From contig NC_091475.1 of the NCBI RefSeq assembly GCF_036971445.1, positions 204,848,001 to 204,912,000 of the forward strand: a stretch of DNA of 64,000 nucleotides, read 5' to 3'. Positions within the stretch are counted from its first letter, which is position 1; the number at the start of each line of letters is the position of its first letter. Below the pieces are notes generated by a model that made no database searches, was not told the origin of the DNA, and worked only from the letters and a program-made list of their open reading frames with translations. Below are positions 1-64,000 of the stretch, piece by piece. The DNA is from Narcine bancroftii. Lineage: Eukaryota. The position numbers and the translations under genes were made by a program.

Positions 1-475
1 CATTTCAATTCTGCTCCCCACTCCTGCACCAACATATAGGTCCCTGGCCTCATGCGCCGTCAAACCAGACCATCCAGAAATTGGAGAAGAAACACCTAAT
101 ATTGCGTCTGGGCGCTCTCCAACCGGATGGCATTAACATCGACCTCTCTGGTTTCTGCTGGACCACTCCCATTCTCCCTCTCTTCCCCACCCTTCTATCT
201 CCTTCCTTCCAGCTCTCCACCCACCACCCCCCTCACCATTCACAGAATTGTCCTCTCTCCCAGCTGTTTGCCACCCTCCCTGGCTCATCCGCCTATTACA
301 TCTTGCCTGTGGGACTGTGCTGATCCCCCTACCCCTCCCCACACCATTTTGTTCGGGCAGCCACCTATATTTTGCTCATACTTGAATGAAGGGCTCAAGC
401 CTGCAACATTGGTAATGTAGCTTTATCTTTGCTGTATAAAATACACTGTTTAACTTGCTGAATTTCTCCAGCATT
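1..475 (+). mobile_element. Penelope-like element 3' remnant (GIY-YIG C-terminus, 3' UTR, degenerate hammerhead motif)
   Basis: HFNS...LEKKHLILRLGALQPDGINIDLSGF, pyrimidine-rich UTR, then TTGAATGAAGGGCTCAAGCCTGCAAC at ~382-407; same layout recurs at 32750, 39905, 42615, 57500. Confidence 0.8.
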
Positions 476-512
476 GTAAAAAAAAAATTTAATTTAAATG
501 TAAAATTTAAAC

Positions 513-755
513 ATACAGCACAGTAACAGGCCAATTCAGCCCACGAGTCCGTGCCACCTAATTTACACCCAATTAACCTACAACCCCCAGTATGTTTTGA
601 ATGGTGGGAGGAAAGCTGGAGCCCCCGGGGAAAGCCCACGCAGACACGGGGAGAACATGCAAACTCCCTACAAAGAGCGTGGGATTCGAACCACTGGTCT
701 CGATCGCTGTGCTGTAAAGGCGTTGCGCTAACCACTATGCCAACCGTGCCACTCC
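513..755 (-). mobile_element. tRNA-derived V-SINE (HE1-like)
   Basis: Minus strand: A box TGGCATAGTGG, B box GGTTCGAATCC, V-domain GGAGTTTGCATGTTCTCCCCGTGTCTGCGTGGG, AT-rich tail. Confidence 0.85.
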
Positions 756-1089
756 AAACACTAATCCATAACTCAGGCATGGCTTTAAAGCCACCTCTCT
801 CTCCATCCCGATGTGTAAGGCAGAGTGAACAGCCTTCAGATGGAGAACACACTTGAGGCTGCAGATGGTGGATCCTGGAGCAATACACACTCTGCTGGAA
901 GAACTCAATGAGTCAAGCTGCACTCATGGGAGAAAGAGAATGGTCCATGTTTTGGGCTTAGGCCTTTCAAAACCAGCTGGACTGCATTAGACTATGTTAG
1001 ACTATTGTGTATTTCTATGTTAACAACAGTCTCAAATGAAAATAGGGTTTGGCTGCCTTAACAAAAAAGGTAAATAAGTCAGTTGTCAC

Positions 1090-1585
1090 ACATTATTGTG
1101 TTCAGTTCTGGTTGATTCATTACTAGAAGGATATGGAAGCTTCAGAGAGAGTGCAGAGATTTAACACAATGTTGGCTGGATTGAAGAACCGTCTTATGAG
1201 GAAATGTTGACTGAGGTTTCTCTCTTTTGATTTAATGGAGGTGTATAAGGTTATGAGGGGAATAGATGTGCTGGACATGCAGCCCCTTTTTTCTCAGGGT
1301 TGCATTTTCCTAGATGACACCAGTTTAAGATGAGTGGAGGAATGTTTGTGAGAGACATCAGAGCTAGGCATTTTACACAGAGAGAGGTGGGTGCTTGCCA
1401 GGAGTAGTGGTGGAGGTTGGTGTAATAGGGACATTCCTAAAATCTTAGACATGCACATGGAAGCAAGAAAAATTGGCAAGGTAGGTTTTGGGGACTGTAA
1501 GGGAGTGAAGAATGGGGTAGGTTTATATAGGAGGGCACAACATTATGGGCCGAATGTCCTCTACTATGCTGTACTGTTCTATTAG
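1090..1585 (+). mobile_element. CR1 LINE 3' fragment
   Basis: Decayed YCVQFW...ERVQR segment and CR1-type 3' UTR ending ATGCTGTACTGTTCTAT; similar to 16190-16995. Confidence 0.7.
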
Positions 1586-1879
1586 TCATGACGGTGAACG
1601 AATAAGCCAGAAGGAATCCAAAATAGAGAGATCACTGAAAACACTCAGAAGGCCAGGCATGTGGAGGGAGGAGCAGAAATAATGATGACCGTTTATCAGA
1701 GCACTGAGGAAGGAGATAAGAGTTCAAAAACAGTTTTGGAAGATATCTAAGCAAAGCAAGAATTACGAGAGGATGAACTCACCATAAGCGGCCGGTAGAA
1801 AGATTTGAAACACACAGTGGGTGATGGTGGGGTGGGTGGGGGGGGGGGGGGGGGGGGCGGTGGTGGTGGGGATCTGGCT

Positions 1880-2190
1880 GGAGATCTGCGATCAGTGATA
1901 TGTTGCCAAGGTTGATGCTGGGTCCATTGTTGTCTACCATCTACATTCACAATTTAGATGCAATCTAATTAACAGGATTAGTAAATGTGAAGAAGGCATC
2001 AACATTTTAGGTTTTGTGGGCTGTGAGAAAGGATGCTTAAATTTACTACAGGATCTGGATTGGTTTAGAATGTGGGATTGAAGTGGTAAATGGAATTTAA
2101 CTGAAAAATGTGAGGTGTTGAAATTTGGCAAGTCAAACCTGGGGTAGACTTGCACAGCAAATGGTAGGGCCCTGGAGAGTATTCCCAGGT
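1880..2190 (+). mobile_element. CR1 RT fragment
   Basis: Decayed VPQG..LGPLL and W.MEFN.EKCEVL.FG motifs. Confidence 0.6.
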
Positions 2191-2199
2191 CCATCACAG

Positions 2200-2700
2200 G
2201 CACTGACTGCCTATCCATTCCCAACATTAATGCAAGATGCCCTCCTTCTTCCAAAAATATATGGCTTCCCTTCTGGCACAATCAACCCGGTCCTCACTCA
2301 GATGTTCTCCATTTCCTGCACATCCACCCCAGCCCCCTACACCACCAGTGCAACAAGAACAGGATTCCCCTTGTTCTCACCCACCAGCCTCCATATCCAA
2401 CATATTATCCTCTGCAATTTCCACCATTTACAACATGATCCCACCACCAGACATATCTTCCCCTCTCCTCCCCTCTCCACATTCTTCACCCTCCATGTTT
2501 CCCTGGTCCACTCCTTCTTCCCCACCTACCCCCGTGATCGCAGGAAATGCTGCACTTGCACCCACTACCATTCGGGGCCCTTGGAAGCAGTCCTTCCAAA
2601 TGAATCTGCGGGGGTCATCCACTGCACCCGGTGCTCCTGTTGTGGCCTCCTCAACACTGGAGGGACCAGGGTCCTCTTAGCAGCTAACCATTTCAATCAC
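2200..2700 (+). mobile_element. Penelope-like ORF fragment (RT-GIY-YIG linker)
   Basis: GFPSGTIN...PLFSPTSLHIQHIILCNFHHLQHDPTTRHIFPSPPLS...IHCTRCSCCGLL in ORF 2125-2832. Confidence 0.75.
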
Positions 2701-3213
2701 TGTTGCTCAAAGAGGGGGTGCTTGGTTTATTCCACATGGACTTCCCACAATCAGAGACCACCTAGACACTGGATATCAGCCTTAACTAATGATGGCCCCC
2801 AAACACCAATTGTTGTGCACAGGCAATGTTGAAAGCAATTCAGAGCAAATAAAACAGAAGGAATTTAATCATTCTTTCAAAGTCCTTTCACAGATTTCAT
2901 CTGTGCTGTATCATTCTACAACTCCATCACCTTTCCTCTTCCACAATCGATGTGGACAGTCCTATTCTGCAGAGCACATCCATAAATCTCTGTAATTGCC
3001 CTCTGCTGTTCAATCTTCCAATCCTCTCATGTAATTTCCAATGCTTATGGGTTGGAGGCACTTGAATACATCCTTTTCTTGATCCAGTGTCCTCCAGCCT
3101 CTTCGTGGACTTTTGCTTCTACTCCCTTTTTTTTCATTCTGTTATTTCCTCCTTCAAATTCATGATGATCCTCCATAATCCTTCATTTCAATTCCCTTCC
3201 CTTTCTGCTCCTT

Positions 3214-3438
3214 TGTGATGGAACACAGTAATACATGCTTTGTACTGGTTTGCCTTCCCCTGATACTGTACCTCCTCCCCCTCCAGAATTCCTAATAAAG
3301 GCAGAACCACCCAATCTCTTCCCTCTATACTACCTTGGATATGGGCCAACAGCATTTAAGAGAAGGCTGTAAGTTTATAGTGATTAAAGCCTATTAATCT
3401 TGACGTCTGGTCTGTTGGGTATAATTGATAGCACTGCA
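3214..3438 (+). repeat. 5' LTR of element 1
   Basis: TG...CA, 225 bp, homologous to 7197-7422 and to split solo LTR 45003-45641. Confidence 0.9.
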
Positions 3439-6400
3439 ATTTAATCACCATAACTGCATGGCATGGACGAGGCTATTCAAGTGGAGAAGCTGGACACTGA
3501 CCCTAAGGATCCAGGGGTCTCTGTAAAATTCGACCACCTTTATGAAACATGACATTTGGGAAGAAGTCAAGGAGAGAGGCCAGCTGTTTGCACAGGTCGG
3601 CCACCGTGTTTTCCAGATGATCAGGGACTGTGACACTGGCCCAGCCTCTGTAGGGCTCTGAAGAACATAATCTACAGCTGATACTCAGCCGTTGGTAAGC
3701 ACCTGGTGAATCTGTTGACAATTACATTTGGGCCTTGTGGGAGCTGAGTTAAGCTTGTGGCTGCACAGACATTACGACACCTGTCTACCAAGAGGATTTG
3801 ATCAGGGACGCCTGTGCAGCTGGTCTCAGGTCTGACCATATTTGACAAAGGCTCTTGGAGAATGACGATCGAACCCTGCAGGACATGGTCAATCTCGCCA
3901 AGGCACTACAGATGGACCAACTGAATGTGAACACTTACTCCTCCAGAAAAGTGGCTGCCAAATGGGGAGCATGGGTGTCGCCATCTTAGGATATGGGGTC
4001 CCAAACAGCAGCCATTATTGCTGAGCGTCGGAGGTGAGATTACTAAGGCCAGACAAAGCACCCTTGGAGGAACTGTCCTGCTAGAAGTTCGACTTGCTCC
4101 AACTGCAGAAGAAAAGGACACTATGCAAGGATATGTAGATCCAGACCTTCCCCTTGCAGCACTGCATGCAAGCAGCAGCCATCGCCATCTTGGACCGCAT
4201 CATTTCCAGTTCCACTTCTGGTAATGGAGAACATCATGGTGGGGACCTTGGCGTGACAGCTGGGGTTAACGTCACTTCCAGCTTTACTTCCGGCAGCAAC
4301 CGCTTGTGAACCATGGGGGCAGGCATCTTCAGGGTGATCATCTTGGATGTCGCTGACGCATATGTACAGTAGCTGAGAGTCAGGCAACGAACTGACGCTG
4401 ACATCCAATGTCTGGACCAGAGCAGCCCACATTAATTAGCAAGGTTCATTGAGGTAAACGGGTGCATTACTAACTGCTTGTTCAACACGGGAGGCATCAA
4501 CACTTTACACACCTGGGTACTGTACAGCACTGCTCCCTCACAGTGACCACAGTCCAGTGTAAAATCTCATTGGCCTTTAATCCCATTCAACTGAAATAAC
4601 TGAAGTAACGAAAACTGTGGGTGGTACCAAGAATTTTAAATTGTTCGTTATGTCACAACTCTGTGCACCAGGCATGCGGGGGCTGGACTTGCAGTGCCAA
4701 TTTAAAAGTGTTCTAATGGAATATGGCAGGTCCCACCCTCCCTCACGGTCCGTAATAATCGACTTTTAAACCACCTGCCCATCTCCGTAAAATCAGCCCA
4801 TCAGAAACCTGAACACACCCCACCTGCTCACGACCTGCGGTCTGTCCATCTTCCAAGTCCCACCGCCCCCCATTCGAAAATGCCACTCCTGACGGTAAGC
4901 CTAGGGCAACTAAGAGCAGGCGATACAATCCTGGGTACAGAGACTTTATCAAGGTTGACTCCTGGCAGAGGGCATCATAGGACCCAACACAGCCCTTGAA
5001 GAGCACAGACAGTGGTTGTAAAGAGGGGGGAGAAGCACAGGATGGTCATAGACTACGCCAGACCATCAACAAGTTCACCCTCTTGGATGCCTATCCCCTC
5101 CCCCACATAGCCAGCATGGTGAATGAGATTGTCCAATACGGGGTCTTCTCCAGCATTGACCACAAGTTGGCCTATCCCAGCTCCCAATCCGGCCAGACTC
5201 CTTTAGAGTCATGAACGGAGTTTCGGTCTTCCAGAGTGAGATGGACCGAATAATGGATGGCCACCAACTGAAAGCCACATTCCCCTACCTGGACAACGTG
5301 ACTATCTGTGGCCATGAACTGTAGGATCAAGATGCTCTCCTGCGAAAATTCCTCCAGATGGCAAAAGTCCTAAATCTCACATATAACCAGAAGAGTAGAG
5401 CCTCTGGCTCTACTAGAGTGCATGGTTGAGAATGGAGTCATTGGATCCGACCCTGAGCATATGCAGCCCCTGCTCAAGCTCCCACTCCCCCATAACTTCA
5501 AGGCCCTGAAAAGGTTCCTGGGGTTCTTTTCATACTATGCTCAATGCATCCCCAATTATGTGGACAAAACCCACCCCCTGGTAAAAACTACTACCTTTCC
5601 CCTGTCGGCAGAAGCCCTGGTGGCCTTCACTCACATCAAAAGTGGCATTGCCAAGGCAGCGATGCACACCACAGACAAATCCATCTCATTCCAGGAGAGC
5701 AATGCATCCGACTTTGCCCTGGCTGCTACGCTGAACTAGGTGAGCAGGCCGGTGGCATTTTTTCTCACGTACCTTCCAGGGTCCCGAACTCCGACACTCA
5801 GCCATTGAAAAAGAGGCCCAGGCCATAGTGAAAGCTGTGCACCACTGGAGACATTATCTATCCGGCAAACCGTTCACTCAGCTGACTGACCAACTTGTAG
5901 TCGCAATTATGTTTAACAACAAACAGCAAGGAAAAATTAACAACCACAAGATCCTGAGGTGGAGAATTGAACTGTCCACCTACAACTACCAGCCCAGGAA
6001 GATTAACGAGCCTCCCGATGCCCTAACAAGGTACCTGCACCAACGCACAAGCAGATCACCTCCAAGCCCTTCACCGCAGCCTCTGTCACTCCAGGGTCAC
6101 CAAATTCTATTGCTTTGTGAGAGCCCACAACTATACGTACCAGGTGGAGGACACCAGGGAGCTGACCTGCAGCTACCTCGACTGCATGGAGTGCAAGCCG
6201 CATTTCTAGCGGCTGGAGAAAGCTCACCCGCCTCTTTGAATGTCTAAGTATGGAATTCAAGGGCCCTCTCCCCACCACGAACTAGAACATATCCCATTCG
6301 CCATCCACTGGCCAGATAGGACTACGACCACTGTTATTAAGTCCCTACATAAACTCTTCATGCTCTTCAGATACCCGAGTTACATCCACAGTGACCGGGT

Positions 6401-7196
6401 GCCCTCATTCATGAGTGAGGAGTTGCACCAATACCGGATGGCCAAAGGCATAGCTTTGAACAGGACCACCAGCTATAACCCCCAAGGCAATGGCCAGGTA
6501 GAAAGTGAGAATAGCACCATTTAGAGAGCAGTCCTCCTGGCACTCAGGTCAAAAGGGCTGCTTTTCTTTCACTGGCAAGAGATCCTACCTGAGCCGCTCC
6601 ATGCCATTGGGCCCCTTCTCTGTTCAGCAATGAATGTGACCCTGCATGAAAAATTATTCTCCTGCCCCAGAGTCAGCATCGGGGACAATATTACCTGCCT
6701 GGCAGACAACCCCATGACCTATGCTACTCCAGAGACACACCAGAATTCACAAAGCAGACCCTCTGGTCAGGAAAGTCCACCTCCTCATTGCGAATCCTCA
6801 GGATGCATATGTGAAGTACCAGGATGAGTGGAGAGGCACTGTCTCTGCCTGGGACCCGGAATATACAGGAGACCTGCAAATGAGGCACTTGTTGAACTAA
6901 CTACGGTCAACCAGCAACCCCCACTTCCCCACGATTACCAGAGACACAGTCAAGGATCCAACCCCACCATTGGCACCAGCTGTATCGTTCCAACCCCAAC
7001 CCACATCTTCTCCTTCCCCCCTGATCTAGCCCCAACTGATTCTCTTCAGCCATCTGAATCACAGCCCATCACACAGCCAGCACTGCAATGGTCAGTACGG
7101 TGGACAAAATTACCGGACGGACCAAACCTGTAAATAGTCTCTGAATGGACTTTGACGCTTCATCCTGCTGGACGTTGTTTCAAAATAAGGGGTGAA

Positions 7197-7422
7197 TATG
7201 GTGGAACACTGTATTACAGTCATTGTACTGGTGGGCCTATCCCCGATATTGTAACTCCTCCCCCTCCAGAATTCCAAATAAAGGCAATGTCACCCAATTC
7301 CCCTCCCTCAGTACTGCCTTGGAATCAAGCCAACAGCATGAAAGCTATGCCTGTAAGTTTATAGCAATTAAAGCCTATTAATCTCGACTTCTGGTCTGTC
7401 GGCTCTAATTGATAGTGCCACA
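7197..7422 (+). repeat. 3' LTR of element 1
   Basis: Directly follows PPT, ends GATAGTGCCACA, direct repeat of 3214-3438. Confidence 0.9.
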
Positions 7423-7924
7423 TGCTATGTTGAAACAAAACTGATCGGTTCTCTCTGTGTTTCATTTTGATCTGCCTTGGAAGGCAGTGTGATTGCCCAC
7501 TGTTGAGTGAGAGGCAATCAATCTCAGTTTTACCAAACACACAGTTGTGTAATTCATAAACCATATTTATTAACTCGACCATTCTTTGCATTAGTGTATC
7601 TTTTGCTTCTCCACTGGAATTTCACTTCAGGCTGTCAGTGAGGGTTTGCGATGTCACCTTCGGATGGAACAGCAAAGCTGGCATGGGTACATAGGCAGGT
7701 GGATGTTGTTTTTCAGGCCTTGTTCTCTGAACAGTGGCCAACAGCCCTGTTCCTCTGACATCAAACCTGTGAGGTTTAACCTTTTTATAAGCCTGATTCT
7801 GGCCTTCACCTTTAGGAGCATGAATTGACCATTCAGCATGCTGAGCCTGATCTTCCGTTCTACAAGCTCATATCTGATCTCGCGATGTACTCTGATCCAT
7901 TTAACCCATTAGTTGCTCATCACC

Positions 7925-9628
7925 CTTAATTCCCTGGACCCACTGCAATTTTACCATCATCATAATTGCTCCATGGTGGACATAATATCATTGGCTCTGG
8001 ATCCTCTCGAAAACAATTCATACATACGGCGAGTCTTCATAGACTACAGCTCAGCCTTCAATACCATTATTCCCTCACTGTTGATCAAGATGCTCCAATC
8101 CCTGAGTTTTGGCTCCTCCTTCTGCAGCTGGATCCTTGACTTCTTCACTAGAAGACCACAGTCAGTACTGTTACAGGCCCAGAGGACCCCAAAACCCAGC
8201 AGCAATAGAAATTCACCAAGACAAATGGTTACTTAAACAAAAGTCATTTTTAATTTTCTTTAAATATAATAACAGGATCAAACTCTAACTTATTATTATT
8301 AATTTAACTTAACCGCCTTCTAATTATAAATGTGTATGTAATGTGTATATATTCAGAGAAGTTATTTGATTCACAGTCCAATCTCACTTCTCACTCCTCC
8401 AAGTTCACTGGTATCAGGCAATTCATGGACTGTGCTCAGAAATAAAGATTTATGAATTTTCACCCAACTCCAGTACTTAAAGATCATTGGTTACCTCTCC
8501 AGAAGGTTCTTCTTGATTCCAGAGAGAGATTCATTGCTCATTGGATACACACACAAACTGATTCCCTCCAATCAGGCACTTCAGTGTCTTGCCGAAGAAA
8601 CTTGCCCCATCAGGGTTTTCTAAATGATAACCTTCTTCTGCAGGTCACCACAGAGTTCCTTTTCTTTCCCTTATTTCTGGTGAAACACTCTAGCCGGCCA
8701 TTTCCTCTTGTAAGGACCACAAGAGTTTTCAACAGGCTGAACTCAGAACTCACAACCCATCTTCAAAATGGAGTTTCAATAAGCTGCCAGCTTGCCATGA
8801 CTGCAGAAACCAGTTCTCTCTCTCTCTGCTTGCAAAACCACATGATCTCCTTAGAACAGCAAACTGCAACCAGACAGATTGCAGCGCCGGACCCAAACTT
8901 CTGAGCCCGTTCATCTGTTGCTTTGAAAACAATAATTCATTACTCATGTCCAACTAACACCTACTTGTGAAGTATCTTAAGTTCAGCTTCTTCTATTTGC
9001 ACCTGCTTATGAAAACCTCCAGCAAAGCAATTTTTATTGTCCCTACAAAGGCCCTGGGTTCGGACTGTCTGGTTTGAGCAAAGCTCTTGCGTTTTAAATG
9101 AGATCTGTTTTGTGAAGTGTTTGTGTTTGTTTGTGACCTACACTAAATCCCCACAATCTATCTCCTCCAAAAACATATCTATATATAATATTAAATATAA
9201 TATAATCTGCCCCTCCTCATTGACTATTGACATAGGCGCACATCAAGGATGTGTGCTTAGCTCACTGACCTACTCACTATGCAACCATGACTGTGTGGCC
9301 AGGCACAATTCCAATGCTACTGAAAAATTGCAGATGACACCACAGTTGTCGGTAGAATCACAAATGGCAATGATGAAGTGCAGAGGAGGGAGGTAGATCA
9401 GCTCATTGAGTGGAGTCACACCAACAATCTTACAATCAAAGTTAGCAAAATCAAGGAGATGATTGTGGACTTCAGGAGGAAGTCGGGGGGAACACGATCC
9501 AGTCCTCATCGAGGACTCAGTCATGGAGAGGGTCAAGAACTTCAAATTCTTGGGTGTCAACATCTTCAAGAATCTGTCTTGGAGCCTCCATGCCAATGCA
9601 ACCATGAAGAAGGCTCGCCAGTAGCTAG
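7925..9628 (+). mobile_element. Rex1/Babar-like LINE RT fragment interrupted by a solo LTR
   Basis: LDPLQF...YIRRVFIDYSSAFNTIIP..L (7913-8168) resumes after the insertion as GAHQGCVLS.L.YSL..HDCVA and KIKEMIVDFRR. Confidence 0.8.
8169..9200 (-). repeat. ~1 kb solo LTR (family A)
   Basis: Starts TGTTACAGGCCCAGAGGACCCCAAAACCCAGCAGCAATAG; colinear copies at 31574-32629, 43119-44163, partial 41428-41680; cleanly interrupts a LINE. LTR class and strand are inferred from TG..CA ends. Confidence 0.7.
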
Positions 9629-11055
9629 ACTGGCATAGTGTACAAGGAAGGGAAACAAATAGTAGTGGGATGGAACATATGGAGATTAAAGAGGAGGAGA
9701 TATTTGTTCTCTTATAATGAATAAAGGTAGATGTATCCCCTGGGCCTGACATGATATTCCCTTGGACCTTGAGGGAGGCTAGTGTAGAAATTGCAGGTGC
9801 CCTGAAAGAAATATTTAAAACATCCTTATCTGCAGATGAGGTGCCCAAGGATTGGAGGGAAGCTCATGCTTTTCTGTTGTTTAAAAAAGGCTCCAAAAGT
9901 AAACCAGAAAATTAGAGGTTGGCGAGTCTGAAGTCAGTAATGGGTAAGTTATTGGAGGGTGTTCTGAGAGATCAGATATTCAAGTATTTGGACAGCCAAG
10001 GGCTGATTAAAAATAGTCAGCAGGGCTTTGAGCTTGGTAGGTTGTGTTTAACAAATCTGAAAGAGTTTTTTTGATGAAGTTACCAAGAAAGTAGATGAAG
10101 GAAAGGCTATGGATGTTGTCTGTGTGGATATTAGAAAGGCATTCGACAAGATCCCACATGGGAGGTTAGTTCAGATGGTTCAGACACTGAGTATTGTAAA
10201 TTGGGTTTGAAATTGGTAGAAGTTAGAGAGTGGTAGTGGATGGATGCTTCTCAGACTGGAGGCCTGTGATTAGTAGTGTGCCTCAGGGATCGGTGCTGGG
10301 ACCATTGTTGTTTGTTGTCTATATCAATAATCTGGACGATAATGCGGGAAATTGGATCAGCAAATTTGCTGGTGACACTAAGATTGGAGGCGTCGTGGAC
10401 AGCGAGGAAGGCTTTCAAAGCTTACTGAGGGATCTGAACCAACTGGAAAGATGGGACACAATATGGCAGATGGAATTTAATGCAGACAAATGTGAGGTGT
10501 TGCATTTTGGAAGGACAACCAAGGTAGGACATACACAGTAAATGAGGAGTGCAGAGGGGCAAAGGGTTCTGCAAATACAGATGTATACTTCCCTGAAGAT
10601 GGCATCACAGGTAGACAGGGTTGTAAAGAAAGCTTTTGGCATGTTCGTCTTCATAAATCAAAGTAATGAGTACAGGAGTTGGGATGTTAATGATGAGGTT
10701 GTATAAGACATTGGTGAGACCAAATCTGAATTATTGTGTGCAGTTCAGGTTGCATAACTACAGGAAGGTTATCAATCAGATTGAAAGAGTGCAGAGAAGA
10801 TTTACCAGTATGTTGTTGGGTCTTCAGGAGTTGAGTTACAGGGAAAGGTTAAGCAGGTTAGGACTTTATTCCTTGGAGCATAGAAGAATGAGGAGAGATT
10901 GGATAGTGGTTTACCAAAATATGAGGGGTACAGACAGAGTAAATGCGAGTAGGCTCTTTCCACTTAGATTAGATCAATGGGACTTGGTGGCAGAAAATGT
11001 TTGGCATGGACTAGAAGGGCCGAACTGGCTTATTTTTGTGCTGTCATTGTTATAT
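9629..11055 (+). mobile_element. CR1 LINE ORF2 (RT to 3' end), decayed
   Basis: SPGPD.IFP.TL, SVPQGSVLGPLLFVVYINNLD, SKFAGDTKIGG, LYKTLVRPNLNYCVQF, ERVQRRFT. Confidence 0.9.
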
Positions 11056-11129
11056 AGTTGATGTATTTATTGAGTAATCTTTATTTAATTGCAATAATGT
11101 AATTTACTTTTAACCTCTAGCATACGTAT

Positions 11130-11335
11130 AGAGGTTAGCACCACACCATGACAGCAACACCATCGCCGATTGGATTCCAGCACTGTCCATAAGGAGTTTC
11201 TACATTCTCCCCACATCTTTGCGGGTTGTGCCAATGTGCTCTGCTTTCCTCAAAATACATACGTAGGTTAATCTGGGTGCAATTGGGCGGCCCAGATTTA
11301 AATGGCCGGAATTGGCTTCTACCCTGCTGTTAATA
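11130..11335 (+). mobile_element. Degenerate V-SINE
   Basis: GGTTAGCACCACACC head and AAGGAGTTTCTACATTCTCCCC V-domain. Confidence 0.6.
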
Positions 11336-12279
11336 CAATTAAAAATATAGCGCCAAGGGGGTGTGAACACCCCCTTGCTGCAGGATCAAGAAAGAAAAGG
11401 AAGAATTTAAAATATTCTCTTGCAACAAGAAGGCTCATTGCATCCACGCCAACCGAGATTTCATAACTACATCTGCGAATTTAATTTGAGATACGAGAAT
11501 ACAATTTTCTTAACTATCTTCCTCTCGAAGAATAAATTTTATTCTTGTTCCTCTCTCCATAGCTGCTGATCCCAGTATTTTTGCAAACTATGATGCAGTT
11601 CACACTTCTCCAGTTATTTATCGACTCAGACTTGAAAACAAAGTAAATTATTGCACCGGCAGAGCTATTAGTTCCAACTTCATCTAAAATGCATTATGAT
11701 CATCTCTTACAGATGAAATGTTTCAGTTCCATCAATCACCTTTTATCATCAAATTCTATCAGTAATAAGTAGAAATTTAATTTGTAGATATTCCAGAGCA
11801 GAGCTTCCCAAATGATTTTCCAATCCAGCTCTATTTTCATGCTTGGATGTTCTAGCTTCTTCAGAAACCAAGCAAATTAAATTCAAATAATAGACAATTT
11901 TAGTGCAATTGAGTACTGTCAAACAACTGATAGAACAGGTTTTAAGCACCTTTGGGGATTGGTAGATGCCGGATAAGAGAATTTTCTGGTTGCTTGAGAT
12001 TGCATGTGGCCTAAATTGATGAATCATGGGGTGCCAATTTTGATCAAGATTTTTTTATCTATTTATTTTCCGTGATTTTTTTTGCCATTTACTTGAATTC
12101 CGGAAAATGGGGGTTTTACTGTTAATCATCTGAAACTTATGTCTCTCCCACACAGACAGTACTCTTGATTGGAATGAATTGAGTCACTGGTGCGATCCAG
12201 CTATAATTAGCTTGTGGAAAAAAGTTATCTCCATTTCATGCAAGGAATCCGATGCCCAGTTTACATTTTGGAGTTAACC

Positions 12280-12778
12280 CAGAAAGTCTGCAGAGCTTGA
12301 GGCCGCATAAACGTGTTGGAGAAACTCAGCAGGTCACACAGCGTCCATGGGAAGTAATGGATAACCTGCATTTCAGGCCTGGGCCCTTTGTCAGGCAGAC
12401 AGGCTCTATTCGGAGGGGGCGGCTGAGGAGGAGAGGAAAGGAGTGGGGGAAGGGGCCAGGGGAGAAGTGTAGGCCAACGGGGAAGAGGTTATAGGTGGAT
12501 GTAGGTGGGCGTGAAGAAGAGAAAAAAGCTGAGAAGTGAAAGGGGGAGAGGGTCGAGGGTCGCAGTCTAATAGAAGAAGGAAGGGAAGGGAAGGAGAGTA
12601 GAAGGAAAGGAGACCGACGTGAAAAGAGAGAGAGAGATGAGGAGGCGGCTAATGCAAATTGGAGAAGTCAATGTTAATGCCATCTGATGGAGTATAAGGA
12701 GTTGTTCCTCAATTTATGTGTGGCCTTGATTTGGCAGTGGATGTGGCCATGTTAGTATGGCAATGGCATGTGGAATAT
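12280..12778 (-). mobile_element. Penelope-like 3' remnant
   Basis: Reverse complement of PLE end: CCTGACAAAGGGCCCAGGCCTGAAA, purine-rich UTR, GGAGAAGTCAATGTTAATGCCATC. Confidence 0.7.
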
Positions 12779-12779
12779 G

Positions 12780-14290
12780 AATTCAAGATTATTTATTTAT
12801 GTCACGTAATGAAACCAAAAATGTGACATTACACAAAATTTCCTCTAGTCTACCGTAAGACAGTCAAAAATTTGCCCAGGGCCCCTTACAATTCGAGAAA
12901 GAAAAGTAAAAGAGAGTCCCTGCAGAGTCAATGAGAGTCCATGCATTCACTCCAATGCTTCCCCAGCCTCTGCAGCTGCACAGTCTTCTGTCCAAGCTCC
13001 AGATGCACTCTTGACCCCATCTGAAAGTCTCCAGCACCTTTGGCAACCTCTTCTGTGTCCCGGTTTTAATACCTGGTACCCCTTCTGCCAGTCTTAACTG
13101 CAGCCACCAGCAGCCTGCGTGGGTTCATCACCCCCGGGCCACCAACAACCTGTGTTCCTCGCGAAGCCCCAGATCATCTCATTGGTCCACCGCTGTGATC
13201 CTGATCCCATAGGTCTGCTTCTCCTTCTCAGATAGGGGGTGTTCTCCCCTGTAGGCACCTGTTGCTACGGCTGTTCTACTCTTGCTGCAATCGCGCTGCA
13301 GCCTCCGTATTAACAGTGGTGTACTGCGCAAGTGCAGGGTACCTGGTTAGTTAGTAGGGAGTATACAGAAGACTGTGGACGCAGGCTGCAAGACCACCCC
13401 CCCTTCCCAGTAATGTAAATACGTTTATCTTGCTCAGTAAAGCATTTGTTGTGGTTCCCTGCATCTACCGACTCTACTCATTATTTTAAGCTCAATAATG
13501 AACATGGTGTCAGAAGTGAAGCCTCACAACTGAAGAAATACCATAGTGAGAGTTCAAACCACATTTATAAAACCTCAAAATGGCCGGCATGTTAAGACGG
13601 CCCGACCCCATGGTGTTCAAAGGAAACGTGGCCAAAAACTAGCACATATTCGAACAGGAATATAATATTTTTATCGCAGCAGCGCACAGTGATAAGCCTG
13701 CAAGTACCAGAGCATAAATCTTGTTAAATTTGGCGGGCGTGGAAGACATTGAAAGGGAGCAGTCCTTTCACTACACAGATGAAGTGCGTAAGGGAAATTT
13801 TGTGATTCGTGCAGCCGAAACAAGGGAGGACCCCGAATGCCTTAAACAAAAGTTTAGGGAGATGTGCAACCCTCAGAAGAATATAACATTGGAGAGACAC
13901 AAATTTAATAAAAGGACCGGAACCCTGGCGAGTCCATACACTCATACGTGGAGTGGTCTGTGGGGAGCTGAGCTCTACTTATTAGTTAAGTACAATAATG
14001 AACATCCCCTTTTTCTGGGGCCCTGCACCAGTCCTCCTCTTCCCCGGATTCTGCAGCCTTTCATTGCCACTGCCGTACATAGGCGCCACCATCTTGGGCC
14101 CAGACCTCGCAGTCACAGGATTTTAACACTGTCAGAACAGCAGGCCATTTAAAGCCTGTGACAGAGTCAATGGAGGTTGGGCAGGGTGGTTGGAGCCCAC
14201 GGAGGAGCGCTGTGTCTCTGCTCCCCTCCGCTGGTGGTTCCACACCAATGGCAACGCTGCTTTAACAGGAGCTTCAGCAATGCCCCATTT
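12780..14290 (-). mobile_element. Unclassified non-coding retroelement (family B), interrupted by a Gypsy deletion derivative
   Basis: Homologous to 18035-18425, 46062-46907, 53090-53805, 59040-60413; CAAGATGG motif and ATAAA..TCTTGAAT tail on the minus strand. Confidence 0.6.
13250..14004 (+). mobile_element. Internally deleted Gypsy (Mag-like gag) with tRNA-Leu PBS
   Basis: LTR 13250-13504; PBS TGGTGTCAGAAGTG 13505-13518; gag from ATG 13580 (LRRPDPMVFKGNVAKN...CNPQKNITLERHKFNKR); then jumps to the 3' LTR tip ending CAATAATGAACA; perfect 5-bp TSD TCCCC. Confidence 0.88.
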
Positions 14291-14769
14291 TTTGTTTGCA
14301 TGAGGTCTGAACAAGGTTAGAAGAATCTCTCAGGATATTTGGGGAATCTGTGTGTCCCCACTTTTTTAGAATCCATTCTCTCCATCGGTAACGTGCAGAG
14401 ATGTCATTCGATGCCACCATTTCTCAGGAAAGTCCAGTCCTCATTTGCTTTCATGAGGTAGATGAGTCTGAGCAGTCTCTTTTAAGGGAAGATCTCAGAA
14501 AACATTTCTTAATTGGAAAGGTGACTACTGTCCAAAGCGTGTTCCATGGGGAAGTAATTAATTGGGTCTTACACATGAGGTGAGTTACAGTGAAAGGGTG
14601 AATAGTTTAGGACTTTATTCCCTGGTCCATTGGAGAATTAGGGAAGATTTGTTAGAGGCATACAAAATTATGGGGTATAAATAGGGTAAATGCAAGGAGG
14701 CTTTTTGCATTGCGGTTCAGTGAGTGAAGAACTACTCATGCACAGACTAGATGGAGTAAAGCATGCAAG

Positions 14770-14933
14770 TTTGCAGTAAAAACACTCAGAAATGCTAGAG
14801 GAACTCAGCCAGTCTCGTAGCATCCAGAAGAGGTAAAGATGCATTGCCAACATTTCAGACCTGAGCCCTTCTTTGACTTTTCCAGTTTCCGTTAAACCCC
14901 CATCTTTGACCGATCTCCATTCCTCTAATTCTG

Positions 14934-14975
<42 letters not shown>

Positions 14976-15212
14976 CTTTTTCCCTCTGTCTCCTTTCACA
15001 GAGCCAAAATTAATTCTCACCTCTCCTCATATCTCCTTAGCACTTTTAGTCTGTTGGACTCTTCCCCATCTCATTCTTCCCCCTTTTCCTCCCCAGTTGC
15101 AGATGCCTGTCTGTTTTTTTTTGCTTATGCCTTGATGAAGGGCTCAGGGCCAAAATATCAGTAATATATCTTTACCTCGTTTGGATGCTGTGAGACCTGC
15201 CGAGTCTTCCAG
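14770..15212. mobile_element. Penelope terminal remnant with inverted pseudo-LTR
   Basis: 14770-14878 is the reverse complement of 15130-15212; (CT)n at 14934-14975 lies between. Confidence 0.75.
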
Positions 15213-15739
15213 ATGAGAGAGGCAAAGGGCCTGTTTCTGTGATGTTATGTTCTTTGGTTCCATAACAAGACACAGCAAATTGCTTTCCCCAAGAGTTTGA
15301 GAACTCTTTTTATAAAGCTAATTACTAGCATGGGAAAATTGCAATTCTGGAACGACGGGATCAAATAGGTGAAGATTATTTTAATGAATCTGTATCCTTC
15401 TTCCTGTGACACTGGGTGAAATATTGCACTGGGGTAATCATTTCAAGAAGGCTTGCTCATATTTCAATACAGCTTCAGAATTCAAATTAGTTGGTGTTTT
15501 TATTTTAAAGAAGCAAGAGTTGTGAAGTTAGTAGATTGTTATCTCCTTTGTCAGGAAATTAAATTTGACACTCCTTGAGTCCCACAGCATGGAAACATCC
15601 CTACTGAAACCTCACTGACCAACAACTAACTAATCATTTCCATTAAATCCTGCACTAATCCCATTTTATTCTCCCCACATCCAGTCATCTCTTCACAGGT
15701 TCCCACCTGCGTTGAATCACACAACTCCTCCAAGGTTAC

Positions 15740-16995
15740 GGGAAGGATGTGGTGCAGAGGAAATTTACAAGGATGTTGCCTGGATGTAAACAGGTTGAGT
15801 GAACTCAGCCTTTCATCCTTGGAGCCATGGAGGATGAGAGGTGACCTGATAGTCAGAGGCTTTTTCCCAGGCCTGAAATGGTTGCCACAAGAGGTCATGG
15901 GTTTAAGGTGCTGGGGAGTAGGTACAGAGGAGATGTAAGGGGTAAGCTTTATTATGCAGAGAGTGGTGCGTACGAGGAATGAGGTGCAGCCACAGTGATG
16001 GAGGTGGATATATTAGGGTCTTTTAAGAGACTTTTGGATAGGTAGAAATATAGAGGGCTATGGGTATACGTAGTAATTTCTAAGGTAGGGACATGCTTTG
16101 GTACCACTTTATGGGCCGAAGGGCCCATATTGTGCTGTAGGTTTTCTATGTTGTATGTCTGTTTCAATGTTTACAAGAGGAGAAAGATAGGATACAGATT
16201 TGGCCAGTAAAGTGGCAGTTGGAGTTCAATCCGGATAAGTGTGAGTTGATGCATTTTGAAAGGACGAACCAGAAGACTGAGTTACTTAAGAGTGTGGATG
16301 AACAGAGGGATCTTGGGGTCCAAATTCATACCTCCCTCAAGCTCACCACACAAGTTGATAGGATAGTTAAGAAGGTCTATGGATGCTGGCTTCACTAGCC
16401 GGGGGATTGAGTTCAAGTGTCTCGAGGTGATGTTGCAGCTCTACAAATCTCTGGTGAGACCACACTTGGAGTATTGTGTTCAGTTCTAGTCACCTCATTG
16501 CAGGAAGGATGTGGAAGCTATGGAGAGGGTGCAGAGGAGGTTTACCAGGATGTTACCTGGAATGGATAATAAGTCTTATGAGACTTTTCTCTTTGGAGCG
16601 CAGAAGAATGAGACTTAATACAGGTCTTCAAGATTATGAGAGGCAAAGATTGGGTTGACTGCCAGCGCCTGTTTCCCAGAGCAGGAATAGCAAACACCAG
16701 AGAGCTTGTATACAAAGTAAAGGGAGGGAAGTTCAGGGGAGACATCAGGGATAAGTTTTTTTAAGCAGAAAGTTATGGGGGCCTACAATGCCTTGCCAGG
16801 GATAATGGTGGAGGTTGAAACATTGGAGGCATTGATGAGACTCTTAGACAGGCACATGGATGGAAGAAAAACAGAGGGTTACAGGGTAGAAAGGGTTTAG
16901 TACTTTTTTTTAAGGAATATATGAGTTGGCACAACATTGAGGGCCGAATGGCCTGTACTGTGCTGTAGGGTTTTGTGTTCCCAATGTTCTATGTT
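15740..16995 (+). mobile_element. Two tandem CR1 3' fragments
   Basis: YKSLVRPHLEYCVQF, ERVQRRFTRMLPG; two CR1 3' ends (TGTGCTGTAGG..TTCTATG) at ~16150 and ~16990. Confidence 0.8.
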
Positions 16996-17389
16996 TATCC
17001 ATGCTGATGAAGTTGGCCTTGAGCAGACCTACTTGCCTGCCTTTGCTCCATATTCTTCTGAATCCCTCCATTCCAATCACCTGTAAAAATGCCTTTGAAC
17101 GCCAAAATTGGTTATAAGGTTACCTTATAGTGGTTTATCAAACCTGTCCAATCTCTCCTTATAACTCAAACCCTCCAGTCCCAGCAAATTCCTGGTGAAG
17201 ATCCCCTCCATCCTTTCCATCCTTCCCCTCCATCCTTTCCATCTTCTCAATATAGTGAAGCAAGATCAGTACTGCACAGTACAGGCCCTTTGGCCCACAA
17301 TGTAAACCTACTGCACACCAATCTAATCCTTCTCTCCGTCACTCCCTTAATCCTATATTTTTTGACATCCATGTGCATACCTGCATCAA

Positions 17390-18032
17390 AAGGGCATCAA
17401 CCAAGAAGAGCAGAGGTAGCTGCCTCAATGACAATCACCCAGTAGCACCCAGGTCTACTCTGATGAAATGCTTTGAGAGGTTGGTCATGGCCAGAATTAC
17501 CTAAGGAAAGATCGGGACCCACTGTAATTCGCCTACCATCGCAATTGGTCCACAGCAGATGCAATATCTCTGGGTCTCCCTCAGCTTGGATCACAGCAAC
17601 ATGTACATCAGGGCACTCTTCATCAATTACAGCTCAGCTTTCAACACCATCACGCCCCTCACATGTGCTGGCTGACAAGCTCCGAATCCGGGGCCCCTGC
17701 AACCTCCTCGTTGGAAGACCACAGTCAGGATGAATCGGAAACTCCTCCTCAATGACAATCAACACAGGCGCATCTCATGGATGTGCTCACCCATGACTAG
17801 GTGGCTGAACACAATTCATATGCTGTCAACAAATTTGGCGATGATGCCACAGCCATCGGTGGAATCACAATTGGCAAGAGGGAGATAGATCAGCTGGACG
17901 AGTGTTGTCTCAACAACAAACTTTCACTCAAGCTTAGGAGCTAATAAGCTGATGGTGGACTTCAGGAGGGAGAAATCAGGAGAACACGAACCAGACCTCA
18001 TCACGGGGTCAGCAGTGGAGAGGGTCAAGAAC
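17390..18032 (+). mobile_element. Rex1/Babar-like LINE RT fragment
   Basis: CLND..PVA..MKCFERLVM, DPL*FAY, KFGDDATAIG.I, L.VDFRR. Confidence 0.75.
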
Positions 18033-18034
18033 TG

Positions 18035-18425
18035 TTGCCTACTTGCAATCTGCAGGCTGCGGGCTACCGGAGCCTGGCTCATGGGAACCAGGTATTGGAA
18101 CCAGGATTCAAGAGGGTTCTGAGGACAGGAAAGGCCCCTGAAGGGGCCTTGGGAGCTGAAAGCTTTCTGATCGCATCAGAGATTTGGACCCGGAGCCTGG
18201 ATGGCCAGTGGATCAAACAGGAGTCTGTGCAACTGCAGAGGCTGTGGGAGCGCTGGAGGAGAATCCGTGGATGCTCTGAAGGGACTCTCTTTCTCTTATT
18301 GTTAGGGGCTCTGGGTAACGCTCGTGGCGGCTCTTTGGTTGAACAGCAGACAGAAAGTGGTCCATTATGTACGTTAGATTTTTAACGTGTTATTACAGGA
18401 CAAAAAAAAAGGAACCTTGAATCTA
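18035..18425 (+). mobile_element. Family B non-coding retroelement, 3' part
   Basis: GGAACCAGGTATTGGAACC...GGGACTCTCT...AAAGGAACCTTGAATCT shared with other copies. Confidence 0.6.
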
Positions 18426-18594
18426 GAGATGGATGAACCTGAAAGTTCTGGATATTTGCTATAATTAAATAAAGTTTCCTTAAAACAACTAAAATTGGCA
18501 AGCTGCCTCCAGTGAGCTGGTTATCCAGTCAGAAAACACCAAAAATACCCAACAGGTGAAGCAGCATCCGTGGAGAAAGAAACATTTCAGGTCG

Positions 18595-18844
18595 AATGAA
18601 ACATGAAAGTCTGCAGACGCTAAGATTATAGTAAAAACATACTGAAATGCTGGAATAACTCAGCTGGACTTTTCGGCATCCATAGGAAACAAAGATACAT
18701 TGTCAACGTATCTGGCCTGAGCCCTTCTTCAAGGAACAAGCAAAATGAGCCAGAAAGTCTTAGAATTCAAACAGTGCCAGCTGGGGGAGGATAAGCTTGC
18801 CAAGAATTTATCATGTTTGTGTGAAAAGAGACAGGAGGGGTGGG

Positions 18845-18916
<72 letters not shown>

Positions 18917-19190
18917 GGAAGGCGAGGAGGAAAGAAGTTTAATGAAAGCCAGAGAAGTCGATATTAATGCCATCCAGTCGGAAGATGGGGTGTTGTTTCA
19001 TCAATATGCAGGTGGTTTCAGTCTGGCAGGGCATCAGACATGTCAATGAGGGAATGGGATGGGGAGTTCAAATGGGAGATCCACATTATTGTGGTGGACA
19101 GAGCCGAAGTGAAGCGCTCCACAAAGTGACCTCCCAGTCTGAATCCGGTCTCTCCGATGTACCGGAGATCACAATGGGAGCACCGAAACA
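18595..19190 (-). mobile_element. Penelope-like 3' remnant containing (GA)n
   Basis: Reverse CCTTGAAGAAGGGCTCAGGCCAGATACG; AGAAGTCGATATTAATGCCATC; TGAAGCGCTCCACAAAGTGACCTCCCAGTCT is the antisense GIY-YIG region. Confidence 0.75.
18849..18911. repeat. (GA)n microsatellite
   Basis: Perfect dinucleotide run. Confidence 0.97.
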
Positions 19191-20004
19191 TTTAAATCTA
19201 CGACTTGGTGAATAAGTAAAGTCAAAATATGTTTAGTTGCACAGAAGCAGAAAGAGAAATGGGTGTGATTGAGATGGAGGTCAATGAAAACAGTGATCAT
19301 GGTTGCCCTTTACTTCCTCTGGACGCTATGTGACCTGCTGAGTTTCTCCAGCACATTTGCGTATTGCACGCGATCCCAGTGTCTGTAGACTTTCTTTTTT
19401 AACAGTGGTGGTGGCACTGGATGAAGAAGGTGTCAGGTAAGAAGATAAAGGATAGATTTCACTGTCAGAATATTTATCAAAGATCTCTGTGCAAGTTGTG
19501 AAATCTGGTATTGCCAATTTCCAAAGCCTTCTCTGTGAGCTGCAATTTACTCCTTTCACAGATTAAACTGATTGCTTTGTCAGGCAGTAAAGCAGCTTGC
19601 AAATACCAATCGGAAATTGAAAGGTGGTTCTTGCTGGTGTTAATTTCGGACGATCCCTTCACGATAATTTGTTCCTCCTCAACAGTGGTGGAGTGGTTGA
19701 ACCAGGGCTACTGAATTGGGGGCTGAAGGAGATTCCAGAGGCAGGGAGAGATGAAACAATGCAGAGTGTGACAAACAAGGGTGGGAGTTAAAACAAGAAC
19801 AGCGGCAGACTATGGGGTTGAGGGCAATGCACAGAAATGCTGGAAAAATGCAGCGTCCAAAGGAAGTAAAGTTCAGGTCAAGTTTATTTATTTTCCGATT
19901 GTACCAGTACAACCCCACAAAACAGCGTTCTCCAATCCTCGGTGCAACACACTGCAAACACACACACTTGCAAATAATACATATGCACAGTGGAAATATA
20001 CAAA

Positions 20005-20235
20005 TATGGCTGGTGTAGCGGTTAGCACAATGCCTGTACAGCACCAGCGATTGATACCGGGGCTAGAATCCCACATTGTCTGTGCGGAGTTTGCATGTTC
20101 TCCCTGTGTCTGCATTAGCTTTCCCTGGGGGCTCCAGTTTTCTCCCACCATTCAAAAACTTACCGGGGTGTAGGTCAATTGGGTATAATTGGGCAGCATG
20201 GACTCATGGGCTGAGCCTGTTACCATGCTACATGC
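20005..20235 (+). mobile_element. V-SINE (HE1-like)
   Basis: TGGTGTAGCGGTTAGC A box, GGCTAGAATCCC B box, GGAGTTTGCATGTTCTCCCTGTGTCTG. Confidence 0.85.
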
Positions 20236-21194
20236 TTCTCTAAGTTTAAATATAATAGGTAACTCACGAAGGGTTCATCAGTCATTCAGCTATCTCACTG
20301 CATGGGGAAAGAAACTGTTTCTCAGCCTGGTCATCCTGGTTCTGACACTCCTGTAACTCTTTCCTGACAGGAACAGCTGGAAGTTGCTGCGTGCAGGATG
20401 GTAGGTGGCTTCACTTATTACTCCCTACACTCTCTCCTCTCTTTCCACCTCCTCCATCTTTTTTTAAAATTCTGGCATCCACGTATTATTATTTTTCGGA
20501 TACCTGGCGAAGGGCTCAAGCCCAAAACATTGGTTACTTTCCACTTCCTATGGACGCTGTGTAATCGCCTGCATTGTAAGTAAGGTTGACGGTTAAACAG
20601 GAAAGTCTGCAGATGCTGGGATTGCCAAGCGTGTGGGAGACTCTCAGCAGATCGTGCAACATCTATCGGAAGTAAAGGGTCAACAACAGTTTGGATCTGA
20701 TCCGTTCATCAAGGATAAGAATTTCTTTTTCAATTGTCCATTGATAAGAGACAAAATAAGATCAGGAAACATAAGGGTAAGAATTCAGACCGGTGTTTCT
20801 GTGCAGACTCAACTGAGAAAATCACCTTTTGTTTAATCTGCATTGTCAAAGATTAATATTTTAAGATGCACTTCAGAAGAGGAAAGGGAGATAGAGAGAT
20901 AGAAAGGTTAGGTTGGGAAATACGAAGCAAGAGGGGCGGAAAAATTCATGACCAAGAGAGAGTCAAAGATCAGAGAGCAGGACCATGTGCCCAACTCGCT
21001 CGTGCCAACCAAGTCGGCATTCTGGGATGGCCCCATCTGCCTGCATTTGTTCCATCTCCTTTCAACCCATTCTTATCCATAAACCTAACCAAATGTCTTT
21101 TAAATGTCAGAATTGTGCCACTCCCAGATACGGACCACTCTTGGAAATAAAACGTTGCCCCTCAGGTCCTTCCCTTAATTTCTCCCTTCGCACT

Positions 21195-21655
21195 TTAAGT
21201 CTGAGGAGATTTGATACGTCACCAAAGACTCTTGCAAATTTCTTCAGGTCTACCGTGGAGAGCATTCCAACTGGTTACATCGCTGTCTGTTGGGGAGGTG
21301 CCAATGAACAGGACAGGAAAAGACTACAGAGAGTTGTGAACTCAGCCAGCGACGTCACAGGCATCAGTCATCACTCCATAGAGGACACGTACAAGAGGCG
21401 GTGTCTTAAGAAAGGAGCCTCTATCCTCAAGGACCTCTTGACATTGTTACCATCAGGAAGGAGGTACAGGAGCCTGAAGATGAACACCCAGTGGCACAAG
21501 GACAGATTTCTGAATGGAGACTGAACCTCACTAAACCATATTTTCTTGCATTATTGATTTCGATATGAAATGTAACTCCTCGCAATATTTGCACTATCAC
21601 ACTGCTCAAAAGAACAAATTTCGTGACGTGCTCATGACAATAAATTCTGATTCTT
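21195..21655 (+). mobile_element. Rex1/Babar-like LINE 3' end nested in a minus-strand CR1
   Basis: LRRF..SPKTLANFFRSTVESI.TG.I.V.WG...DRKRLQRVV...LLPSGRRYRS; tail ACAATAAATTCTGATTCT. Confidence 0.8.
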
Positions 21656-21706
21656 ATCTGCCCTCAGTTACTAGAATCATCTACTCTGGGCAACTGACTG
21701 TGAACA

Positions 21707-24700
21707 TGAAATGCCAGTTGATGAAGTAGACAAAGACGATGTGGTCAAACAATAATCATGGCTTTTATTCACAGAAACTCATGGTACAATAATGAAAGAC
21801 AATAGATGCACATACAGTTATATCCAAGGGGAGTGTCCTTAACAGAAGAGATAACGCACAGCCAATGTTAGTACAGCAAGGCTCGCCAGAGGGGAGACAG
21901 GCAGCTTGGCAGAGATTCACCACAGTCTCCCCCCAGCAGAAGAAGGGTTAAAATCAAAAGGACAGCTGCTAGGAAAGACTGAAGCAAGCGATACATGGAT
22001 ATTATGTTTGGCTTTGAGATACTCCAACAGCCAAAATACGCCAGTATCTAGCAAGTAATCAAAATATAATGTGATGTTTTATGAATATGTCGGCCTATCA
22101 GGCTGTTTATGAATTCTGGTGCTTCGTCTCAAAACAGGTCGCTCCTTTGCAACCTTGGGAACTGGTACAGGTCCTAGGTCTGTAGTGTGGGAAGGACTGG
22201 CTTCTGGACCCGCTCCAGAATTGCCAGCGTGAGGCAGTGGAGCCTCAGCATGGCCATCTGAAAGCTGACTAGGTCACAAGTTGGGGGGGTGAGTCCAACC
22301 TCTCAGGATTACTCTGAGTAGGGGTGTGGGGAAGGGGAGAACCAGGCGAGGCCAGATCTCTTAGGGGTACAGTGTCAGTACTCCCGTCTGGGAATTTAAC
22401 ATGAGCGTAGTTGGGGTTAGTATGCAGTAGCTGAACTGGTTGGACTAGGGGGTCTGTTTTACGTGCCCGAGCGTGGCTCTTCAGTAGCACGGTTCCAGGC
22501 TCAGATAAACAGGCTGGCCAGTCCATTACAGTTCCTGATTTCCTAGGAAAGGCAAACATACATTCATGAGGTGTTTGATTTGTTGCAGTACACAATAAAG
22601 ACCGAATGGAATGTAGTGCCTCAGGCAGCACCTCCTGCCACCGGGTAACAGGGTAACCATGTGTTTTTAAAGCAAGATTAACAGTCTTCCAGACTATAGC
22701 ATTAGCCCTTTCAACCTGCCATTGCCCTGTGGGTTGTAGCTCGTGGTACGGCTGGTGGCAATCCCATTTTGTAGCAGGGCTCGCCGCAGTTCAACGCTCA
22801 TGAATGCTGAGCCTCTACCGGTATGAATGTAATTGGGAAAACAAAAAATGCTGAAAATTCTGTCGTGACTTAGTGACAGACGCTGACGAGACGACAGGGC
22901 AGGGTATCGCAAAGGGAAACCTGGAATATTCGTCAATTACAGTAAGGAAATATACATTTTTGTTGTTGAAAGGTAACGGCCCTTTAAAATCTAAGCTAAT
23001 ACTCTCCAAAGGTCGGGTTGCCTTGATGAGAGTGGCCTCTGGAGCTTTGAAGTATTACGGTTTGCATTCTGCGCAAACAGGACAGCTTTTAGTCAATTTC
23101 CTGACTTCTTCCAGAGAGTAAGGAAGGTTGTTAGCCCTTATGTAGTGGAAGAATCTCATGACTCCTGGGTGGCACAGTCTGCTATGGATCTCTTTTAGCC
23201 CCTCCAGCTGAGCACCAGCAGCAGATCGTGACAATGTGTCAGAGGGATCGTTTAACCTGCCCGGTCTGTACTGGATCTCATAATTATAAGCTGAGAGTTT
23301 TATTCGCCAGCGTGCCATCTTATCGTTCTTGATTTTACTTTTGTGTTTAGTACTGAACATGTAGGCTACAGATTCCTGATCAGTGACAAGAGTAAATTTT
23401 CTGCCAGCTAGAAAGTGTCTCCAGTAGCGAACAGCTTCAATAATAGCCTGGGCTTCTTTTTCAATGGCAGGATGTTTAAGTTCAGGTCCGCGTAACGTGC
23501 GGGAGAAGAATGCCACAGGTCTGTCCTTTTGATTAAGGGTTCCTGCCAAGGCACAATCTGAGGCATCAGTTTCCACTTGGAATGGAACATCCTCGTCAAT
23601 GGACAAGAGTGCAGCTTTGGCAATATCAGCTTTAATTCTCTCGAAAGCCTTCAAGGCCATTGGAGAGAGAGGAAAAGATTTAGTGTGAAACAGAGGGCGT
23701 GGCTTCGTGGCGTAGTCCCGAACCCATTTGCAGTAGTAGGAAAAGAATCTCATACAGCTTTTAAGGGCTTTTGCTGAGTTTGGGGGTGGTAACTTCTTAA
23801 GGGGGGCCATTCTTTCCGGGTCGGGGCGGATTTCGCCCTTGCGGACAATGTAGCCCAGAATGGGTAGCTCTGTCGCATTGAACACACACTTGCCCTCGTT
23901 AACTGTAAGGTTGACTTCTTTAGCTGTTGCTAAAAATTTCTTTAAGTTGTTGTCGTGATCAGCCTGTGTTTTCCCACAGATAGTGACATTATCTAGATAG
24001 GGGTATGTACCCTGTAACTCATACGTCCTAACAATCTTAACCATTTCCCTCTGAAACACGGACACACCATTAGTGACCCCAAAAGGTACCCTTTTAAACT
24101 AGCATAACCCTCCCTCAGCCTCAAAAGCCGAATAGGGCCATTGCCTTTTCTTAATGGGGATTTGGTGATAAGCTGCTTTGAGGTCGATAGTGGAGAACAC
24201 TTTGTATTGCGTTATCTGATTAATCATTTCATTGATGCTTGGCAGGGGGTAGGCATCCAGGTTAGTGTAACGATTGATTGTCTGGCTGTAATCAATAGCC
24301 AGTCGTCTCTTAGTGTGATTTTTCACGACTACCACTTAGGCCCGCCACGGACTCTTACTAGGTTCAATTACTCCCTCTTTAAGCAATCTCTGGGTCTCAG
24401 CTTTGATAAACTCACGATCCTCTTTGCTGTAAGAACGGTTCTTAGTGGCAATCAGTTGACACTCAGGGGATAAATCACTGCATCTTTAATGTGAACAGAC
24501 CACAGTAACTTGCACGGGGAATGGTAAATGTGGGTAGCGGCCCACCAAAATTTAACACTACACTTTCATCTGAGATTGAATATCTAACCCCAGTAACACA
24601 GGGGCGCAGAGCTCTGGCATAATAAAGAGCCACACATCAGTCAGGCAATGTCCCTGCAAATTTAAAGTAACTTTACAGTTGTCCCGTACAGTTTTTGTAA

Positions 24701-25979
24701 GTTCACTACAAGCCATTGATATCTTTCGGTTCGCTGGATATCTCCGCAAATTTAAGGTTCTGGCAACTCTCTCGTGGATGTAGCTGTCAGTACTCCCCAA
24801 GTCTATTAGACAATCAAGAGTCTCACCATTCACCTTCCCCCTTCATAGTCGACCATTCCAGTCTGTAACATCCCCCAAGCTTTGGAGTCAATTGAGCTAT
24901 CACAGGGGATCTCACCTCGCCGTCACTTGATGTCGATTCAGCCTGCTCGTCTGAAGATTCCCCCTTTTCACAGTTGTCTTCCATTCCTGCATCTCCAGGA
25001 AGCATTTTTTTTGGTGGTTCTCTTCTTCTTCTTATCAGTGGGAGTATTTTTCGCCTTACGCGCTTTAGCGAAGTGGCCGAGTTTCCCACAATAGCTGCAG
25101 ATAGCAATCGAGCCGGGCACTTCTGTCTTGGGTGCCAGCTCTTATCACAGAAGTAGCATTTTCAAGAGTTCGCCCTTTTCTTTCCTTCGGGATTCCAGGA
25201 CTCCTGGATGTTTCCTTTTCGGTTTCTAGCATTTCACTGGACCGCATGGCACTTCTCAGTGTTTTGGCTAGAGTGACTGCCCGGTCGTAGGTTAATGGCT
25301 CTGTCTCCAGCATCCGCTGTCGGATGTAACTGGAGTCAATCCCGTTGACTGAAGCATCCAGCTTCAAAGCATTGCGGTGTTGTTGCACCTTGACTGCCCT
25401 GACATCACATTCATTTGCCAGTGAGTCGAGAGCCAGTGCATAGGCAGCATCACTTTCCCCGGGGTTTCTGGCCTCTAGTCAGCAACTGGTGTCGAGCAAG
25501 CACCACATTCTGTGGCGGTGCGTAGTAAGCGGTCAGACGTTCCCGGGCTACAGCCAGAGGGGTAGCTCCTTGCGTTACGGCGAAAGGGTCCTCACCCAGC
25601 AGGTGGCCCAACTGTATCACCTCATCGACCATGTTGTTTCGAGCCATGTAGTAATCGAAACAAGCAATCCAGTGGTTGAAAACTTCTCTGGCCCTTGGGG
25701 CAGACTGGTCGATTATCAGCCGCTCTGGCCTAAGGGCTGCATCCATTTCTGCTAATAAAATTGAAGGGCCAGTTGATGACGTAGACAAAGACGATGTGGT
25801 CAAACAATAATCATGGCTTTTATTAGCATAAACTCATGGTACAATAATAAAAGACAATAAATGCATATACAGTTATATCCAAGGGGAGTGTCCTCAACAG
25901 TAGAGATAATGCACAACTAATATTAGTACTGCAAGGCTCGCCAGAGGGGAGACAGGCAGCTTGGCAGACATTCATCACA
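21707..25979 (-). mobile_element. Full-length Ty3/Gypsy LTR retrotransposon (element 2), best-preserved copy
   Basis: LTRs 25762-25979 and 21707-21924 (218 bp, about 18 mismatches by eye); PPT GGGGGGAGAC; gag ATG 25746 (MDAALRPERL); protease CLIDLGSTDSYI; RT; RNase H; integrase SLDFKGPLP, TVIDEYSRFPFA. Confidence 0.95.
23055..24065 (-). pseudogene. pol: pol fragment of element 2 (RT C-terminus, RNase H, integrase zinc finger)
   Basis: 336 aa ORF: YPYLDNVTICG, VETDASDCALAG, AIEKEAQAI, LVTDQ, HSRLCHPG...CPVCAECKP. Confidence 0.9.
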
Positions 25980-26049
25980 TACCCCTCATTATTTTATAAG
26001 CCTCGACAAGGTCATCTCCTCTCCATGATGAAGACCCAGACTAACTCTT

Positions 26050-27150
26050 TTAAAATATTTTTAATGAGCTTAACGTAACCATCCATATACAAAATATTAA
26101 AAGCAAGGCAAAATAAGAATGTATACATTCCATCCCTTAATATTAATTGTGATAATCTGTTAAAGCAGTTGTACATATATAAATCAATTAATTACTATTA
26201 CAACAAATTATAATATATCTTAATAAGATCTAAGAAATGGGATAATCCACTTATCCAAAAGAAGAAAAAGAGAAAATAAACCCCTGAAACTAAAACTAGT
26301 CTACCTCCTCCCTCTAATTAAGGTTACAAGATGAATCTGGTCACAACCTCTAGACGACGGATGGATCAGCCCTAGAGCACCAAAATCCTCGAAAACTGGC
26401 AATTGTAATAAAATTCAATAAATGGACCATGTACCTTGTCAAACTGAAACCTTTTATCTTTAATACGATACCTTTTCTCTAAACCTAAATATGATATTAC
26501 ATCATGTAGCCCAATGGTACTCAACCTTTTTCCTTTCCACTCACATACAGCTTTAAGTATTCCCTACGCCAGCAGTGCACTGTGATTAATAAAGGATTGC
26601 TTAAGGTGGTATATGGGTGGAAAGAAAAACTTTGTAATCCACAATTTTAATCATCCCTAATTGACTCGTTATGTGCACGGTTTCAGAACTCCAAAGGAAA
26701 TGGGCCAATAACAATTGTTTTCAAGAAAAATATTTCAGTAACAATTGGATCGAGAGCAGTGATTCTCATCCTTCTCTTCCCACTCACATCTCACCTTATG
26801 CAATCCCTTATTAATCACAGAGCACTGATGGCACAGGGATTACTTAAAGTGAGAGGTGAGGGGAAGATAAAGGTTGGGTATCATTGGGGTAGCCACTGTG
26901 CGTGAGTCATCTTTCCATTTCATTAAAACTGCTCATCTAGCTATCAACGTGCTGAAAGCTAAATCTTTCTCTTGAGATGCCAATAAAGGTTTATCTGGTT
27001 TACATGAAAAACTAAACAGTGCAATGAAAGGGCAAGTAAATAATTTAATCTTCAAAATCTTTGACAAAAAATTAAAAATATTCTGGCAATAATTTCATAG
27101 ATTAGGACATTCCCAACACATATGAAACAGTAAGGCTATCTAACCTCTCC
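26050..27150 (-). mobile_element. L1-like LINE 3' fragment
   Basis: Minus strand encodes LFHMCWECPNL..YCQNIF..L and A.LARxAVLMKWK; similar to 48650-49700. Confidence 0.65.
26512..26886. mobile_element. hAT-type composite MITE
   Basis: Ends CAATGGTACTCAACCTTT / AAAGGTTGGGTATCATTG; 8-bp TSD ATGTAGCC/GGGTAGCC (6/8). Confidence 0.75.
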
Positions 27151-27659
27151 ATTTGATTCAAGCTCTCCAGTCCAGTAAACATCCTGGTGAAGATCCAAGA
27201 TCCATCTGGATGCAAGATGTCACAAGGCATCGAAGGGAAGATGTCTCAGACTGCAGAAGAGGGGATGGTGACAGAGAAACATACCAAGGGCTGGAAAACG
27301 CAGGCACCACCTATGGAGAGCAATGGACGGTTCAAAACCCTTCATCAGTAACAGTAAGAACTTTACAGAACCTGTGATGGGGAGGAGCACAGGCTGGCAG
27401 CTGACAGGTGAATACACGGTGGTGGGGTGGGGGGGAGGAGAAGGAAAGAGCAGAACAGAAATGTTAACAGAGAGATGAGAGAGGTCCACTCCAATAGGAG
27501 AATGGAAGGGGGTGGGAGCTGGAGCAAGGATGGTGTGGGTGACAGACAGGTAGGGAGGGAAGCAGAAAGAAACGGGAAGGAAGGGGGCAGAGAGATAAGG
27601 GGAACTGGGGGAGGTGCAGGGGGTTTGGAGGAGGAAGGGGAGGTTACTGGAAATAGGAG

Positions 27660-28229
27660 TACGAACCAGTCCTCATCGAGGGGTCATCAATGAAAATGGT
27701 TCAAATTCCTGGTGGGGTCTCCATGTCAATGCCATAATGAAGAAGGCTCGCCAGTAGCTAGACTTCCTGAGGAGTTTGAGGAGATTTGGGGTGTCACCAA
27801 AGATTGTGCAAATTTCTACAGATATTCTGAGAGTAGAGAGCATTCTTGAATCACTGGTCTGGAGGTGGCAATCCACAGGTCAGGAAAAGACGACAGGGAG
27901 TTGTGAACTCAGTCAGCGCCATTATGGGCATCAGTCTTCACTCAACTGAGGACATCAACTAGAGGAGATGTCTAAAGGAGGCAGCTCAAGGACGTTCGCC
28001 ACCCAGACCATGCCATCCAGAAGGAGGTACAGGAGCCTGAAGATGAACATTCAACGACACAAAAACAGCTTCTTCCCCTCTGTCATCAGATTTTTAAAGA
28101 GACAATGAACCACAGACACTGCCTCACTTTTTCTTCTTTGTGAACCAATTTATTTATTTTTGAAACATGTAAGCTATAGCAACTGTAAGGCTGACATGTT
28201 CATGAAAATAAATTCTGATTCTGATTCTG
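27660..28229 (+). mobile_element. Rex1/Babar-like LINE 3' end
   Basis: MKKARQ*LDFLRSLRRFG.SPK..ANFYR, RRYRSLK; tail AAATAAATTCTGATTCTGATTCTG. Confidence 0.75.
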
Positions 28230-29349
28230 GCTGGAGGAAGACTACAAAGATGAAATAGTGTATCAAGTGATGTTCTTCCAAATGTTGTGCAGTCCGAACC
28301 TTGCTGTTCACCAGGCCTTGCACCGAAGGGAGTGGATTTGAAACAAATCTGAGACTTTTGAAATCAAGGGGTTGCTGAACCAGCAGATATGATGGGTTGG
28401 GGAGCGCAGGTGTGATGTGGGAACAAGTCAGGACACAAAGAGTGGAATTCTGGTCGCCTCCAAATATTGGCAATTTTGTCACACTCTTTTTTTAACACCA
28501 CACAGCAATAAATTGCACTTGGCAATAGCAATATGCTCTTCCACCTTGATTGAGGATCTCAGCATTTAATCGGCAGGGGAGCAATTTACAAACCCAACCC
28601 CCTGCATCCTTCGGACACAGGCAAGTTATCACTAAGATGCTTCTGTCTGATCGACGTAACAGTGGCAAAGGCCACCGCAGCATAAAAGCTTTCTGGTGTA
28701 TAAATAAGCCTCTGTTTGCCACTTTGTGTGCGGAGAAAAATAGGCACCCTGGAGTTATTGCAAGACAGCAATCTCATCGAGGGACCCAGGTGATATTAAT
28801 AAACCACAGGAGAAATGCTTTGTGAGCTTTATAACCTTCATTTGAACCCCGAGATTACATTATAGCATTGCAGTGCATCTGTTATTATTGTTGAGATATA
28901 CTGTCTCAATTTTCTCTGTGTACGTGTGGGAAAAGAGGTGAAGAAAGCATATAGCTTCCTTGGTACTCTTTAACACACGCTGCATCTATCACCACAGACA
29001 ATAGCACTTCATGACCTTGATAAGCAATGATGTTCTTGAACCAAGATTAATGATTGCGCTGCAATCACATCAAGTTTCACTTCATCAAGAAATAATCCAC
29101 ACCAGATTACATGCATACTGCCCAACATGATAAGCAGGTATTCTGGATTTAATTATACATCTGATGTTCAAGTTCATAATTGAGCTCTTTAATTTTGTTC
29201 CTGAGGCCAGCACAGCATTGCTCGTTCAGACAGGGGTTGAAGGCATGTGGAGCTCAGAGCTATAAATGCAGCACATTTAATTGCTCAGCCTTAAAGGATC
29301 CTTATTCCTTGGTAATAGTGCCCAGTGCCAAGGGAGGACATGCACTTTG

Positions 29350-29942
29350 AACAGTGGGGCACTGAGGAGTCCAATGGTTCCTCGGAGAACCTCACCTGGT
29401 CCCTTGACACAAGCTCGATAGCAAAGAAAGCCCAGCAGCATCCTGCAAAGCTTGAGGAGACTTCACCTCCCGCCCTCCATCCTCACTACATGCTACAGAG
29501 GATGTATCGAGAGCATCCCGCGCAACTGCCTCACCGCCTGGTTTGGTAGCTGTACCTCCTCGTACCACAAGACCCTGCAGAGGAGAGTGGAGTCAGCAGA
29601 AAAGATCATCGGGGCTCTCTTCCTACCATGAGGGCCATCTACAACACTTGATGCAGGCGAAAGGCAATAAACCTTGTGAAGGACCCCACACACGCCTCAA
29701 ATAAACCGTTTACCCTTCTACCATCTAGTAGGAGGCATCGTAGCACTGGGTCCTCATGCCCAGATGGGACAACAGCATTCTCCCCCAAGCCATCAGATTC
29801 CTAAACTCCCCGAATATTTGAGGATAGGGTACTATGGACTGATTCTGTATCTGTCTTAATATTCCATTGACCTGGAGAAACACTATCAAGTCTTAACCTG
29901 TGAGCATGGTATGAACAAGAAACGTTATTTGACTTGACTTGA
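29350..29942 (+). mobile_element. Rex1/Babar-like LINE 3' end
   Basis: ENLTWSLDTSSIAKKAQQ, IESI..NCLTAWFG, LQRRVESAEKII; tail (GACTT)n. Confidence 0.75.
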
Positions 29943-29944
29943 GA

Positions 29945-30790
29945 ACAAAGAGACCATACTGAGAAAGAATTCCCTGAAAGTAGTGTCACACAGGTAGATT
30001 GGGACGTGAAGAGAACTTTTGGCATATTGGCCTTCATAAATCAAAGTATTGATTTATAAAGTATAGTAAAATTCCTCTTATCTGGAATTCAAGCGACTGG
30101 CAAAAAAAATTTTTGGAAAATAAATGTCAAAAATACAAAAGTTTAAAATTGGCTCCCTCTCGCAGTTGCCAATGCATGCAAATTACAGTCTCAAGCAACC
30201 GGAAGATTCACTTATCCGGCATCCACCAATCCTGTTATGGGTTTTACCAGATTGAGTCTAGGAGTTAAGATATTACAGAGAAATTGTATATAGTAAGATA
30301 CTGTTGAGGCTAAATTGGAGGATTTTGTGTAGTTTTGTTCACCTAATTACAGGAAAGATATAAGATTGAAAGAATGCAGAGAAAATTTACTAGGATGTTG
30401 CCTGGACTTGAGGAACTAAGTTACAGGGAAAGGTCAAACAGGTTCAGACCCTATTCCCTGGAACGTAGAAGAATGAGAGATTAGATAGAGGTATACAAAA
30501 TTACATTGGGTATAGATAACAGGCTTTATTCCACTGAGGTTAAGTAAGATTAAAAAAAACTAAAGGATATGGGTTAAAGGTGAAAGGGTAAAAGTTTACA
30601 GGGAACATTAGGAGGAACTTCTTCACAAGGTGGTGAGAGTGTAGAGCTGTCAGCTGAATTGGTAAATGCAGACTCAATTTTGACACGATGAAAATGGACA
30701 AGTAAATGGATGGGCGGGGTATTGTCTAGGTGCAGGTCAGCGGCAACATGCAGAAAAATAATTCAGCACAGCCTGGAAGGGCTGAAGGGC
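29945..30790 (+). mobile_element. CR1 3' fragment with a ~190 bp MITE-like insertion (~30064-30250)
   Basis: FGILAFINQSI...ERMQRKFTRMLPGL; insertion bounded by TAGTAAAA...GTTTTACCAG. Confidence 0.7.
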
Positions 30791-31221
30791 CTTGCATGAA
30801 CCACAAAGGCTTTGACCAGACTGAACTAAGCACCCACAACCTGTCTTCCAAAATGGGGTTTTCCACAAGCTGGCCAGCTTGTCCTGTTCCAGTCCCACCT
30901 GCTACTGCTGAATGTAAAACATGCTGAACTAATCCAATTAACCTCTTTTCTGCACTACTCCCCTGCCAATTCTTTCATTCTCCTGACCCTGCCTTTTACT
31001 CGTACCTTGAAGGAGGGGTCAATATCTTTCTGTCCAATGGACATAGTGAGACATGTTATGCTCCTCAATGGGTAAAATATGTTTCTATTCAAAAATATAC
31101 TTATTTTCACAATGTTATTTACAATTCAAGAAAACCATTCAAGACTTTTTCCATTAATAATTTCAATCATATCGATACTTTCTTATCATTGTACAGTTTC
31201 CATTCTTCTCTTAATACTCCA

Positions 31222-31451
31222 TGTAGCTCGATCAGATGCAAAGCACATGGCCAAAGGCTTTAATACCCTGACACCACTAGCATACAATTACATGCTTCAT
31301 GCCTGGATCCAAGGCTGGAATTGAGGGAGGAGACTAGGGCTCTCAGCCCTTTATTGGGGAGGAGTTACCAGGTTGGAGGCAGGCCAACCGGAGCGGTCCA
31401 GTGAGGCCCCCCCACCTGCATTACTGTTACCACCACTATGTCACTTTGTCA
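31222..31451 (-). repeat. Gypsy 3' LTR with PPT, similar in layout to element 1 LTRs
   Basis: Minus strand: AGAGGGGGAGAAA then TGACAAAG...ATAAAGGG...ATTAAAGCC...TGATCGAGCTACA. Confidence 0.55.
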
Positions 31452-31573
31452 TTTCTCCCCCTCTGTTGGTTGAGGGGCTTCCTCTCAGTGTCAGCCCCTC
31501 AGTGCTCACTAATAGGAGGACTCTAGACTGTGGCCCTTCCTCGCACTATATCCCATACTCTTGGGCTTACTAT

Positions 31574-32629
31574 TCTTACGAGCCCAGAGGACCCCAAAAC
31601 CCAGCAGCAATAGATATTCACCATGACAGATGGTTACTTAAACAAAAGTTGGTTTTAATTATCTTTAAACATGAAAATAGAATCAAACTTTCACTTAGCT
31701 CTATTGGCTTACTTAACCTAACTTAACCCCCTTCCAGTTCTAAGCACACATGTATGTAATGTGCGTGTAAGTTCAGAAAAGCTCTTTGCTTCACAGTCCA
31801 ATCTCACTTCTCATTCCTCCAAGTTCACTGGTTGCAGGTAATTCTTACACTGTGCACAGATTTTAACATTTATAAAGTTCACCAGGCTTAGGTGCTTGAA
31901 AGATAAGTGGTTACCGCTCAGGAAGGTTCTTGTTGGTTTTCAGAGAGAGATTTGTTATTCCAGGACATCCACAACTAACCTCGTTCTTTCAGGACACCAC
32001 AGAATTCCTTTCTTTTTTCCATATTCCAAGTGAAACATTAGACAGCCAGTCCTCTCCTCTTGCATGAACCACAAGGGCTTTGACCAGGCCATCTTACAAC
32101 TGGGTTTTCCAAAAGCTTCGCAGATTGTCCCGTTCCAGTCCCAGCTGCTGTCTGCTGGCTGNNNNNNNNNNNNNNNNNNNNNNNNNNNNNNNNNNNNNNN
32201 NNNNNNNNNNNNNNNNNNNNNNNNNNNNNNNNNNNNNNNNNNNNNNNNNNNNNNNNNNNNNNNNNNNNNNNNNNNNNNNNNNNNNNNNNNNNNNNNNNNN
32301 NNNNNNNNNNNNNNNNNNNNNNNNNNNNNNNNNNNNNNNNTCTCTGCTTGCTAAACCGCATGATCCTCTCAGAACAGCAAGTTCTCTCCCAGACCAACAT
32401 GCTCTTTCATCTGTTGCCTTTTATAAACAACAATCCATTAGCAAAGTCTCTTGAGTACTCTTCAAAAGCTATTTCCAAAGCTCTGGAGCTAATATGTCTG
32501 CCATAGGACGAGCTCCAGCATTTTAAATATGATCTGTTTTAAAGTGTTTGTATGTGACCTACTCTAACAAACCTTTCCCAATTTAGCTCCCTAAAACATA
32601 ACTATATATATATTTATATACTCTTCACA
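31574..32629 (-). repeat. ~1 kb solo LTR (family A) spanning an N gap
   Basis: Colinear with 8169-9200 and 43119-44163; flanks CTAT/CTAG resemble a 4-bp TSD. Confidence 0.7.
32162..32340. other. Assembly gap or masked run
   Basis: Run of N. Confidence 0.99.
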
Positions 32630-32749
32630 CTAGAAACTTTGTTTTATTGTCGCACTGCCTGCTTCACTTAAGTATGGGTTGACCTGCCTGGATAGCATGC
32701 AAAACAAAGTATCTTGGTGCATATGTCAATAAACAATTCAAGTTACTCT

Positions 32750-33215
32750 GTCCATTGTAAGGATGACTCAGTGACCAACTACTTCAATTCCACACTCCAT
32801 TTCTACCCTGACATGTCTGTCCATGGCCTCATGTACCACAAAGTTGAAGCCACTCATAAATTGGAGGAACCTCACCTTAAATTCCATCTCTGTAGATTCC
32901 AACCAGATGGCATCTCAACCTCCAGTTTCTGCTTATCCCCTCCCCCTCTGCCTCCCTTCCTCCGGCTCCCCACCATTTCATGCCCATCTCCTCTCATTCT
33001 CAGTCCTCTGCCACCTCCCCATCACCTCTCATTTCCCTTCTCTTCGCTCCACGCCACTAGGATCCACCTAACACCTGTTAGCCTGTGCTCCTCCCCCTCC
33101 CCAGTCTTATTCCTGACACCTGCCTGATTTGCATCACTCCTGAAGAAGGGCTCAGGGCCCAAAATGTCGACTGCCTTTTGCTGCCCATGGACGCTGTGTG
33201 ACCTGCTGACTTTCA
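32750..33215 (+). mobile_element. Penelope-like 3' remnant
   Basis: YFNSTLHFYPDMSVHGLMYHKVEATHKLEEPHLKFHLCRFQPDG followed by a hammerhead motif. Confidence 0.8.
33135..33173 (+). ncRNA. Minimal type I hammerhead ribozyme motif (degenerate)
   Basis: CACTC-CTGAAGA-AGGGCTCAGGGCCC-AAAA-TG-TC-GACTG: helix I, CUGANGA core, helix II, mutated GAAA, GUC site. Confidence 0.6.
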
Positions 33216-33877
33216 ATAATTCTCATTTTTGAACGCTTAACTGCAGTTTACTGTATGTAAACTAATCTGTTACACCCTGAAGCCAAACACATTTATTCTT
33301 CGTCTTCATTAGAAACAGGCTCCATCCATTAAGGGCAGTTGTCAGTCTAAATTAAAGGGCACCCATGGCAAAAATTTCCAGCTGTCAAAGGCATTTGAGT
33401 TATTTTTAATAATCTTTTGAAGAGACATTTCTAACCTATTCAAATAAATTTAAATTTTTAAACAGATAAAAATGACTATATATAGCAAATCAAAATGGAT
33501 CAACATAGCCAAAACCCTTCAAAGTGCAAACTTATATATTAACACTTTTAAAATGAAAATGCACAAGTTTTTCCTGTACTGACTTTTCTGTGCAGGGAAA
33601 GCATCAAAAGTCAAGAACATCAGTAAATAAAGCAGGTGGAGGTCATTCAGCCCTTCAGATGTGCACAGCCGTTGTTGAAGGTCATAGCTGATCTCTCAGC
33701 ACAGCACCACATTGCTGCCTCAACCCCGTTTCCTGCAATATCCAAGATATGGAGTTAATTTAAAGATGTAAGACCCGAGCTCACAGGCGGTCTTGTTAAG
33801 TGGTGGAGCCCACTGCCGTGCCCTGCTTTCACTTTGTTTGAGGCTCCACAGCTCCTTGATTGGGGAGTTTTAAATAT

Positions 33878-34100
33878 GGCAGCCTGGTTAGTGTAGCAGT
33901 TAGTGTCATGCTCTTATGGTGCCAGCGACTATGGTTCGAACGCTCCATCTGTAAGGAGTTTGCGCATTTCCCCCTGGGCAGTGTAGGTTTCTTTTGGGTG
34001 CTCCGGTTTCCTCCCACTCTTGAAAACATGTGGGGTTGTAGATTAAATGGGGTATTTGGGCTGATGGTTCGGAAGGGCCTATTACCGCGTTATATGTTTA
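33878..34100 (+). mobile_element. V-SINE (HE1-like)
   Basis: TAGTGTAGCAGTTAG A box, GGTTCGAAC B box, V-domain GGGTGCTCCGGTTTCCTCCCAC. Confidence 0.8.
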
Positions 34101-34429
34101 AATTTAAAAATGTAAAAGTCTTAATTCTTATTGTTGTGGGTGAAGCCCTTTCTTGCTTCAACCATACTTTTTGATGGTAATCCCTCATTCAAGACATTCT
34201 GGTCAAACCAATCTCTGTCCAAGCTATCAAGGCACAGAAAGAATATTGTACGTTTCAATCAAATCAGCTGCAATTATCTTAAGCCAATAAGGCATGAGAT
34301 TAATGTGCTTAATCCCTGCTCATACATTAAACTCGTCTATCATGGAGTCATACAGCATGGGACAGTACTTTCAAACCAATGTTGTTTTGGTATGGTCCAC
34401 ATCTTCCCATCTCCTTCTCTCCACATATT

Positions 34430-35040
34430 AGAAGGCCTATGGGATGCTGGGCTTCATGAGTTGGGGGTCTGAGTTCAAGTGTCAAGAGATCCAATTGCAA
34501 CTCGACAAACCTCTGGTGACACCATACTTATTGTGGTCAGTTCTGGTCACCTCATTACAGGAAGAATGTGGAAGCTATGGAGAGGGTCCAGAGGAGATTT
34601 ACTAGGTTATTGCCTGGATTGGAAAATAGCTCTTATGAGGCAAGATTGGCAGAGCTAGAACCTTTCTCTTTAGAGCAAAAAAAGGATGAGAAGTGACTTA
34701 ATAGAGGTCTACAAGATAATAAGGTAGACAGCCCAGGGTAGGGGTAGTAAACACCAGAGGACATCTGCACAAGGTGAAGGGTGAAAAGTTTAGGGAGGAC
34801 ATCTGGGGTAAGATTTTTAGACAGAGAGTTGTGGGTGCCCGAAATATCTTGTCAGGGACTTGGTGGTGGAGAATGAAACGTGAGGGGCATTGATGAGACA
34901 CTTAGATAGGCAGATGGATGAAAAAAAAGAATAGAGGGCTTATAAGGTAGGAAGAATTTTGTTTGTTTTTGTTAGTAATATATTGGTTGGCCCCATACTG
35001 ATGGCTGAGTGCCTGTATTGTGCTTTTGTGTTCTATTTCT
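34430..35040 (+). mobile_element. CR1 3' fragment
   Basis: Close paralog of 16370-16995 (QFWSPHYRKNVEAMERVQRRFTR). Confidence 0.8.
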
Positions 35041-36239
35041 ATTTCCCATTTCTATCTGACCAAATATCTTCTCAATGCCAACCTTGCCTTATAAGAGCTA
35101 TTTCCCTATCCAGGCAACATCCTAGTAAATTTCCTCTGGCAAGGTGAAGCTTTACGATCAGTGCCGAATTTTCATTGCACTGTCTCCATATTTAGTCTCT
35201 CCAACCTTGGGCAGAGATAATATCTGGCATAATGATTTTGATGCAGAGTGACGAAGTTCTCAAGCAATTGCAGTAAAAAAATTTGAAGTGGGGATATCCC
35301 AGTTCCTGTCCCTCAATTATTAATGATAAGGATACAAAATTATGGGAGGAACAGATCAGGAAAACGCCGAGAGTCTTCAGCAGGAAATCAGTAACCAGAA
35401 GATGTCGGTTTAAGGTGAGAGGGTGGGGGTGGGGGGGTGGGAGAGATTTTACAGGAACCTAAGGGGTAACATTTTGGGCATATAGAGCAGGTAAATTTTC
35501 CATACCTTCAGAAAAAAATGAGAGACATGGATAGAATTGATTTAGAGGGGATATGGACCAATCACGGGTGAGTGAAACTATTGTGGTCAGTGTGGGCAAG
35601 TTGGGCCAAAAGGCCTCTTTCATCACTTGATGTCCTGTAAGAGGGGACAGTGTCTGAGGTATCCAAGTTAAGATAATGATAAGGAGCTTATTGTCATAAA
35701 CATCATGCAATGTACATGTACACCGAAATTCTTGCTGGCTGCAGCTGAACGGGAACTTCATATAAAGAAAAATTTGATGGACATCTACAACCCGCGATGT
35801 CCGCAAAAATGAATAAACATTGTGAAGGTCTTCACACACCCCTCATAAACTGTTCTCCCTCCTGCCATCTGGTAGGAGGTACCGTAGCACTCGAGCCCTA
35901 CCGTCCAGATGGGGCAACAGTGTTTCCCCCCCCCCCCCAAAGCCATCAGATTGCTGAATTCCCAGAGCATATGTGGATAGTGGACCGTGGACGTTCACTC
36001 TATACGCCTTTAATGTTTTAACTTCCATTTTTACTTATAATCATGTAAATCTGTTCCGTGATCCAGGGAAAATGTTATCTCATCTTTACGTGCAATGCAT
36101 GGTATGAACAACAAATAAAGGTTACTTGACTTGTACTACAATATTGTATATTAAATTGGGAAAGGACAATTAAAAAAAGCAATAAGTATTTCCAGATGTT
36201 ATAGCAGAAGAAATAAAGTTACAATTATGCTGACAGTCA

Positions 36240-36720
36240 TCTTGTGGTGTCAGTGCAGTAAATAATTTGTGTTAAAAGGGCATATTCAAGAGCCTGATGG
36301 ATGTTGAAAGGAAACTGCTCTTGAACCTCCATGTGCTTGTCTTCAGGCTCCTGTGCTTTCTCCTCGACGATAGCAATAAGAATAGGTTATACCCATGGTT
36401 GCTCTTTACGATGTTGGCTGCCTTCTTCAAGCAACACGCCACATGGATGTCCTCAATGGATGGGAGTTCTGAGTCTGCGATGTTTTGTTACCTTCAGCAA
36501 CCTTCTGCGTTCTTGGGCACCCGAATTGCCCAACCAGTCTGCGACGCGACCTGTCAGTAAACGTTTTGCAGTGCACCGATAGAAATTTGTTGGAGTATTT
36601 GACGGCATGCCAAATCTCCACAGACGTCTTAGGAAGTGTAAGTTTTGGTTTGTCTTCTTCACAGTTGCCTCAATGAACTTGCTCCAGGAGAGGTCTTTGG
36701 GCACATGGACTCGCAGGCAC
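36240..36720 (-). mobile_element. Rex1/Babar-like fragment
   Basis: DLSWSKFIEATVKKTNQNLHFLRRLWRFGM in ORF 36453-36704. Confidence 0.7.
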
Positions 36721-36957
36721 CTCTGTCCAGTGAATTAATGTCACAAAAATGAATAGAAAAACATGTGATGATTAGGAGATTGTAACTTTGCAAATGGGAT
36801 ACACATAGGTTAGATGAGTGTACAAACTCTTGATAAATGGAGTTTAATGCTATAAAGAATTTTTGGCCAAAGACGGGTCATTTGGCTCAACTTGCCCCAT
36901 GATGAATGCGTTGAATAACTATGGTGAGCCTACATGCCTGTACTGGGCCCACATCCT

Positions 36958-37190
36958 AGGGGGCATGGTTAGCACAGGAGTGAGCCCAAGACTGTCACAG
37001 GATCAGCAACATGAGTAGGAATCTGAAGTTATCTGTTAGGAGTTTGTTTGTTCTCCCCATGTCTGCATAGGCTGTCCCCAGGTGATCTGGTTTCCTCCCA
37101 CCCTTCAACACACACAAGGTTGTAGATTAATTTGGGTGAAATCGGGTGGCACAGGTTTGAAAGGATGGAATCGGTTTCCACTGTGAGGTA
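36958..37190 (+). mobile_element. Degenerate V-SINE
   Basis: GGGGCATGGTTAGC head, GGAGTTTGTTTGTTCTCCCCATGTCTG V-domain. Confidence 0.65.
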
Positions 37191-37489
37191 AATAAATGTA
37201 TATTTTTTTTAAAATATACTCATTTCTGATCCAAGTACTCCTCCTGGTGCCTTTTAAATGGCGTAATTGCATCAAATGTATGCAAGTCAGAGTATGGGGA
37301 ACTGTAAGGTCATGAACTTCAGTAAAAGAAGGATGAAAGGCAGACCATTATCTTGTTGGAGTAAACCTGCAAATTATTGAACTGCAGAGGGATCTCAATG
37401 TTCTTGTGCATGAATCAATATAAAAGATTAGTTTGGACGACAAACGGTGCATTGCCATTTATTACAAAGGAGATGGCGTGGAGAAATAA

Positions 37490-38062
37490 ATTGGGAGTCA
37501 CTATCTCAGAGGATTTTTTTTCAGGACTCAGCATGAAGAAAGCATGTCAGTGTCTTTACTTCCTCAGGAGTTTGCAGAGGTTTGGTGTGACTCCAGAAAC
37601 CCTGGCAAATTTCAAGAGATTTGTGGTGAAAAGTGTGCTGACTGCCTGCATCGTGGTCTGGTATGGGAATACCAATACCCGTGAGTGTAAAACCCTGCAA
37701 AAGGTAATGGGTACAGCCCAGGACATCGCAGACAAAGCCCTCCCCACCATTGAGAACATTTACAGGGAACGCTGCTGTCAGGAAAGTGGTGTAGGTGCCA
37801 CAAGACTCGCACCACCAGCTTCAGGAACAACTGCTATCCTTCCACCATCAGACTCCTCAACACCAAACTCAGAGACTCATTTAAGGACTCTCACTTTTGC
37901 ACTTTATTGATTTTTTTCTCTCTGTGTTGCACTGTCAGTTTGTTTAGATTTCTTTATTTGTTTATATATACACATATCTCAAGTACAAATTTTGCACTAT
38001 TAATAAATGGTAATTCTGCCTGGGCCAAAGGAAAAATAATCTCAGGATTGTATGTGATGTCA
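37490..38062 (+). mobile_element. Rex1/Babar-like LINE 3' end
   Basis: MKKACQCLYFLRSLQRFGVTPETLANF.RFVVKSVLTACIVVWYGN. Confidence 0.8.
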
Positions 38063-38112
38063 GTTTAAATTTTAAATTTAAATATAAGTTTTAAATTTAA
38101 ATTTAAAATTTA

Positions 38113-38345
38113 GACGTACAGCACAGTAATAGGGCCCTTTTGGCCCACGAGCCCATGCCACCCAATTTACACCCAATTAACCTACATCCCTGGTATGTTT
38201 TGAACAGTGGGAGGAAGCTGGAGCCCCCGGGGAAAACCCACACAGACACGGGGATAACATACAAACTCCTTACAGACAGCATAGGATTCGTAGTCTGGTC
38301 CTGGTCACTGCCGCTGTTAAGGCATAGTGCTAACCACTACACTAA
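38113..38345 (-). mobile_element. V-SINE (HE1-like)
   Basis: Near copy of 513-755 with TTTAAA-repeat tail. Confidence 0.85.
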
Positions 38346-38845
38346 CTCTGTATGTACCCTGACAATAAATCTGAAATAAATCTGAGAGGTTTTCAAAATG
38401 GAACAATATAGCACATTGTTCTCTGACAGCTTTTAACCTAATGCGGTCAACATCGAATTTTCTAATTTTAGGAAATCTCCCACTCCACTCCCATCCGATT
38501 CTACTGTTTCTCTATCGTCTTTACCTACACCTACCCCCTCAACTTCCCCTCCCCTTCCTAGCAGTCTCTTCCTCTACCCATTTCTCCACATCTCACACCT
38601 ATCATCTCTTTAACATTTGAAATACAGCAGCTGGCATCTTGAGCAGGTAATGAATTGATGGCAGAGCTCCATACAGACCAACTGATGGATGTCCTTACAG
38701 AGACCGTCAACGTGTCGTTGGAACAGTCCATCATTCCCACAGGTTTACAAACATCTCAGTGCCACACAGGGTGATAGAAACAGATCTCAAAATGACTACT
38801 GCCCAATGGCACTGAACTCAAATATATTTGTCTGCCTACATATTT

Positions 38846-39099
38846 NNNNNNNNNNNNNNNNNNNNNNNNNNNNNNNNNNNNNNNNNNNNNNNNNNNNNNN
38901 NNNNNNNNNNNNNNNNNNNNNNNNNNNNNNNNNNNNNNNNNNNNNNNNNNNNNNNNNNNNNNNNNNNNNNNNNNNNNNNNNNNNNNNNNNNNNNNNNNNN
39001 NNNNNNNNNNNNNNNNNNNNNNNNNNNNNNNNNNNNNNNNNNNNNNNNNNNNNNNNNNNNNNNNNNNNNNNNNNNNNNNNNNNNNNNNNNNNNNNNNNN
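38846..39099. other. Assembly gap or masked run
   Basis: Run of N. Confidence 0.99.
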
Positions 39100-39904
39100 G
39101 TGAGCAAACATTCTAGATTATAATTCCCTCTGGTCATGATCAATGAGCCAATTTATGTAACCCCAGCTTGCTATAAAATGAAGAGATGATTCAGGTTCTA
39201 GCAATACTTGTTAGATGAATTGCAAAAAAATCTTTCAAGATATCCTGCTTCTGGCATTTCAATTAAATTGTATCATTGAAATAAATCCGGATATGTTTAT
39301 GTAAGAGGCCTAAAAGCTCTTCATGCCTTGTTGATTTTGTTTGGTGTTAATTTCCTGACTAAAGACGTCGCACTAATTGAGGTTACGCAGCCAAGGCAGT
39401 GGATCACAGACTCAGCCGAGACCCTGATTTCCCATGTTATCAGGTTATTTGGTTAAAGTTAAGAGTGATTTCAAAGAAGGGGGAAAAATTTTTTTAGCCC
39501 AACACCATCACTTAAATCTACCTACTCTAATTTGATGTGAAAAATATACAAAGCCACTTCACAAGGCAAATATTCCACTGCTTGTAGCAAATATCAATCA
39601 CAGAACACATCCTCATCAGTTTGGTCATCGTGGGAGCTTGCTTCCATGAAATCACTGCCTCTGTTCCGACTTTGTGAATGCCATGACTCTCTTGAATATT
39701 TGTCATTAATCAAGGGCTTGGCAATATGCTGGAAGGCACATATTTTACATGCAAACACACAAATTAGGTACAAGAGTAGAAGCAGGTAAAAGGTACAGAA
39801 TGCCAGCCTATCTAACAACCTCAGGTCAGCAAACTGGCCAGCCTGGGCAAATTGGGCCAAAGGGCTTGTTTCCATGCTCTATTGTTGCAGATGCCTCTAC
39901 AACT

Positions 39905-40280
39905 AATATTCTACTAATCACTCTCCAACCAGGTGACATAAGCATCGACTTCTCCAGTTTCTGCTAGACTACGCTCCATTCACCCTCTCCCCACCCCCAC
40001 CAATTCCTCTGTGTCCTTTCCTTCAGTTCTCTACTCCCTTCCCTCTCCATTCACAGAGCCACTCCACTCCCTTTCCCTTTGTTTGCTGGTGTGCCCTCCC
40101 TCCCTTATTCACCTATTAGCTCCTGCCTGTGGGACTGTGCTCCTCTCCCTGCCCCCTTCCCCCCCAACCATTTTGTTCAGACTCCTGTCTACATTTTGCT
40201 CACACCTTGATGAAGGGCTCAACCCCAAAACGGAGTCTTTATCTTTGTTGTATAAAGGGCGTTGTTTGATCTTCTGAGTT
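39905..40280 (+). mobile_element. Penelope-like 3' remnant
   Basis: LQPGDISIDFSSF, then CCTTGATGAAGGGCTCAACCCCAAAAC. Confidence 0.75.
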
Positions 40281-40749
40281 TCCATGCAATATTAATCTAT
40301 AGCCTCTTTTACACAGAGATCCCACAATACTGGTGTAAAGAAGATCCGTCATTAAGCCAGCTTGCTTTTTCACATTGAACCAAACAATGCTGGCATAATG
40401 CATTTCAGCGCTGTGACTACTTCCGCTGCCAGCTTAAAGGCATGACTACAATGACCGCCACCCCCATTCCATGTGCACACTTTCTACACAGAGCAGCATG
40501 CTGCAACAAACGCACAACATTCCCGCCTTGAAGATGCTGTATAAAAGAGCCTTCTGGCTCCAAGGAGAGCAATGCCCTGTACATTGAACCAGTCTTAAAT
40601 ACATGATATAATGGAAAAAAAATCCCAATTCCACATGCAAAATGTTGATTACTATTTTCTTTCTTTCCTAATGATTTCCTGTACCTCAATCTTAATGCTC
40701 GTGGCAGCAAGGAACTTGCCACCCAACCCAGTGCGATCTGATTTAATGG

Positions 40750-40940
40750 ATATAACAGGCCCTTCCGAGTTCTTGCCACCCAAATACAGTCTCCTGCACA
40801 TTTTTGAAGGGTGGGAAGAAAACAGAAGACTCAGCGGAAACCCACGCAGGCCCAGGGAGAACGTACATACTCCTTACAGACAGCGTTGGATTCGAACCCA
40901 AGTCACTGGCGCTGTAACAAAGTCGCGCTAACCATGCCAT
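40750..40940 (-). mobile_element. V-SINE
   Basis: Reverse of GGCATGGTTAGCGCG...GGGTTCGAATCC...GGAGTATGTACGTTCTCCC. Confidence 0.8.
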
Positions 40941-42614
40941 TCCAGATTTAAATAATTTTTGAGATGGAGAAATGGGCTTATCTTCTACGTTGGCCAAAGA
41001 GGTGGGTTCTAAGAAAGACATTGAGGCAGTAAAATCCATTTGCTATGTCTGCAGAATGGTGGTTCTTGCATTTCAAACGTGCGATCTGTCGAGAACATTT
41101 AAAGTCTAAAGGCAAATGAAATTATTGTTCTGGTGGCTGTTGTCTCCGTGGACTTTAGTAGGGCGTTTGACAAGGTCCCACATGGGAGGTTAGTCAGGAA
41201 TTGGATTTGATAATGACTTTATGGGAAAAGCTAAAGGGAGATTGTGGTCGATTGTCTCCCTGGCTGGAGGCCTGTGATGAGGCTCAGGGATCCCTGTTGG
41301 GTCCATTGTTGTTTATCCTCTCTATCAATGATTGAGATCAGCTTTTCTCCATGGGGGGGCTTCCTGTCCATGGGGGGGTGGGGGGTGGGGCATAGCACAT
41401 TTATGTAAAAGCCTTTTTTTTTCACCTAGTTACAACCCCAAAGGACTCCAAACCCAACAGCAATGCAAATAGTTACTGAAACAAAAGTTGTTTTTAATTA
41501 CTTTAAACATGAAAAATAAATCAAACTTTAACTTATCTCTATTAACCTAACTAACCCAAATTGACCCCCCTTCCAATTCTAAGCACACTTAGGTGGAAAT
41601 TTAAGAAAAATTCTTTGGTTCATAGTTCAATCTCACGTCTCATTCTTCCAAGTTCACTGATTGCAGGCAATTCGTATACTTCTGCCAAATTGAGGATCCC
41701 CGCTATATCTTCCACCGAGCTTTGCATTCTGTGAGATCACCCGCAACTGAGTGGTTATTGTGGGAAACAGTGAAGGATATGCCACTCTGGTCTCTCTGTT
41801 GGATGAGGCCGCTCAATGAGAAGGCATTGTGTGAGTTCATTGTTGGTGGGTGCACTCTGCTGCCATCCGAATTTGATGACAACACTGTCAAACCAAGATC
41901 ATGCGTAAATTGGAGAATCCACATCTAATATTCGGGCTAGACACTAACCAGAAGACCTGTCTCTTCTGTAACTATGGTCCAGTCTCTGAAAATCAAAGTA
42001 TTGTGGTGTGGCGGTTGTGCTCATTTGCCATCATTTTGAAAAAAACCAGACCACACCTAAAGTTGTCAGCCAGCGAAGAGAGAACCACTTATTATGGTGT
42101 TATCAGGCTTACATATAACATGTGACCTGTCATCAAGATATTTGAAGTGCTAATGACCTCATGACATAGCTACGTTGAGTAGGCCAAGGCTTCTCAGTAA
42201 ACCTACTGGTGCTGCTGAGTCACTCTGCCTCATGGCTGAAGTGGCTCATTGCCAGTAGATAGGAGGCTGGGTGACTAGCTGTCACAAGACAGGAGCTGTT
42301 AGCACTGGTTCTGCCCATGCTCTCCAAGCGTACCGCGACAGTGGCACTGTTTTTTATAAATATACATTTTAAGTAGTAGTGTGTAATTGGAGATGTGTGC
42401 GTAAGAGAGATAGTTTAATTTTGTGATACTTCACTGTCCTGTGGTGGCTAAGGCCCAAGATGGCGGCACTCCAGTAGCTCACAGAGACCTCTTCGGGACC
42501 TGGTGCTTCAGTTCCTATGCTGTTTGCAGTTGTCATGTAGCATCGTGGGTTCGGGGAAAAGTTGTCTCATTTTTTTCTTAAAGCGACAAATAAAGCCTAC
42601 TACTACTACAAATG

Positions 42615-42985
42615 GACGGTATTAACATCACCTTCTCGGGCTTCTGCTAGCCCACCCCACATTCTCCTTCACTTCGCCATCCCACTGTCTTCTTTCCTCC
42701 AGCTCTCCACCCCCTTCCCCCTCCATTCACAGTGCCATCCCCCTCCCCTTGTTTCACAGTGTACCCTTCCCTCCCTTATCCACCTTCAGCCGGTGGGCCT
42801 GCGCTCCTCCCCCTGCTCCTCCCACGACCATATTGTTCAGGTGACTGCCTACATTTTGATCTTACCTTACGAAAAGGCTCAGGCCTGTAACATTGGTTAT
42901 GTATCTATCTTGGATATAGAAATGCACTGCGTGACTTGCAGAGTTTATCCAGCGCTGTGCTTTTACTTCATCACGGTTCATGCAG
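42615..42985 (+). mobile_element. Penelope-like 3' remnant
   Basis: GGACGGTATTAACATCACCTTCTC, pyrimidine-rich UTR, degenerate hammerhead AAGGCTCAGGCCTGTAAC. Confidence 0.7.
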
Positions 42986-43118
42986 ACAATGTTTTACTGC
43001 TATCATCCGATCCCATTCGTGGTGTCCTTAAACCATTGCACTCTTCATGATGAAGGTGCTCCTCTGATAATAATGGTCGTGATAATAAGTTTACTGTCAG
43101 CAACGTTGTACAAGAAAA

Positions 43119-43711
43119 TGTTACGAGCCCAGAGGACCCCAAAACCACAAGCAATAGATATTCACCAAGACAAATGGTGACTTAAACAAAAGTTTAATCT
43201 TTAAACATGAAAACAGAATCACACTTTAACTTAACTAACCTAACTTAACCCCCTTCTAATTCTAAGCGCACGTGTATGTAATGTGTGCGTAAGTTCAGAA
43301 AAGTTATTTGTTTCACAGTCCCATCTCACTTCTCATTTTTCCAAGTTCAATGGTTACAAGCAATACTTATACTGTGCACAGAATTTAACGTGTATAAAGT
43401 TCACCAAGCTTTTGTGCTCAAAAGGTAAATGTTTATTGCTCAGGAAGGTTCTTTGGAGGTTTGAAGACAGAGATTTTTCGTTCCAGAATTTCCACAACTG
43501 AGGTACCACCATTAGTTACCTCAATGTCTTACTGATGAAACTTGCCCCATCAGGGTTCTCCAGGTGATAACCTTTTTCTTTCAGGCTACTACAGAGTTCC
43601 TTTCTGTTTCACTTATTCCAAGAGAAACATCAGACAGATAGCACTTCCACCCATCCGTCACTCTGGAACTTTCTATTTCAGTTCCAACAAGCTTTTCCTG
43701 TTGTGACTGTT

Positions 43712-43785
<74 letters not shown>

Positions 43786-44163
43786 ATCTCCAAGTGCTAG
43801 AAAGCCCATGTGACCCTCTCACTTGCCACAAAATCCCCACCTTCTCCACAATAGGAGTTAGTCTTTTGCTCCCATCTTTTGTCTTAGGTAAACAAAACTT
43901 CTTATTGACCTTTGAATGTGCAACTTGCAGAAAGGTCAGAAGCCTTGTAAAAATGTTCAACACAGATGACCAGTTTCCAATCTATTCATTTGATGACATC
44001 ATTTCAATTAGCACCTACTTGTGGAATGTGCATAGCATTCTCCATAGTTTCCATAAAGTTCACTGAATATGAATTCTCTAGTATTTCAAATAAGATCTGT
44101 TTTAAAATGTGTGTATGTACGTAACTTACTCTAATTTTACTAATTTTTCTCCCAAATATTACA
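43119..44163 (-). repeat. ~1 kb solo LTR (family A) with internal (TC)n at ~43714-43782
   Basis: TGTTACGAGCCCAGAGGACCCC...ATTACA; colinear with other copies. Confidence 0.75.
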
Positions 44164-44333
44164 ACCTCATGCAACATAAATATTTTTAATGTTTTTCTTT
44201 ATGTAGTCAGTAGGAGATAAGTATGGAAGAAACCAGAACTTGGAGCTGCTTCACAGGGAAGGGGGCCCACAAATGTTGAACAGAGTCCTAAGAGGGCCAT
44301 AGCATACAAAAAACTTTGAGAATGGCTGATATA

Positions 44334-44754
44334 CAGTACAACTCCGATTATCCAAAATCAGATTCTCCGAAATCCTCATTTATCCGAAAACTTTTTAAAA
44401 CTTCCGGATAAATGAGGATATCCGAAACAAATCGTAAGTCCTCATTTATTCAAGAGTTTTTCAGAGCTGAACTTATCGGGAATATCGGGCTGCCAGCGGC
44501 AGCAGGAACTTCAGGATCCGGGCAGGAGTGGTCACTCAGTGGGGAGGTGTTGTAATTAGCAGCGCCCAGCTTTTATTTGATGCGAATTAACCGTTATTTT
44601 AATGCTTAAAAAGCCTTCCTTGTTGTTTAAACACTATTTCAGGTGAATTGCTGTTACTACTGGGCTGTTTTGAAAAAATGACCAGTTCTCCAAATAAGCG
44701 ATTTACCTGACATGGGCCCGGACCCGACCATTTTGGATAATCAAAGTTGTAGTC
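44334..44754. mobile_element. Tc1/mariner (Tigger/pogo-like) MITE
   Basis: TIRs CAGTACAACTCCGATTATCCAAAAT / ATTTTGGATAATCAAAGTTGTAGTC flanked by TA. Confidence 0.8.
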
Positions 44755-45002
44755 TAGATGATAATGTGGTAAATTGGATCAGCAAATTTGTTGATGACAC
44801 AAAGCTCGGTAGTACAGTGGACAGTGAGGAAAGCCTTAAAGATTTGCAGAGAGATCTGGACCCATTTGAAAAACTGGCTGCAAAAATGGCAGATGGAATT
44901 TAATGGAGACAAGTGTGAGGTGAAACATGATTGTCTACAGATGCTGTGATTGTTGCCAGAGGAAGTAAAGATATATAACTGACATTTCTGGCCTAAGCCC
45001 TT

Positions 45003-45641
45003 TGTGGTGGAACACTGCCTTACAGTCAATGTACTGGTTGTTCCACCCTGATACTGTAACTCCTCCCCCTCCAGAATTCCTAATAAAGGTGGTATCGTTC
45101 AGTCCCCTCCCTCATACAGATACACGATCCTTTATCCGGAACCCTTGGGGGACAGTGTGTTCCAAATTTTGGATTTTTCCAGATTTTGGAAAGCCAGATT
45201 TAAGCCCACCCAAATTATGCTGCCGGTCTCCCCCCACCCACCCTCGCCCGGCTGACTTGCGTTGCCGTTCTCCCCCGCCTTGCCTGCCTGACTCACACTG
45301 CCGTTCTCCACCCCCCTCGCTCACCCGAGTCACACTGCCGATCTCCCCCCCCCCCCCCCGACTCGCGCTGCCAGTCTCTCTCCCTCATCCCCGCCGACTC
45401 GTGCTGCAGGTCTCTCCCCCTTGCCCACCACCCCCCCCCCCCGACTTTTGCTGCCGTCTCTCTCTCTCCCCACTTGCTAGATTTTGGAGCTTTCCAGATT
45501 TTAGATGTCCGGATAAAGGATAGTGTGCAATACTGCCTTGGAATTGGGTCAAGAGCATGTAAGATATGCCTGTAAATTTATAGCGATCAAAGCCTATTAA
45601 TCTTGACTTATAGACCGTAAGGCCTAATTGATACCGCTGCA
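45003..45641 (+). repeat. Solo LTR of the element-1 family, split by a MITE
   Basis: 45003-45116 plus 45531-45641 rebuild the LTR; perfect 5-bp TSD CCCTT. Confidence 0.9.
45117..45530. mobile_element. Tc1/mariner-type MITE with internal minisatellite
   Basis: TIR ACACGATCCTTTATCCGGA / TCCGGATAAAGGATAGTGT, TA duplication, ~35-bp GACTCGCGCTGCCGGTCTCCCC-like tandem units. Confidence 0.85.
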
Positions 45642-46061
45642 CCCTTTTTCAAAGTATGTCTTACATTTTGGAAAGTCAAATCAAAGAAGGGCATACACAG
45701 TCAATGGTGGGGCACTAATGAGTGTGGTACAACAAAGGGATTTAAGAATAGAGACACAATTCCCTGAAAGTGGTGTCTGAGATAGATAGGAAAGTAAAGT
45801 GAGCCTTTGACACATTGGCCTTCATAAATCATTGAGTATAGAAGTTATGATGTTATGGTGAATTTGTATGTGATATTGGTTAAGCAAATTTGGAGTACTG
45901 CATGTAGTTTTGGACATCTAACGCTAAGAAAGGTATCAATAAAATTGAAAGAGTGCAAAGATTTACCAGGATGTTGGTGGGACCTGAGGAACTAAGTTAC
46001 AGGGAAATATAAAATAGGTTAGAACTTTATTCCCTGGAGGGTAGAAGAATAAGGAGGTGAT

Positions 46062-46907
46062 TCATGATTCAAGATTCAATTTATTGTCATAGGAATAAAA
46101 CAGGGTCATATTACATGAAATTTCTTTTTGCCTGCTGCAAGGCAGACAGATTCGCCACAGGCAGGAATTGTGTAAGCTCCTCTTATAGACTTAGTCAGAG
46201 AGAGAAAAGCAAAAGAGATTCCCTTGAGTCACCTCCATAGATTTGCCCCCAGTGCTTCCACAGCCCCTGATACCACACAGAGTCCAGTGCAAACCACTGG
46301 CAAACCAAGCTCCAGATTGGAACCTCCCACACAGTCAGGAACCCTTCAGTGCCCTCGGCATCTCCTTGCATCCCAGTTCTGATACATCATACCCTTCCAG
46401 TCAGTTTGAGCCAGTCTCCTGCAGTCTGCTTGAGTCGGCTTGAGTCTCCTGACAGCAGTGTCCAGCAACCCACAGCTTCCGCGGGTTCCTTGCCTCAAGT
46501 CGCCAGTAGCCCGCCACATGCACAGGCTCCTCATCCGCAGAGCCCCCTCACTGGTATGCTGCCATGGTCACTGTCCCTGTGGATTGTCTCCTCCGCTTCC
46601 CCTGTCAGGCGGTGTGTGATCGTCCCATTCTCTGGGGTCCTGCTCCAGTCTCTCTGCTTCCCTGGTGTCTGCAGCCTCTCGTGGCCGCTGCCGATTAATA
46701 GGCGTTGCCATCTTGAGCGCAGACCTACGGTCACAGGATTTCAATTAAAACCACCGTCGGCTCCATCAAAGCCTGGCAGAGCCGATGGCAGTCGACTGGG
46801 CTGCTGGACCCCAAGGGAGCACTGCATCTCCGCTTCCCCTTTCCCTCCGGTTCTGCACCAGGGGCAGTGCTGCCGCTACAGCTGCTCCGACAGCGCTGCC
46901 ATCTTGA
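46062..46907 (-). mobile_element. Family B non-coding retroelement, near-complete copy
   Basis: Minus strand starts CAAGATGGCAGCG and ends TGACAATAAATTGAATCTTGAATCATGAA; interrupts CR1. Confidence 0.65.
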
Positions 46908-48064
46908 CCTTCCATGAAACTAAAGAGCTATACAAAATTAGATAGAGTAAATGCAAGTAGGATTTTCCACTGAGGGTAGGTGAGATGCAAACCAGAGGAC
47001 CTGGGCTAAGGGAGAAAGCAAAAAAGTTTAGGGGGGAACATGAGGAGGAATTTTTTTCACACAGAGAGTGGTGAGAGTGGGGATTGAGCTGCCAGCTGAC
47101 GTGGTGAATGCTGGCTCAATCTTAACATTGAAGAAAAATTTAGGCTAGTGTATGGATGGCTATGGACTGAATGCAGGCCAGTGGGAGTAGGCAGGATAAT
47201 AGTTTGGCACAGACAGGACAGGCCAAAGAGCTTGTAGCGTTCTATGGCTCTATGGTTCCATTATTATGAAATTAAATCTTTGCAGTAACATCAACTTGTG
47301 ATTAGAAAGGATCAAGGAAAAAGTGCCCTGGTTTGCTTCCTCTAAAATTACCATTTGAAATATTAATGTCAAAGATAATGTTTTCCCTAAATGCTGTGCA
47401 AATATTTAATAAGGTTTAATTGAAAAATGAACTCTTTACATGTTGGGACAGTTCCATAGAGACACATCATTTCGCTGATAGAGTGAAAGTGGGAACACAG
47501 CTCTGGAAAAAATACAGGCTTGACTATATCAATTTGCCTCTATGCAGCAGGGGTAGTCCCTCTGGGAGTACTGAGCAGAATTGAATGAAGCAGAGAAGTC
47601 GGGGGGGGGGGGTGGAAAAAAAAGAGGAAGGAAGAGAGAAGAAATTATGAAAGAGAGGGAAAGATAGAGGGCAAATGTGAGAAAATGGAGAGAGAGAGAG
47701 AAAGAAAGACAAACAGAATATAGAACATAGAAGCCCAGTGCAGGCCCTTCAAAGCACAATGTTATGTTGATTTATGTAAACCTACTCACTACAATCCAAT
47801 CTTTCCCTGCCTCACACCCATAACCCTCGATATTTCTTGCATCCATGTGCCTGCCTGAGTCTTTTAAATGTCCCTATTGTACCAGCCTCCACCACCACAG
47901 ACAGCATAGCATTTCAGACACCCATCCCTCTCTGGGTAAAAGAATCCTTACCCCTGACATCTCCCCTCAACTTTCCTCCCTTTACCTTATACAGATGTTT
48001 TTTTTTCTTTTATTATTTGCTACTGTGGCCCCTGAAAATATATGTGCTGGCTGTCCACCTTATC

Positions 48065-48620
48065 TGTGCTGACTGGCTGCATGACAGCCTGGTATGCAAG
48101 GGGGGGGGGGGGGGGGGGGGCAGCAGTACGTCGGAGCAGAAAGCCCTGCAAAAAGGTAGTGGACACAGCCCAGCACATCACGGGCAAAAACTCTCCCCAG
48201 CATCGAGAACATCTACAGGGAACACTACCATCAGAGGGCAGCAGTGATCATCAGGGATTCACGCCGCCCAGGACTCGCTCAGTTCTCGCTGCTGCCATCA
48301 GGAAAGAGGTGTAGGCACCACGAGACTCGCACCCACCAGGTTCAGGAACAGCTGCTCCCCCTCCACCATCACACTCCTCCACGACAAACTCAATTAGAGA
48401 CTCATTTAAAGACCCTCACTTTGCTCATTATATATTATGGCTATTTATTTTCTGTATAACATAGTTAATTTCCATTTTGTTCTTTGCGTACATTTCTCTC
48501 TTTGTATACATATCTTTTCTCAAATAGAGTTTATTTTACTACCAATAAGTAGAAAATCTGCCTGGCCTGCAGGGAAAGGAATCTCGGGGTTGCATGTGGT
48601 GTCATGTCTCTATTCTGAAC
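48065..48620 (+). mobile_element. Rex1/Babar-like LINE 3' end
   Basis: LTGCMTAWY, KVVDTAQHITG, FSLLPSGKR. Confidence 0.75.
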
Positions 48621-49147
48621 TAACAGGTGTAGGAAATTCTCTTTGTTGTTCAATCTCTTTTATTAAATATATTAGAAAATAATACATGAAGAAGAATTAA
48701 AACAGAAACATTGCAATACTTAATACAACATAGAGCATTATAATATAATAAATAATATTATCCCTTTCTCCTTAATTTGTAATATTCAAAAAAGAGATTT
48801 TTTAAAAATTAAAACCCCATCTAAACCTACCAAAATAAACAAAAAAAAGAGAACAACAAAAGAGGAAAAGAAAAGGCTAGGGAGCCTAAACTAAGAGTTA
48901 ACTCCAACAGATCAATACAAACATTTTATCTGGTCCTTGTCAATAATAAAGCAAGAGAAATCCAGAACAGTCTGGAAGGTAAAGTCAAAATACAGATGAA
49001 TTCATACGAAAATAGTTTATAAAAGGAGGCCAAGTCTCTTCATACTTAACGGAGGTATCAAAAGTGCAGCATCTAATTTTTTTTTCTAAACGTAAGCATG
49101 ACATAACTTGACAGAGCTATTACATCAAAGTAGGTGAATTAGGATCC

Positions 49148-49417
49148 TGTGGCAGCGCGCACTCTCATGGCGAACCGGCCCTGCGTGCAACGCCACGTGG
49201 TGGGGCAGCCATGGGAAGATGGCGCTGTCAGGGTTTCTCCCTGCCTCAAGTCTCCTGCCCAGCGCGTGCCTGGGGTGGCAAGTATGAAGTCACCATGCAC
49301 GAGGTGAACTGAGCTCTTGCTGCCCTTAAAGGGGCCCGCGCTGAATTTGAATAAAAGCAGTTGTTAAGGACTTTCAATGTGGTGGCTGAGTCTTTCTTGG
49401 CAGTGTCCAGCACTACA
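49148..49417 (+). repeat. Solo LTR inserted in L1
   Basis: TGTGG...ACTACA, TTAAAGG and AATAAA signals, 4-bp TSD ATCC/ATCT, L1 reading frame resumes on both sides. Confidence 0.75.
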
Positions 49418-51870
49418 ATCTTTCCATTTAAATAAAATGGCACTTCTGGCCGACAGCGTAGTGAAGGCTACAACCCGATGTGTAGAACTGGGAACTCGAC
49501 CCACCTCTCGAACTATAATTTCAAAGGTAGCCGTCAATGGATTAGGTTGCAATCTAATACTCAGTGTAATTGACAAAGCCTTGAAAATATCTGTCCAATA
49601 CTTCTCCAATGCAGAAAAGACCAAAACAAGTGTGGCCACTTGTGATGTACATCGATTACAAATAGGAGAACATTAGGAAAGATATGGGCCGATTTATCTT
49701 TTGACACATGAACCTAATGTATCACTTTAAACTGAATCAATGCCTCTCAGGCGCATAATGAAGAGGTGTTAACCATTCCAACAATCTTTTCCCAAAGTTC
49801 CTCTGGGGAAGTGACTGAAGTTCCAATTCCTAAGCTCCTCTAATTGTATCATTGGAGATTGATTGCAATTTGAACCCTCTTGGGAAGGATTCAAATGAAA
49901 AAGAGCATCAATAAATGTAATAGAGGAAATTTAAGTAATATCTTATTCAAAAAAAATCTGACTTGGAAATATCTAAAAAATGTGACAAAGGTATAATATA
50001 TTTGTCAGATATTGCATCAAAAGACATTAAACATCCATCTATAAACAGATCTGAAAAATAAACAATTCCTTTGCTTTTCCAAAAAGAAAAAGGTTGATCC
50101 ATTATAGACGATGGGAAAAAATAATTGAGATAAATAATACTTGATAAATTGAACATTTTTAAATTTAAAAAATTTGTGAAATTGAAACCAAATCCGTAAT
50201 GTATGTTGAAGAATTGGGCGAAAAGTACGTCTACTAATCTTAAAGTGTGAAAGGAAGAGCAGCTCCCAGTAAGGAAGGGAATGAATACGTCTGTACAGAT
50301 TTCAGTTCCAAATCTGTCCAAAGAGATCATAGAAACTGAAGACTAATTCCCCTCTTTCATTTGGAATTTGTTTTTTTTCAAACATCCAAAGATGTTTTTA
50401 AATGGCCAGTGTGTTCATGGAAATTTGTTTGTAAATGCAATGTGTGCAACTGAGAGCCCAATGCTCTTCAGAGAAGGAAGGATTGTATTTGTATGCTCCC
50501 ATCTTTTTTGTAAACATTCTTGTGGGTTTTCCTGATGTAGATACTGAGCTCCTGCATTTTTTTTTCAGATTTGTCAGAAAAATATACCCAGAAAATAATA
50601 GATCGAATATTAACTGCCCAATAATAACATCTAAGATTAGGTAAACCCAAACCATTGCCTTTCTTTAATTTCTACAAATAAAATTTACTCAACCTAGCAT
50701 TCTTATTATTCCATATATAGGAGGAAATTTTAGAGTCAATATGATCAAAAAATTATTTAGGAATAAAATTTTTTTAAATGTATACAAAAATTTGGGTAAA
50801 ATTATCATCTTGATAGCATTTATACAACCTATTAAAGTTATGGCCAATGGAGACCATCTAGAAAGTGTTTATTTTACATAGTCATCAAAGGGAGAAAATT
50901 AAATTTGTATAAATCTTTAAATTTTTAGTGATCTTAACCCCAAGATATGCAAAGTGTTATTTAACCATTCTAAAAGGAATATACTCATGGATAGGTATAT
51001 GCATATTCGTTGCAAATAGTTCACTCTTGTGGAGATTCAATTTTTGTCCTGAAAGATGAAAGAAATACTGAATTGGGAAAGGAAAGACAGCATTGAAGGA
51101 AGAGATTTCTCAGGATCTGAAAGATATACTAAACGTTCATCTGCATATAAAGATACCTCATAAATTATTAGTACCCTGAATATCATTGGAATCATGAAAT
51201 GCTATAGCTGAAGTTTCCAAGGCTAAATTAAATAATAAAGGACTTAATTGAACAACACTGTCTAGTACCATGAAATAGATTTAAAAAGAGGATTTTTGAT
51301 TATTAGTAATTACTGCAGCAACAAGAGCACAATGGATCAAATTAATCCATGAAATAAAACCAGGACCAAAATTGAATTTTTCCAAAACTTTGAGCAGGTA
51401 TTTCCATTCCACTCTATCAAAAGCTTTTTCTGCATCTAACGATATTATGCATTCCAGAATTTTAGTCGATGGAGAATAAATAATATTTAATAACCTGCGA
51501 ATATTAAAATGTGAATAATGATTCTTTATAAATCCTGTTTAGTCTATAGAAATTATCTGAGGAAGAATATTTTCCAATCTAAAAGTTAAAATCTTATAGA
51601 AAGGATTTTGGAATCAGCATTCAGCAATAATATTGGTCTATAGGAAGCACAAACTAAAGGGTCCTGATTTTTCTTAGGAATTAATGAAATTGATGCTTCA
51701 TAAAATGTCAATGGCAAAGTTCCAAGAGATACTGAATTGGCCTGGAGCTTTGCTTAAAGGGAAGAAATAGCTTTAAAAATTTTGATAATGAAAGTTGATA
51801 ATTAGAAGAAATTTAGGAATATTCAATTGTTGCAGGAATCGATCCATACTTATGGTATAATCAGGAAATT

Positions 51871-51874
51871 TATA

Positions 51875-51922
<48 letters not shown>

Positions 51923-51930
51923 TATATATA
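51871..51930. repeat. (TA)n microsatellite
   Basis: Dinucleotide run inside L1. Confidence 0.95.
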
Positions 51931-52199
51931 GGAACTTGTCTTTTAGCCATAGCTGCATTTAATAGTCTAGCTAATAATTTACCTGATTTATCTCCATGTA
52001 TATAAAATTTGCTTTTAGATTTAAACAATTGTCTCTCAATCAGATATGTTAACAATAAATCATATTGTGTTTGGAGTTCTTTCTTTATGGAGATCCATAT
52101 TAGGTTTCCTTGAGTATTCTCTATCAATTTCTTTAATTTTTTATTCAATAATAACAACTCTCCTTTCATACGTTTCCTTAACCCTGCTGAATTAGAAAT

Positions 52200-52500
52200 T
52201 ACTTGTCCTCACAGGTAAGCACTGTAGGGCATTCTTGAATCTCTTGCACTTTCGAATCATCAGGCAAAATACCATGTTGCGTAACTCGATGTCCCAAAAA
52301 TATGAGATCATCATCTCCAAAAACGCATCTACCGGGATTGATCACAAGGCCAAACTCATCGAACTTCTGAAACAATGAAATAAGGTGGCTCCTGAGCTCC
52401 TCTTCATCCACATTTGAGAACCAAAATATCATCGATGTAAACAAACACCAGTGAATAGGTAGTCCATGAATTGCTGGAATGTCTAAGCTGCATTCCACAG
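52200..52500 (-). pseudogene. Isolated Gypsy RT fragment with canonical YIDD (CsRn1-like)
   Basis: FVYIDDIL...HLISLFQKFDEFGLVINPGRCVFG...IFLGHRVT.HGILP. Confidence 0.75.
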
Positions 52501-53089
52501 ACCGAATGGCATTCTCAGAAACTCAAATGTGCTGAAAGGAATAATTACTGCCATCTTTACAGTAATGGCACTGACTAGCCACAACTTGAAAACAAATAAA
52601 GAATTCCCTCATTTCATTCAGCACACCATGAAGTTGACTTTATTTTATTGTTTGCTCGACACAACATTGCATTCTTCAACTCCCCAAACACCATTGAGCC
52701 AAACTCCTCTGACCTTCTCATTGGCTCACTGCCACATGGGTGATCCTGCCCTCACTTTCTTGCTCTGGACGAAAGTAAGTATGCAACCAGGACACCTTCT
52801 CTTCAGTAAATATCAATGTTAGTACCTCACTCGATTCCAAATATACATTCCCTCATTTGTCCTTGGATGGTGCCATTCTCTTGTTTTTTTAATGCAGGTA
52901 TATAAGGCTTTGGGATTCTCGTTAATCCTTTTAATCCTTGTTGTCAAAAAAATTTCATTGCCCCTTTTGGCCTTTCTAATGCTCGAGTTCTTTCCTATAA
53001 TCTTTATATTTCTCCTGGGCCCTGTCTGATTGTAGATTCCTAAACCTCAAACATGCCTCCTTTTCCTTTTCACCAAATTCTGGTCCAAA

Positions 53090-53805
53090 CCCATGGAGAG
53101 CAGGACAATGAGACACAGCAGTCCTCCACAAGGTTCTACCCATCCAGATCAACTACCGTCAGCTCCATACAGGCTTTAAGTGGCCTGTTAAAGAGACTGA
53201 TGGTCATTTATTTTAAAATCCTGCGGACACAGGGTCTAGGCACCTATAATCGGCAGCAGCCTGGAAGGTTTTCAGACTCCAGGAGAGCAGAGAGCATCAG
53301 AAAATGGGTAGGTCATCCCTGTCTGAGAAGAAGAAGCAGGGGAGATGACCATCAAGACAGTCAACACAGAGGTGGACCACTGAGGGCCTCTGTGACTGAA
53401 GTTGGTGGAGTGCTATTAGTCACTTGAGGAGAGTAATCCATGCAACTTGCATGCAGGTAGTGACTTCAGCCAAAGGCCTATACACCAGGCTGCAGACAGG
53501 CTCGAGACTGGCTGAAGGGGCTATCGGATATCGGAACAGGATGTGAGAGGGTGCCGAGGGTGCTGAAGGCTTCTTGATCATGGTCAGAGGTTCAGATCTG
53601 GAGCTTGGGTTGCCGGTGGTTTAGGCCGTGTGGCTGCAGAGACTATGGGAATGCTGAAGGTGAATCCATGGTCACTCAATTACTTTGAGGGGGATTCTTC
53701 AAGCTTCTCTCTCCCTGACTGTAAGCCACCTGTCAATTTCTGCTGATGGTAAATCTGTCTATTACACCTGATTTTATTACATAACCATAAAAGAATCTTG
53801 AATCT
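53090..53805 (+). mobile_element. Family B non-coding retroelement
   Basis: TTTTAAAATCCTGCGGAC...GGATATCGGAAC...AAAGAATCTTGAATCT. Confidence 0.6.
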
Positions 53806-56134
53806 GAGGTTCCCTTACGTGCAGTCCCTGTACTTCCTCCTCAATGGAATGCGCTGTCCTGGACTTTAATTATTGATCCCTAACAACCCCCACATATCAA
53901 ATAATAACTGCCCCCAATGAACTCCCCACCTCCTGCTGAATAATGTCATTATTTGCCCTCTCCCCCGTTTTGCTCCTTTCCGCCAATACCCAGGCTTTTT
54001 CATTTTTATTAATGACATGGATGAAGAAGTGAAGGAAGCTGGTCAATAAGTTTGCAGATGATACAAAGGTTGGAGGTGCGTGGATAATGTAAACGTTTGC
54101 CATGGGTTACCACAGGATATAGGCAGGATGTGGAGTTGGACACGTAGTGGAGGATGGACTTCAATCCAGAACAGTACGTTGTTCATGGCAGAATTCTTAA
54201 CAGTGTGGAGGAACTGAGAGATCTTGGGGTCTATGACAGTCGATATCAATGCCATCTGGTTGGAGGGCATTTCAATTAGATTGTTGTAGAGTAGGATTAC
54301 ATAGTTCAACTAGAACATTGTTAGTTGAAGAGCCTGTGATGTTCTATATTCCACGAACCTTACACATCCTGATTATTATTCCCAAAATGCTCTCCCACTG
54401 AAACTCCAATCACTCAGCTCATATGCCACTACAAGAGCTGATTCAGCCCCCTTCCCTGGTTGGTCTATCATCGTCAACACACAGAAATGCTGGAGGAACT
54501 CAGCAGGTCTCGCGGAATCCATATTACAGACGATTTGGGCCTGAGCCCTTCCTCAAGGTATGAGTGAAAAAAAAACGACTACAGTCACAGCACCTGCAGA
54601 CTTTTATCTTTCACTCCCTATCATCGAGCTGCTTCAAGGACCCCTTCTTGGATGCACTGCGGAAATTCTGCTTTCAGCTTATCATCTTTCTCTGAACTCC
54701 ACTTGCAGGCTCTGCCAGCTTAAATGGGATGTGGAAACAGGAGTGGGCCAATTCATTGGAAGGTTGGTATACCAGTGCAAATCTGTGCTGTGAACCCGGA
54801 GTGAGGAGCCTCATTCCCTCATACTTTAAGGGGATTCTGTCGCCGCTGGCAATGCTCTGTCCCATCTTGTGCCAGGCAGCAAGGCGTTGCAATAAGCCGG
54901 AGGCTGCTTTGCCCGAGCAAATTGTATCCCTTGCTGGAACCAAGATGAATGTTTGCCGCAGCAATCTTCTATGCCAGTGTTGTCTGTTTAATGTCTAGGT
55001 ATACCTCTGAGGTCATGTGTCTGCGAAGGAAGGAGAAATAATATACTAATCATTCTCTTCTGATGAGAGATGGAAACAGAATCAGGCTTATTGTCATGAA
55101 CAAGTGTCATGAAATGTGTTGTTTTACTGCGACAGGATCGTGCAGAGCGAGGTGCAAAAATTACTATAAATTACAATTTTGTAAATATGAGATTTAAAAA
55201 AATAAATAGTGCAAAAAGAGAATGGTGAAGTGGTTCCAGAGGTTCTGATAGAATCCATTTTTGTAATGCTGAATGTGTGTCTTCAGGCTCCTGCACCCAG
55301 GGCTGGAGTGCTTTCTTTTTAGGTGCCAGGGCTCCGCAGACACATTGGCAGGGGTGGCCAATGCATCAGAATAATTGCCGACAAGGAGGTCTCGTGAGAC
55401 CTAGCCTTGGTGGGACCATTTTGTATTTGGCGTTGTATAATTGAGATCAAAGGCCAGGACGAGGAAGGAGAACAGTGGTGGAAGAAACCGACTCCTTGTA
55501 CATCCAGAAGAGCACTCAGTGGTGGGAGGCGGTGGGGTGGGGGGGGCGGGTGGGGGTGCATGATGCCAACCCTGCCTTTATTTAATATGTGACTGCTGTT
55601 AAATTCCCCACTATTTAAAATTCCCGCTTGTTTAATTTGCATTTTTTGGAACAGAGGTGCCAGAGCACACCCGCCAGTACCTCCTCCCTGATGGTAGCAG
55701 TTTGAAAAAGGCGTGACCAGGGTGCTGAGGCTCCTTGATACCAGAATGAAGGGAAGGATTGCTGGCCATTTGAGGTTAGTAGAATTTATGTCTTGTTGGG
55801 TTGACGGAACATCAAATGCTTAAGCCATTGACACAACATGCTCATTGTCCATAACGGGCAATGTTTATCACTGACCAGTTTTCAATCTCACCCCTAAGCA
55901 TACTGAAAACCTTTTACAGTACCACATGGTGCTTATTGAATCAATTTGAATTGAATTGATTTGAATTCCACAGGTTCTTTGGCCAAATCAGTCTCGACGG
56001 ACAAAGCTCATCCCATTTCCTTGCACTCTGTCCATATTCTTCCATGTACCTGTCTAAATGCATGAGAAACATTGTAATTGTCCTCTCCTCGTTCAGAGAT
56101 TCATTTAAGGACGTATGTTCATTGTCCATGGCTG

Positions 56135-56530
56135 TGTAGCAGTCCGCCGAACGCACCACGCCCAAAGTGGTGACCTGACACCGCAAGCCCGCGGCTTCAC
56201 GGCCGGCTGAGACGGGATATGCACTTCGAAGTCGGCGCTCCACTCAGCAGCATACAGCTGCAATGCCCCACTCCAGTCGGCTGGCCAGCAGCAGCCCATC
56301 GAGTGGATCTAGGGAAGCCACCATGCCCGGGGATGATAGAGGCTCACTGATTGACCAATCCCAGGAAGCGGATGGTAATGCCACCAGTCGGGGGGCATGA
56401 TGACATCAGAGATTGGCTTCTGGGCCCTTTAGAAGCAGAGCTGCCAGGACAATAAATCAGTGTTGAATTCACTCCTGTAGTGTGTGTCTCTTCTTTGAAT
56501 GTAACCTCTTCAACCGTAGCAGCCACTACA
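56135..56530 (+). repeat. Solo LTR
   Basis: TGTAG...ACTACA, AATAAA, 4-bp TSD GCTG/ACTG, CpG-rich. Confidence 0.7.
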
Positions 56531-56769
56531 ACTGTATATTTATATCTACGTGCATTTGCACAGTCACTTTGCTTACGGTTCTTGATGAGAACAGTTTACA
56601 ATTACCTGGCCTGTATAAAAATGAATCTCAGGTATATACTCTGACAATAAACGTGAACTTTGGATTTTGAATTCTACTGCTTTCTCATGCAGCCTGTTCC
56701 ATAAACCCACCACCCTCTGTGAGACTAAGGGATTTTGGCACGTCACCCCTTGTCCCTCAATAATTTCTA

Positions 56770-57240
56770 CATTGAAAACAGACTTGCTGGATGCATCACA
56801 GTGTGGGACGGGAGCTGGTCTGCTCAAGATCAGAATAAACGACAGAAGGGGGTGAACGCAGCTCAGATCATCATACGAACTTATCTCCCCTCCATGGACA
56901 CCATCTACACCTCCCGCTGCCTAGGATACTGATGGACTTATCACACCCTGGACATTCTCTTTCCTCCCTCCTCGGGGAGAATTGCTAATATTGTAAAAGC
57001 ACACACCAAAAAGCTGACCAAATGGTGTTTTTTCCTCGCAGCCATCAGGCTCCTGAATGAACCCCACAGCTGTGCTCTCATGCTTGGTTCTCAATGATCT
57101 TTCTTGTCATTGCAATCCCATCTCTACTCTGGATTTGTGCTCCTTGTATGCCCGCATGGATATTGCATATAACCCATTCATTTGGCCACAGAAGAACTCT
57201 TCTCTCTGCATGAGATATTTCATGACAAGTGAACTTAGTG
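56770..57240 (+). mobile_element. Rex1/Babar-like 3' fragment
   Basis: FYIENRLAGCITVW.G...VNAAQIII...LPSMDTIYTSRCL. Confidence 0.7.
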
Positions 57241-57499
57241 GCAGCAAAACTTAGGGCGACATGGTCAACATAGTGATTAGCGCAACATTGTTACAGTGCC
57301 AGCTACTCCCATTAAAATCCAATGGTACCTGTAAAGAGTTTGTACATTCTCCCCATGACTGTGTGGGTGCTCCAGTTTCCTTCCATTTGGGTGGCACGGG
57401 CTGTTACCGTGTTGCACGCCTAAATATAAATATAAAATTTAAGATTGGTGCAGCCAATAGAACCTATGGGTCTGACCACTCAGTTTTGATCTAGACACT

Positions 57500-58680
57500 T
57501 ATGCTATCTATGTGGTCTGCATGAGTTTTCTCTATATTGGAGAAACTGGATGCACACTGGGAGATCGCTTCGCTGAGCACCTTCGCTCTGACCACATCAA
57601 GGACAGGGATCAGCAAACATTTCAATTCTGCGCCCTACTCTCACACCAACATCTCTGTCCATGGCTTCATGCACTTCAAAACGAAGAGCACCCATCAATT
57701 GGTGGGGTAACACCTAATATTCAGTCCAAGCACTCTCCAACTGGATGGCATTAACATCGACCTCCAGTTTCGGCGAGCCTATCCCCTATCATTCCGTATT
57801 CTTTCCTTCAGCTCTCCACCCCTTTCCCTCTCCATTCACAGAGCCAACCTCCTCCCCCAACTTCCCCTATTTGCTGTTGTGCCCTCTCTCTCTTAAGGTT
57901 GTCATAGCCAAAGGGTGGTGGTGGGGCCGAGCTCCCGCTGCTGCACAGATGCTCTTCATGACGTGCGTCTCAAACAGCCTCCGACAACCCAGTCCAACTC
58001 ACAGCCTTCGTTTGTGGCATAGTCCTTATGCCCGGTGGAGCTGTTCTCACTGACAGGAGAAAGGGCGAAAGTGGGCCACTGGTGCCTTGAAACCAGCTGC
58101 TCTTGGCAAATAAGGCTCAGTGACTAGTCGAGGAGATGCAAAACTCCGATTTCAAACCTCCGCTGCCTTGCGGCTGTGCCGACTCATGGGAAAAGCTTTG
58201 GGAGTAAACCCCGAGGAAAAATCCAGAGGCAGAGTCTAGAAGGCAGTTGACTGCTGTTCCCAGCACCGGCACGGCAACTCCTGCGATTCTGCTGGCACCA
58301 AACTGTATTGACCTTCGCCGTTCCTTTGGACCTGTTATTAGCATGGAGGGGGGTCCTACTGCATGGGCAACTGAAGGATCTCCATATCAACTCTGGCCTG
58401 TCTTGTGCCATGGAGAGAGCACTGGAGCTTCGCCTTAGGCCCAGTACCCATGATTGACCATGACCGACAGACATCACACGCCCCCCTTTCTTATCCACCT
58501 ATTACCTGTGGCCCTGCACCTCCTCCCTTACCCCTTCCCTTCCCTCCATTTTTATTCAGGTACTTGCCTACGTATTGTTCAGACCTTGCTGAAGGGCTCA
58601 GGCCCGAAATGTTGGTTATGTATCTTCACTTTGCGACATAAAATACTCTGCATGACCTGCTGACTTTCTCCAGGGTGTTT
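57500..58680 (+). mobile_element. Penelope-like GIY-YIG and 3' end, interrupted by an RTE-type insert
   Basis: LYIGETGCTLGDRFAEHLRS; hammerhead motif ACCTTGCTGAAGGGCTCAGGCCCGAAATGTTGGT at ~58583-58616. Confidence 0.8.
57896..58477 (+). mobile_element. Non-autonomous RTE-like element (5' UTR-derived)
   Basis: Non-coding ~580 bp insert with ~15-bp TSD (GCCCTCTCTCTCTTA / GCCCCCCTTTCTTA); AAAACTCCGATTTCAAACCTCCGCTGCCTTGCGG motif recalled from RTE leaders. Confidence 0.55.
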
Positions 58681-59346
58681 GCAGATATTTATGTTTAATT
58701 CTGGATGTGCTGGTTTCCTCTTACAAGCCAAAGCCGGGCAGGTGGGGAGGTTAATCAGCCACTGTAGATTCCCCCAAGGTGACAGGAAAATAGGGCTGAT
58801 AAAAGCCATGCACTATCACTGGTTCAATCCTGACCGCTGGAGGTGTCCAGGTACACACTTTCCCTGAGACTGGATTTCCTCAGACGGTGAAGTTTCCTCC
58901 CACTTCATAGACCTACGATATGTCAGTGGGTGATAGGATCTGGGAATGGAACCGGTGTAAAAATGTACCCATTGGTTGCTGTGGTCTGAATACTTGTCTC
59001 TTCATTATGTGGCTTCATAAATACAATCTTTTGGATGGGGAAAAAGTGCTCTCTCGGACGAGGTGAACTTCCCAGCACTACTGTTGGTGTGGAATCCTGT
59101 AGAGCTAGGAGAGAAGACAAAGCGCTCCTCCACAGAGATCTACCGCCCAGTCGACGACTGCTCTGTATTGGCTTTTACTGGTCTGCAAATTTTAAAATCG
59201 TGTGACTCCTGTGTCTGGGCCCAAGATGGGCATCTGTGTTCAGCAGAGCAGCCTCAAAGGATTTCCGATTCCGGGGAAGAAGGGCCCAGGAATCAGAGAG
59301 ACCACCCCTTTTCTTGAGAAGGAGAAGCAAAGGAGCCGAACCACAG

Positions 59347-59528
59347 TGCGGTAAACCCCTGTTATGCTCTGATTGGCTGCTGCCAGCTGGACACGCTGCC
59401 TGAGAACGATCCTACCCATAGCCCATTCCACACTGCCTTGATCAGCCAATGAGGTCGCTGGTTGTTTCAGTCCATAGTTAATAAAAGCCTATCAGTTTCA
59501 GTCTTTTGTGATTGTTGATGGCGCATCA
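59347..59528 (+). repeat. Solo LTR related to element 3
   Basis: TGCGGTAAACC...AATAAAAGCCT...TTTCAGTCTTTTG...ATGGCGCATCA; 5-bp TSD CACAG/CACTG. Confidence 0.75.
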
Positions 59529-59875
59529 CACTGGAAGGTGACCACGGCGGCAGGCCAGTGAGAGGCTCTCTGGCTGAAGACACACAGTTTGCTGGCGACT
59601 GGACGCCAAAAACTTCACACCTGTCTGCGGATCGCAGGAGACTGGCTCAAGAATGGCTGAAGGGGTACCAGGTATCGGAACCGGGGTGCAAGAGTGCTCT
59701 GACAGCATTGGAGTTGTCCTGATCATGTCGGAGGATCAGATCTGGGTCTTGGGTTGGCAATGGTTGGACAGAAGACTGTGGCGGGAGCGCTCGAGTTGAA
59801 TGCACGGAACATTTGGTCACCCTGGGAGGGACTTTCATTTGCTTCTCTTTCTCTGACAGTAAGACACCTGGTAAC

Positions 59876-60312
59876 AATCATACAACCATATAACAATTAC
59901 AGTATAGAAACAGGCCATCCCAGCCCCTCTTGTCTGCACCGATTTAAGTGAAACTCCTCTAGTCCCACCTACCCACTCCATAACCCTCCAATCCCCTCCC
60001 ATCCATGCACTCATCCAACCTTCTCTTAAATGACAAAATTGACCCTGCTGCAACCACCTCTTCCGGAAGGTCATTCTACCCAGCCACCACTCTCTGAGTG
60101 AAGAAGCTCCCCCTCATGTTACTTCTAAATTTTGCCGGCTGACCCTTAACTTATGACCCCCCGTTCCAATCTCTCCTACCCTCAAGGGGAAGAGCCCATT
60201 CACTATCACTATCTATCCCCCTCATAATTTTAAAATACCTCTATCAAATCCCCCCTCAACCTTCTACGCTCCAATGACTAAAGACCCAGTCTACTCAATC
60301 TTTCTTGTATCC
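59876..60312 (-). mobile_element. CR1 3' fragment
   Basis: Reverse of LGL*SLERRRLRGDLIEV and CR1 3' UTR. Confidence 0.75.
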
Positions 60313-60816
60313 TAAGATTCTTGGTGAATCTTTGTCTGCCTTTCAGTTGACTAAGCAAATTTCATGTAAAATTACATCTGTTTTATCACATGACCGTAGA
60401 GGAATCTTGAATGTTGATGAACAGCTACAATGTTCACCATGTTAGCCATGCTTCAGGAACCACCGCTGATGGTCTAATGGTGATTATCCAGGGTTCGTCG
60501 ACTAGTGACATGCAAATTGGCCGCTGTCATTAGAACTCTTGCAAGGCAAGCTCCGACTTTGAGTTAAGCCAGGTTGAGCAGTCATGTGAAACCAGATTAA
60601 AATGCAAATCTTTTTGTAAGTCACTGCTTGGATCCTGAACCAGACCACATGTGAGTCCAGGATTAGAGTAAGAGTGAAAGAGTATGAGAAAGGGTGCAAG
60701 TGAAAGAGGAATGGAGGGGGAGATAGGGAGCTCCCACGGCTCAATTGAAACCTAGAGTAAAATGTGTGATTGGAGTAAAAGCACAATGCTGGAGAAACTG
60801 AGCAGGTCTAACAGAG

Positions 60817-63800
60817 TATGGTAAACCACTTTGTACATTTATCTATCTGGACATGCCCATTGGCTGATTTCACCTGTGGCCCCACCTACTGACACCTGAA
60901 TAAATCTGATTGTTCCACAATGCCTTCCCAGTCCAGGACAGTCGACCAGCATGGAAGTGCCTCTATTCTATTGTGAATAAAAGCCTCTCACTTCTACAGA
61001 ACTTTCAGTCTTTTGGAGTTATGGTGCATCAATTTTATTCACAATAAATTTTGACAATGGAGCAGATCCTGAAGGCAGAGACGTTGAAAATCGACCCTCA
61101 ATCAATTGTAACCTACACCGACCTCAAACTCCGGCTGCGTTGCTTTGAAGCGTTCCCACAGACATCACTTGCCATCGTTCGGTCAGACAGCTGCAGGTAC
61201 TACACTCCTGGGTTGGGGCTCTAGTGTACTCAATGATCAGGGATACTTGCGTTGTACCCAGAGGAGACGAACATTCTGAAACAATGTCTACGTGAGCCAC
61301 TCAAAAACAGTGACCTGGGGAGTTGAGCGCTGTGTACCTCCAGGCTCTATGAACTTTCAGATGGGCCTGTGACTGCAAGGTCTTGTCGGCCGCAGAGAAC
61401 ACTGAAAACCTGATTAGAGACATGTACATCGCAGGCATCAAGTCCAATTACATCCGCCAGACTGCTGGAGCAATGTGAGAACAATTTGCAAAGGGCAGTC
61501 AAACTGGCAGGCCAGAATATGGAAGCCTACTTGGCCGACAACTTGAACTCATTGTGGTTTCCCCAGGCACTGCCAACTTTCGACGCGCCGCGAGCACCTA
61601 ACTCTGCTAACATCATGTTCTGCCAATGGCCCAACCACAGCCGCTGTACTCTGTGAGCACCCAAAATTCTACTTCTGTGGCCTGGACAAGCACTCGAGGA
61701 AATGCTGCCTGGCGAAAAACAGAGTCTGCTACCACTGTTGGAAAAAAGGACATTATACGAAAGTGTGTAAATCCAAGTCACCCTAATCTAGCAACGTCAC
61801 TTGCAGACTGTGGGGGATTCCATCTTGGATGCAGCCATCTCCGAGACCCAGCAGCGTCATGAGCAAGCCTTAAGGGTTGCCATCTTGGATGCCACCATCT
61901 TTGAAACCCAGCATCGCTGCGTGCGAGCCATGGGGACTGTCATCTTGAATGCCACCATCTTGCGATTGAACACACAATCTCTCCGCCGCAACTACAGATA
62001 GCGACCCGATAATGGCCTCCATCATGTTAAATCAAGGTAATCCTCACCAACTCGCCCGATCGATGATGGACATCCAGGTAAACGGCCGCATGACAAGCTG
62101 CCTATTCAATAGTGGGAGCAAAAAGAGCTTTACCATTCCGACAAGGTGCAGTGCTACTCCCTCTCAGTTAGGCCAATGAGTCATAAATTCTCATTGGCCT
62201 CAAAGTCCCATACAGTTGATGTCTGTGGCTACTGCATAATAACTTTGACTGTGAAGGGCACTTTAAACTCCTGGTGCTGTCACAACTATGAGCTGCCATG
62301 TTACTTGGACTGGAATTCCAATGCCACCTTAAAAGTGTGATGATGGAGTATGAGGGACCCCCTTTTCCCCACCCCCTCACTGTCTGTAACCAGCAGTTCT
62401 TAAACCGCCCACTATACTCCACCAACAACTACTCCTCGGACACTTCCCCCACCGTTCCCAGCCAACAACCCGGCCATCGCTCACTGCACACGGCCTGTGG
62501 ACTCACAATTCTAAAGATTACCCCTCCATCACTGTTCACTAACCTCACCCCCAACTGCAAACCCATTGCCACCAAAAGCAGATGGTTCAGTGCCAGGAAC
62601 AGGGATTTATTAGGCCGGACATGGAGCGGCTACTCAACGAGGGGATCATCAAAGCCAATACCAGCCCGTGGAGAGGCCAAGTGATGGTGGTGAGGAATGG
62701 AGAGAAAAACAGAATGAATATTGACTACAGTCAGACCATTAACAGATGTAGACAGCTGGACGCGTACCCTTTTCCCCGCATATCTGATATGGTGAACCAA
62801 AATGCGCAATTTTGGATTTTCTCCTCCATTGACCTTAAGCCAACTTATCACCAGCTTCCCATCTGCATGGAGGACCATCAATACACCGGTTTAAAGGCAA
62901 TTGGCCACCTCTATCATTTCCTGAAGGTTCCCTTCGGCGTCACCAAAGGGGTTTTGGTCTTCCAGCGGTATATGGACCAAATGGTCGACCGATATGAACT
63001 GCAGACCACATTCCCATATCTGGACAGTGTCACCATTTGTGCCACGACCTGCAGGATCATGACGCCAACCTCAAAAAATTCCTCTAGATAGCCAACCTCA
63101 CATATAACAAAGCTAAATGCATATTTCACACAACCCGCCTTGCCATCCTTGGCTGTGTCCTAGAGAACAGAGTCAATGGACCCCAACCCCAATCGCATGC
63201 ACCCGCTTTTGGAACTCCTCCTCCCCCACAGGATCGAACCCTGAAAAGGAACCTGGGCTCCCTTCCCTACAATGTCCAGTGAGTCTCTAATTATGTGAAC
63301 AAGGCCCACTCCCTTGTTAAATCTACCTGGCACCAGAGGCCCGTGCAGCTTTCAGCCACATCAAAGCAGACACTGCCAAGGCTACGATGAACGCTGTGGA
63401 TGAATCCACCCCATTCCAGGTGGAGACCAATGCGTCCAACTTTACCCTGGTGACCACACTTAACTAGGCAGGCAGACTCATCACTTCCTTTTCACACAGC
63501 CTCCAGGCCCTGAAATTCGACACTCCTCTGAGGAGAAGGAGGCCCAAGCTATTGTCGAGTGGTGCAGCACTGGGGACACTACCAAGCTGGCAAACGATCG
63601 ACCATGCTGACTGACCAGTGGGCAGTGGCACTCATGTTCAACAACCAGCAGCATGTAAAATCAAAAATGACAGGATATTGAGGTGGAGAATTGAACTTTC
63701 CACTTACAATCTTGTACTGACCCAGGAAACTCAATGAGCTTCCAGTCACTCTATCCCACTGAATGTGCACCAGTGCACAAATAGACTGATTGCAAACCCT

Positions 63801-64000
63801 CCACAGCAATCTCTGCCACCCTGGAGTCACCACGTTCTTCCATTTTATCAAAGCCCGCAATCGTCCTTACTCCATCGAGGAGATCAGGACAGTGACCAGA
63901 AGCTGCCAGGTCTGCGCAGAATGCAAACCCCATTTCTATCGACCAGACAGAGCGCAACTGATAAAGGCTACTCTCCCTTTGAACACCTGAGCATCAAGTT
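60817..64000 (+). mobile_element. Decayed Ty3/Gypsy LTR retrotransposon (element 3), runs off the window
   Basis: 5' LTR 60817-61031; gag ATG 61057 (MEQILKAETLKIDPQ); CCHC (CYHCWKKGHYTKVC); RT SPWRGQVMVV..DYSQTINR..LDAYPFPRI..FPYLDSVTIC; integrase LCHPG..CQVCAECKP. Confidence 0.92.

What the first reader, a model, noticed from the sequence alone, without database searches (positions are those of the whole stretch)
3375..3453. Element 1: third version of the hairpin, using ATTAAA
Seen: leader TTTAATCACCATAA (3440-3453) pairs 13/14 with TTATAGTGATTAAA (3375-3388). The poly(A) hexamer here is the ATTAAA variant and the leader changes accordingly (TTTAAT rather than TTTATT). A TATA-like TAATAAAGG (~3292) and an Inr-like TCAGT (visible in the 3' LTR) lie upstream, suggesting the arm is ~50 nt inside the transcript rather than at its 5' end as in Tf1 (inference).
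Basis: partly seen in the sequence, partly recalled or inferred. Interest (0 to 1): 0.7.

Follow-up and report, generated by a model that had tools for sequence, protein, structure and literature searches.

The report
Self-priming hairpin in animal retrotransposon lineage
A decayed jumping gene keeps a 14-base match between its poly(A)-signal region and the exact spot where DNA copying must start; relatives keep the same pairing with different letters and have no tRNA site, so this lineage probably primes its own reverse transcription, a trick so far described in other retrotransposon groups.

Summary
The pairing is real: 3440-3453 matches 3375-3388 at 13/14 (5 of 20,000 LTR shuffles). It lies in a decayed Ty3/Gypsy element, and the leader starts 2 nt after the 5' LTR end, the primer-binding position. 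In 31 families (49 copies) the register is fixed: 357 of 372 cells at positions 1-12 are Watson-Crick, only 2 are G-U, letters covary, and 0 of 49 leaders have a tRNA-type TGG. Ten of 11 other-lineage Gypsy elements have TGG and none has the stem. A second helix stacks directly on the arm (26 of 31). The elements form one RT clade without chromodomain, mostly YxDN, apart from the one chromovirus sampled. Best reading: Tf1-like self-priming in a separate lineage, also masking the 5' poly(A) signal. Cleavage and priming are inferred. The TATA/Inr claim is unsupported across families and the start site is unknown. Ten literature searches found self-priming only for Tf1/sushi, Tcn1 and TAR copia. 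The scan earlier noted a similar hairpin in an unrelated diatom copia lineage.

The parts
3214..3438 (+). 5' LTR of Element 1 (TG...CA, 225 bp)
   Evidence: end confirmed against the 3' LTR
3293..3301 (+). TAATAAAGG: TATA-like, or branch-point-like (CTAAT 3292-3296); role unresolved
   Evidence: sequence; kept in the three LTR copies of this family; not conserved across families
3375..3388 (+). Arm (inferred self-primer), ending in ATTAAA at 3383-3388
3389..3438 (+). Loop: starts with conserved RCC(T), the 5' strand of helix P2; inferred cleavage point at or next to 3388/3389; contains a GT-rich stretch and the LTR end
   Evidence: in this decayed copy the RCC helix is not the predicted fold (probability 0.01)
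3439..3439 (+). Unpaired spacer base after the LTR end
   Evidence: 0 of 31 families have a Watson-Crick pair here
3440..3453 (+). Leader at the primer-binding position, complementary to the arm; no TGG
3463..7134 (+). Decayed single gag-pol region (many stops and frameshifts): gag start 3463, zinc knuckle about 4059-4136, RT YLDN at 5286, RNase H about 5759-5893, integrase core about 6294-6482
7182..7196 (+). Polypurine tract
7197..7422 (+). 3' LTR; arm copy at 7359-7372 matches the leader 11/14; TCAGT at 7308-7312
21707..25979 (-). Element 2, same clade; LTRs 91.7% identical; arm 25832-25818, leader 25760-25746, 14/15 paired, AATAAA
45003..45641 (+). Solo LTR of the Element 1 family with a 5-bp target duplication (CCCTT) and an insertion; arm copy at 45578-45591
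60969..61046 (+). Element 3 hairpin: arm 60969-60982, LTR end 61031, leader 61033-61046, 14/14 paired, AATAAA

Best explanation
The leader is a self-complementary primer-binding site of a tRNA-independent Ty3/Gypsy lineage. SHOWN (sequence): a 9-19 bp (median 14) nearly pure Watson-Crick helix P1 joins an LTR arm to the bases from +2 after the LTR end; a second helix P2 starts at the very next base (RCC...GGY); there is no tRNA site. INFERRED: the arm lies in the 5' R region of the genomic RNA; the RNA is cut at the P1/P2 junction, probably by the element's RNase H as in Tf1; the arm's 3' end primes minus-strand synthesis over U5; strand transfer uses the short stretch between the cut and the poly(A) site; plus-strand synthesis copies the primer and so rewrites the leader from the arm, which keeps the stem Watson-Crick. 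INFERRED second use: in most families the arm carries the poly(A) hexamer, which is buried at the 5' LTR and free at the 3' LTR. How far upstream of the arm transcription starts is unknown; a start near the arm's 5' end is the simplest case.
For: Register and purity: positions 1-9 Watson-Crick in 275 of 279 cells; positions 1-12 give 357 WC, 2 G-U, 13 mismatches of 372; the two inner positions are WC in 0 and 2 of 31. Swap control at positions 5-12: 235 own pairs against mean 120, maximum 151 in 10,000 permutations. Unanchored test: 37 of 45 segments upstream of gag have a perfect stem longer than all 60 shuffles. TGG in 0 of 49 leaders; 10 of 11 other-lineage Gypsy elements from two host assemblies show TGG at the LTR end (9 by the script, L138 by eye), with best stems of 5-7. 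In 16 disjoint pairs, 65 of 78 changed positions changed on both sides and stay paired. L037 carries a transversion in both LTR arms and the matching one in the leader among only 14 private changes in 2,830 columns, about 0.0015 by chance (my estimate). P2 of 4 bp or more in 26 of 31 against 8 (maximum 13) in shuffles, with 22 G-U of 135 pairs against 2 of 372 in P1. The last 6 arm bases are 0.08 unpaired with the leader and 0.56 without it, in 28 of 28 families. [quoted passage not shown]
Against: No transcript end, cleavage product or cDNA end was observed. The junction was picked by a motif and best pairing and by hand for L033, L044 and L055; LTR pairs confirm it cleanly in 22 copies. L017 shows no stem (the contig may lack the arm) and was dropped with L056. 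Four of six copies of the L004 family keep a mismatch at position 14, and L007 has an arm change in both LTRs with an unchanged leader, so rewriting of the leader is at best partial. The L037 case is a single event. The 65/78 count is inflated by register slips in the A/T run and several of the 16 pairs are not sister taxa. P2 G-U counts come from a longest-helix rule that favours G-U. Families are related, so cells are not independent events.
Confidence: 0.62

Rival explanations
1. The arm lies in U3. Transcription starts at the conserved RCC right after the hexamer, so only the 3' LTR copy of the arm is in the RNA. It pairs with the leader over the whole genome (5'-3' cyclization), stacking the arm on the capped P2 helix, and the primer comes from the 3' end of this or the partner RNA.
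For: RCC(T) directly after the arm is conserved (C at +2 and +3 in 27 of 31). Hexamer-then-GCC at the cap site is the layout of avian sarcoma/leukosis virus LTRs, and Ty1 uses a 14-nt 5'-3' pairing (both recalled, not from a call). All covariation data fit this equally.
Against: No TATA signal 27-33 nt upstream of RCC (0 of 26). The CC is already explained by helix P2. The 3' arm would be needed both as primer and as template (inference). No precedent found in 10 searches.
Confidence: 0.2
2. The stem is regulatory only: it masks the 5' poly(A) signal or controls gag translation or packaging, and some unknown host RNA is the primer.
For: A canonical hexamer is in the arm in 21 of 31 families and is occluded by the leader in 28 of 28; in several families the stem reaches the gag ATG.
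Against: It leaves no primer: 0 of 49 TGG, and leaders differ by family while matching their own LTR. The stem persists where the arm has no hexamer (L063, L034, L055). A masking helix need not keep a one-base register to the LTR end or avoid G-U.
Confidence: 0.13
3. Priming by internal tRNA fragments, as for some copia elements, with the LTR match a by-product.
For: Half-tRNA priming exists in copia lineages (PMC6317226, passages). The first 4-6 leader bases are fairly conserved.
Against: Leader positions 5-12 follow each family's own arm (27 of 31 own pairs reach 7 of 8, against 22 of 930 swapped). Host tRNA sets were not tested.
Confidence: 0.04
4. Chance pairing of AT-rich sequence.
For: For Element 1 alone the perfect stem is 9 bp (p=0.066) and the fold z-score is +0.75.
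Against: 5 of 20,000 shuffles; 37 of 45 relatives; absent from 11 of 11 control elements.
Confidence: 0.01

Closest known systems
Tf1/Tf2 of Schizosaccharomyces pombe and the Tf1/sushi chromoviruses (with Tj1 and Tcn1)
   Same: Ty3/Gypsy; no tRNA site; sequence just after the 5' LTR complementary to a segment of the LTR; further helices next to it (the latter from reference titles). Mechanism shown for Tf1: first 11 bases pair, RNase H cuts between 11 and 12 (PMC7175516; PMC5341516).
   Different: No chromodomain, SH3_Tf2-1 or Ty3_capsid hit in 39 of 39 intact relatives; RT-RH clade separated with support 100 from the one chromodomain-bearing protein sampled; two-knuckle gag in 59 of 72 long proteins and YxDN in 98 of 120; stem median 14 bp; arm usually carries the poly(A) hexamer. 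Whether sushi primers overlap the hexamer was not tested.
TAR clade Ty1/copia of plants (Houba, Osr-1)
   Same: Predicted self-priming from LTR-leader complementarity (PMC6317226, passages).
   Different: Different superfamily; this lineage has the RT-RH-IN order.
Mag lineage of Gypsy (A, B, C clades, Cigr-1, MolGy clades)
   Same: Short LTRs, about 4.2 kb, single ORF, paired zinc knuckles (recalled traits). LTR end motifs resemble those listed for Mag C (PMC3601003). Cigr-1 is listed as Mag in PMC6238403 supplement 1.
   Different: No reference sequence of a named clade was available, so the clade name is untested; no self-priming is reported for these clades in the passages seen.
HIV-1 poly(A) hairpin and U5-leader pairings of retroviruses (recalled)
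   Same: Base-pairing that hides the 5' copy of the poly(A) hexamer.
   Different: Retroviruses keep a tRNA site; here the masking strand is the primer-binding position itself.

Membership tests
Ty3/Gypsy LTR retrotransposon | Two LTRs, PPT, gag-PR-RT-RH-IN order | tested here: met
Tf1-type self-priming mechanism | No tRNA primer-binding site | tested here: met
   0 of 49 TGG; internal tRNA fragments not tested
Tf1-type self-priming mechanism | Sequence next to the 5' LTR complementary to an LTR segment, covarying | tested here: met
Tf1-type self-priming mechanism | The complementary segment is the first bases of the mRNA | tested here: inconclusive
   no promoter signal under three models; only contigs available
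Tf1-type self-priming mechanism | RNase H cleavage releases the primer | not testable with these tools
   needs biochemistry
Tf1/sushi chromoviruses | Chromodomain at the integrase C-terminus | tested here: not met
   0 of 39 intact relatives; found in outgroup P0266
Tf1/sushi chromoviruses | RT-RH groups with chromoviruses | tested here: not met
   87-row clade, support 100, excludes P0266; only one labelled chromovirus, FastTree, midpoint root
Mag lineage / Cigr-1 clade | RT phylogeny with named references | not tested
   no reference sequences obtainable; readable supplements of PMC6238403 gave names only
Mag lineage / Cigr-1 clade | Two zinc knuckles in gag (recalled trait) | tested here: met
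   59 of 72 proteins over 1,100 aa

The most novel reading that the evidence does not exclude
A separate origin of tRNA-free priming in a widespread animal Gypsy clade, with an architecture unlike Tf1: the primer is the poly(A)-signal segment itself and is not the capped 5' end, but is cut from inside the transcript or supplied by the 3' LTR copy through genome cyclization, at a conserved two-helix junction, by an RT with a natural YxDN active site.
Probability: 0.35. Interest if true: 0.82.

Novelty: new variant of a known kind. Interest (0 to 1): 0.62.

Why it matters
Self-priming is treated as a mark of Tf1/sushi chromoviruses, with TAR copia as a predicted second case (PMC6317226). A non-chromovirus Gypsy clade with named protein relatives in sharks and rays, a sea anemone, a nematode and a tunicate would be another origin, or a sign that hairpin priming is old, a question raised in PMC3601003. 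Such elements would escape control by tRNA fragments and are missed by PBS-based annotation. One helix that both hides the 5' poly(A) signal and supplies the primer would be a compact answer to two problems every LTR element faces. The two-helix junction gives a precise, testable cleavage site.

Tried and rejected
No whole genome is held for the window. Viral-contig scans found no relative; the DNA pattern gave one match in an unrelated coding region, set aside as chance. RNA: no RNA holder listed; three runs kept as contigs showed related copies across the LTR-leader junction but cannot show starts or ends. Rfam: 0 matches at E<=1 over 3150-3600. Splice-acceptor idea: 4 of 26 against 3.6 in shuffles, rejected as a general feature under a strict rule. 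Inr at the stem's outer end: no common context. TATA under three start models: none. Naming the clade: searches for YLDN, YXDN and Cigr-1 gave nothing usable; atlas and cluster look-ups gave no clade name; PDB's best hit is Ty3 at E=7e-58, not informative on clade. Levin 1996 is not held. One supplement of PMC6238403 is a scanned PDF and one a slide file, neither readable; they may bear on the clade name. Earlier-finding look-ups by sequence, place and a second word set returned nothing.

Full report
Observation. The leader TTTAATCACCATAA (3440-3453) is complementary to 3375-3388 at 13 of 14 positions. Comparing the two LTRs places the 5' LTR at 3214-3438 and the 3' LTR at 7197-7422, 80.6% identical, with a polypurine tract at 7182-7196. 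The leader therefore starts at +2 after the terminal CA, where a primer-binding site belongs. A match this good arose in 5 of 20,000 dinucleotide shuffles of the LTR. For this copy alone other tests are weak: the longest perfect stem is 9 bp (p=0.066), the 151-nt region has a folding z-score of +0.75, and the 3' and solo LTR arms match at 11/14. The three LTR copies read TG, CA and CG at two arm positions, as CpG decay would give.

The element. The internal region is a decayed gag-pol with RNase H and integrase hits in Gypsy order. Elements 2 and 3 of the window have the same hairpin with other letters. The intact RT-RH frame of Element 2 finds relatives named from Scyliorhinus, Hypanus, Narcine, Mobula, Actinostola, Trichuris and Styela; the hairpin was not examined in those genomes. 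Of these 120 proteins, 98 have YxDN in place of YxDD, as do Elements 1 and 2, and 59 of 72 long ones have two zinc knuckles. None of 39 scanned has a chromodomain, SH3_Tf2-1 or Ty3_capsid hit. In an RT-RH tree of 139 rows, the three window elements and all hairpin loci included fall in one 87-row clade with support 100. The other 52 rows include one chromodomain-bearing protein among 21 scanned. The clade could not be named; Mag lineage or Cigr-1 is a recalled lead only.

Relatives. Scans gave 80 metagenome loci and 8 genome-collection loci; their hosts are unnamed and presumably eukaryotic. Without any anchoring, 37 of 45 segments upstream of gag (42 loci plus the three window elements; two more were too short) held a perfect stem longer than all 60 shuffles. 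The misses were L017, L044, L051, L056, L071, L077, L078 and Element 1. For the anchored count I took 51 copies, dropped L017 (no stem found) and L056 (arm at the other contig end, 12 bases matching by eye), set three junctions by hand, and grouped 49 copies into 31 families at 80% nucleotide identity. LTR pairs confirm the junction cleanly in 22 copies. Positions 1-9 are Watson-Crick in 275 of 279 cells; positions 1-12 give 357 WC, 2 G-U and 13 mismatches; pairing falls to background by position 17; the two inner positions are WC in 0 and 2 of 31. Stem length is 9-19, median 14. Swapping leaders between families halves the pairing at positions 5-12 (235 against mean 120, maximum 151 of 10,000). 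In 16 disjoint pairs, 65 of 78 changed positions changed on both sides and stay paired; register slips inflate this figure and some pairs are not sisters.

Control. No leader of the clade has TGG (0 of 49). From 20 regions fetched out of two assemblies that hold eukaryotic contigs, 11 other-lineage Gypsy elements had a credible LTR pair: 10 show TGG at the LTR end (9 by the script, L138 by eye), L128 does not, and the best stems score 5-7. The remaining RT matches lacked a usable LTR pair or belong to the clade.

Second helix and poly(A) signal. The arm is followed at once by RCC(T), which opens a helix of 4 bp or more in 26 of 31 families against 8 in shuffles (maximum 13), with 22 G-U among 135 pairs. 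P1 and P2 thus meet with no base between them. In Element 1 itself this P2 is not the predicted fold. The arm ends in AATAAA in 12 and ATTAAA in 9 of 31 families; 10 have other endings, and L063 has no hexamer-like ending yet keeps 15 of 15 pairs. The last six arm bases are predicted 0.08 unpaired with the leader and 0.56 without it, in 28 of 28 families; for Element 1, 0.17-0.30 at the 5' end and 0.81 at the 3' LTR. Masking is therefore plausible, but the stem does not depend on the hexamer.

Within-family changes. L037 differs from its five siblings at 14 private sites in 2,830 columns; these include a transversion in the arm, present in both LTRs, and the matching one in the leader. I estimate about 0.0015 for this by chance. 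It is what copying of the primer into the primer-binding site would produce, but it is one event. L007 has an arm change in both LTRs with an unchanged leader, which fits a first-generation copy under the same model. Four of six L004-family copies keep a mismatch at position 14, so any rewriting is partial or does not reach that far.

Start site. No TATA signal supports a start at RCC, near the arm's 5' end, or 63 nt upstream. Only contigs were available from RNA runs. A start 50 nt upstream would give a primer of about 60 nt that plus-strand synthesis would have to stop copying early (inference), which makes a start near the arm the simpler case. A start at RCC, with the arm supplied by the 3' LTR, is not excluded.

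Mechanism. Shown: structure, register, covariation, absence of a tRNA site. Inferred: cleavage at the P1/P2 junction, priming by the arm, rewriting of the leader, masking of the hexamer. Confidence 0.62 for the Tf1-like cis model, 0.20 for cyclization, 0.13 for a regulatory role only, 0.04 for tRNA fragments, 0.01 for chance.

Literature. Ten full-text searches found no report of self-priming in this kind of element. I saw passages of PMC3601003, PMC12471100, PMC6934838, PMC6238403 (supplements listed in 35 and searched in 39, two files unreadable), PMC13524379, PMC2864245, PMC6317226, PMC4600332, PMC7175516, PMC5341516 and PMC8220671. They name Tf1/sushi, Tj1, Tcn1 and TAR copia as self-priming. 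The primary papers of Levin, Lin and Butler were seen only as reference titles; subscription journals and Repbase reports are not in the library, so a prior remark cannot be excluded. Statements on avian retrovirus LTRs, Ty1 cyclization, the HIV hairpin and Mag traits are recalled.

Verdict. A real, strongly covarying hairpin; a new variant of a known mechanism in a lineage outside the chromoviruses. Interest 0.62.

Noticed in passing
window 5286 and 23999; proteins P0001-P0120: The RT active-site motif is YxDN instead of YxDD in 98 of 120 relatives, including intact ones; deeper clade members mostly keep YxDD. Two searches found no paper on it.
   Followed up: partly
L016, L033, L044, L046, L056, L064, L087, upstream of the arm; window 3292-3328 and 7290-7312: Several LTRs hold a pyrimidine tract plus YAG that looks like a splice acceptor 0-60 nt before the arm; L044 seems to have donor and acceptor sites in its LTR. 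Not enriched over shuffles under a strict rule.
   Followed up: partly
L134 and L135 (G002:C56, G001:C2): Two decayed, more distant elements (34-38% to the RT-RH query) have an arm ending AAAT with AATAAA directly after it, outside the stem; L134 pairs 9 of 9 by eye. Pairing may predate the overlap with the hexamer. They were not placed in the tree.
   Followed up: partly
L128 (G001:C30): A young Gypsy element (LTRs 99.5% identical) with neither TGG nor a stem at the LTR end; primer unexplained.
   Followed up: no
window about 45114-45529: An insertion of about 415 bp with inverted ends splits the solo LTR; it looks like a non-autonomous DNA transposon.
   Followed up: no
window 26507-26891: Inverted repeat pair of about 120 bp at 79.5% identity, MITE-like.
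   Followed up: no
G001, G002, G003: These bacterial genome records contain many intact eukaryotic-type Gypsy elements (168, 167 and 7 matches), which points to host contigs binned into them.
   Followed up: no
L055 92-176: LTR of only about 85-90 bp with a 12-bp stem and no canonical poly(A) hexamer.
   Followed up: partly
arm positions 7 and 10 from the junction, 31 families: G is kept at arm position 10 in 25 of 31 and at position 7 in 18 of 31 families; possibly a recognition feature.
   Followed up: no

Follow-up and report, generated by a model that had tools for sequence, protein, structure and literature searches.

In the textbook view, reverse transcriptases (RTs) rely on three aspartates, and Ty1 and Ty3 mutants without the third are active in the tube and cannot transpose. 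In Ty3, polymerase activity is lost in D151N and D213N but survives, at reduced processivity, in D214N; each of the three substitutions is lethal in vivo, and the review that describes them concludes that the essential Mg is bound by the first two aspartates only (PMC5371799). The equivalent Ty1 mutant, D211N, is active in vitro with its kpol down 223-fold and a preference for Mn. It blocks transposition, which RNase H suppressors restore to 5-10% (PMC2148107).

A natural Asn at this position has been described in BEL/Pao elements. Nematode Cer7-Cer12 carry YVDN; the 2005 paper called their activity undetermined and left in print the question of whether Asn serves in a working retroelement (PMC554778). 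Atlas, a BEL/Pao element with identical LTRs and an open polyprotein, also has a natural YVDN (PMC9094657). With respect to priming, Tf1 and Tj1 are self-primed, their primer site lying right after the LTR and being complementary to an upstream LTR segment (PMC4600332). Chromoviruses usually have one CCHC knuckle and Mag has two (PMC2577118).

Here we describe an animal Ty3/gypsy lineage in which many families that have multiplied recently inherit YLDN. What is new is that this gypsy case is independent and widespread, with sister pairs in which Asn and Asp both occur naturally. Neither YxDN in Ty3/gypsy nor a fold-back primer site of the type described below was found in the literature searched, which did not take in Repbase or subscription journals. 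Because these two sources lay outside the search, the lineage may already be described; Repbase lists self-primed Gypsy families of the sea anemone Nematostella, which may be this lineage. Within the searched literature, whole-word YxDN-type motifs together with reverse transcriptase occur in BEL/Pao papers only, and the self-priming cases among the papers listed are those of chromoviruses, yeast and plants. No YLDN-type string was found in the searched supplement files of PMC6238403, PMC2871265 and PMC8556966, where aligned text may split across lines, and no name for the clade was found in the accessible portions of PMC3601003, PMC6238403, PMC2871265, PMC12440569, PMC2577118, PMC6934838 and PMC12471100.

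Three broken Ty3/gypsy elements

The window, a stretch of 64,000 nucleotides from the genome of Narcine bancroftii, holds three LTR retrotransposons, all of them broken (Table 1). They are assigned to Ty3/gypsy because of their domain order and because a natural relative, P0003, matches Ty3 Gag-Pol. In element 2 the order is gag with CCHC knuckles, protease, RT, RNase H and integrase. This order from protease to integrase, the TG...CA LTRs, the target duplications and the polypurine tract are all features of Ty3/gypsy (Metaviridae). Stops break each element and frameshifts are present in elements 1 and 3 as well as in the gag part of element 2, whose pol match (tblastn with the natural relative P0010) contains 8 stops. 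In elements 2 and 3 the frames are matched by both RVT_1 and RT_RNaseH of Pfam, in element 1 by RT_RNaseH; element 1 is an older copy than element 2 and comes from a related family.

Table 1. Features of the three elements in the window
Feature	Position	Strand	Description and basis
Element 1	3216..7415 (about)	+	Belongs to a related family; interrupted by many stops and frameshifts; LTRs 80.6% alike
Element 1 fold-back	3380..3448	+	9 nt between LTR 3380-3388 and leader 3440-3448; of the three fold-backs, the weakest
Element 1 RT motif C, YLDN	5286..5297	+	Asn codon AAC
Element 2	21707..25979	-	LTRs of 218 bp, 91.7% alike (self-blastn)
Element 2 3' LTR	21707..21924	-	Self-blastn pair; family copies
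Element 2 polypurine tract, before 3' LTR	21925..21934	-	Comparison with family copies
Element 2 gag-pol	22323..25746	-	tblastn with natural relative P0010; Pfam
Element 2 RT motif C, YLDN	23988..23999	-	Codons TAT CTA GAT AAT; context YPYLDNVTICG
Element 2 RT motif A Asp (FSTIDL)	24183..24185	-	Frame shared with YLDN; read from sequence
Element 2 leader at primer-binding-site position	25750..25760	-	One base past LTR; 11 nt complementary to own LTR
Element 2 5' LTR	25762..25979	-	218 bp, TG...CA; ends confirmed with family copies
Element 2 LTR pairing segment	25818..25828	-	Contains AATAAA; 67 nt before LTR end
Element 3	60800..64000	+	Decayed; extends past window edge; left end approximate
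Element 3 fold-back	60969..61046	+	14 nt between LTR 60969-60982 (with AATAAA) and leader 61033-61046; folding z -2.8
Element 3 RT motif C, YLDS	63017..63028	+	Ser codon AGT

Exact 5-bp target duplications flank 5 of the 13 two-LTR copies of the element 2 family. No matching duplication was found around the window copy, and its two LTRs differ within the segment that pairs with the leader (see below); this copy is possibly recombinant or converted.

The window contains other traces of retrotransposition. Two pieces at 45005-45114 and 45528-45641, about 410 bp apart, are 79-84% like the LTR of element 1 and probably represent a solo LTR split by an insertion. An unrelated gypsy-type RT fragment on the minus strand (52199-52522) has the canonical motif FVYIDDILV at 52439, and YxDD elements of other clades are thus present in this genome. 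Frames at 7913-8236, 9013-9638, 10227-11061, 20952-21524 and 37365-37910 resemble, by eye, RT fragments of non-LTR retrotransposons. A scan of the window for tRNA genes found none.

Motif C and its alignment with Ty3

When the motif C of each element was read again, the residues, codons and positions (Table 1) were those given by an earlier interpretation made from the DNA alone, referred to below as the sequence-only reading. Alignment of P0003 with Ty3 RT (phmmer) places the YLDN of the former opposite the YLDD of the latter, free of gaps within the motif, and the motif A Asp is kept. Ty3 Gag-Pol and Ty3 RT are the best sequence matches among solved structures (E 1.8e-62 and 8.2e-54; PDB 4OL8 and 7Q5B). 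Among characterised RTs, Ty3 is by far the nearest to P0003, followed by caulimovirus and gammaretrovirus RT. The AlphaFold model of P0003 (pLDDT 70, pTM 0.41) has an RT fold, with Ty3 RT among the top fold matches.

Asn is a family state in the Narcine genome

An exact degenerate pattern of the motif context, applied to the whole genome, yields 4,827 matches in which the residue is Asn, as against 48 for Asp and 56 for Ser; reversed-pattern controls yield 0. The decay of a single copy as the source of Asn is ruled out by these counts. Since Asp and Ser are each one A-to-G step away from Asn and occur in similar numbers, Asp is at the level of random decay in this genome, and so is the Ser seen in element 3. 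Five YLDS matches with identical codons lie within 1.2 Mb of each other (G000:C11:220348808-221558282), probably through segmental duplication of one decayed copy. Within the element 2 family, the 30 best copies of the 150 matches listed all have the AAT codon, in the context YLDN in 28 of them, HLDN in one and YLYN in one.

Evidence for recent movement comes from 18 loci that were chosen by a recurrent YLDN codon string and, having been picked for Asn, speak to the mobility of Asn copies and not to the share of Asn among young copies. The LTR pairs are at least 99% alike at 10 of the 18 (one pair being partly aligned); of the remainder, three pairs are at 92-98%, three loci have no pair and two gave an unrelated repeat. 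Open frames of more than 1,000 amino acids run through the motif at five of the loci, and exact 5-bp target duplications are found at six or more.

The RT of YLDN families is under purifying selection, as indicated by dN/dS ratios (Nei-Gojobori) of 0.035-0.039 in the three comparisons between diverged families that are not saturated. In the remaining comparisons between families the synonymous sites are saturated, and a near-identical pair gave 0.55, which carries no information. The proposal of the sequence-only reading that Asn was already present in the active ancestors, and did not arise by decay, is thus borne out by the genome counts, by the 30 AAT copies and by the young YLDN copies. 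A predominance of YLDD among young members, which it had named as the observation that would speak against it, is not what was found: the young copies read YLDN.

Relatives in other genomes and conservation of the triad

Among named proteins, those of sharks and rays are closest to the window elements, in line with a cartilaginous fish as host; relatives with YxDN also occur in anemones, corals, molluscs, shrimp and tunicates. Of 1,127 long homologues, the 120 best comprise 102 with YxDN, one with YLVN and 17 with YxDD. In a scan of a metagenome collection, the best 80 of 529 loci include 50 with YxDN, 13 with YLDD, seven that are damaged or misaligned and 10 without the motif. At five of these 80, all from one assembly and two of them the same insertion, YxDN lies in a frame of 1,217-1,253 amino acids between LTRs at least 99% alike, inside a long contig. 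Two scans of a viral contig collection found no relative. The named marine hosts with YxDN are sharks, rays, Actinostola, Xenia, Styela, Mytilus and Palaemon, and the named insect and parasitic nematode hosts with YxDD are Ischnura, Cyphomyrmex, Trichuris and Trichinella; this pattern is drawn from few, related named proteins, and many YxDD proteins carry no host name.

The RT-RNase H region was compared in 114 of the 120 homologues, six being too short to include. All 114 retain the motif A Asp, 113 the first Asp of motif C and 112 to 114 the RNase H acids. At the third position, 98 carry Asn and 16 carry Asp, and no other residue occurs. Measured against the D...YxDD triad by which Metaviridae are recognised, the lineage therefore departs at the third residue, and its YxDD members are nested within it.

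Near the active site, the lineage has a motif B of the form PFGVTNGV, and its motif C is followed by I/V-T-I-C-G, with Thr two residues past the Asn or Asp in 112 of the 114 regions. These residues are candidates for a permissive background, and they occur in both states among close relatives. A search for a compensating residue by column association over the 114 regions gave only weak best columns, confounded by kinship.

Two CCHC knuckles are present in the gag of 55 of 63 full-length proteins, and the chromodomain family is absent from the precomputed Pfam lists of the relatives; in both respects the lineage differs from the chromoviruses Tf1 and sushi. Mag also has two CCHC arrays in gag. 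Because this feature is shared with Micropia/Mdg3, it is not diagnostic. Like Mag and MolGy/PolGy, the lineage has marine invertebrate hosts; the trees described below include no named reference (Mag, SURL, Gulliver, CFG1).

Switching between Asp and Asn

A search seeded with a YLDD member returned 120 matches, of which 69 have YxDN, 50 have DD and one is damaged. A second tree (FastTree) was built from 161 RT regions that include distant relatives from a 50%-cluster library. Its outgroup of 57 is entirely Asp, whereas the ingroup of 104 (support 0.94) contains 60 Asp, 43 Asn and one Tyr. The ingroup root is Asp, and parsimony requires 19 changes, as compared to a mean of 33 and a minimum of 25 in 500 shuffles. 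The first tree requires 10 changes (shuffles: mean 15.3, minimum 11). Two mixed Asn/Asp sister pairs are found, with support of 0.97 and 0.98, and both trees show only Asn in the subclade of sharks and rays. That more than one switch between Asp and Asn has taken place is well supported by these trees, the number of switches being approximate because FastTree was applied to short alignments with weak deep nodes. The idea that Asn might be fixed in the clade has to be given up, in view of the YxDD root, the changes scattered among the ingroup proteins and the DD members recovered by the Asp-seeded search.

The lineage shares with BEL/Pao (Belpaoviridae) a natural Asn at the same position, but in the present lineage the state switches back and forth and is also found in vertebrates. 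The lineage is not Belpaoviridae: its gag has two CCHC knuckles and not a triple Cys-His array, and its RT groups with gypsy-type outgroups and matches that of Ty3. Since the element family is different, the Asn probably arose independently of the BEL YVDN, although the tree holds no BEL sequences.

A fold-back at the primer-binding site

No TGG-type tRNA site follows the CA end of the 5' LTR. Instead, the leader begins with one base and then a TTT(T/A)A(A/T)T-like run, complementary to a stretch of that LTR which lies 50-70 nt upstream and includes the poly(A) signal. In the element 2 family, the pairing extends over 15-16 nt in 5 of 13 copies and over 8-10 nt in the rest (0 of 300 shuffles). 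Folding energies are mixed, with z ranging from -0.2 to -4.5 (the L122 stretch is too short to be informative). Across 17 families, the own LTR is in every case the best partner of the leader (median 15 nt versus 6, best foreign pairing 9); since the 14 outside families had been selected for having the helix, only the contrast between own and foreign partners is informative. Judged by this contrast, the fold-back primer site is real, and the unusual priming structure noted by the sequence-only reading is upheld as a family-specific pairing.

Enough upstream DNA was available for 32 of the 80 metagenome loci, many of which share an assembly. Of 27 Asn loci, 23 pair over 11 nt or more and four over less; of four Asp loci, three and one do so, respectively. 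The suspected link between fold-back and Asn is thus not retained: because Asp members have the fold-back too, it is a trait of the lineage and not of the Asn state, with no sign of coupling between the two.

As in Tf1, Tj1 and sushi, the primer site is complementary to an upstream segment of the element's own 5' LTR. Unlike in Tf1 and sushi, the pairing segment overlaps the poly(A) signal. Ty3 differs in that it primes with a tRNA. By analogy with Tf1, the transcript would begin just before the poly(A) signal of the LTR, its first 11-19 nt would pair with the leader directly after the LTR, and the paired transcript start would then be cut to serve as minus-strand primer. The geometry would put the 3' end of this primer beside the LTR end, pointing into U5. 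The case for self-priming is made by pairing and geometry.

A polymerase that probably uses two carboxylates

Most probably two carboxylates are enough for these RTs to work, an isosteric Asn being able to take over the role of the third side chain. Metal binding in catalysis would fall to the two retained aspartates, and the third side chain would contribute shape and hydrogen bonding, as the Ty3 and Ty1 mutants suggest. A drop in rate or processivity, lethal in Ty1 and Ty3, is presumably offset by the background of the lineage. Two considerations weigh against this reading. The repeated return to Asp could mean that Asp makes the better enzyme, and, by analogy, the same change kills the transposition of Ty1 and Ty3 in vivo (PMC2148107, PMC5371799). 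The surprise that the sequence-only reading attached to an Asp-to-Asn change was nevertheless overstated. Ty3 D214N and Ty1 D211N are active in vitro and YVDN is natural in BEL elements, precedents that lower the surprise; the lethality in vivo stands. In this respect the lineage differs from Ty3, whose YLDD enzyme is dead in vivo as D214N, in that Asn is natural here in families that multiply.

A different proposal, which we think rather unlikely, is that Asn is selected for because it makes the polymerase slower or alters its tuning (in metal preference, the handling of pyrophosphate or the balance with RNase H) in a manner suited to self-priming or to the chemistry of marine hosts. Asn arose or was regained many times, within the approximately 19 changes mentioned above, and it dominates large subclades. 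The Ty1 D211N mutant prefers Mn and is suppressed from the RNase H domain (PMC2148107), and the named marine hosts have Asn where the named insect and parasitic nematode hosts have Asp. However, Asp is also regained frequently, the fold-back accompanies Asp at 3 of 4 loci, the host pattern comes from few named, related proteins, and the YVDN of nematode BEL elements is found on land.

It is very improbable that a YxDD enzyme copies the YxDN elements in trans, as non-autonomous passengers, the second possibility that the sequence-only reading had set against itself. YxDD members do exist in the lineage (16 of 114 regions; 50 of 120 in the Asp-seeded search), and 48 Asp copies are found in this genome. 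Yet Asp is no commoner here than Ser (48 versus 56). The 30 Asp copies that were fetched from among the 48 are all decayed, with open frames of 32-413 amino acids through the motif, no two of them are more than 91% alike, and no young YxDD helper is among them. A passenger would also have no need of the strong purifying selection seen on the RT of Asn families or of their other, conserved catalytic residues.

Equally improbable is an enzyme that is encoded with Asn and works with Asp, through A-to-I editing of AAY or through deamidation; AAY to GAY is a single A-to-G change and the position accepts only Asn and Asp, but edited genomic RNA would enter new copies, whereas Asp copies make up 1% and are no commoner than Ser, and the Asn is followed in the RT alignment by Ile or Val, a context of slow deamidation.

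The reading with two working carboxylates can be extended to the lineage as a whole, and in this wider form we offer it tentatively, as a possibility somewhat short of an even chance. A widespread, active animal lineage would have rebuilt its RT so that the third carboxylate is dispensable in vivo and Asp and Asn switch freely, and a single segment around the poly(A) signal would serve as transcript start, end signal and primer.

With its thousands of copies, young insertions and natural Asn/Asp sisters, the lineage makes it possible to study, in enzymes that need not be engineered, what the third carboxylate does and which changes make up for losing it. If YxDN were annotated as "dead", a major lineage of retrotransposons in cartilaginous fish and marine invertebrates would be overlooked. 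The fold-back, for its part, makes it likely that priming independent of a tRNA is not confined to the chromoviruses.

The gag start codon often lies only 15-20 nt past the 5' LTR (15 nt in element 2), at the edge of the pairing helix. Because of this position, the fold-back could also gate translation.

Follow-up and report, generated by a model that had tools for sequence, protein, structure and literature searches.

A candidate self-priming site behind the LTR of a Ty3/Gypsy retrotransposon in Narcine bancroftii

How does a Ty3/Gypsy retrotransposon prime its minus-strand DNA when the bases behind its 5′ LTR are complementary to its own LTR? This question is raised by Element 2, a decayed 4.27-kb Ty3/Gypsy LTR retrotransposon on the minus strand (25979-21707) of the window, that is, the whole 64,000-nucleotide stretch of Narcine bancroftii DNA analysed here. 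TG...CA LTRs, a polypurine tract (PPT), and the order gag–protease–RT–RNase H–integrase identify it as Ty3/Gypsy (Table 1). Its two LTRs, of 218 bp each, are identical at 200 of 218 positions, and as a single broken copy the element is biologically dead. No target-site duplication was found around this copy; 5-bp target duplications were present at the sister copies L365, L367, and L371. The flanks of Element 2 (21687-21706 and 25980-26000) presumably resemble parts of a LINE-type repeat. A further LTR of the Element 1 family, the third in the window, lies at about 45513-45634; it is partial and is not followed by a leader.

Table 1. Coordinates of the features of Element 2 and Element 1 in the window
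Feature	Position	Strand	Basis
5′ LTR of Element 2, 218 bp, TG...CA	25762-25979	-	sequence comparison
TATA-like box, predicted, putative function	25872-25877	-	LTR position 103
Initiator-like site, predicted +1 at 25848, 31 nt ahead of arm end	25846-25850	-	motif; not RNA-mapped
LTR arm, predicted 3′ part of self-primer; predicted cut between 25818 and 25817	25818-25832	-	complementarity
Inner helix stacked on primer duplex, then unpaired LTR end	25769-25817	-	predicted folds
One spacer A (25761) and predicted 15-nt primer binding site (25760-25746), last base = A of gag ATG	25746-25761	-	complementarity
Broken gag (two CCHC knuckles)–protease–RT–RNase H–integrase, with stops and frameshifts	22079-25746	-	ORFs, domain matches
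Polypurine tract, same position in sister copies	21925-21936	-	sequence
3′ LTR of Element 2; arm 21777-21763 has the shared two-base variant	21707-21924	-	sequence comparison
Element 1: 5′ LTR 3214-3438, arm 3375-3388, spacer 3439, primer site from 3440	3214-3452	+	layout as Element 2, other letters

Pairing between leader and LTR in Element 2

The initial annotation had described a hairpin between the leader and the LTR of Element 2, and its measurements were reproduced. On the minus strand, leader bases 25760-25750 (TTTTATTAGCA) are the exact reverse complement of 25828-25818 in the LTR, and the pairing extends to 14 of 15 bases (25760-25746 against 25832-25818); the outermost base is the A (25746) of the gag start codon. 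From the CA that closes the LTR at 25762 to the ATG, the leader comprises 15 nt (25761-25747), and the three differences noted in the corresponding arm of the 3′ LTR were located at LTR positions 151, 154, and 155. An AATAAA hexamer lies inside the arm of the 5′ LTR (25824-25819).

The chance level of this pairing was evaluated using shuffled LTRs. Among 20,000 dinucleotide shuffles, three gave an 11-nt perfect complement beginning no more than 4 nt from the LTR end; none of 5,000 shuffles gave a 14/15 match so placed. The overall folding energy was unexceptional (z = -1.6; 18 of 200 shuffles equally good), so the signal resides in the exact complement and its position. A Rfam search gave no match at E ≤ 1. 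In folds predicted from the putative start, the 11 core pairs of the Element 2 primer duplex had pair probabilities of 0.94-1.0, and a GCCA:UGGC helix (GCCA 25817-25814 with TGGC 25772-25769) was stacked on the duplex, leaving the LTR end unpaired as the first template. The primer duplex and one stacked inner helix recurred in all three predicted folds, and a third duplex, which would complete the three-duplex "pretzel" of Tf1, was inconsistent among them. In a local fold, the hexamer of the 3′ LTR was paired to nearly the same degree (unpaired with a probability of 0.02-0.24) as that of the 5′ LTR (0-0.01). The initiator-like site reads TTATT in the 5′ LTR of Element 2, and TCATT in its 3′ LTR and in most sister copies.

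Conservation of the pairing among copies and families

The pairing was further assessed in sister copies, taken as the best 29 others among 40 scored of 1,501 candidates and ranked by likeness to a query that contained the hairpin. In this set the 15-nt leader was kept in 29 of 29 copies, with 15/15 pairs in 20 and 14/15 in nine. The role in priming proposed by the initial annotation would have been undermined by a loss of pairing in other copies or by a longer leader of tRNA type; the pairing was kept throughout, no such leader was seen, and the priming role is supported. None of the 30 loci described below has a leader starting with TGG, and Element 2 has not lost a longer leader of tRNA type.

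The three arm differences have separate histories. The one at LTR position 151 is private to the 5′ LTR of Element 2, and the sister copies have C there, which restores 15/15 pairing. Those at positions 154 and 155 constitute a variant that an exact-pattern search found to be common to seven loci, and a two-base leader variant at five loci is the exact complement of this arm variant at the seven other loci. Since variants are exactly complementary across loci, information moves between leader and arm. Within single copies, tracking of leader and arm variants was not evident: all five variant leaders sit behind the common 5′ arm, the variant pair never occurs within one 5′ end, and a CpG site in the Element 1 family gave 11 concordant vs. 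6 discordant copies, some rows being misregistered. A subfamily with matched variant arm and variant leader was sought and none was found. The variant 3′ arm was seen in two full-length elements (Element 2, arm 21763-21777, and L371), each of which has a 5′ arm and leader of the common type; in these two, the 5′ arm was possibly corrected from the leader via template switching.

Families were gathered via gag-start searches of the host genome and of metagenome contigs, and 30 loci, one or two per family and related to each other, were picked by hand from both sources. Extra copies of represented families were left out, as were loci that had lost the leader or the 5′ LTR (L137, L150, L152, L065, L067, L070, and L076) and 56 of 80 metagenome loci that had no gag start or insufficient flank. 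LTR ends were verified against the 3′ LTR in those metagenome loci that have one. The site begins one base past the LTR end in the 30 loci; 26 of them pair in the same register at no fewer than 12 of 14 positions, the remaining four having 11 or fewer, and G-U pairs occupy 5 of 420 cells. This site beside the 5′ LTR is complementary to the element's own R region and, judged by the absence of a TGG start (0/30), to no tRNA 3′ end. When 13 diverse, well-paired families were aligned, 96.2% of 182 cells were paired, with 37 double-sided changes, no one-sided change, and no wobble pair; none of 500 shuffles was as good and slid controls were 28-53% paired, figures that are inflated by the relatedness and hand choice of the loci. 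Because wobble is wholly absent across the 13 families, the data suggest that site and arm are kept matched through templated copying and not solely by selection for RNA structure.

The coupling to translation initiation that had been proposed for Element 2 is not supported. The first ATGG, found in 25 of the 30 loci, lies 15-36 nt from the LTR end, so the abutting ATG is specific to its family. Poly(A) suppression, also proposed for Element 2, is possible: 20 of the 30 loci have an AATAAA or ATTAAA hexamer within the arm, and ten do not. Neither the ATG distance, which varies, nor the hexamer therefore belongs to the conserved core.

Second-strand transfer requires a primer complementary to the primer binding site. 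As the R arm alone tracks each family's letters, the primer would be the element's own R arm, and the 15 bases past the LTR very likely represent a tRNA-independent primer binding site of the Tf1 style. Our preferred reading, which we hold with good confidence, is that the clade of Element 2 uses a self-primer cut from the 5′ end of its own RNA. The RNA would fold back so that the leader pairs with its own LTR arm; a cut directly past the paired arm, presumably by the element's own RNase H as in Tf1, would then free a 3′ end that primes minus-strand DNA. Transcription would start upstream of the arm end, by about 31 nt in the Element 2 family and by 52 nt in the young family described below, making the primer a 5′ fragment of about 30-55 nt with only its last 13-16 nt paired. 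Plus-strand synthesis would copy the primer in every cycle, which would keep site and arm letter-perfect, and over-long primer copies together with fold-back of plus-strand DNA would generate aberrant insertions.

Aberrant copies with inverted LTR tails

In addition to the Element 2 family, the host genome contains a young family of the same clade (L161-L185), in which 150 of 150 scored matches were identical over the first 70 gag residues and many copies have open frames of more than 1,400 aa. In some insertions of both families, the LTR end is joined to a tail, such as that of 34 nt at L195, in which the LTR recurs as its reverse complement, running upstream from the arm. A pattern search found 68 such junctions in the Element 2 family and 254 in the young family. 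All 68 junctions of the Element 2 family were analysed: 18 tails were 18-35 nt long (13 of them 28-35 nt, four exactly 31 nt), none fell at 36-53 nt, 11 were 54-151 nt, and 39 ran through all of U3. The 90 of 254 tails analysed in the young family comprised 16 of 22-58 nt (nine at 50-58 nt), none at 59-74 nt, four intermediate, and 70 with the full U3. The initial idea that every extended copy would stop at the cap site was rejected, as most run through U3.

An initiator-like TCATT about 30 nt past the TATA-like box predicts a +1 whose distance to the arm end is 31 nt in the Element 2 family and 52 nt in the young family. The short-tail peaks fit the predicted site of each family, where the start sites are motif predictions and the young-family initiator was chosen while the first tails were being viewed. 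After shared junctions were merged, the peaks were family-specific (12 vs. 3 and 2 vs. 8; Fisher p = 0.005, post hoc, two families) and were followed by empty 15-nt bins (12 vs. 0 and 8 vs. 0). Three young-family tails reached 53-55 nt after removal of microhomology, past the predicted 52 nt, and no cap-derived C was seen after the four 31-nt tails. From motifs and aberrant tails taken together, the predicted start would precede the paired arm by 16-38 nt. Behind the short tails, internal sense sequence followed in 10 of 18 cases (Element 2 family) and 11 of 16 (young family), an arrangement that a misplaced second strand transfer would produce. We read the short tails as probable mis-transferred copies of the complete RNA primer, which suggests a primer with an unpaired 5′ extension, unlike that of Tf1. 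In the Element 1 family, for which a length of 63 nt had been predicted beforehand, two matches were found, one with a tail of 18-19 nt and one with a long tail; a fourth family gave one aberrant match, also with a long tail. Among the contigs of four RNA runs, one contig (run X1) has the extended junction.

The same junction, a 52-53 nt tail joined to the interior of gag, occurs at three loci (L234, L254, and L321). This suggests continued transposition of a deleted derivative whose primer site was extended.

The full-U3 tails need another template, because a 5′ RNA primer cannot template U3. Given their frequency (39/68 and 70/90), DNA fold-back or a 3′-LTR template is also at work. In the young family, palindromes with exact ends (433-437 bp) were flanked by 5-bp target duplications in 10 of 13 cases, and by a looser criterion in 15 of 22; some of these palindromes have rare variants common to both arms. 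Target duplications together with shared rare variants on both arms indicate that the fold-back precedes integration. Ten palindromic insertions of 433-437 bp with 5-bp target duplications (L231, L232, L236, L255, L256, L327, L333, L337, L341, and L349) are built from an LTR, an A, and inverted copies of arm and U3. Both of their ends are U3, and they resemble foldback elements in appearance but are of LTR retrotransposon origin. At L312, the host flanks of the palindrome are inverted too, which marks a larger inverted duplication or an assembly artefact.

The full tails also bear on a different form of self-priming, in which the arm copy lies at the RNA 3′ end (of a circularised or a second packaged RNA) or a small LTR-derived RNA acts in trans; we consider this unlikely. 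It would account for the 26 of 39 full tails in the Element 2 family (24 mapped, two by eye) that enter the inverted PPT and the internal region and thereby point to a 3′-LTR template, and it is consistent with the poly(A) hexamer that ends the arm in 20 of 30 loci and with variant leaders whose own arms do not match. However, only 2 of 70 full tails enter the PPT in the young family, the short tails end near the predicted start in two families, and partial LTRs cluster at the arm end (13/26 at 55-65 in the Element 2 family, 32/51 at 39-60 in the young family). This clustering fits a cut and, equally, a DNA hairpin loop.

Still less probable is a hairpin that mainly hides the 5′ poly(A) signal or gates translation, with an unrecognised tRNA or tRNA fragment as the primer and the aberrant copies arising from DNA template switches at an inverted repeat. 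The hexamer, which lies in those 20 arms and is fully paired in the 5′ fold, and the predominance of fold-backs among the aberrant tails agree with such a role, but several of the ten arms that have no hexamer form perfect stems and the ATG distance is variable (15-36 nt). Furthermore, the site differs between families in step with the LTR of each, a pattern that no single tRNA could match, and the 182 cells include no wobble pair. Finally, chance or an assembly artefact, for which the A/T-rich stem, the z of only -1.6, and the inverted flanks of L312 might be cited, has a negligible probability, being refuted for the pairing by the shuffles (0/5,000), the 29 of 29 copies, and the covariation, and countered for the palindromes by target duplications in 10 of 13.

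A 31-nt partial-LTR junction at a small U5 hairpin was shared by five young-family loci (L240, L302, L329, L331, and L332) and is a recurrent or amplified rearrangement.

Clade placement and comparison with known systems

The position of the clade was evaluated using protein searches, domain searches, and a tree. Element 2 protein homologues numbered 1,065 matches; among the 120 listed, the closest named ones were from rays and a shark, then from a nematode, a sea anemone, and a tunicate (a Styela homologue is included), and many further ones were proteins on contigs of about 4 kb. YLDN was present in the RT of 86 of these 120. No chromodomain, GPY/F-SH3, or env match was found in the Element 2 ORFs of the window, and neither chromodomain nor GPY/F-SH3 was found in four of four homologues at E ≤ 1 or in the precomputed domains of all 120 listed homologues. 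Both domains were present in most matches of another search. In an RT–RNase H tree (quick search, 30 rows, midpoint root) built with no Mag, Osvaldo, or fungal chromovirus rows, the 17 rows of the clade formed their own branch with an SH-aLRT of 99. RT–RNase H identity was about 31% to ten sushi-like fish proteins and 27-30% to three Gmr1-like fragments. By these features, the clade appears separate from the sushi-like chromoviruses and from the Tf1/sushi group. A viral contig search returned no relative, and an Atlas search returned generic Gag clusters only.

Self-priming has been proven experimentally for yeast Tf1 and, as far as the available text describes it, is assigned among Gypsy elements to the Tf1/sushi chromoviruses. 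In Tf1/Tf2 of S. pombe, Tj1 of S. japonicus, and the Tf1/sushi group, the primer site is described as complementary to the element's own R region, with helices stacked about the cut and no tRNA involved (PMC7175516, PMC10085805, PMC4600332), and self-priming was proposed for Tj1 (PMC4600332). The first 11 bases of Tf1 RNA are reported to pair with the primer binding site and to be cut by RNase H between bases 11 and 12 (PMC7175516, PMC10085805). The clade of Element 2 resembles Tf1, as described there, in the primer site just past the 5′ LTR, complementary to the R region, and in the predicted second helix stacked at the putative cut, which is comparable to the structure in PMC10085805. It differs in a duplex of 13-16 bp vs. 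11 in Tf1 and, from Tf1/sushi, in having two CCHC knuckles, no chromodomain or GPY/F-SH3 match, and an RT–RNase H of only about 31% identity. Thus Element 2 very likely works like Tf1 in self-priming without being a Tf1/sushi member. Tf1 cDNA is also described as retaining a primer-site overhang that leads to aberrant insertions (PMC11042837). Beyond Tf1, self-priming was predicted from LTR-PBS complementarity, the type of evidence that also underlies our reading, for Tf1/sushi, plant Tcn1 (Gypsy), and TAR/Houba/Osr-1 (Copia) (PMC6317226). Those lineages differ in being from plants, with Tcn1 a chromovirus and TAR a Copia element, and the available parts of that paper mention no aberrant-copy evidence.

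Among named animal clades, the markers given for the Cigr-1 clade (GyDB branch 2) are two CCHC knuckles, a GANG-type flap, ILG, an integrase after RNase H, the loss of GPY/F, no chromodomain, and no env (PMC2774666 supplement 3), and the same marker code is held by some Osvaldo-clade elements (PMC2774666). The Cigr-1 clade was reported from a tunicate and molluscs (PMC6238403). This marker set, as far as it is described there, fits the clade of Element 2 loosely, by description rather than by sequence, and the flap of the Element 2 clade is mostly xMAS/T, not TANG; membership in the Cigr-1 clade is a lead only. The Cigr-1 ORF is about 1,210 aa long, and its LTR measures 245 bp. A literature search found no stated priming mode for Cigr-1. 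Selgy, considered as a self-primed Gypsy, represents a Selaginella clade and was rejected.

Some animal Gypsy families are reportedly marked as self-primed in Repbase. In a search conducted largely outside subscription journals, Repbase Reports, and GyDB pages, no prior report of self-priming in a non-chromovirus animal Gypsy clade, or of such primer relics, was found. We tentatively propose, as a possibility that falls somewhat short of even, that a widespread animal Gypsy clade outside the chromoviruses evolved self-priming independently and with another architecture, a capped primer of 30-55 nt whose paired 3′ end is often the poly(A) signal, and that its errors filled the host genome with primer relics from which start and cut sites can be mapped, along with 433-bp palindromes, bearing two U3 ends and 5-bp target duplications, as a route from LTR retrotransposon to foldback-like repeats. 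A separate clade (rays, sharks, tunicate, sea anemone, and nematode) that appears to be self-priming argues for a repeated origin or a deep ancestry of tRNA-free priming. Self-priming would explain why such elements are scored as having no primer binding site and would release them from control by tRNA fragments. Moreover, mis-copied genomic relics appear to keep the primer, and aberrant copies would provide a genome-only readout of primer length, applicable to any predicted self-priming family.

Other Ty3/Gypsy-type elements of the host were also recorded. By domain order, most PF24626 matches in the host were Gmr1-like (our own label); two were sushi-like fragments. The host contains many decayed elements with the integrase before RT (Gmr1-like; L377-L395 and L399) and a few chromodomain-bearing sushi-like fragments (L396-L397).

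Follow-up and report, generated by a model that had tools for sequence, protein, structure and literature searches.

We found that a clade of short Gypsy retrotransposons, represented three times in the 64-kb stretch of DNA analyzed here (the window), carries directly past its 5′ LTR a site complementary to the LTR itself, and this fold-back is confirmed as real and as conserved across animals. Judging from sequence comparisons, the clade very probably primes its own reverse transcription with a long primer derived from R and ending at the poly(A) signal. Self-priming from an arm at the poly(A) signal had been put forward in a first-pass annotation of this DNA, and it is supported by junction fossils left by mis-copied insertions, by covariation, and by the lack of a match to the 18 host tRNA genes tested. 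Because breakpoints in these fossils cluster at the transcription start and just past the arm, the primer is probably a capped R fragment of 31 to 53 nt that ends in the poly(A) signal, and not the first 11 nt of the mRNA as in Tf1.

In element 3, positions 61033-61046 form the exact reverse complement of 60969-60982 across a 50-nt loop, and the site begins after one spacer base (61032) beyond the terminal CA of the LTR, both as first annotated (Table 1). Elements 1 and 2 share the register, as was also annotated. Element 2, on the minus strand, has an 11-bp duplex with a loop of 57 nt; element 1, with a loop of 51 nt, has one A:C mismatch (13/14 paired) and carries ATTAAA in place of AATAAA. 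A second LTR past the window end and a target duplication of 5 bp mark element 3 as a genuine insertion. Among 30 copies of its family, 23 could be parsed, and all 14 positions were paired in 13 of them, 13 positions in 4, and 12 in 6 (G:U allowed). The folding energy of the whole 136-nt leader was no better than that of shuffled sequences (z = -0.75), so the signal is the single helix and its covariation rather than global stability. An Rfam search of 60700-61200 gave no match. One family copy (L042) carries the same TATA-like box as element 3, and by analogy with two families in which the start was mapped, the element 3 primer is predicted to be 60930-60982 (53 nt).

Table 1. Features of the three fold-back elements, numbered from the first base of the window.
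Feature	Position	Strand	Remarks
Element 3, target duplication, left copy	60812-60816		5 bp
Element 3, 5′ LTR	60817..61031	+	215 bp; ends CA (61030-61031)
Element 3, TATA-like AATAAA box in U3	60899..60904	+	predicted promoter element, from the sequence
Element 3, predicted start (A of initiator-like motif)	60930	+	~30 nt past TATA-like box; by analogy with two mapped families
Element 3, LTR arm (predicted primer 3′ end)	60969..60982	+	predicted cut after 60982
Element 3, poly(A) hexamer inside arm	60976-60981	+	
Element 3, loop	60983..61032	+	50 nt (rest of R, U5, one spacer base); template of predicted strong-stop cDNA
Element 3, putative primer-binding site	61033..61046	+	complementary to arm, not to tRNAs tested
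Element 3, gag-pol	61057..64000	+	decayed (frameshifts, stops); runs beyond the window
Element 1, arm	3375..3388	+	ATTAAA type; within 5′ LTR 3214-3438
Element 1, putative primer-binding site	3440..3453	+	13/14 paired
Element 1, 3′ LTR	7197..7422	+	ends approximate
Element 2, arm	25818..25828	-	within 5′ LTR 25979-25762
Element 2, putative primer-binding site	25750..25760	-	11 bp
Element 2, intact RT/RNase H/integrase-zinc-finger stretch	23055..24098	-	used as search query
Element 2, 3′ LTR	21707..21924	-	

Several other features were seen in or next to the window. A short deletion has removed both the arm and the poly(A) signal from the 3′ LTR of element 3 (L031:4270-4431, just past the window), and the arm in the 3′ LTR of element 2 (21765-21780, minus strand) is unlike that of its own 5′ LTR and resembles that of element 3. 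An interrupted solo LTR of element 1's family occupies 45003-45089 and 45530-45641. Overlapping perfect inverted repeats of 15 bp and 11 bp with short loops lie at 44372-44449, and stop-to-stop open frames at 2122-2832 (plus strand, 236 codons) and 46271-46945 (minus strand, 224 codons).

The elements have the characters of Ty3/Gypsy retrotransposons: a length of 4.0 to 5.0 kb, LTRs of 150 to 300 bp bounded by TG...CA, a polypurine tract, 5-bp target duplications, and the domain order protease-RT-RNase H-integrase (Pfam; relatives and element 2). The nearest solved RT in the PDB was that of Ty3, an ESM Atlas search with gag returned generic gag clusters only, and neither a chromodomain nor an SH3_Tf2-1 domain was present in any of the seven proteins examined. 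Named relatives came from rays, a shark, a sea anemone, a tunicate (P0103), and a nematode; two clade proteins labeled bacterial in metagenome-assembled genomes (P0015 and P0059) are probably host contamination. One family of the source genome is very young, with LTRs 99 to 100% identical in 8 of 10 fetched copies (those giving a pair) and open frames of up to ~1,500 codons.

In a quick RT tree, which includes frameshifted rows with long branches, 34 rows grouped together (SH-aLRT 100) to the exclusion of rows from the same data that we labeled C-clade-like, Gmr1-like, or sushi-like by motifs and gene order. The C-clade-like copies (L189-L191) branch apart from the fold-back clade, which places the latter outside the Mag C-clade (SURL-like). 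Grouping of the RT with Tf1/sushi, which together with a start site at the arm would have made this the known mechanism, was not seen either: the clade is separate from the sushi-like row (one short decayed copy) and has no chromodomain. We do not regard it as a member of Tf1/sushi because its arm lies away from the start site and a chromodomain is lacking. Among named clades the likeliest candidate is Cigr-1, whose elements are ~4.1 kb long with 245-bp LTRs. Like the fold-back elements, Cigr-1 elements are short single-ORF Gypsy elements of animals (tunicates, molluscs, and annelids), although self-priming is not mentioned for them in the available text of PMC6238403 and PMC8556966. The supplement of PMC6238403 groups the Cigr-1 clade under Mag.

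The fold-back is widespread. A pattern fixing only 6 pairs matched 9,275 times in the source genome versus 134 times for a reversed control, and in the first 30 matches the perfect duplex had a median of 14 bp, being at least 10 bp in 24. From metagenomes we took 80 loci by RT similarity alone; 51 had enough upstream sequence and 21 gave LTR pairs, one of which (L073) belonged to a neighboring element. A perfect fold-back of 11 to 19 bp was found in all 20 relatives with an LTR pair around the RT. In the remaining 31 loci it measured at least 13 bp in 7 and 9 bp in 2, and most of the others lacked a gag start or LTR; none was found in the 115 nt upstream of gag in L059. Viral contigs gave 212 pattern matches, none of which was confirmed. 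At L049:2001-9603, a fold-back element is nested in another LTR element with a TGG-type tRNA site.

The covariation proposed from the three elements of the window was borne out across 30 families (12 from the source genome, partly picked by the 6-pair pattern, and 18 from metagenomes). The leader and LTR of the same family formed a duplex with a median of 14 bp (8 to 19), compared with 5 bp in 870 cross-family pairs, in a comparison of mutually related families made without phylogenetic correction. The own leader was strictly the best partner in 28/30 families, the site started 1 nt after the CA in 30/30, and duplex positions 6 to 14 showed two to four different Watson-Crick pair types. Other positions hardly vary: counted from its end, the arm has A at positions 1 to 3 in 29 to 30 of the 30 families and G, in an initiator-like context, at position 10 in 26, and the second base past the arm is C in all 30. 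The G-C pair at position 10 (60973 in the arm and 61042 in the site of element 3) thus recurs in 26/30 families with any hexamer type, at a fixed distance from the predicted cut. In five families GTTAAA or TTTAAA closes the arm, and the hexamer lies in the loop instead (canonical in three, variant in two), so the helix outlasts its overlap with the poly(A) signal. Priming is the probable conserved job of the helix, with poly(A) masking as a probable second job in most families.

The absence of a tRNA-type site, also part of the first-pass annotation, was upheld. The 12 source-genome leaders pair over only 4 to 5 nt with host tRNAs in a partial set of 18 genes for 10 amino acids, and, as in Tf1/sushi elements, the site is complementary to the element's own LTR and not to the 3′ end of a tRNA from these 18 genes. 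In the young C-clade-like Gypsy family L189-L191 of the same genome, used as a control, a 14-nt stretch pairs with the tRNA-Ser(GCT) 3′ end, and the fold-back is only 4 bp long. Primers of insect Mag elements are given as tRNA-Leu, Ser, or Arg in the available part of PMC3286476. One metagenome leader (L092) showed 13 nt of pairing to the interior of a fish tRNA-Thr, which we took as chance because the host differs and its own LTR pairs equally well. Since the sites match their own LTRs family by family, little room is left for a host primer.

Retrocopies with a poly(A) tail were used to locate the ends of the transcript. Nine of 22 A-run candidates matched LTRs of the clade (4 families), with the A-run 15 to 20 nt past the hexamer and flanking duplications of 9 to 17 bp in four of the nine. 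Twelve candidates with no match to reference LTRs were dropped, as was L236, whose A-run was 30 nt away, and L228 was taken as read-through since it begins upstream of the predicted start. These copies show the hexamer to be a working poly(A) signal. The direct evidence for the start from a retrocopy is a single case, L225, a complete short copy consisting of a 17-bp duplication, a G, LTR positions 141-207, and poly(A). In this young family, position 141 holds the A of an initiator-like motif; a TATA-like box begins 33 nt before it, at 108, and the arm, which spans 178-192, lies 37 nt downstream of it. L225 also shows the poly(A) signal functioning 45 nt from the start, so suppression at the 5′ end would be needed. 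Its extra G fits a copied cap but could be inherited, since 11 LTR copies carry a G there; these 11, returned by a search for more G-started retrocopies, were ordinary LTRs with a point variant. The cap-copy idea was rejected, as C-to-G at position 140 occurred in 10/63 cases versus 8/62 at a control C, without excess. Contigs from four presumed-RNA data sets showed no transcript start or end, apart from one loose A-rich end near the poly(A) site that was left uncounted.

If a primer made of R is extended by copying the loop, the junction of arm, spacer complement, and inverted U5 is predicted, and we searched for integrated copies of it. There were 239 in the young family, 55 in the family of element 2 (family 2), and 1 in that of element 3, with 0 for the controls; 90, 30, and the single one, respectively, were examined. 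An earlier junction pattern had given 1,664 matches, chiefly to the ordinary U5-leader junction in opposite orientation, and was replaced. The fossils fell into two classes. In class A copies a normal 5′ LTR leads into the complement of R, after which the sequence jumps to varied internal positions, and 15 of the 17 internal stops in the young family lay at LTR 135-162. With three same-junction copies merged and one stop at 31 added, 8 of 16 independent stops were within 6 nt of position 141 (p = 2e-5) and 3 were upstream of 135. The predicted start of family 2 is at position 132, and 5 of 11 internal stops were within 6 nt of it (p = 0.003); 5 of the 11 were upstream of the start. One copy (L397) has the exact complement of 132-162 (31 nt) between U5 and a normal leader. 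Thus, in fossil form, starts are at LTR 141 in the young family and 132 in family 2, and none is at the arm: the start lies 16 to 37 nt upstream of the arm in the two families. The copies bounded by the start could, however, also come from a plus strand annealing to a second, uncut RNA, in which case they would not fix the primer length.

Class B copies consist of U3-R-arm, inverted loop, internal sequence, and 3′ LTR. The inverted piece ended at 181-202 in 31 of 50 non-terminal cases, with a mode of 192, and in none of the 50 at 135-147, counts in which some copies share a junction. Ends at 181-202 are expected if the template was cut at 192/193. Target duplications of 5 bp flanked 18 of 23 LTR-only palindromes and all 7 class B copies with both ends visible, and no simple loop flips occurred among the 90 examined junction copies. 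The junction products therefore arose during reverse transcription, before integration. Family 2 junction copies reached the U3 start in 19/30 cases and continued into 3′ internal sequence in 13/30, which points to occasional use of the 3′ LTR arm as template or primer; taken together with the upstream stops, the copies reaching U3 indicate that some fossils were templated on the 3′ LTR or on DNA.

Two further groups of rearranged copies were noted. Palindromic elements of ~430 bp (L280, L281, L285, L299, L304, L305, L327, L328, L334, L336, L337, L342, L346, L348, L350, L357, L365, and L366) consist of a partial LTR plus an inverted full LTR, with two U3 ends and 5-bp target duplications, and form a by-product class inserted by integrase. 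In L253, L289, L313, L338, L340, and L341, a 26-nt inverted U5 piece is inserted directly after the arm; the same insert in several LTRs suggests that it was propagated.

Three other explanations were weighed against priming by a long R fragment. The arrangement may be ordinary Tf1 geometry, in which transcription starts at the arm and the first 10 to 14 nt are the whole primer. Arm position 10 is G in 26/30 families, position 11 is A or T in 29/30, and positions 12 to 14 are T-rich, an initiator-like composition when compared with the general initiator pattern, so that such a start would fit in some families; young copies also vary at pair positions 15 and 16 without matching changes, and by eye most metagenome LTRs lack a clear TATA box. 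However, L225 begins 37 nt upstream of the arm, back-copies in the young family pass well beyond the arm to reach the stops at 135-162 (15/17), and L397 copies 31 nt, and we consider this explanation very unlikely. The primer might instead come from the arm copy at the 3′ end of a circularized genome or from a second RNA in trans, the 5′ R remaining uncut. In its favor, 13/30 family 2 copies and one young copy (L310) pass from the arm back across U3 and on into 3′ internal sequence. An uncut template would have let the cDNA reach the cap, yet none of the 50 non-terminal class B pieces stops at 135-147, compared with 31 that stop at 181-202, nor was there an excess of cap-type C-to-G changes at position 140 (10/63 versus 8/62). 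We hold this possibility to be slighter still.

The helix might also do nothing except mask the 5′ poly(A) signal, with some host RNA serving as primer. Folding predicts that pairing of the hexamer is complete in the 5′ context and roughly half lost in the 3′ context, and the signal that works 45 nt after the start in L225 needs suppression, both of which agree with a masking role. A role in masking alone does not account for a helix that begins exactly at the primer-binding position in 30/30 families, nor for its retention in the 5/30 families whose signal is in the loop and whose arm is non-canonical, and the copies inserted by integrase carry arm-to-U5 junctions. Nor could any host RNA fit all 30 sites, which differ from one another and are each complementary to the LTR of their own family. 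We therefore regard this explanation as the most improbable of the three.

Priming by the R fragment would proceed as follows. Transcription would begin ~30 nt past the TATA-like box, at positions mapped by fossils in two families and predicted for element 3. The leader, whose complementarity is plain and whose folding is predicted, would then fold onto the arm, in doing so also covering the 5′ poly(A) signal. A cut after the last A of the arm, presumably by RNase H as in Tf1, would free a 3′ A at the position taken by the terminal A of a tRNA. RT would copy the loop of 36 to 66 nt and jump to the 3′ R through ~15 to 20 nt of homology, up to the poly(A) site. Finally, plus-strand synthesis would run back over the primer, still in place, so that arm and site would also stay matched.

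Folding models predict that the same helix masks the 5′ poly(A) signal. The modeled probability that the hexamer is unpaired was 0.00 to 0.01 in the 5′ context versus 0.48 to 0.64 in the 3′ context (three families), and since the partner strand lies outside the LTR, the helix would form only at the 5′ end. Stems were also predicted within the loop, where they can be seen by eye; they are at most candidate counterparts of the additional U5 stem-loop needed for Tf1-type priming.

A joint reading, on which our confidence is evenly balanced, is that priming without a tRNA arose, separately from Tf1, in a Gypsy clade that extends across cartilaginous fish, tunicates, cnidarians, and nematodes. On this reading, a single helix would keep the 5′ poly(A) signal silent while the element is transcribed and would later be cut, directly past that signal, to yield a capped R primer, with hundreds of integrated fossils mapping the start, the cut, and the primer length. 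To our knowledge, self-priming has been worked out only for the 11-nt primer of Tf1, and the elements credited with it are mostly chromoviruses, along with a single Copia lineage of plants; self-priming Gypsy families of fish and frog are reportedly mentioned in Repbase notes. The clade studied here consists of animal elements that are not chromoviruses, has at least 9,000 junctions in the source genome, and appears to prime with a long capped RNA that has the poly(A) signal at its end. If true, this would be an independent origin of self-priming with a different cut substrate, and one helix would couple priming with the suppression of premature polyadenylation. Fold-back elements would also escape a tRNA-fragment defense, as they would not offer the target found in tRNA-primed elements. 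The fossil method, i.e., reading the breakpoints of mis-copied insertions, is usable for other predicted self-priming families. Our literature search, the scope of which left outside Repbase Reports and the original Tf1/sushi/Cigr-1 papers, found no description of the arrangement, and a brief earlier mention is quite possible.

In HIV-1, which is primed by tRNA-Lys3, the poly(A) hairpin hides the AAUAAA of the 5′ LTR by pairing local to R/U5. The fold-back clade is predicted to hide this signal at the 5′ LTR by pairing as well, but its partner strand lies outside the LTR and the helix doubles as the primer site. The TAR/Houba/Osr-1 elements, for which self-priming is predicted, likewise have an LTR-complementary site of at least 10 bp at 0 to 5 nt past the LTR, but they belong to the plant Copia superfamily, and the available part of the account gives neither start-site mapping nor overlap with the poly(A) signal (PMC6317226). 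Self-priming is predicted for plant Tcn1 as well as for TAR in the same source, as far as its text is available (PMC6317226). The closest likeness is to Tf1/Tf2 and Tj1 of fission yeasts, the Tf1/sushi chromoviruses, and plant Tcn1, which, in the available portions of the accounts, have no tRNA site and an LTR-adjacent site complementary to RNA derived from their own LTR, need a cut for a 3′ OH, and copy the primer into the plus-strand end (PMC7175516, PMC4600332, PMC6317226, PMC11042837). In Tf1 itself, the site is paired with the initial 11 bases, which RNase H sets free, according to the relevant portions of PMC7175516 and PMC4600332, and a copy of the primer is kept at the cDNA's 3′ end, according to that of PMC11042837. 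Whereas the Tf1 primer, as these portions describe it, is the first 11 nt of the mRNA and fully paired, the arm of the fold-back clade lies 16 to 37 nt inside R, and its primer would measure 31 to 52 nt in the two mapped families, with the last 11 to 19 nt paired. Its cut would fall directly past the poly(A) hexamer, and it differs further from Tf1 in having no chromodomain and in forming a separate RT clade.
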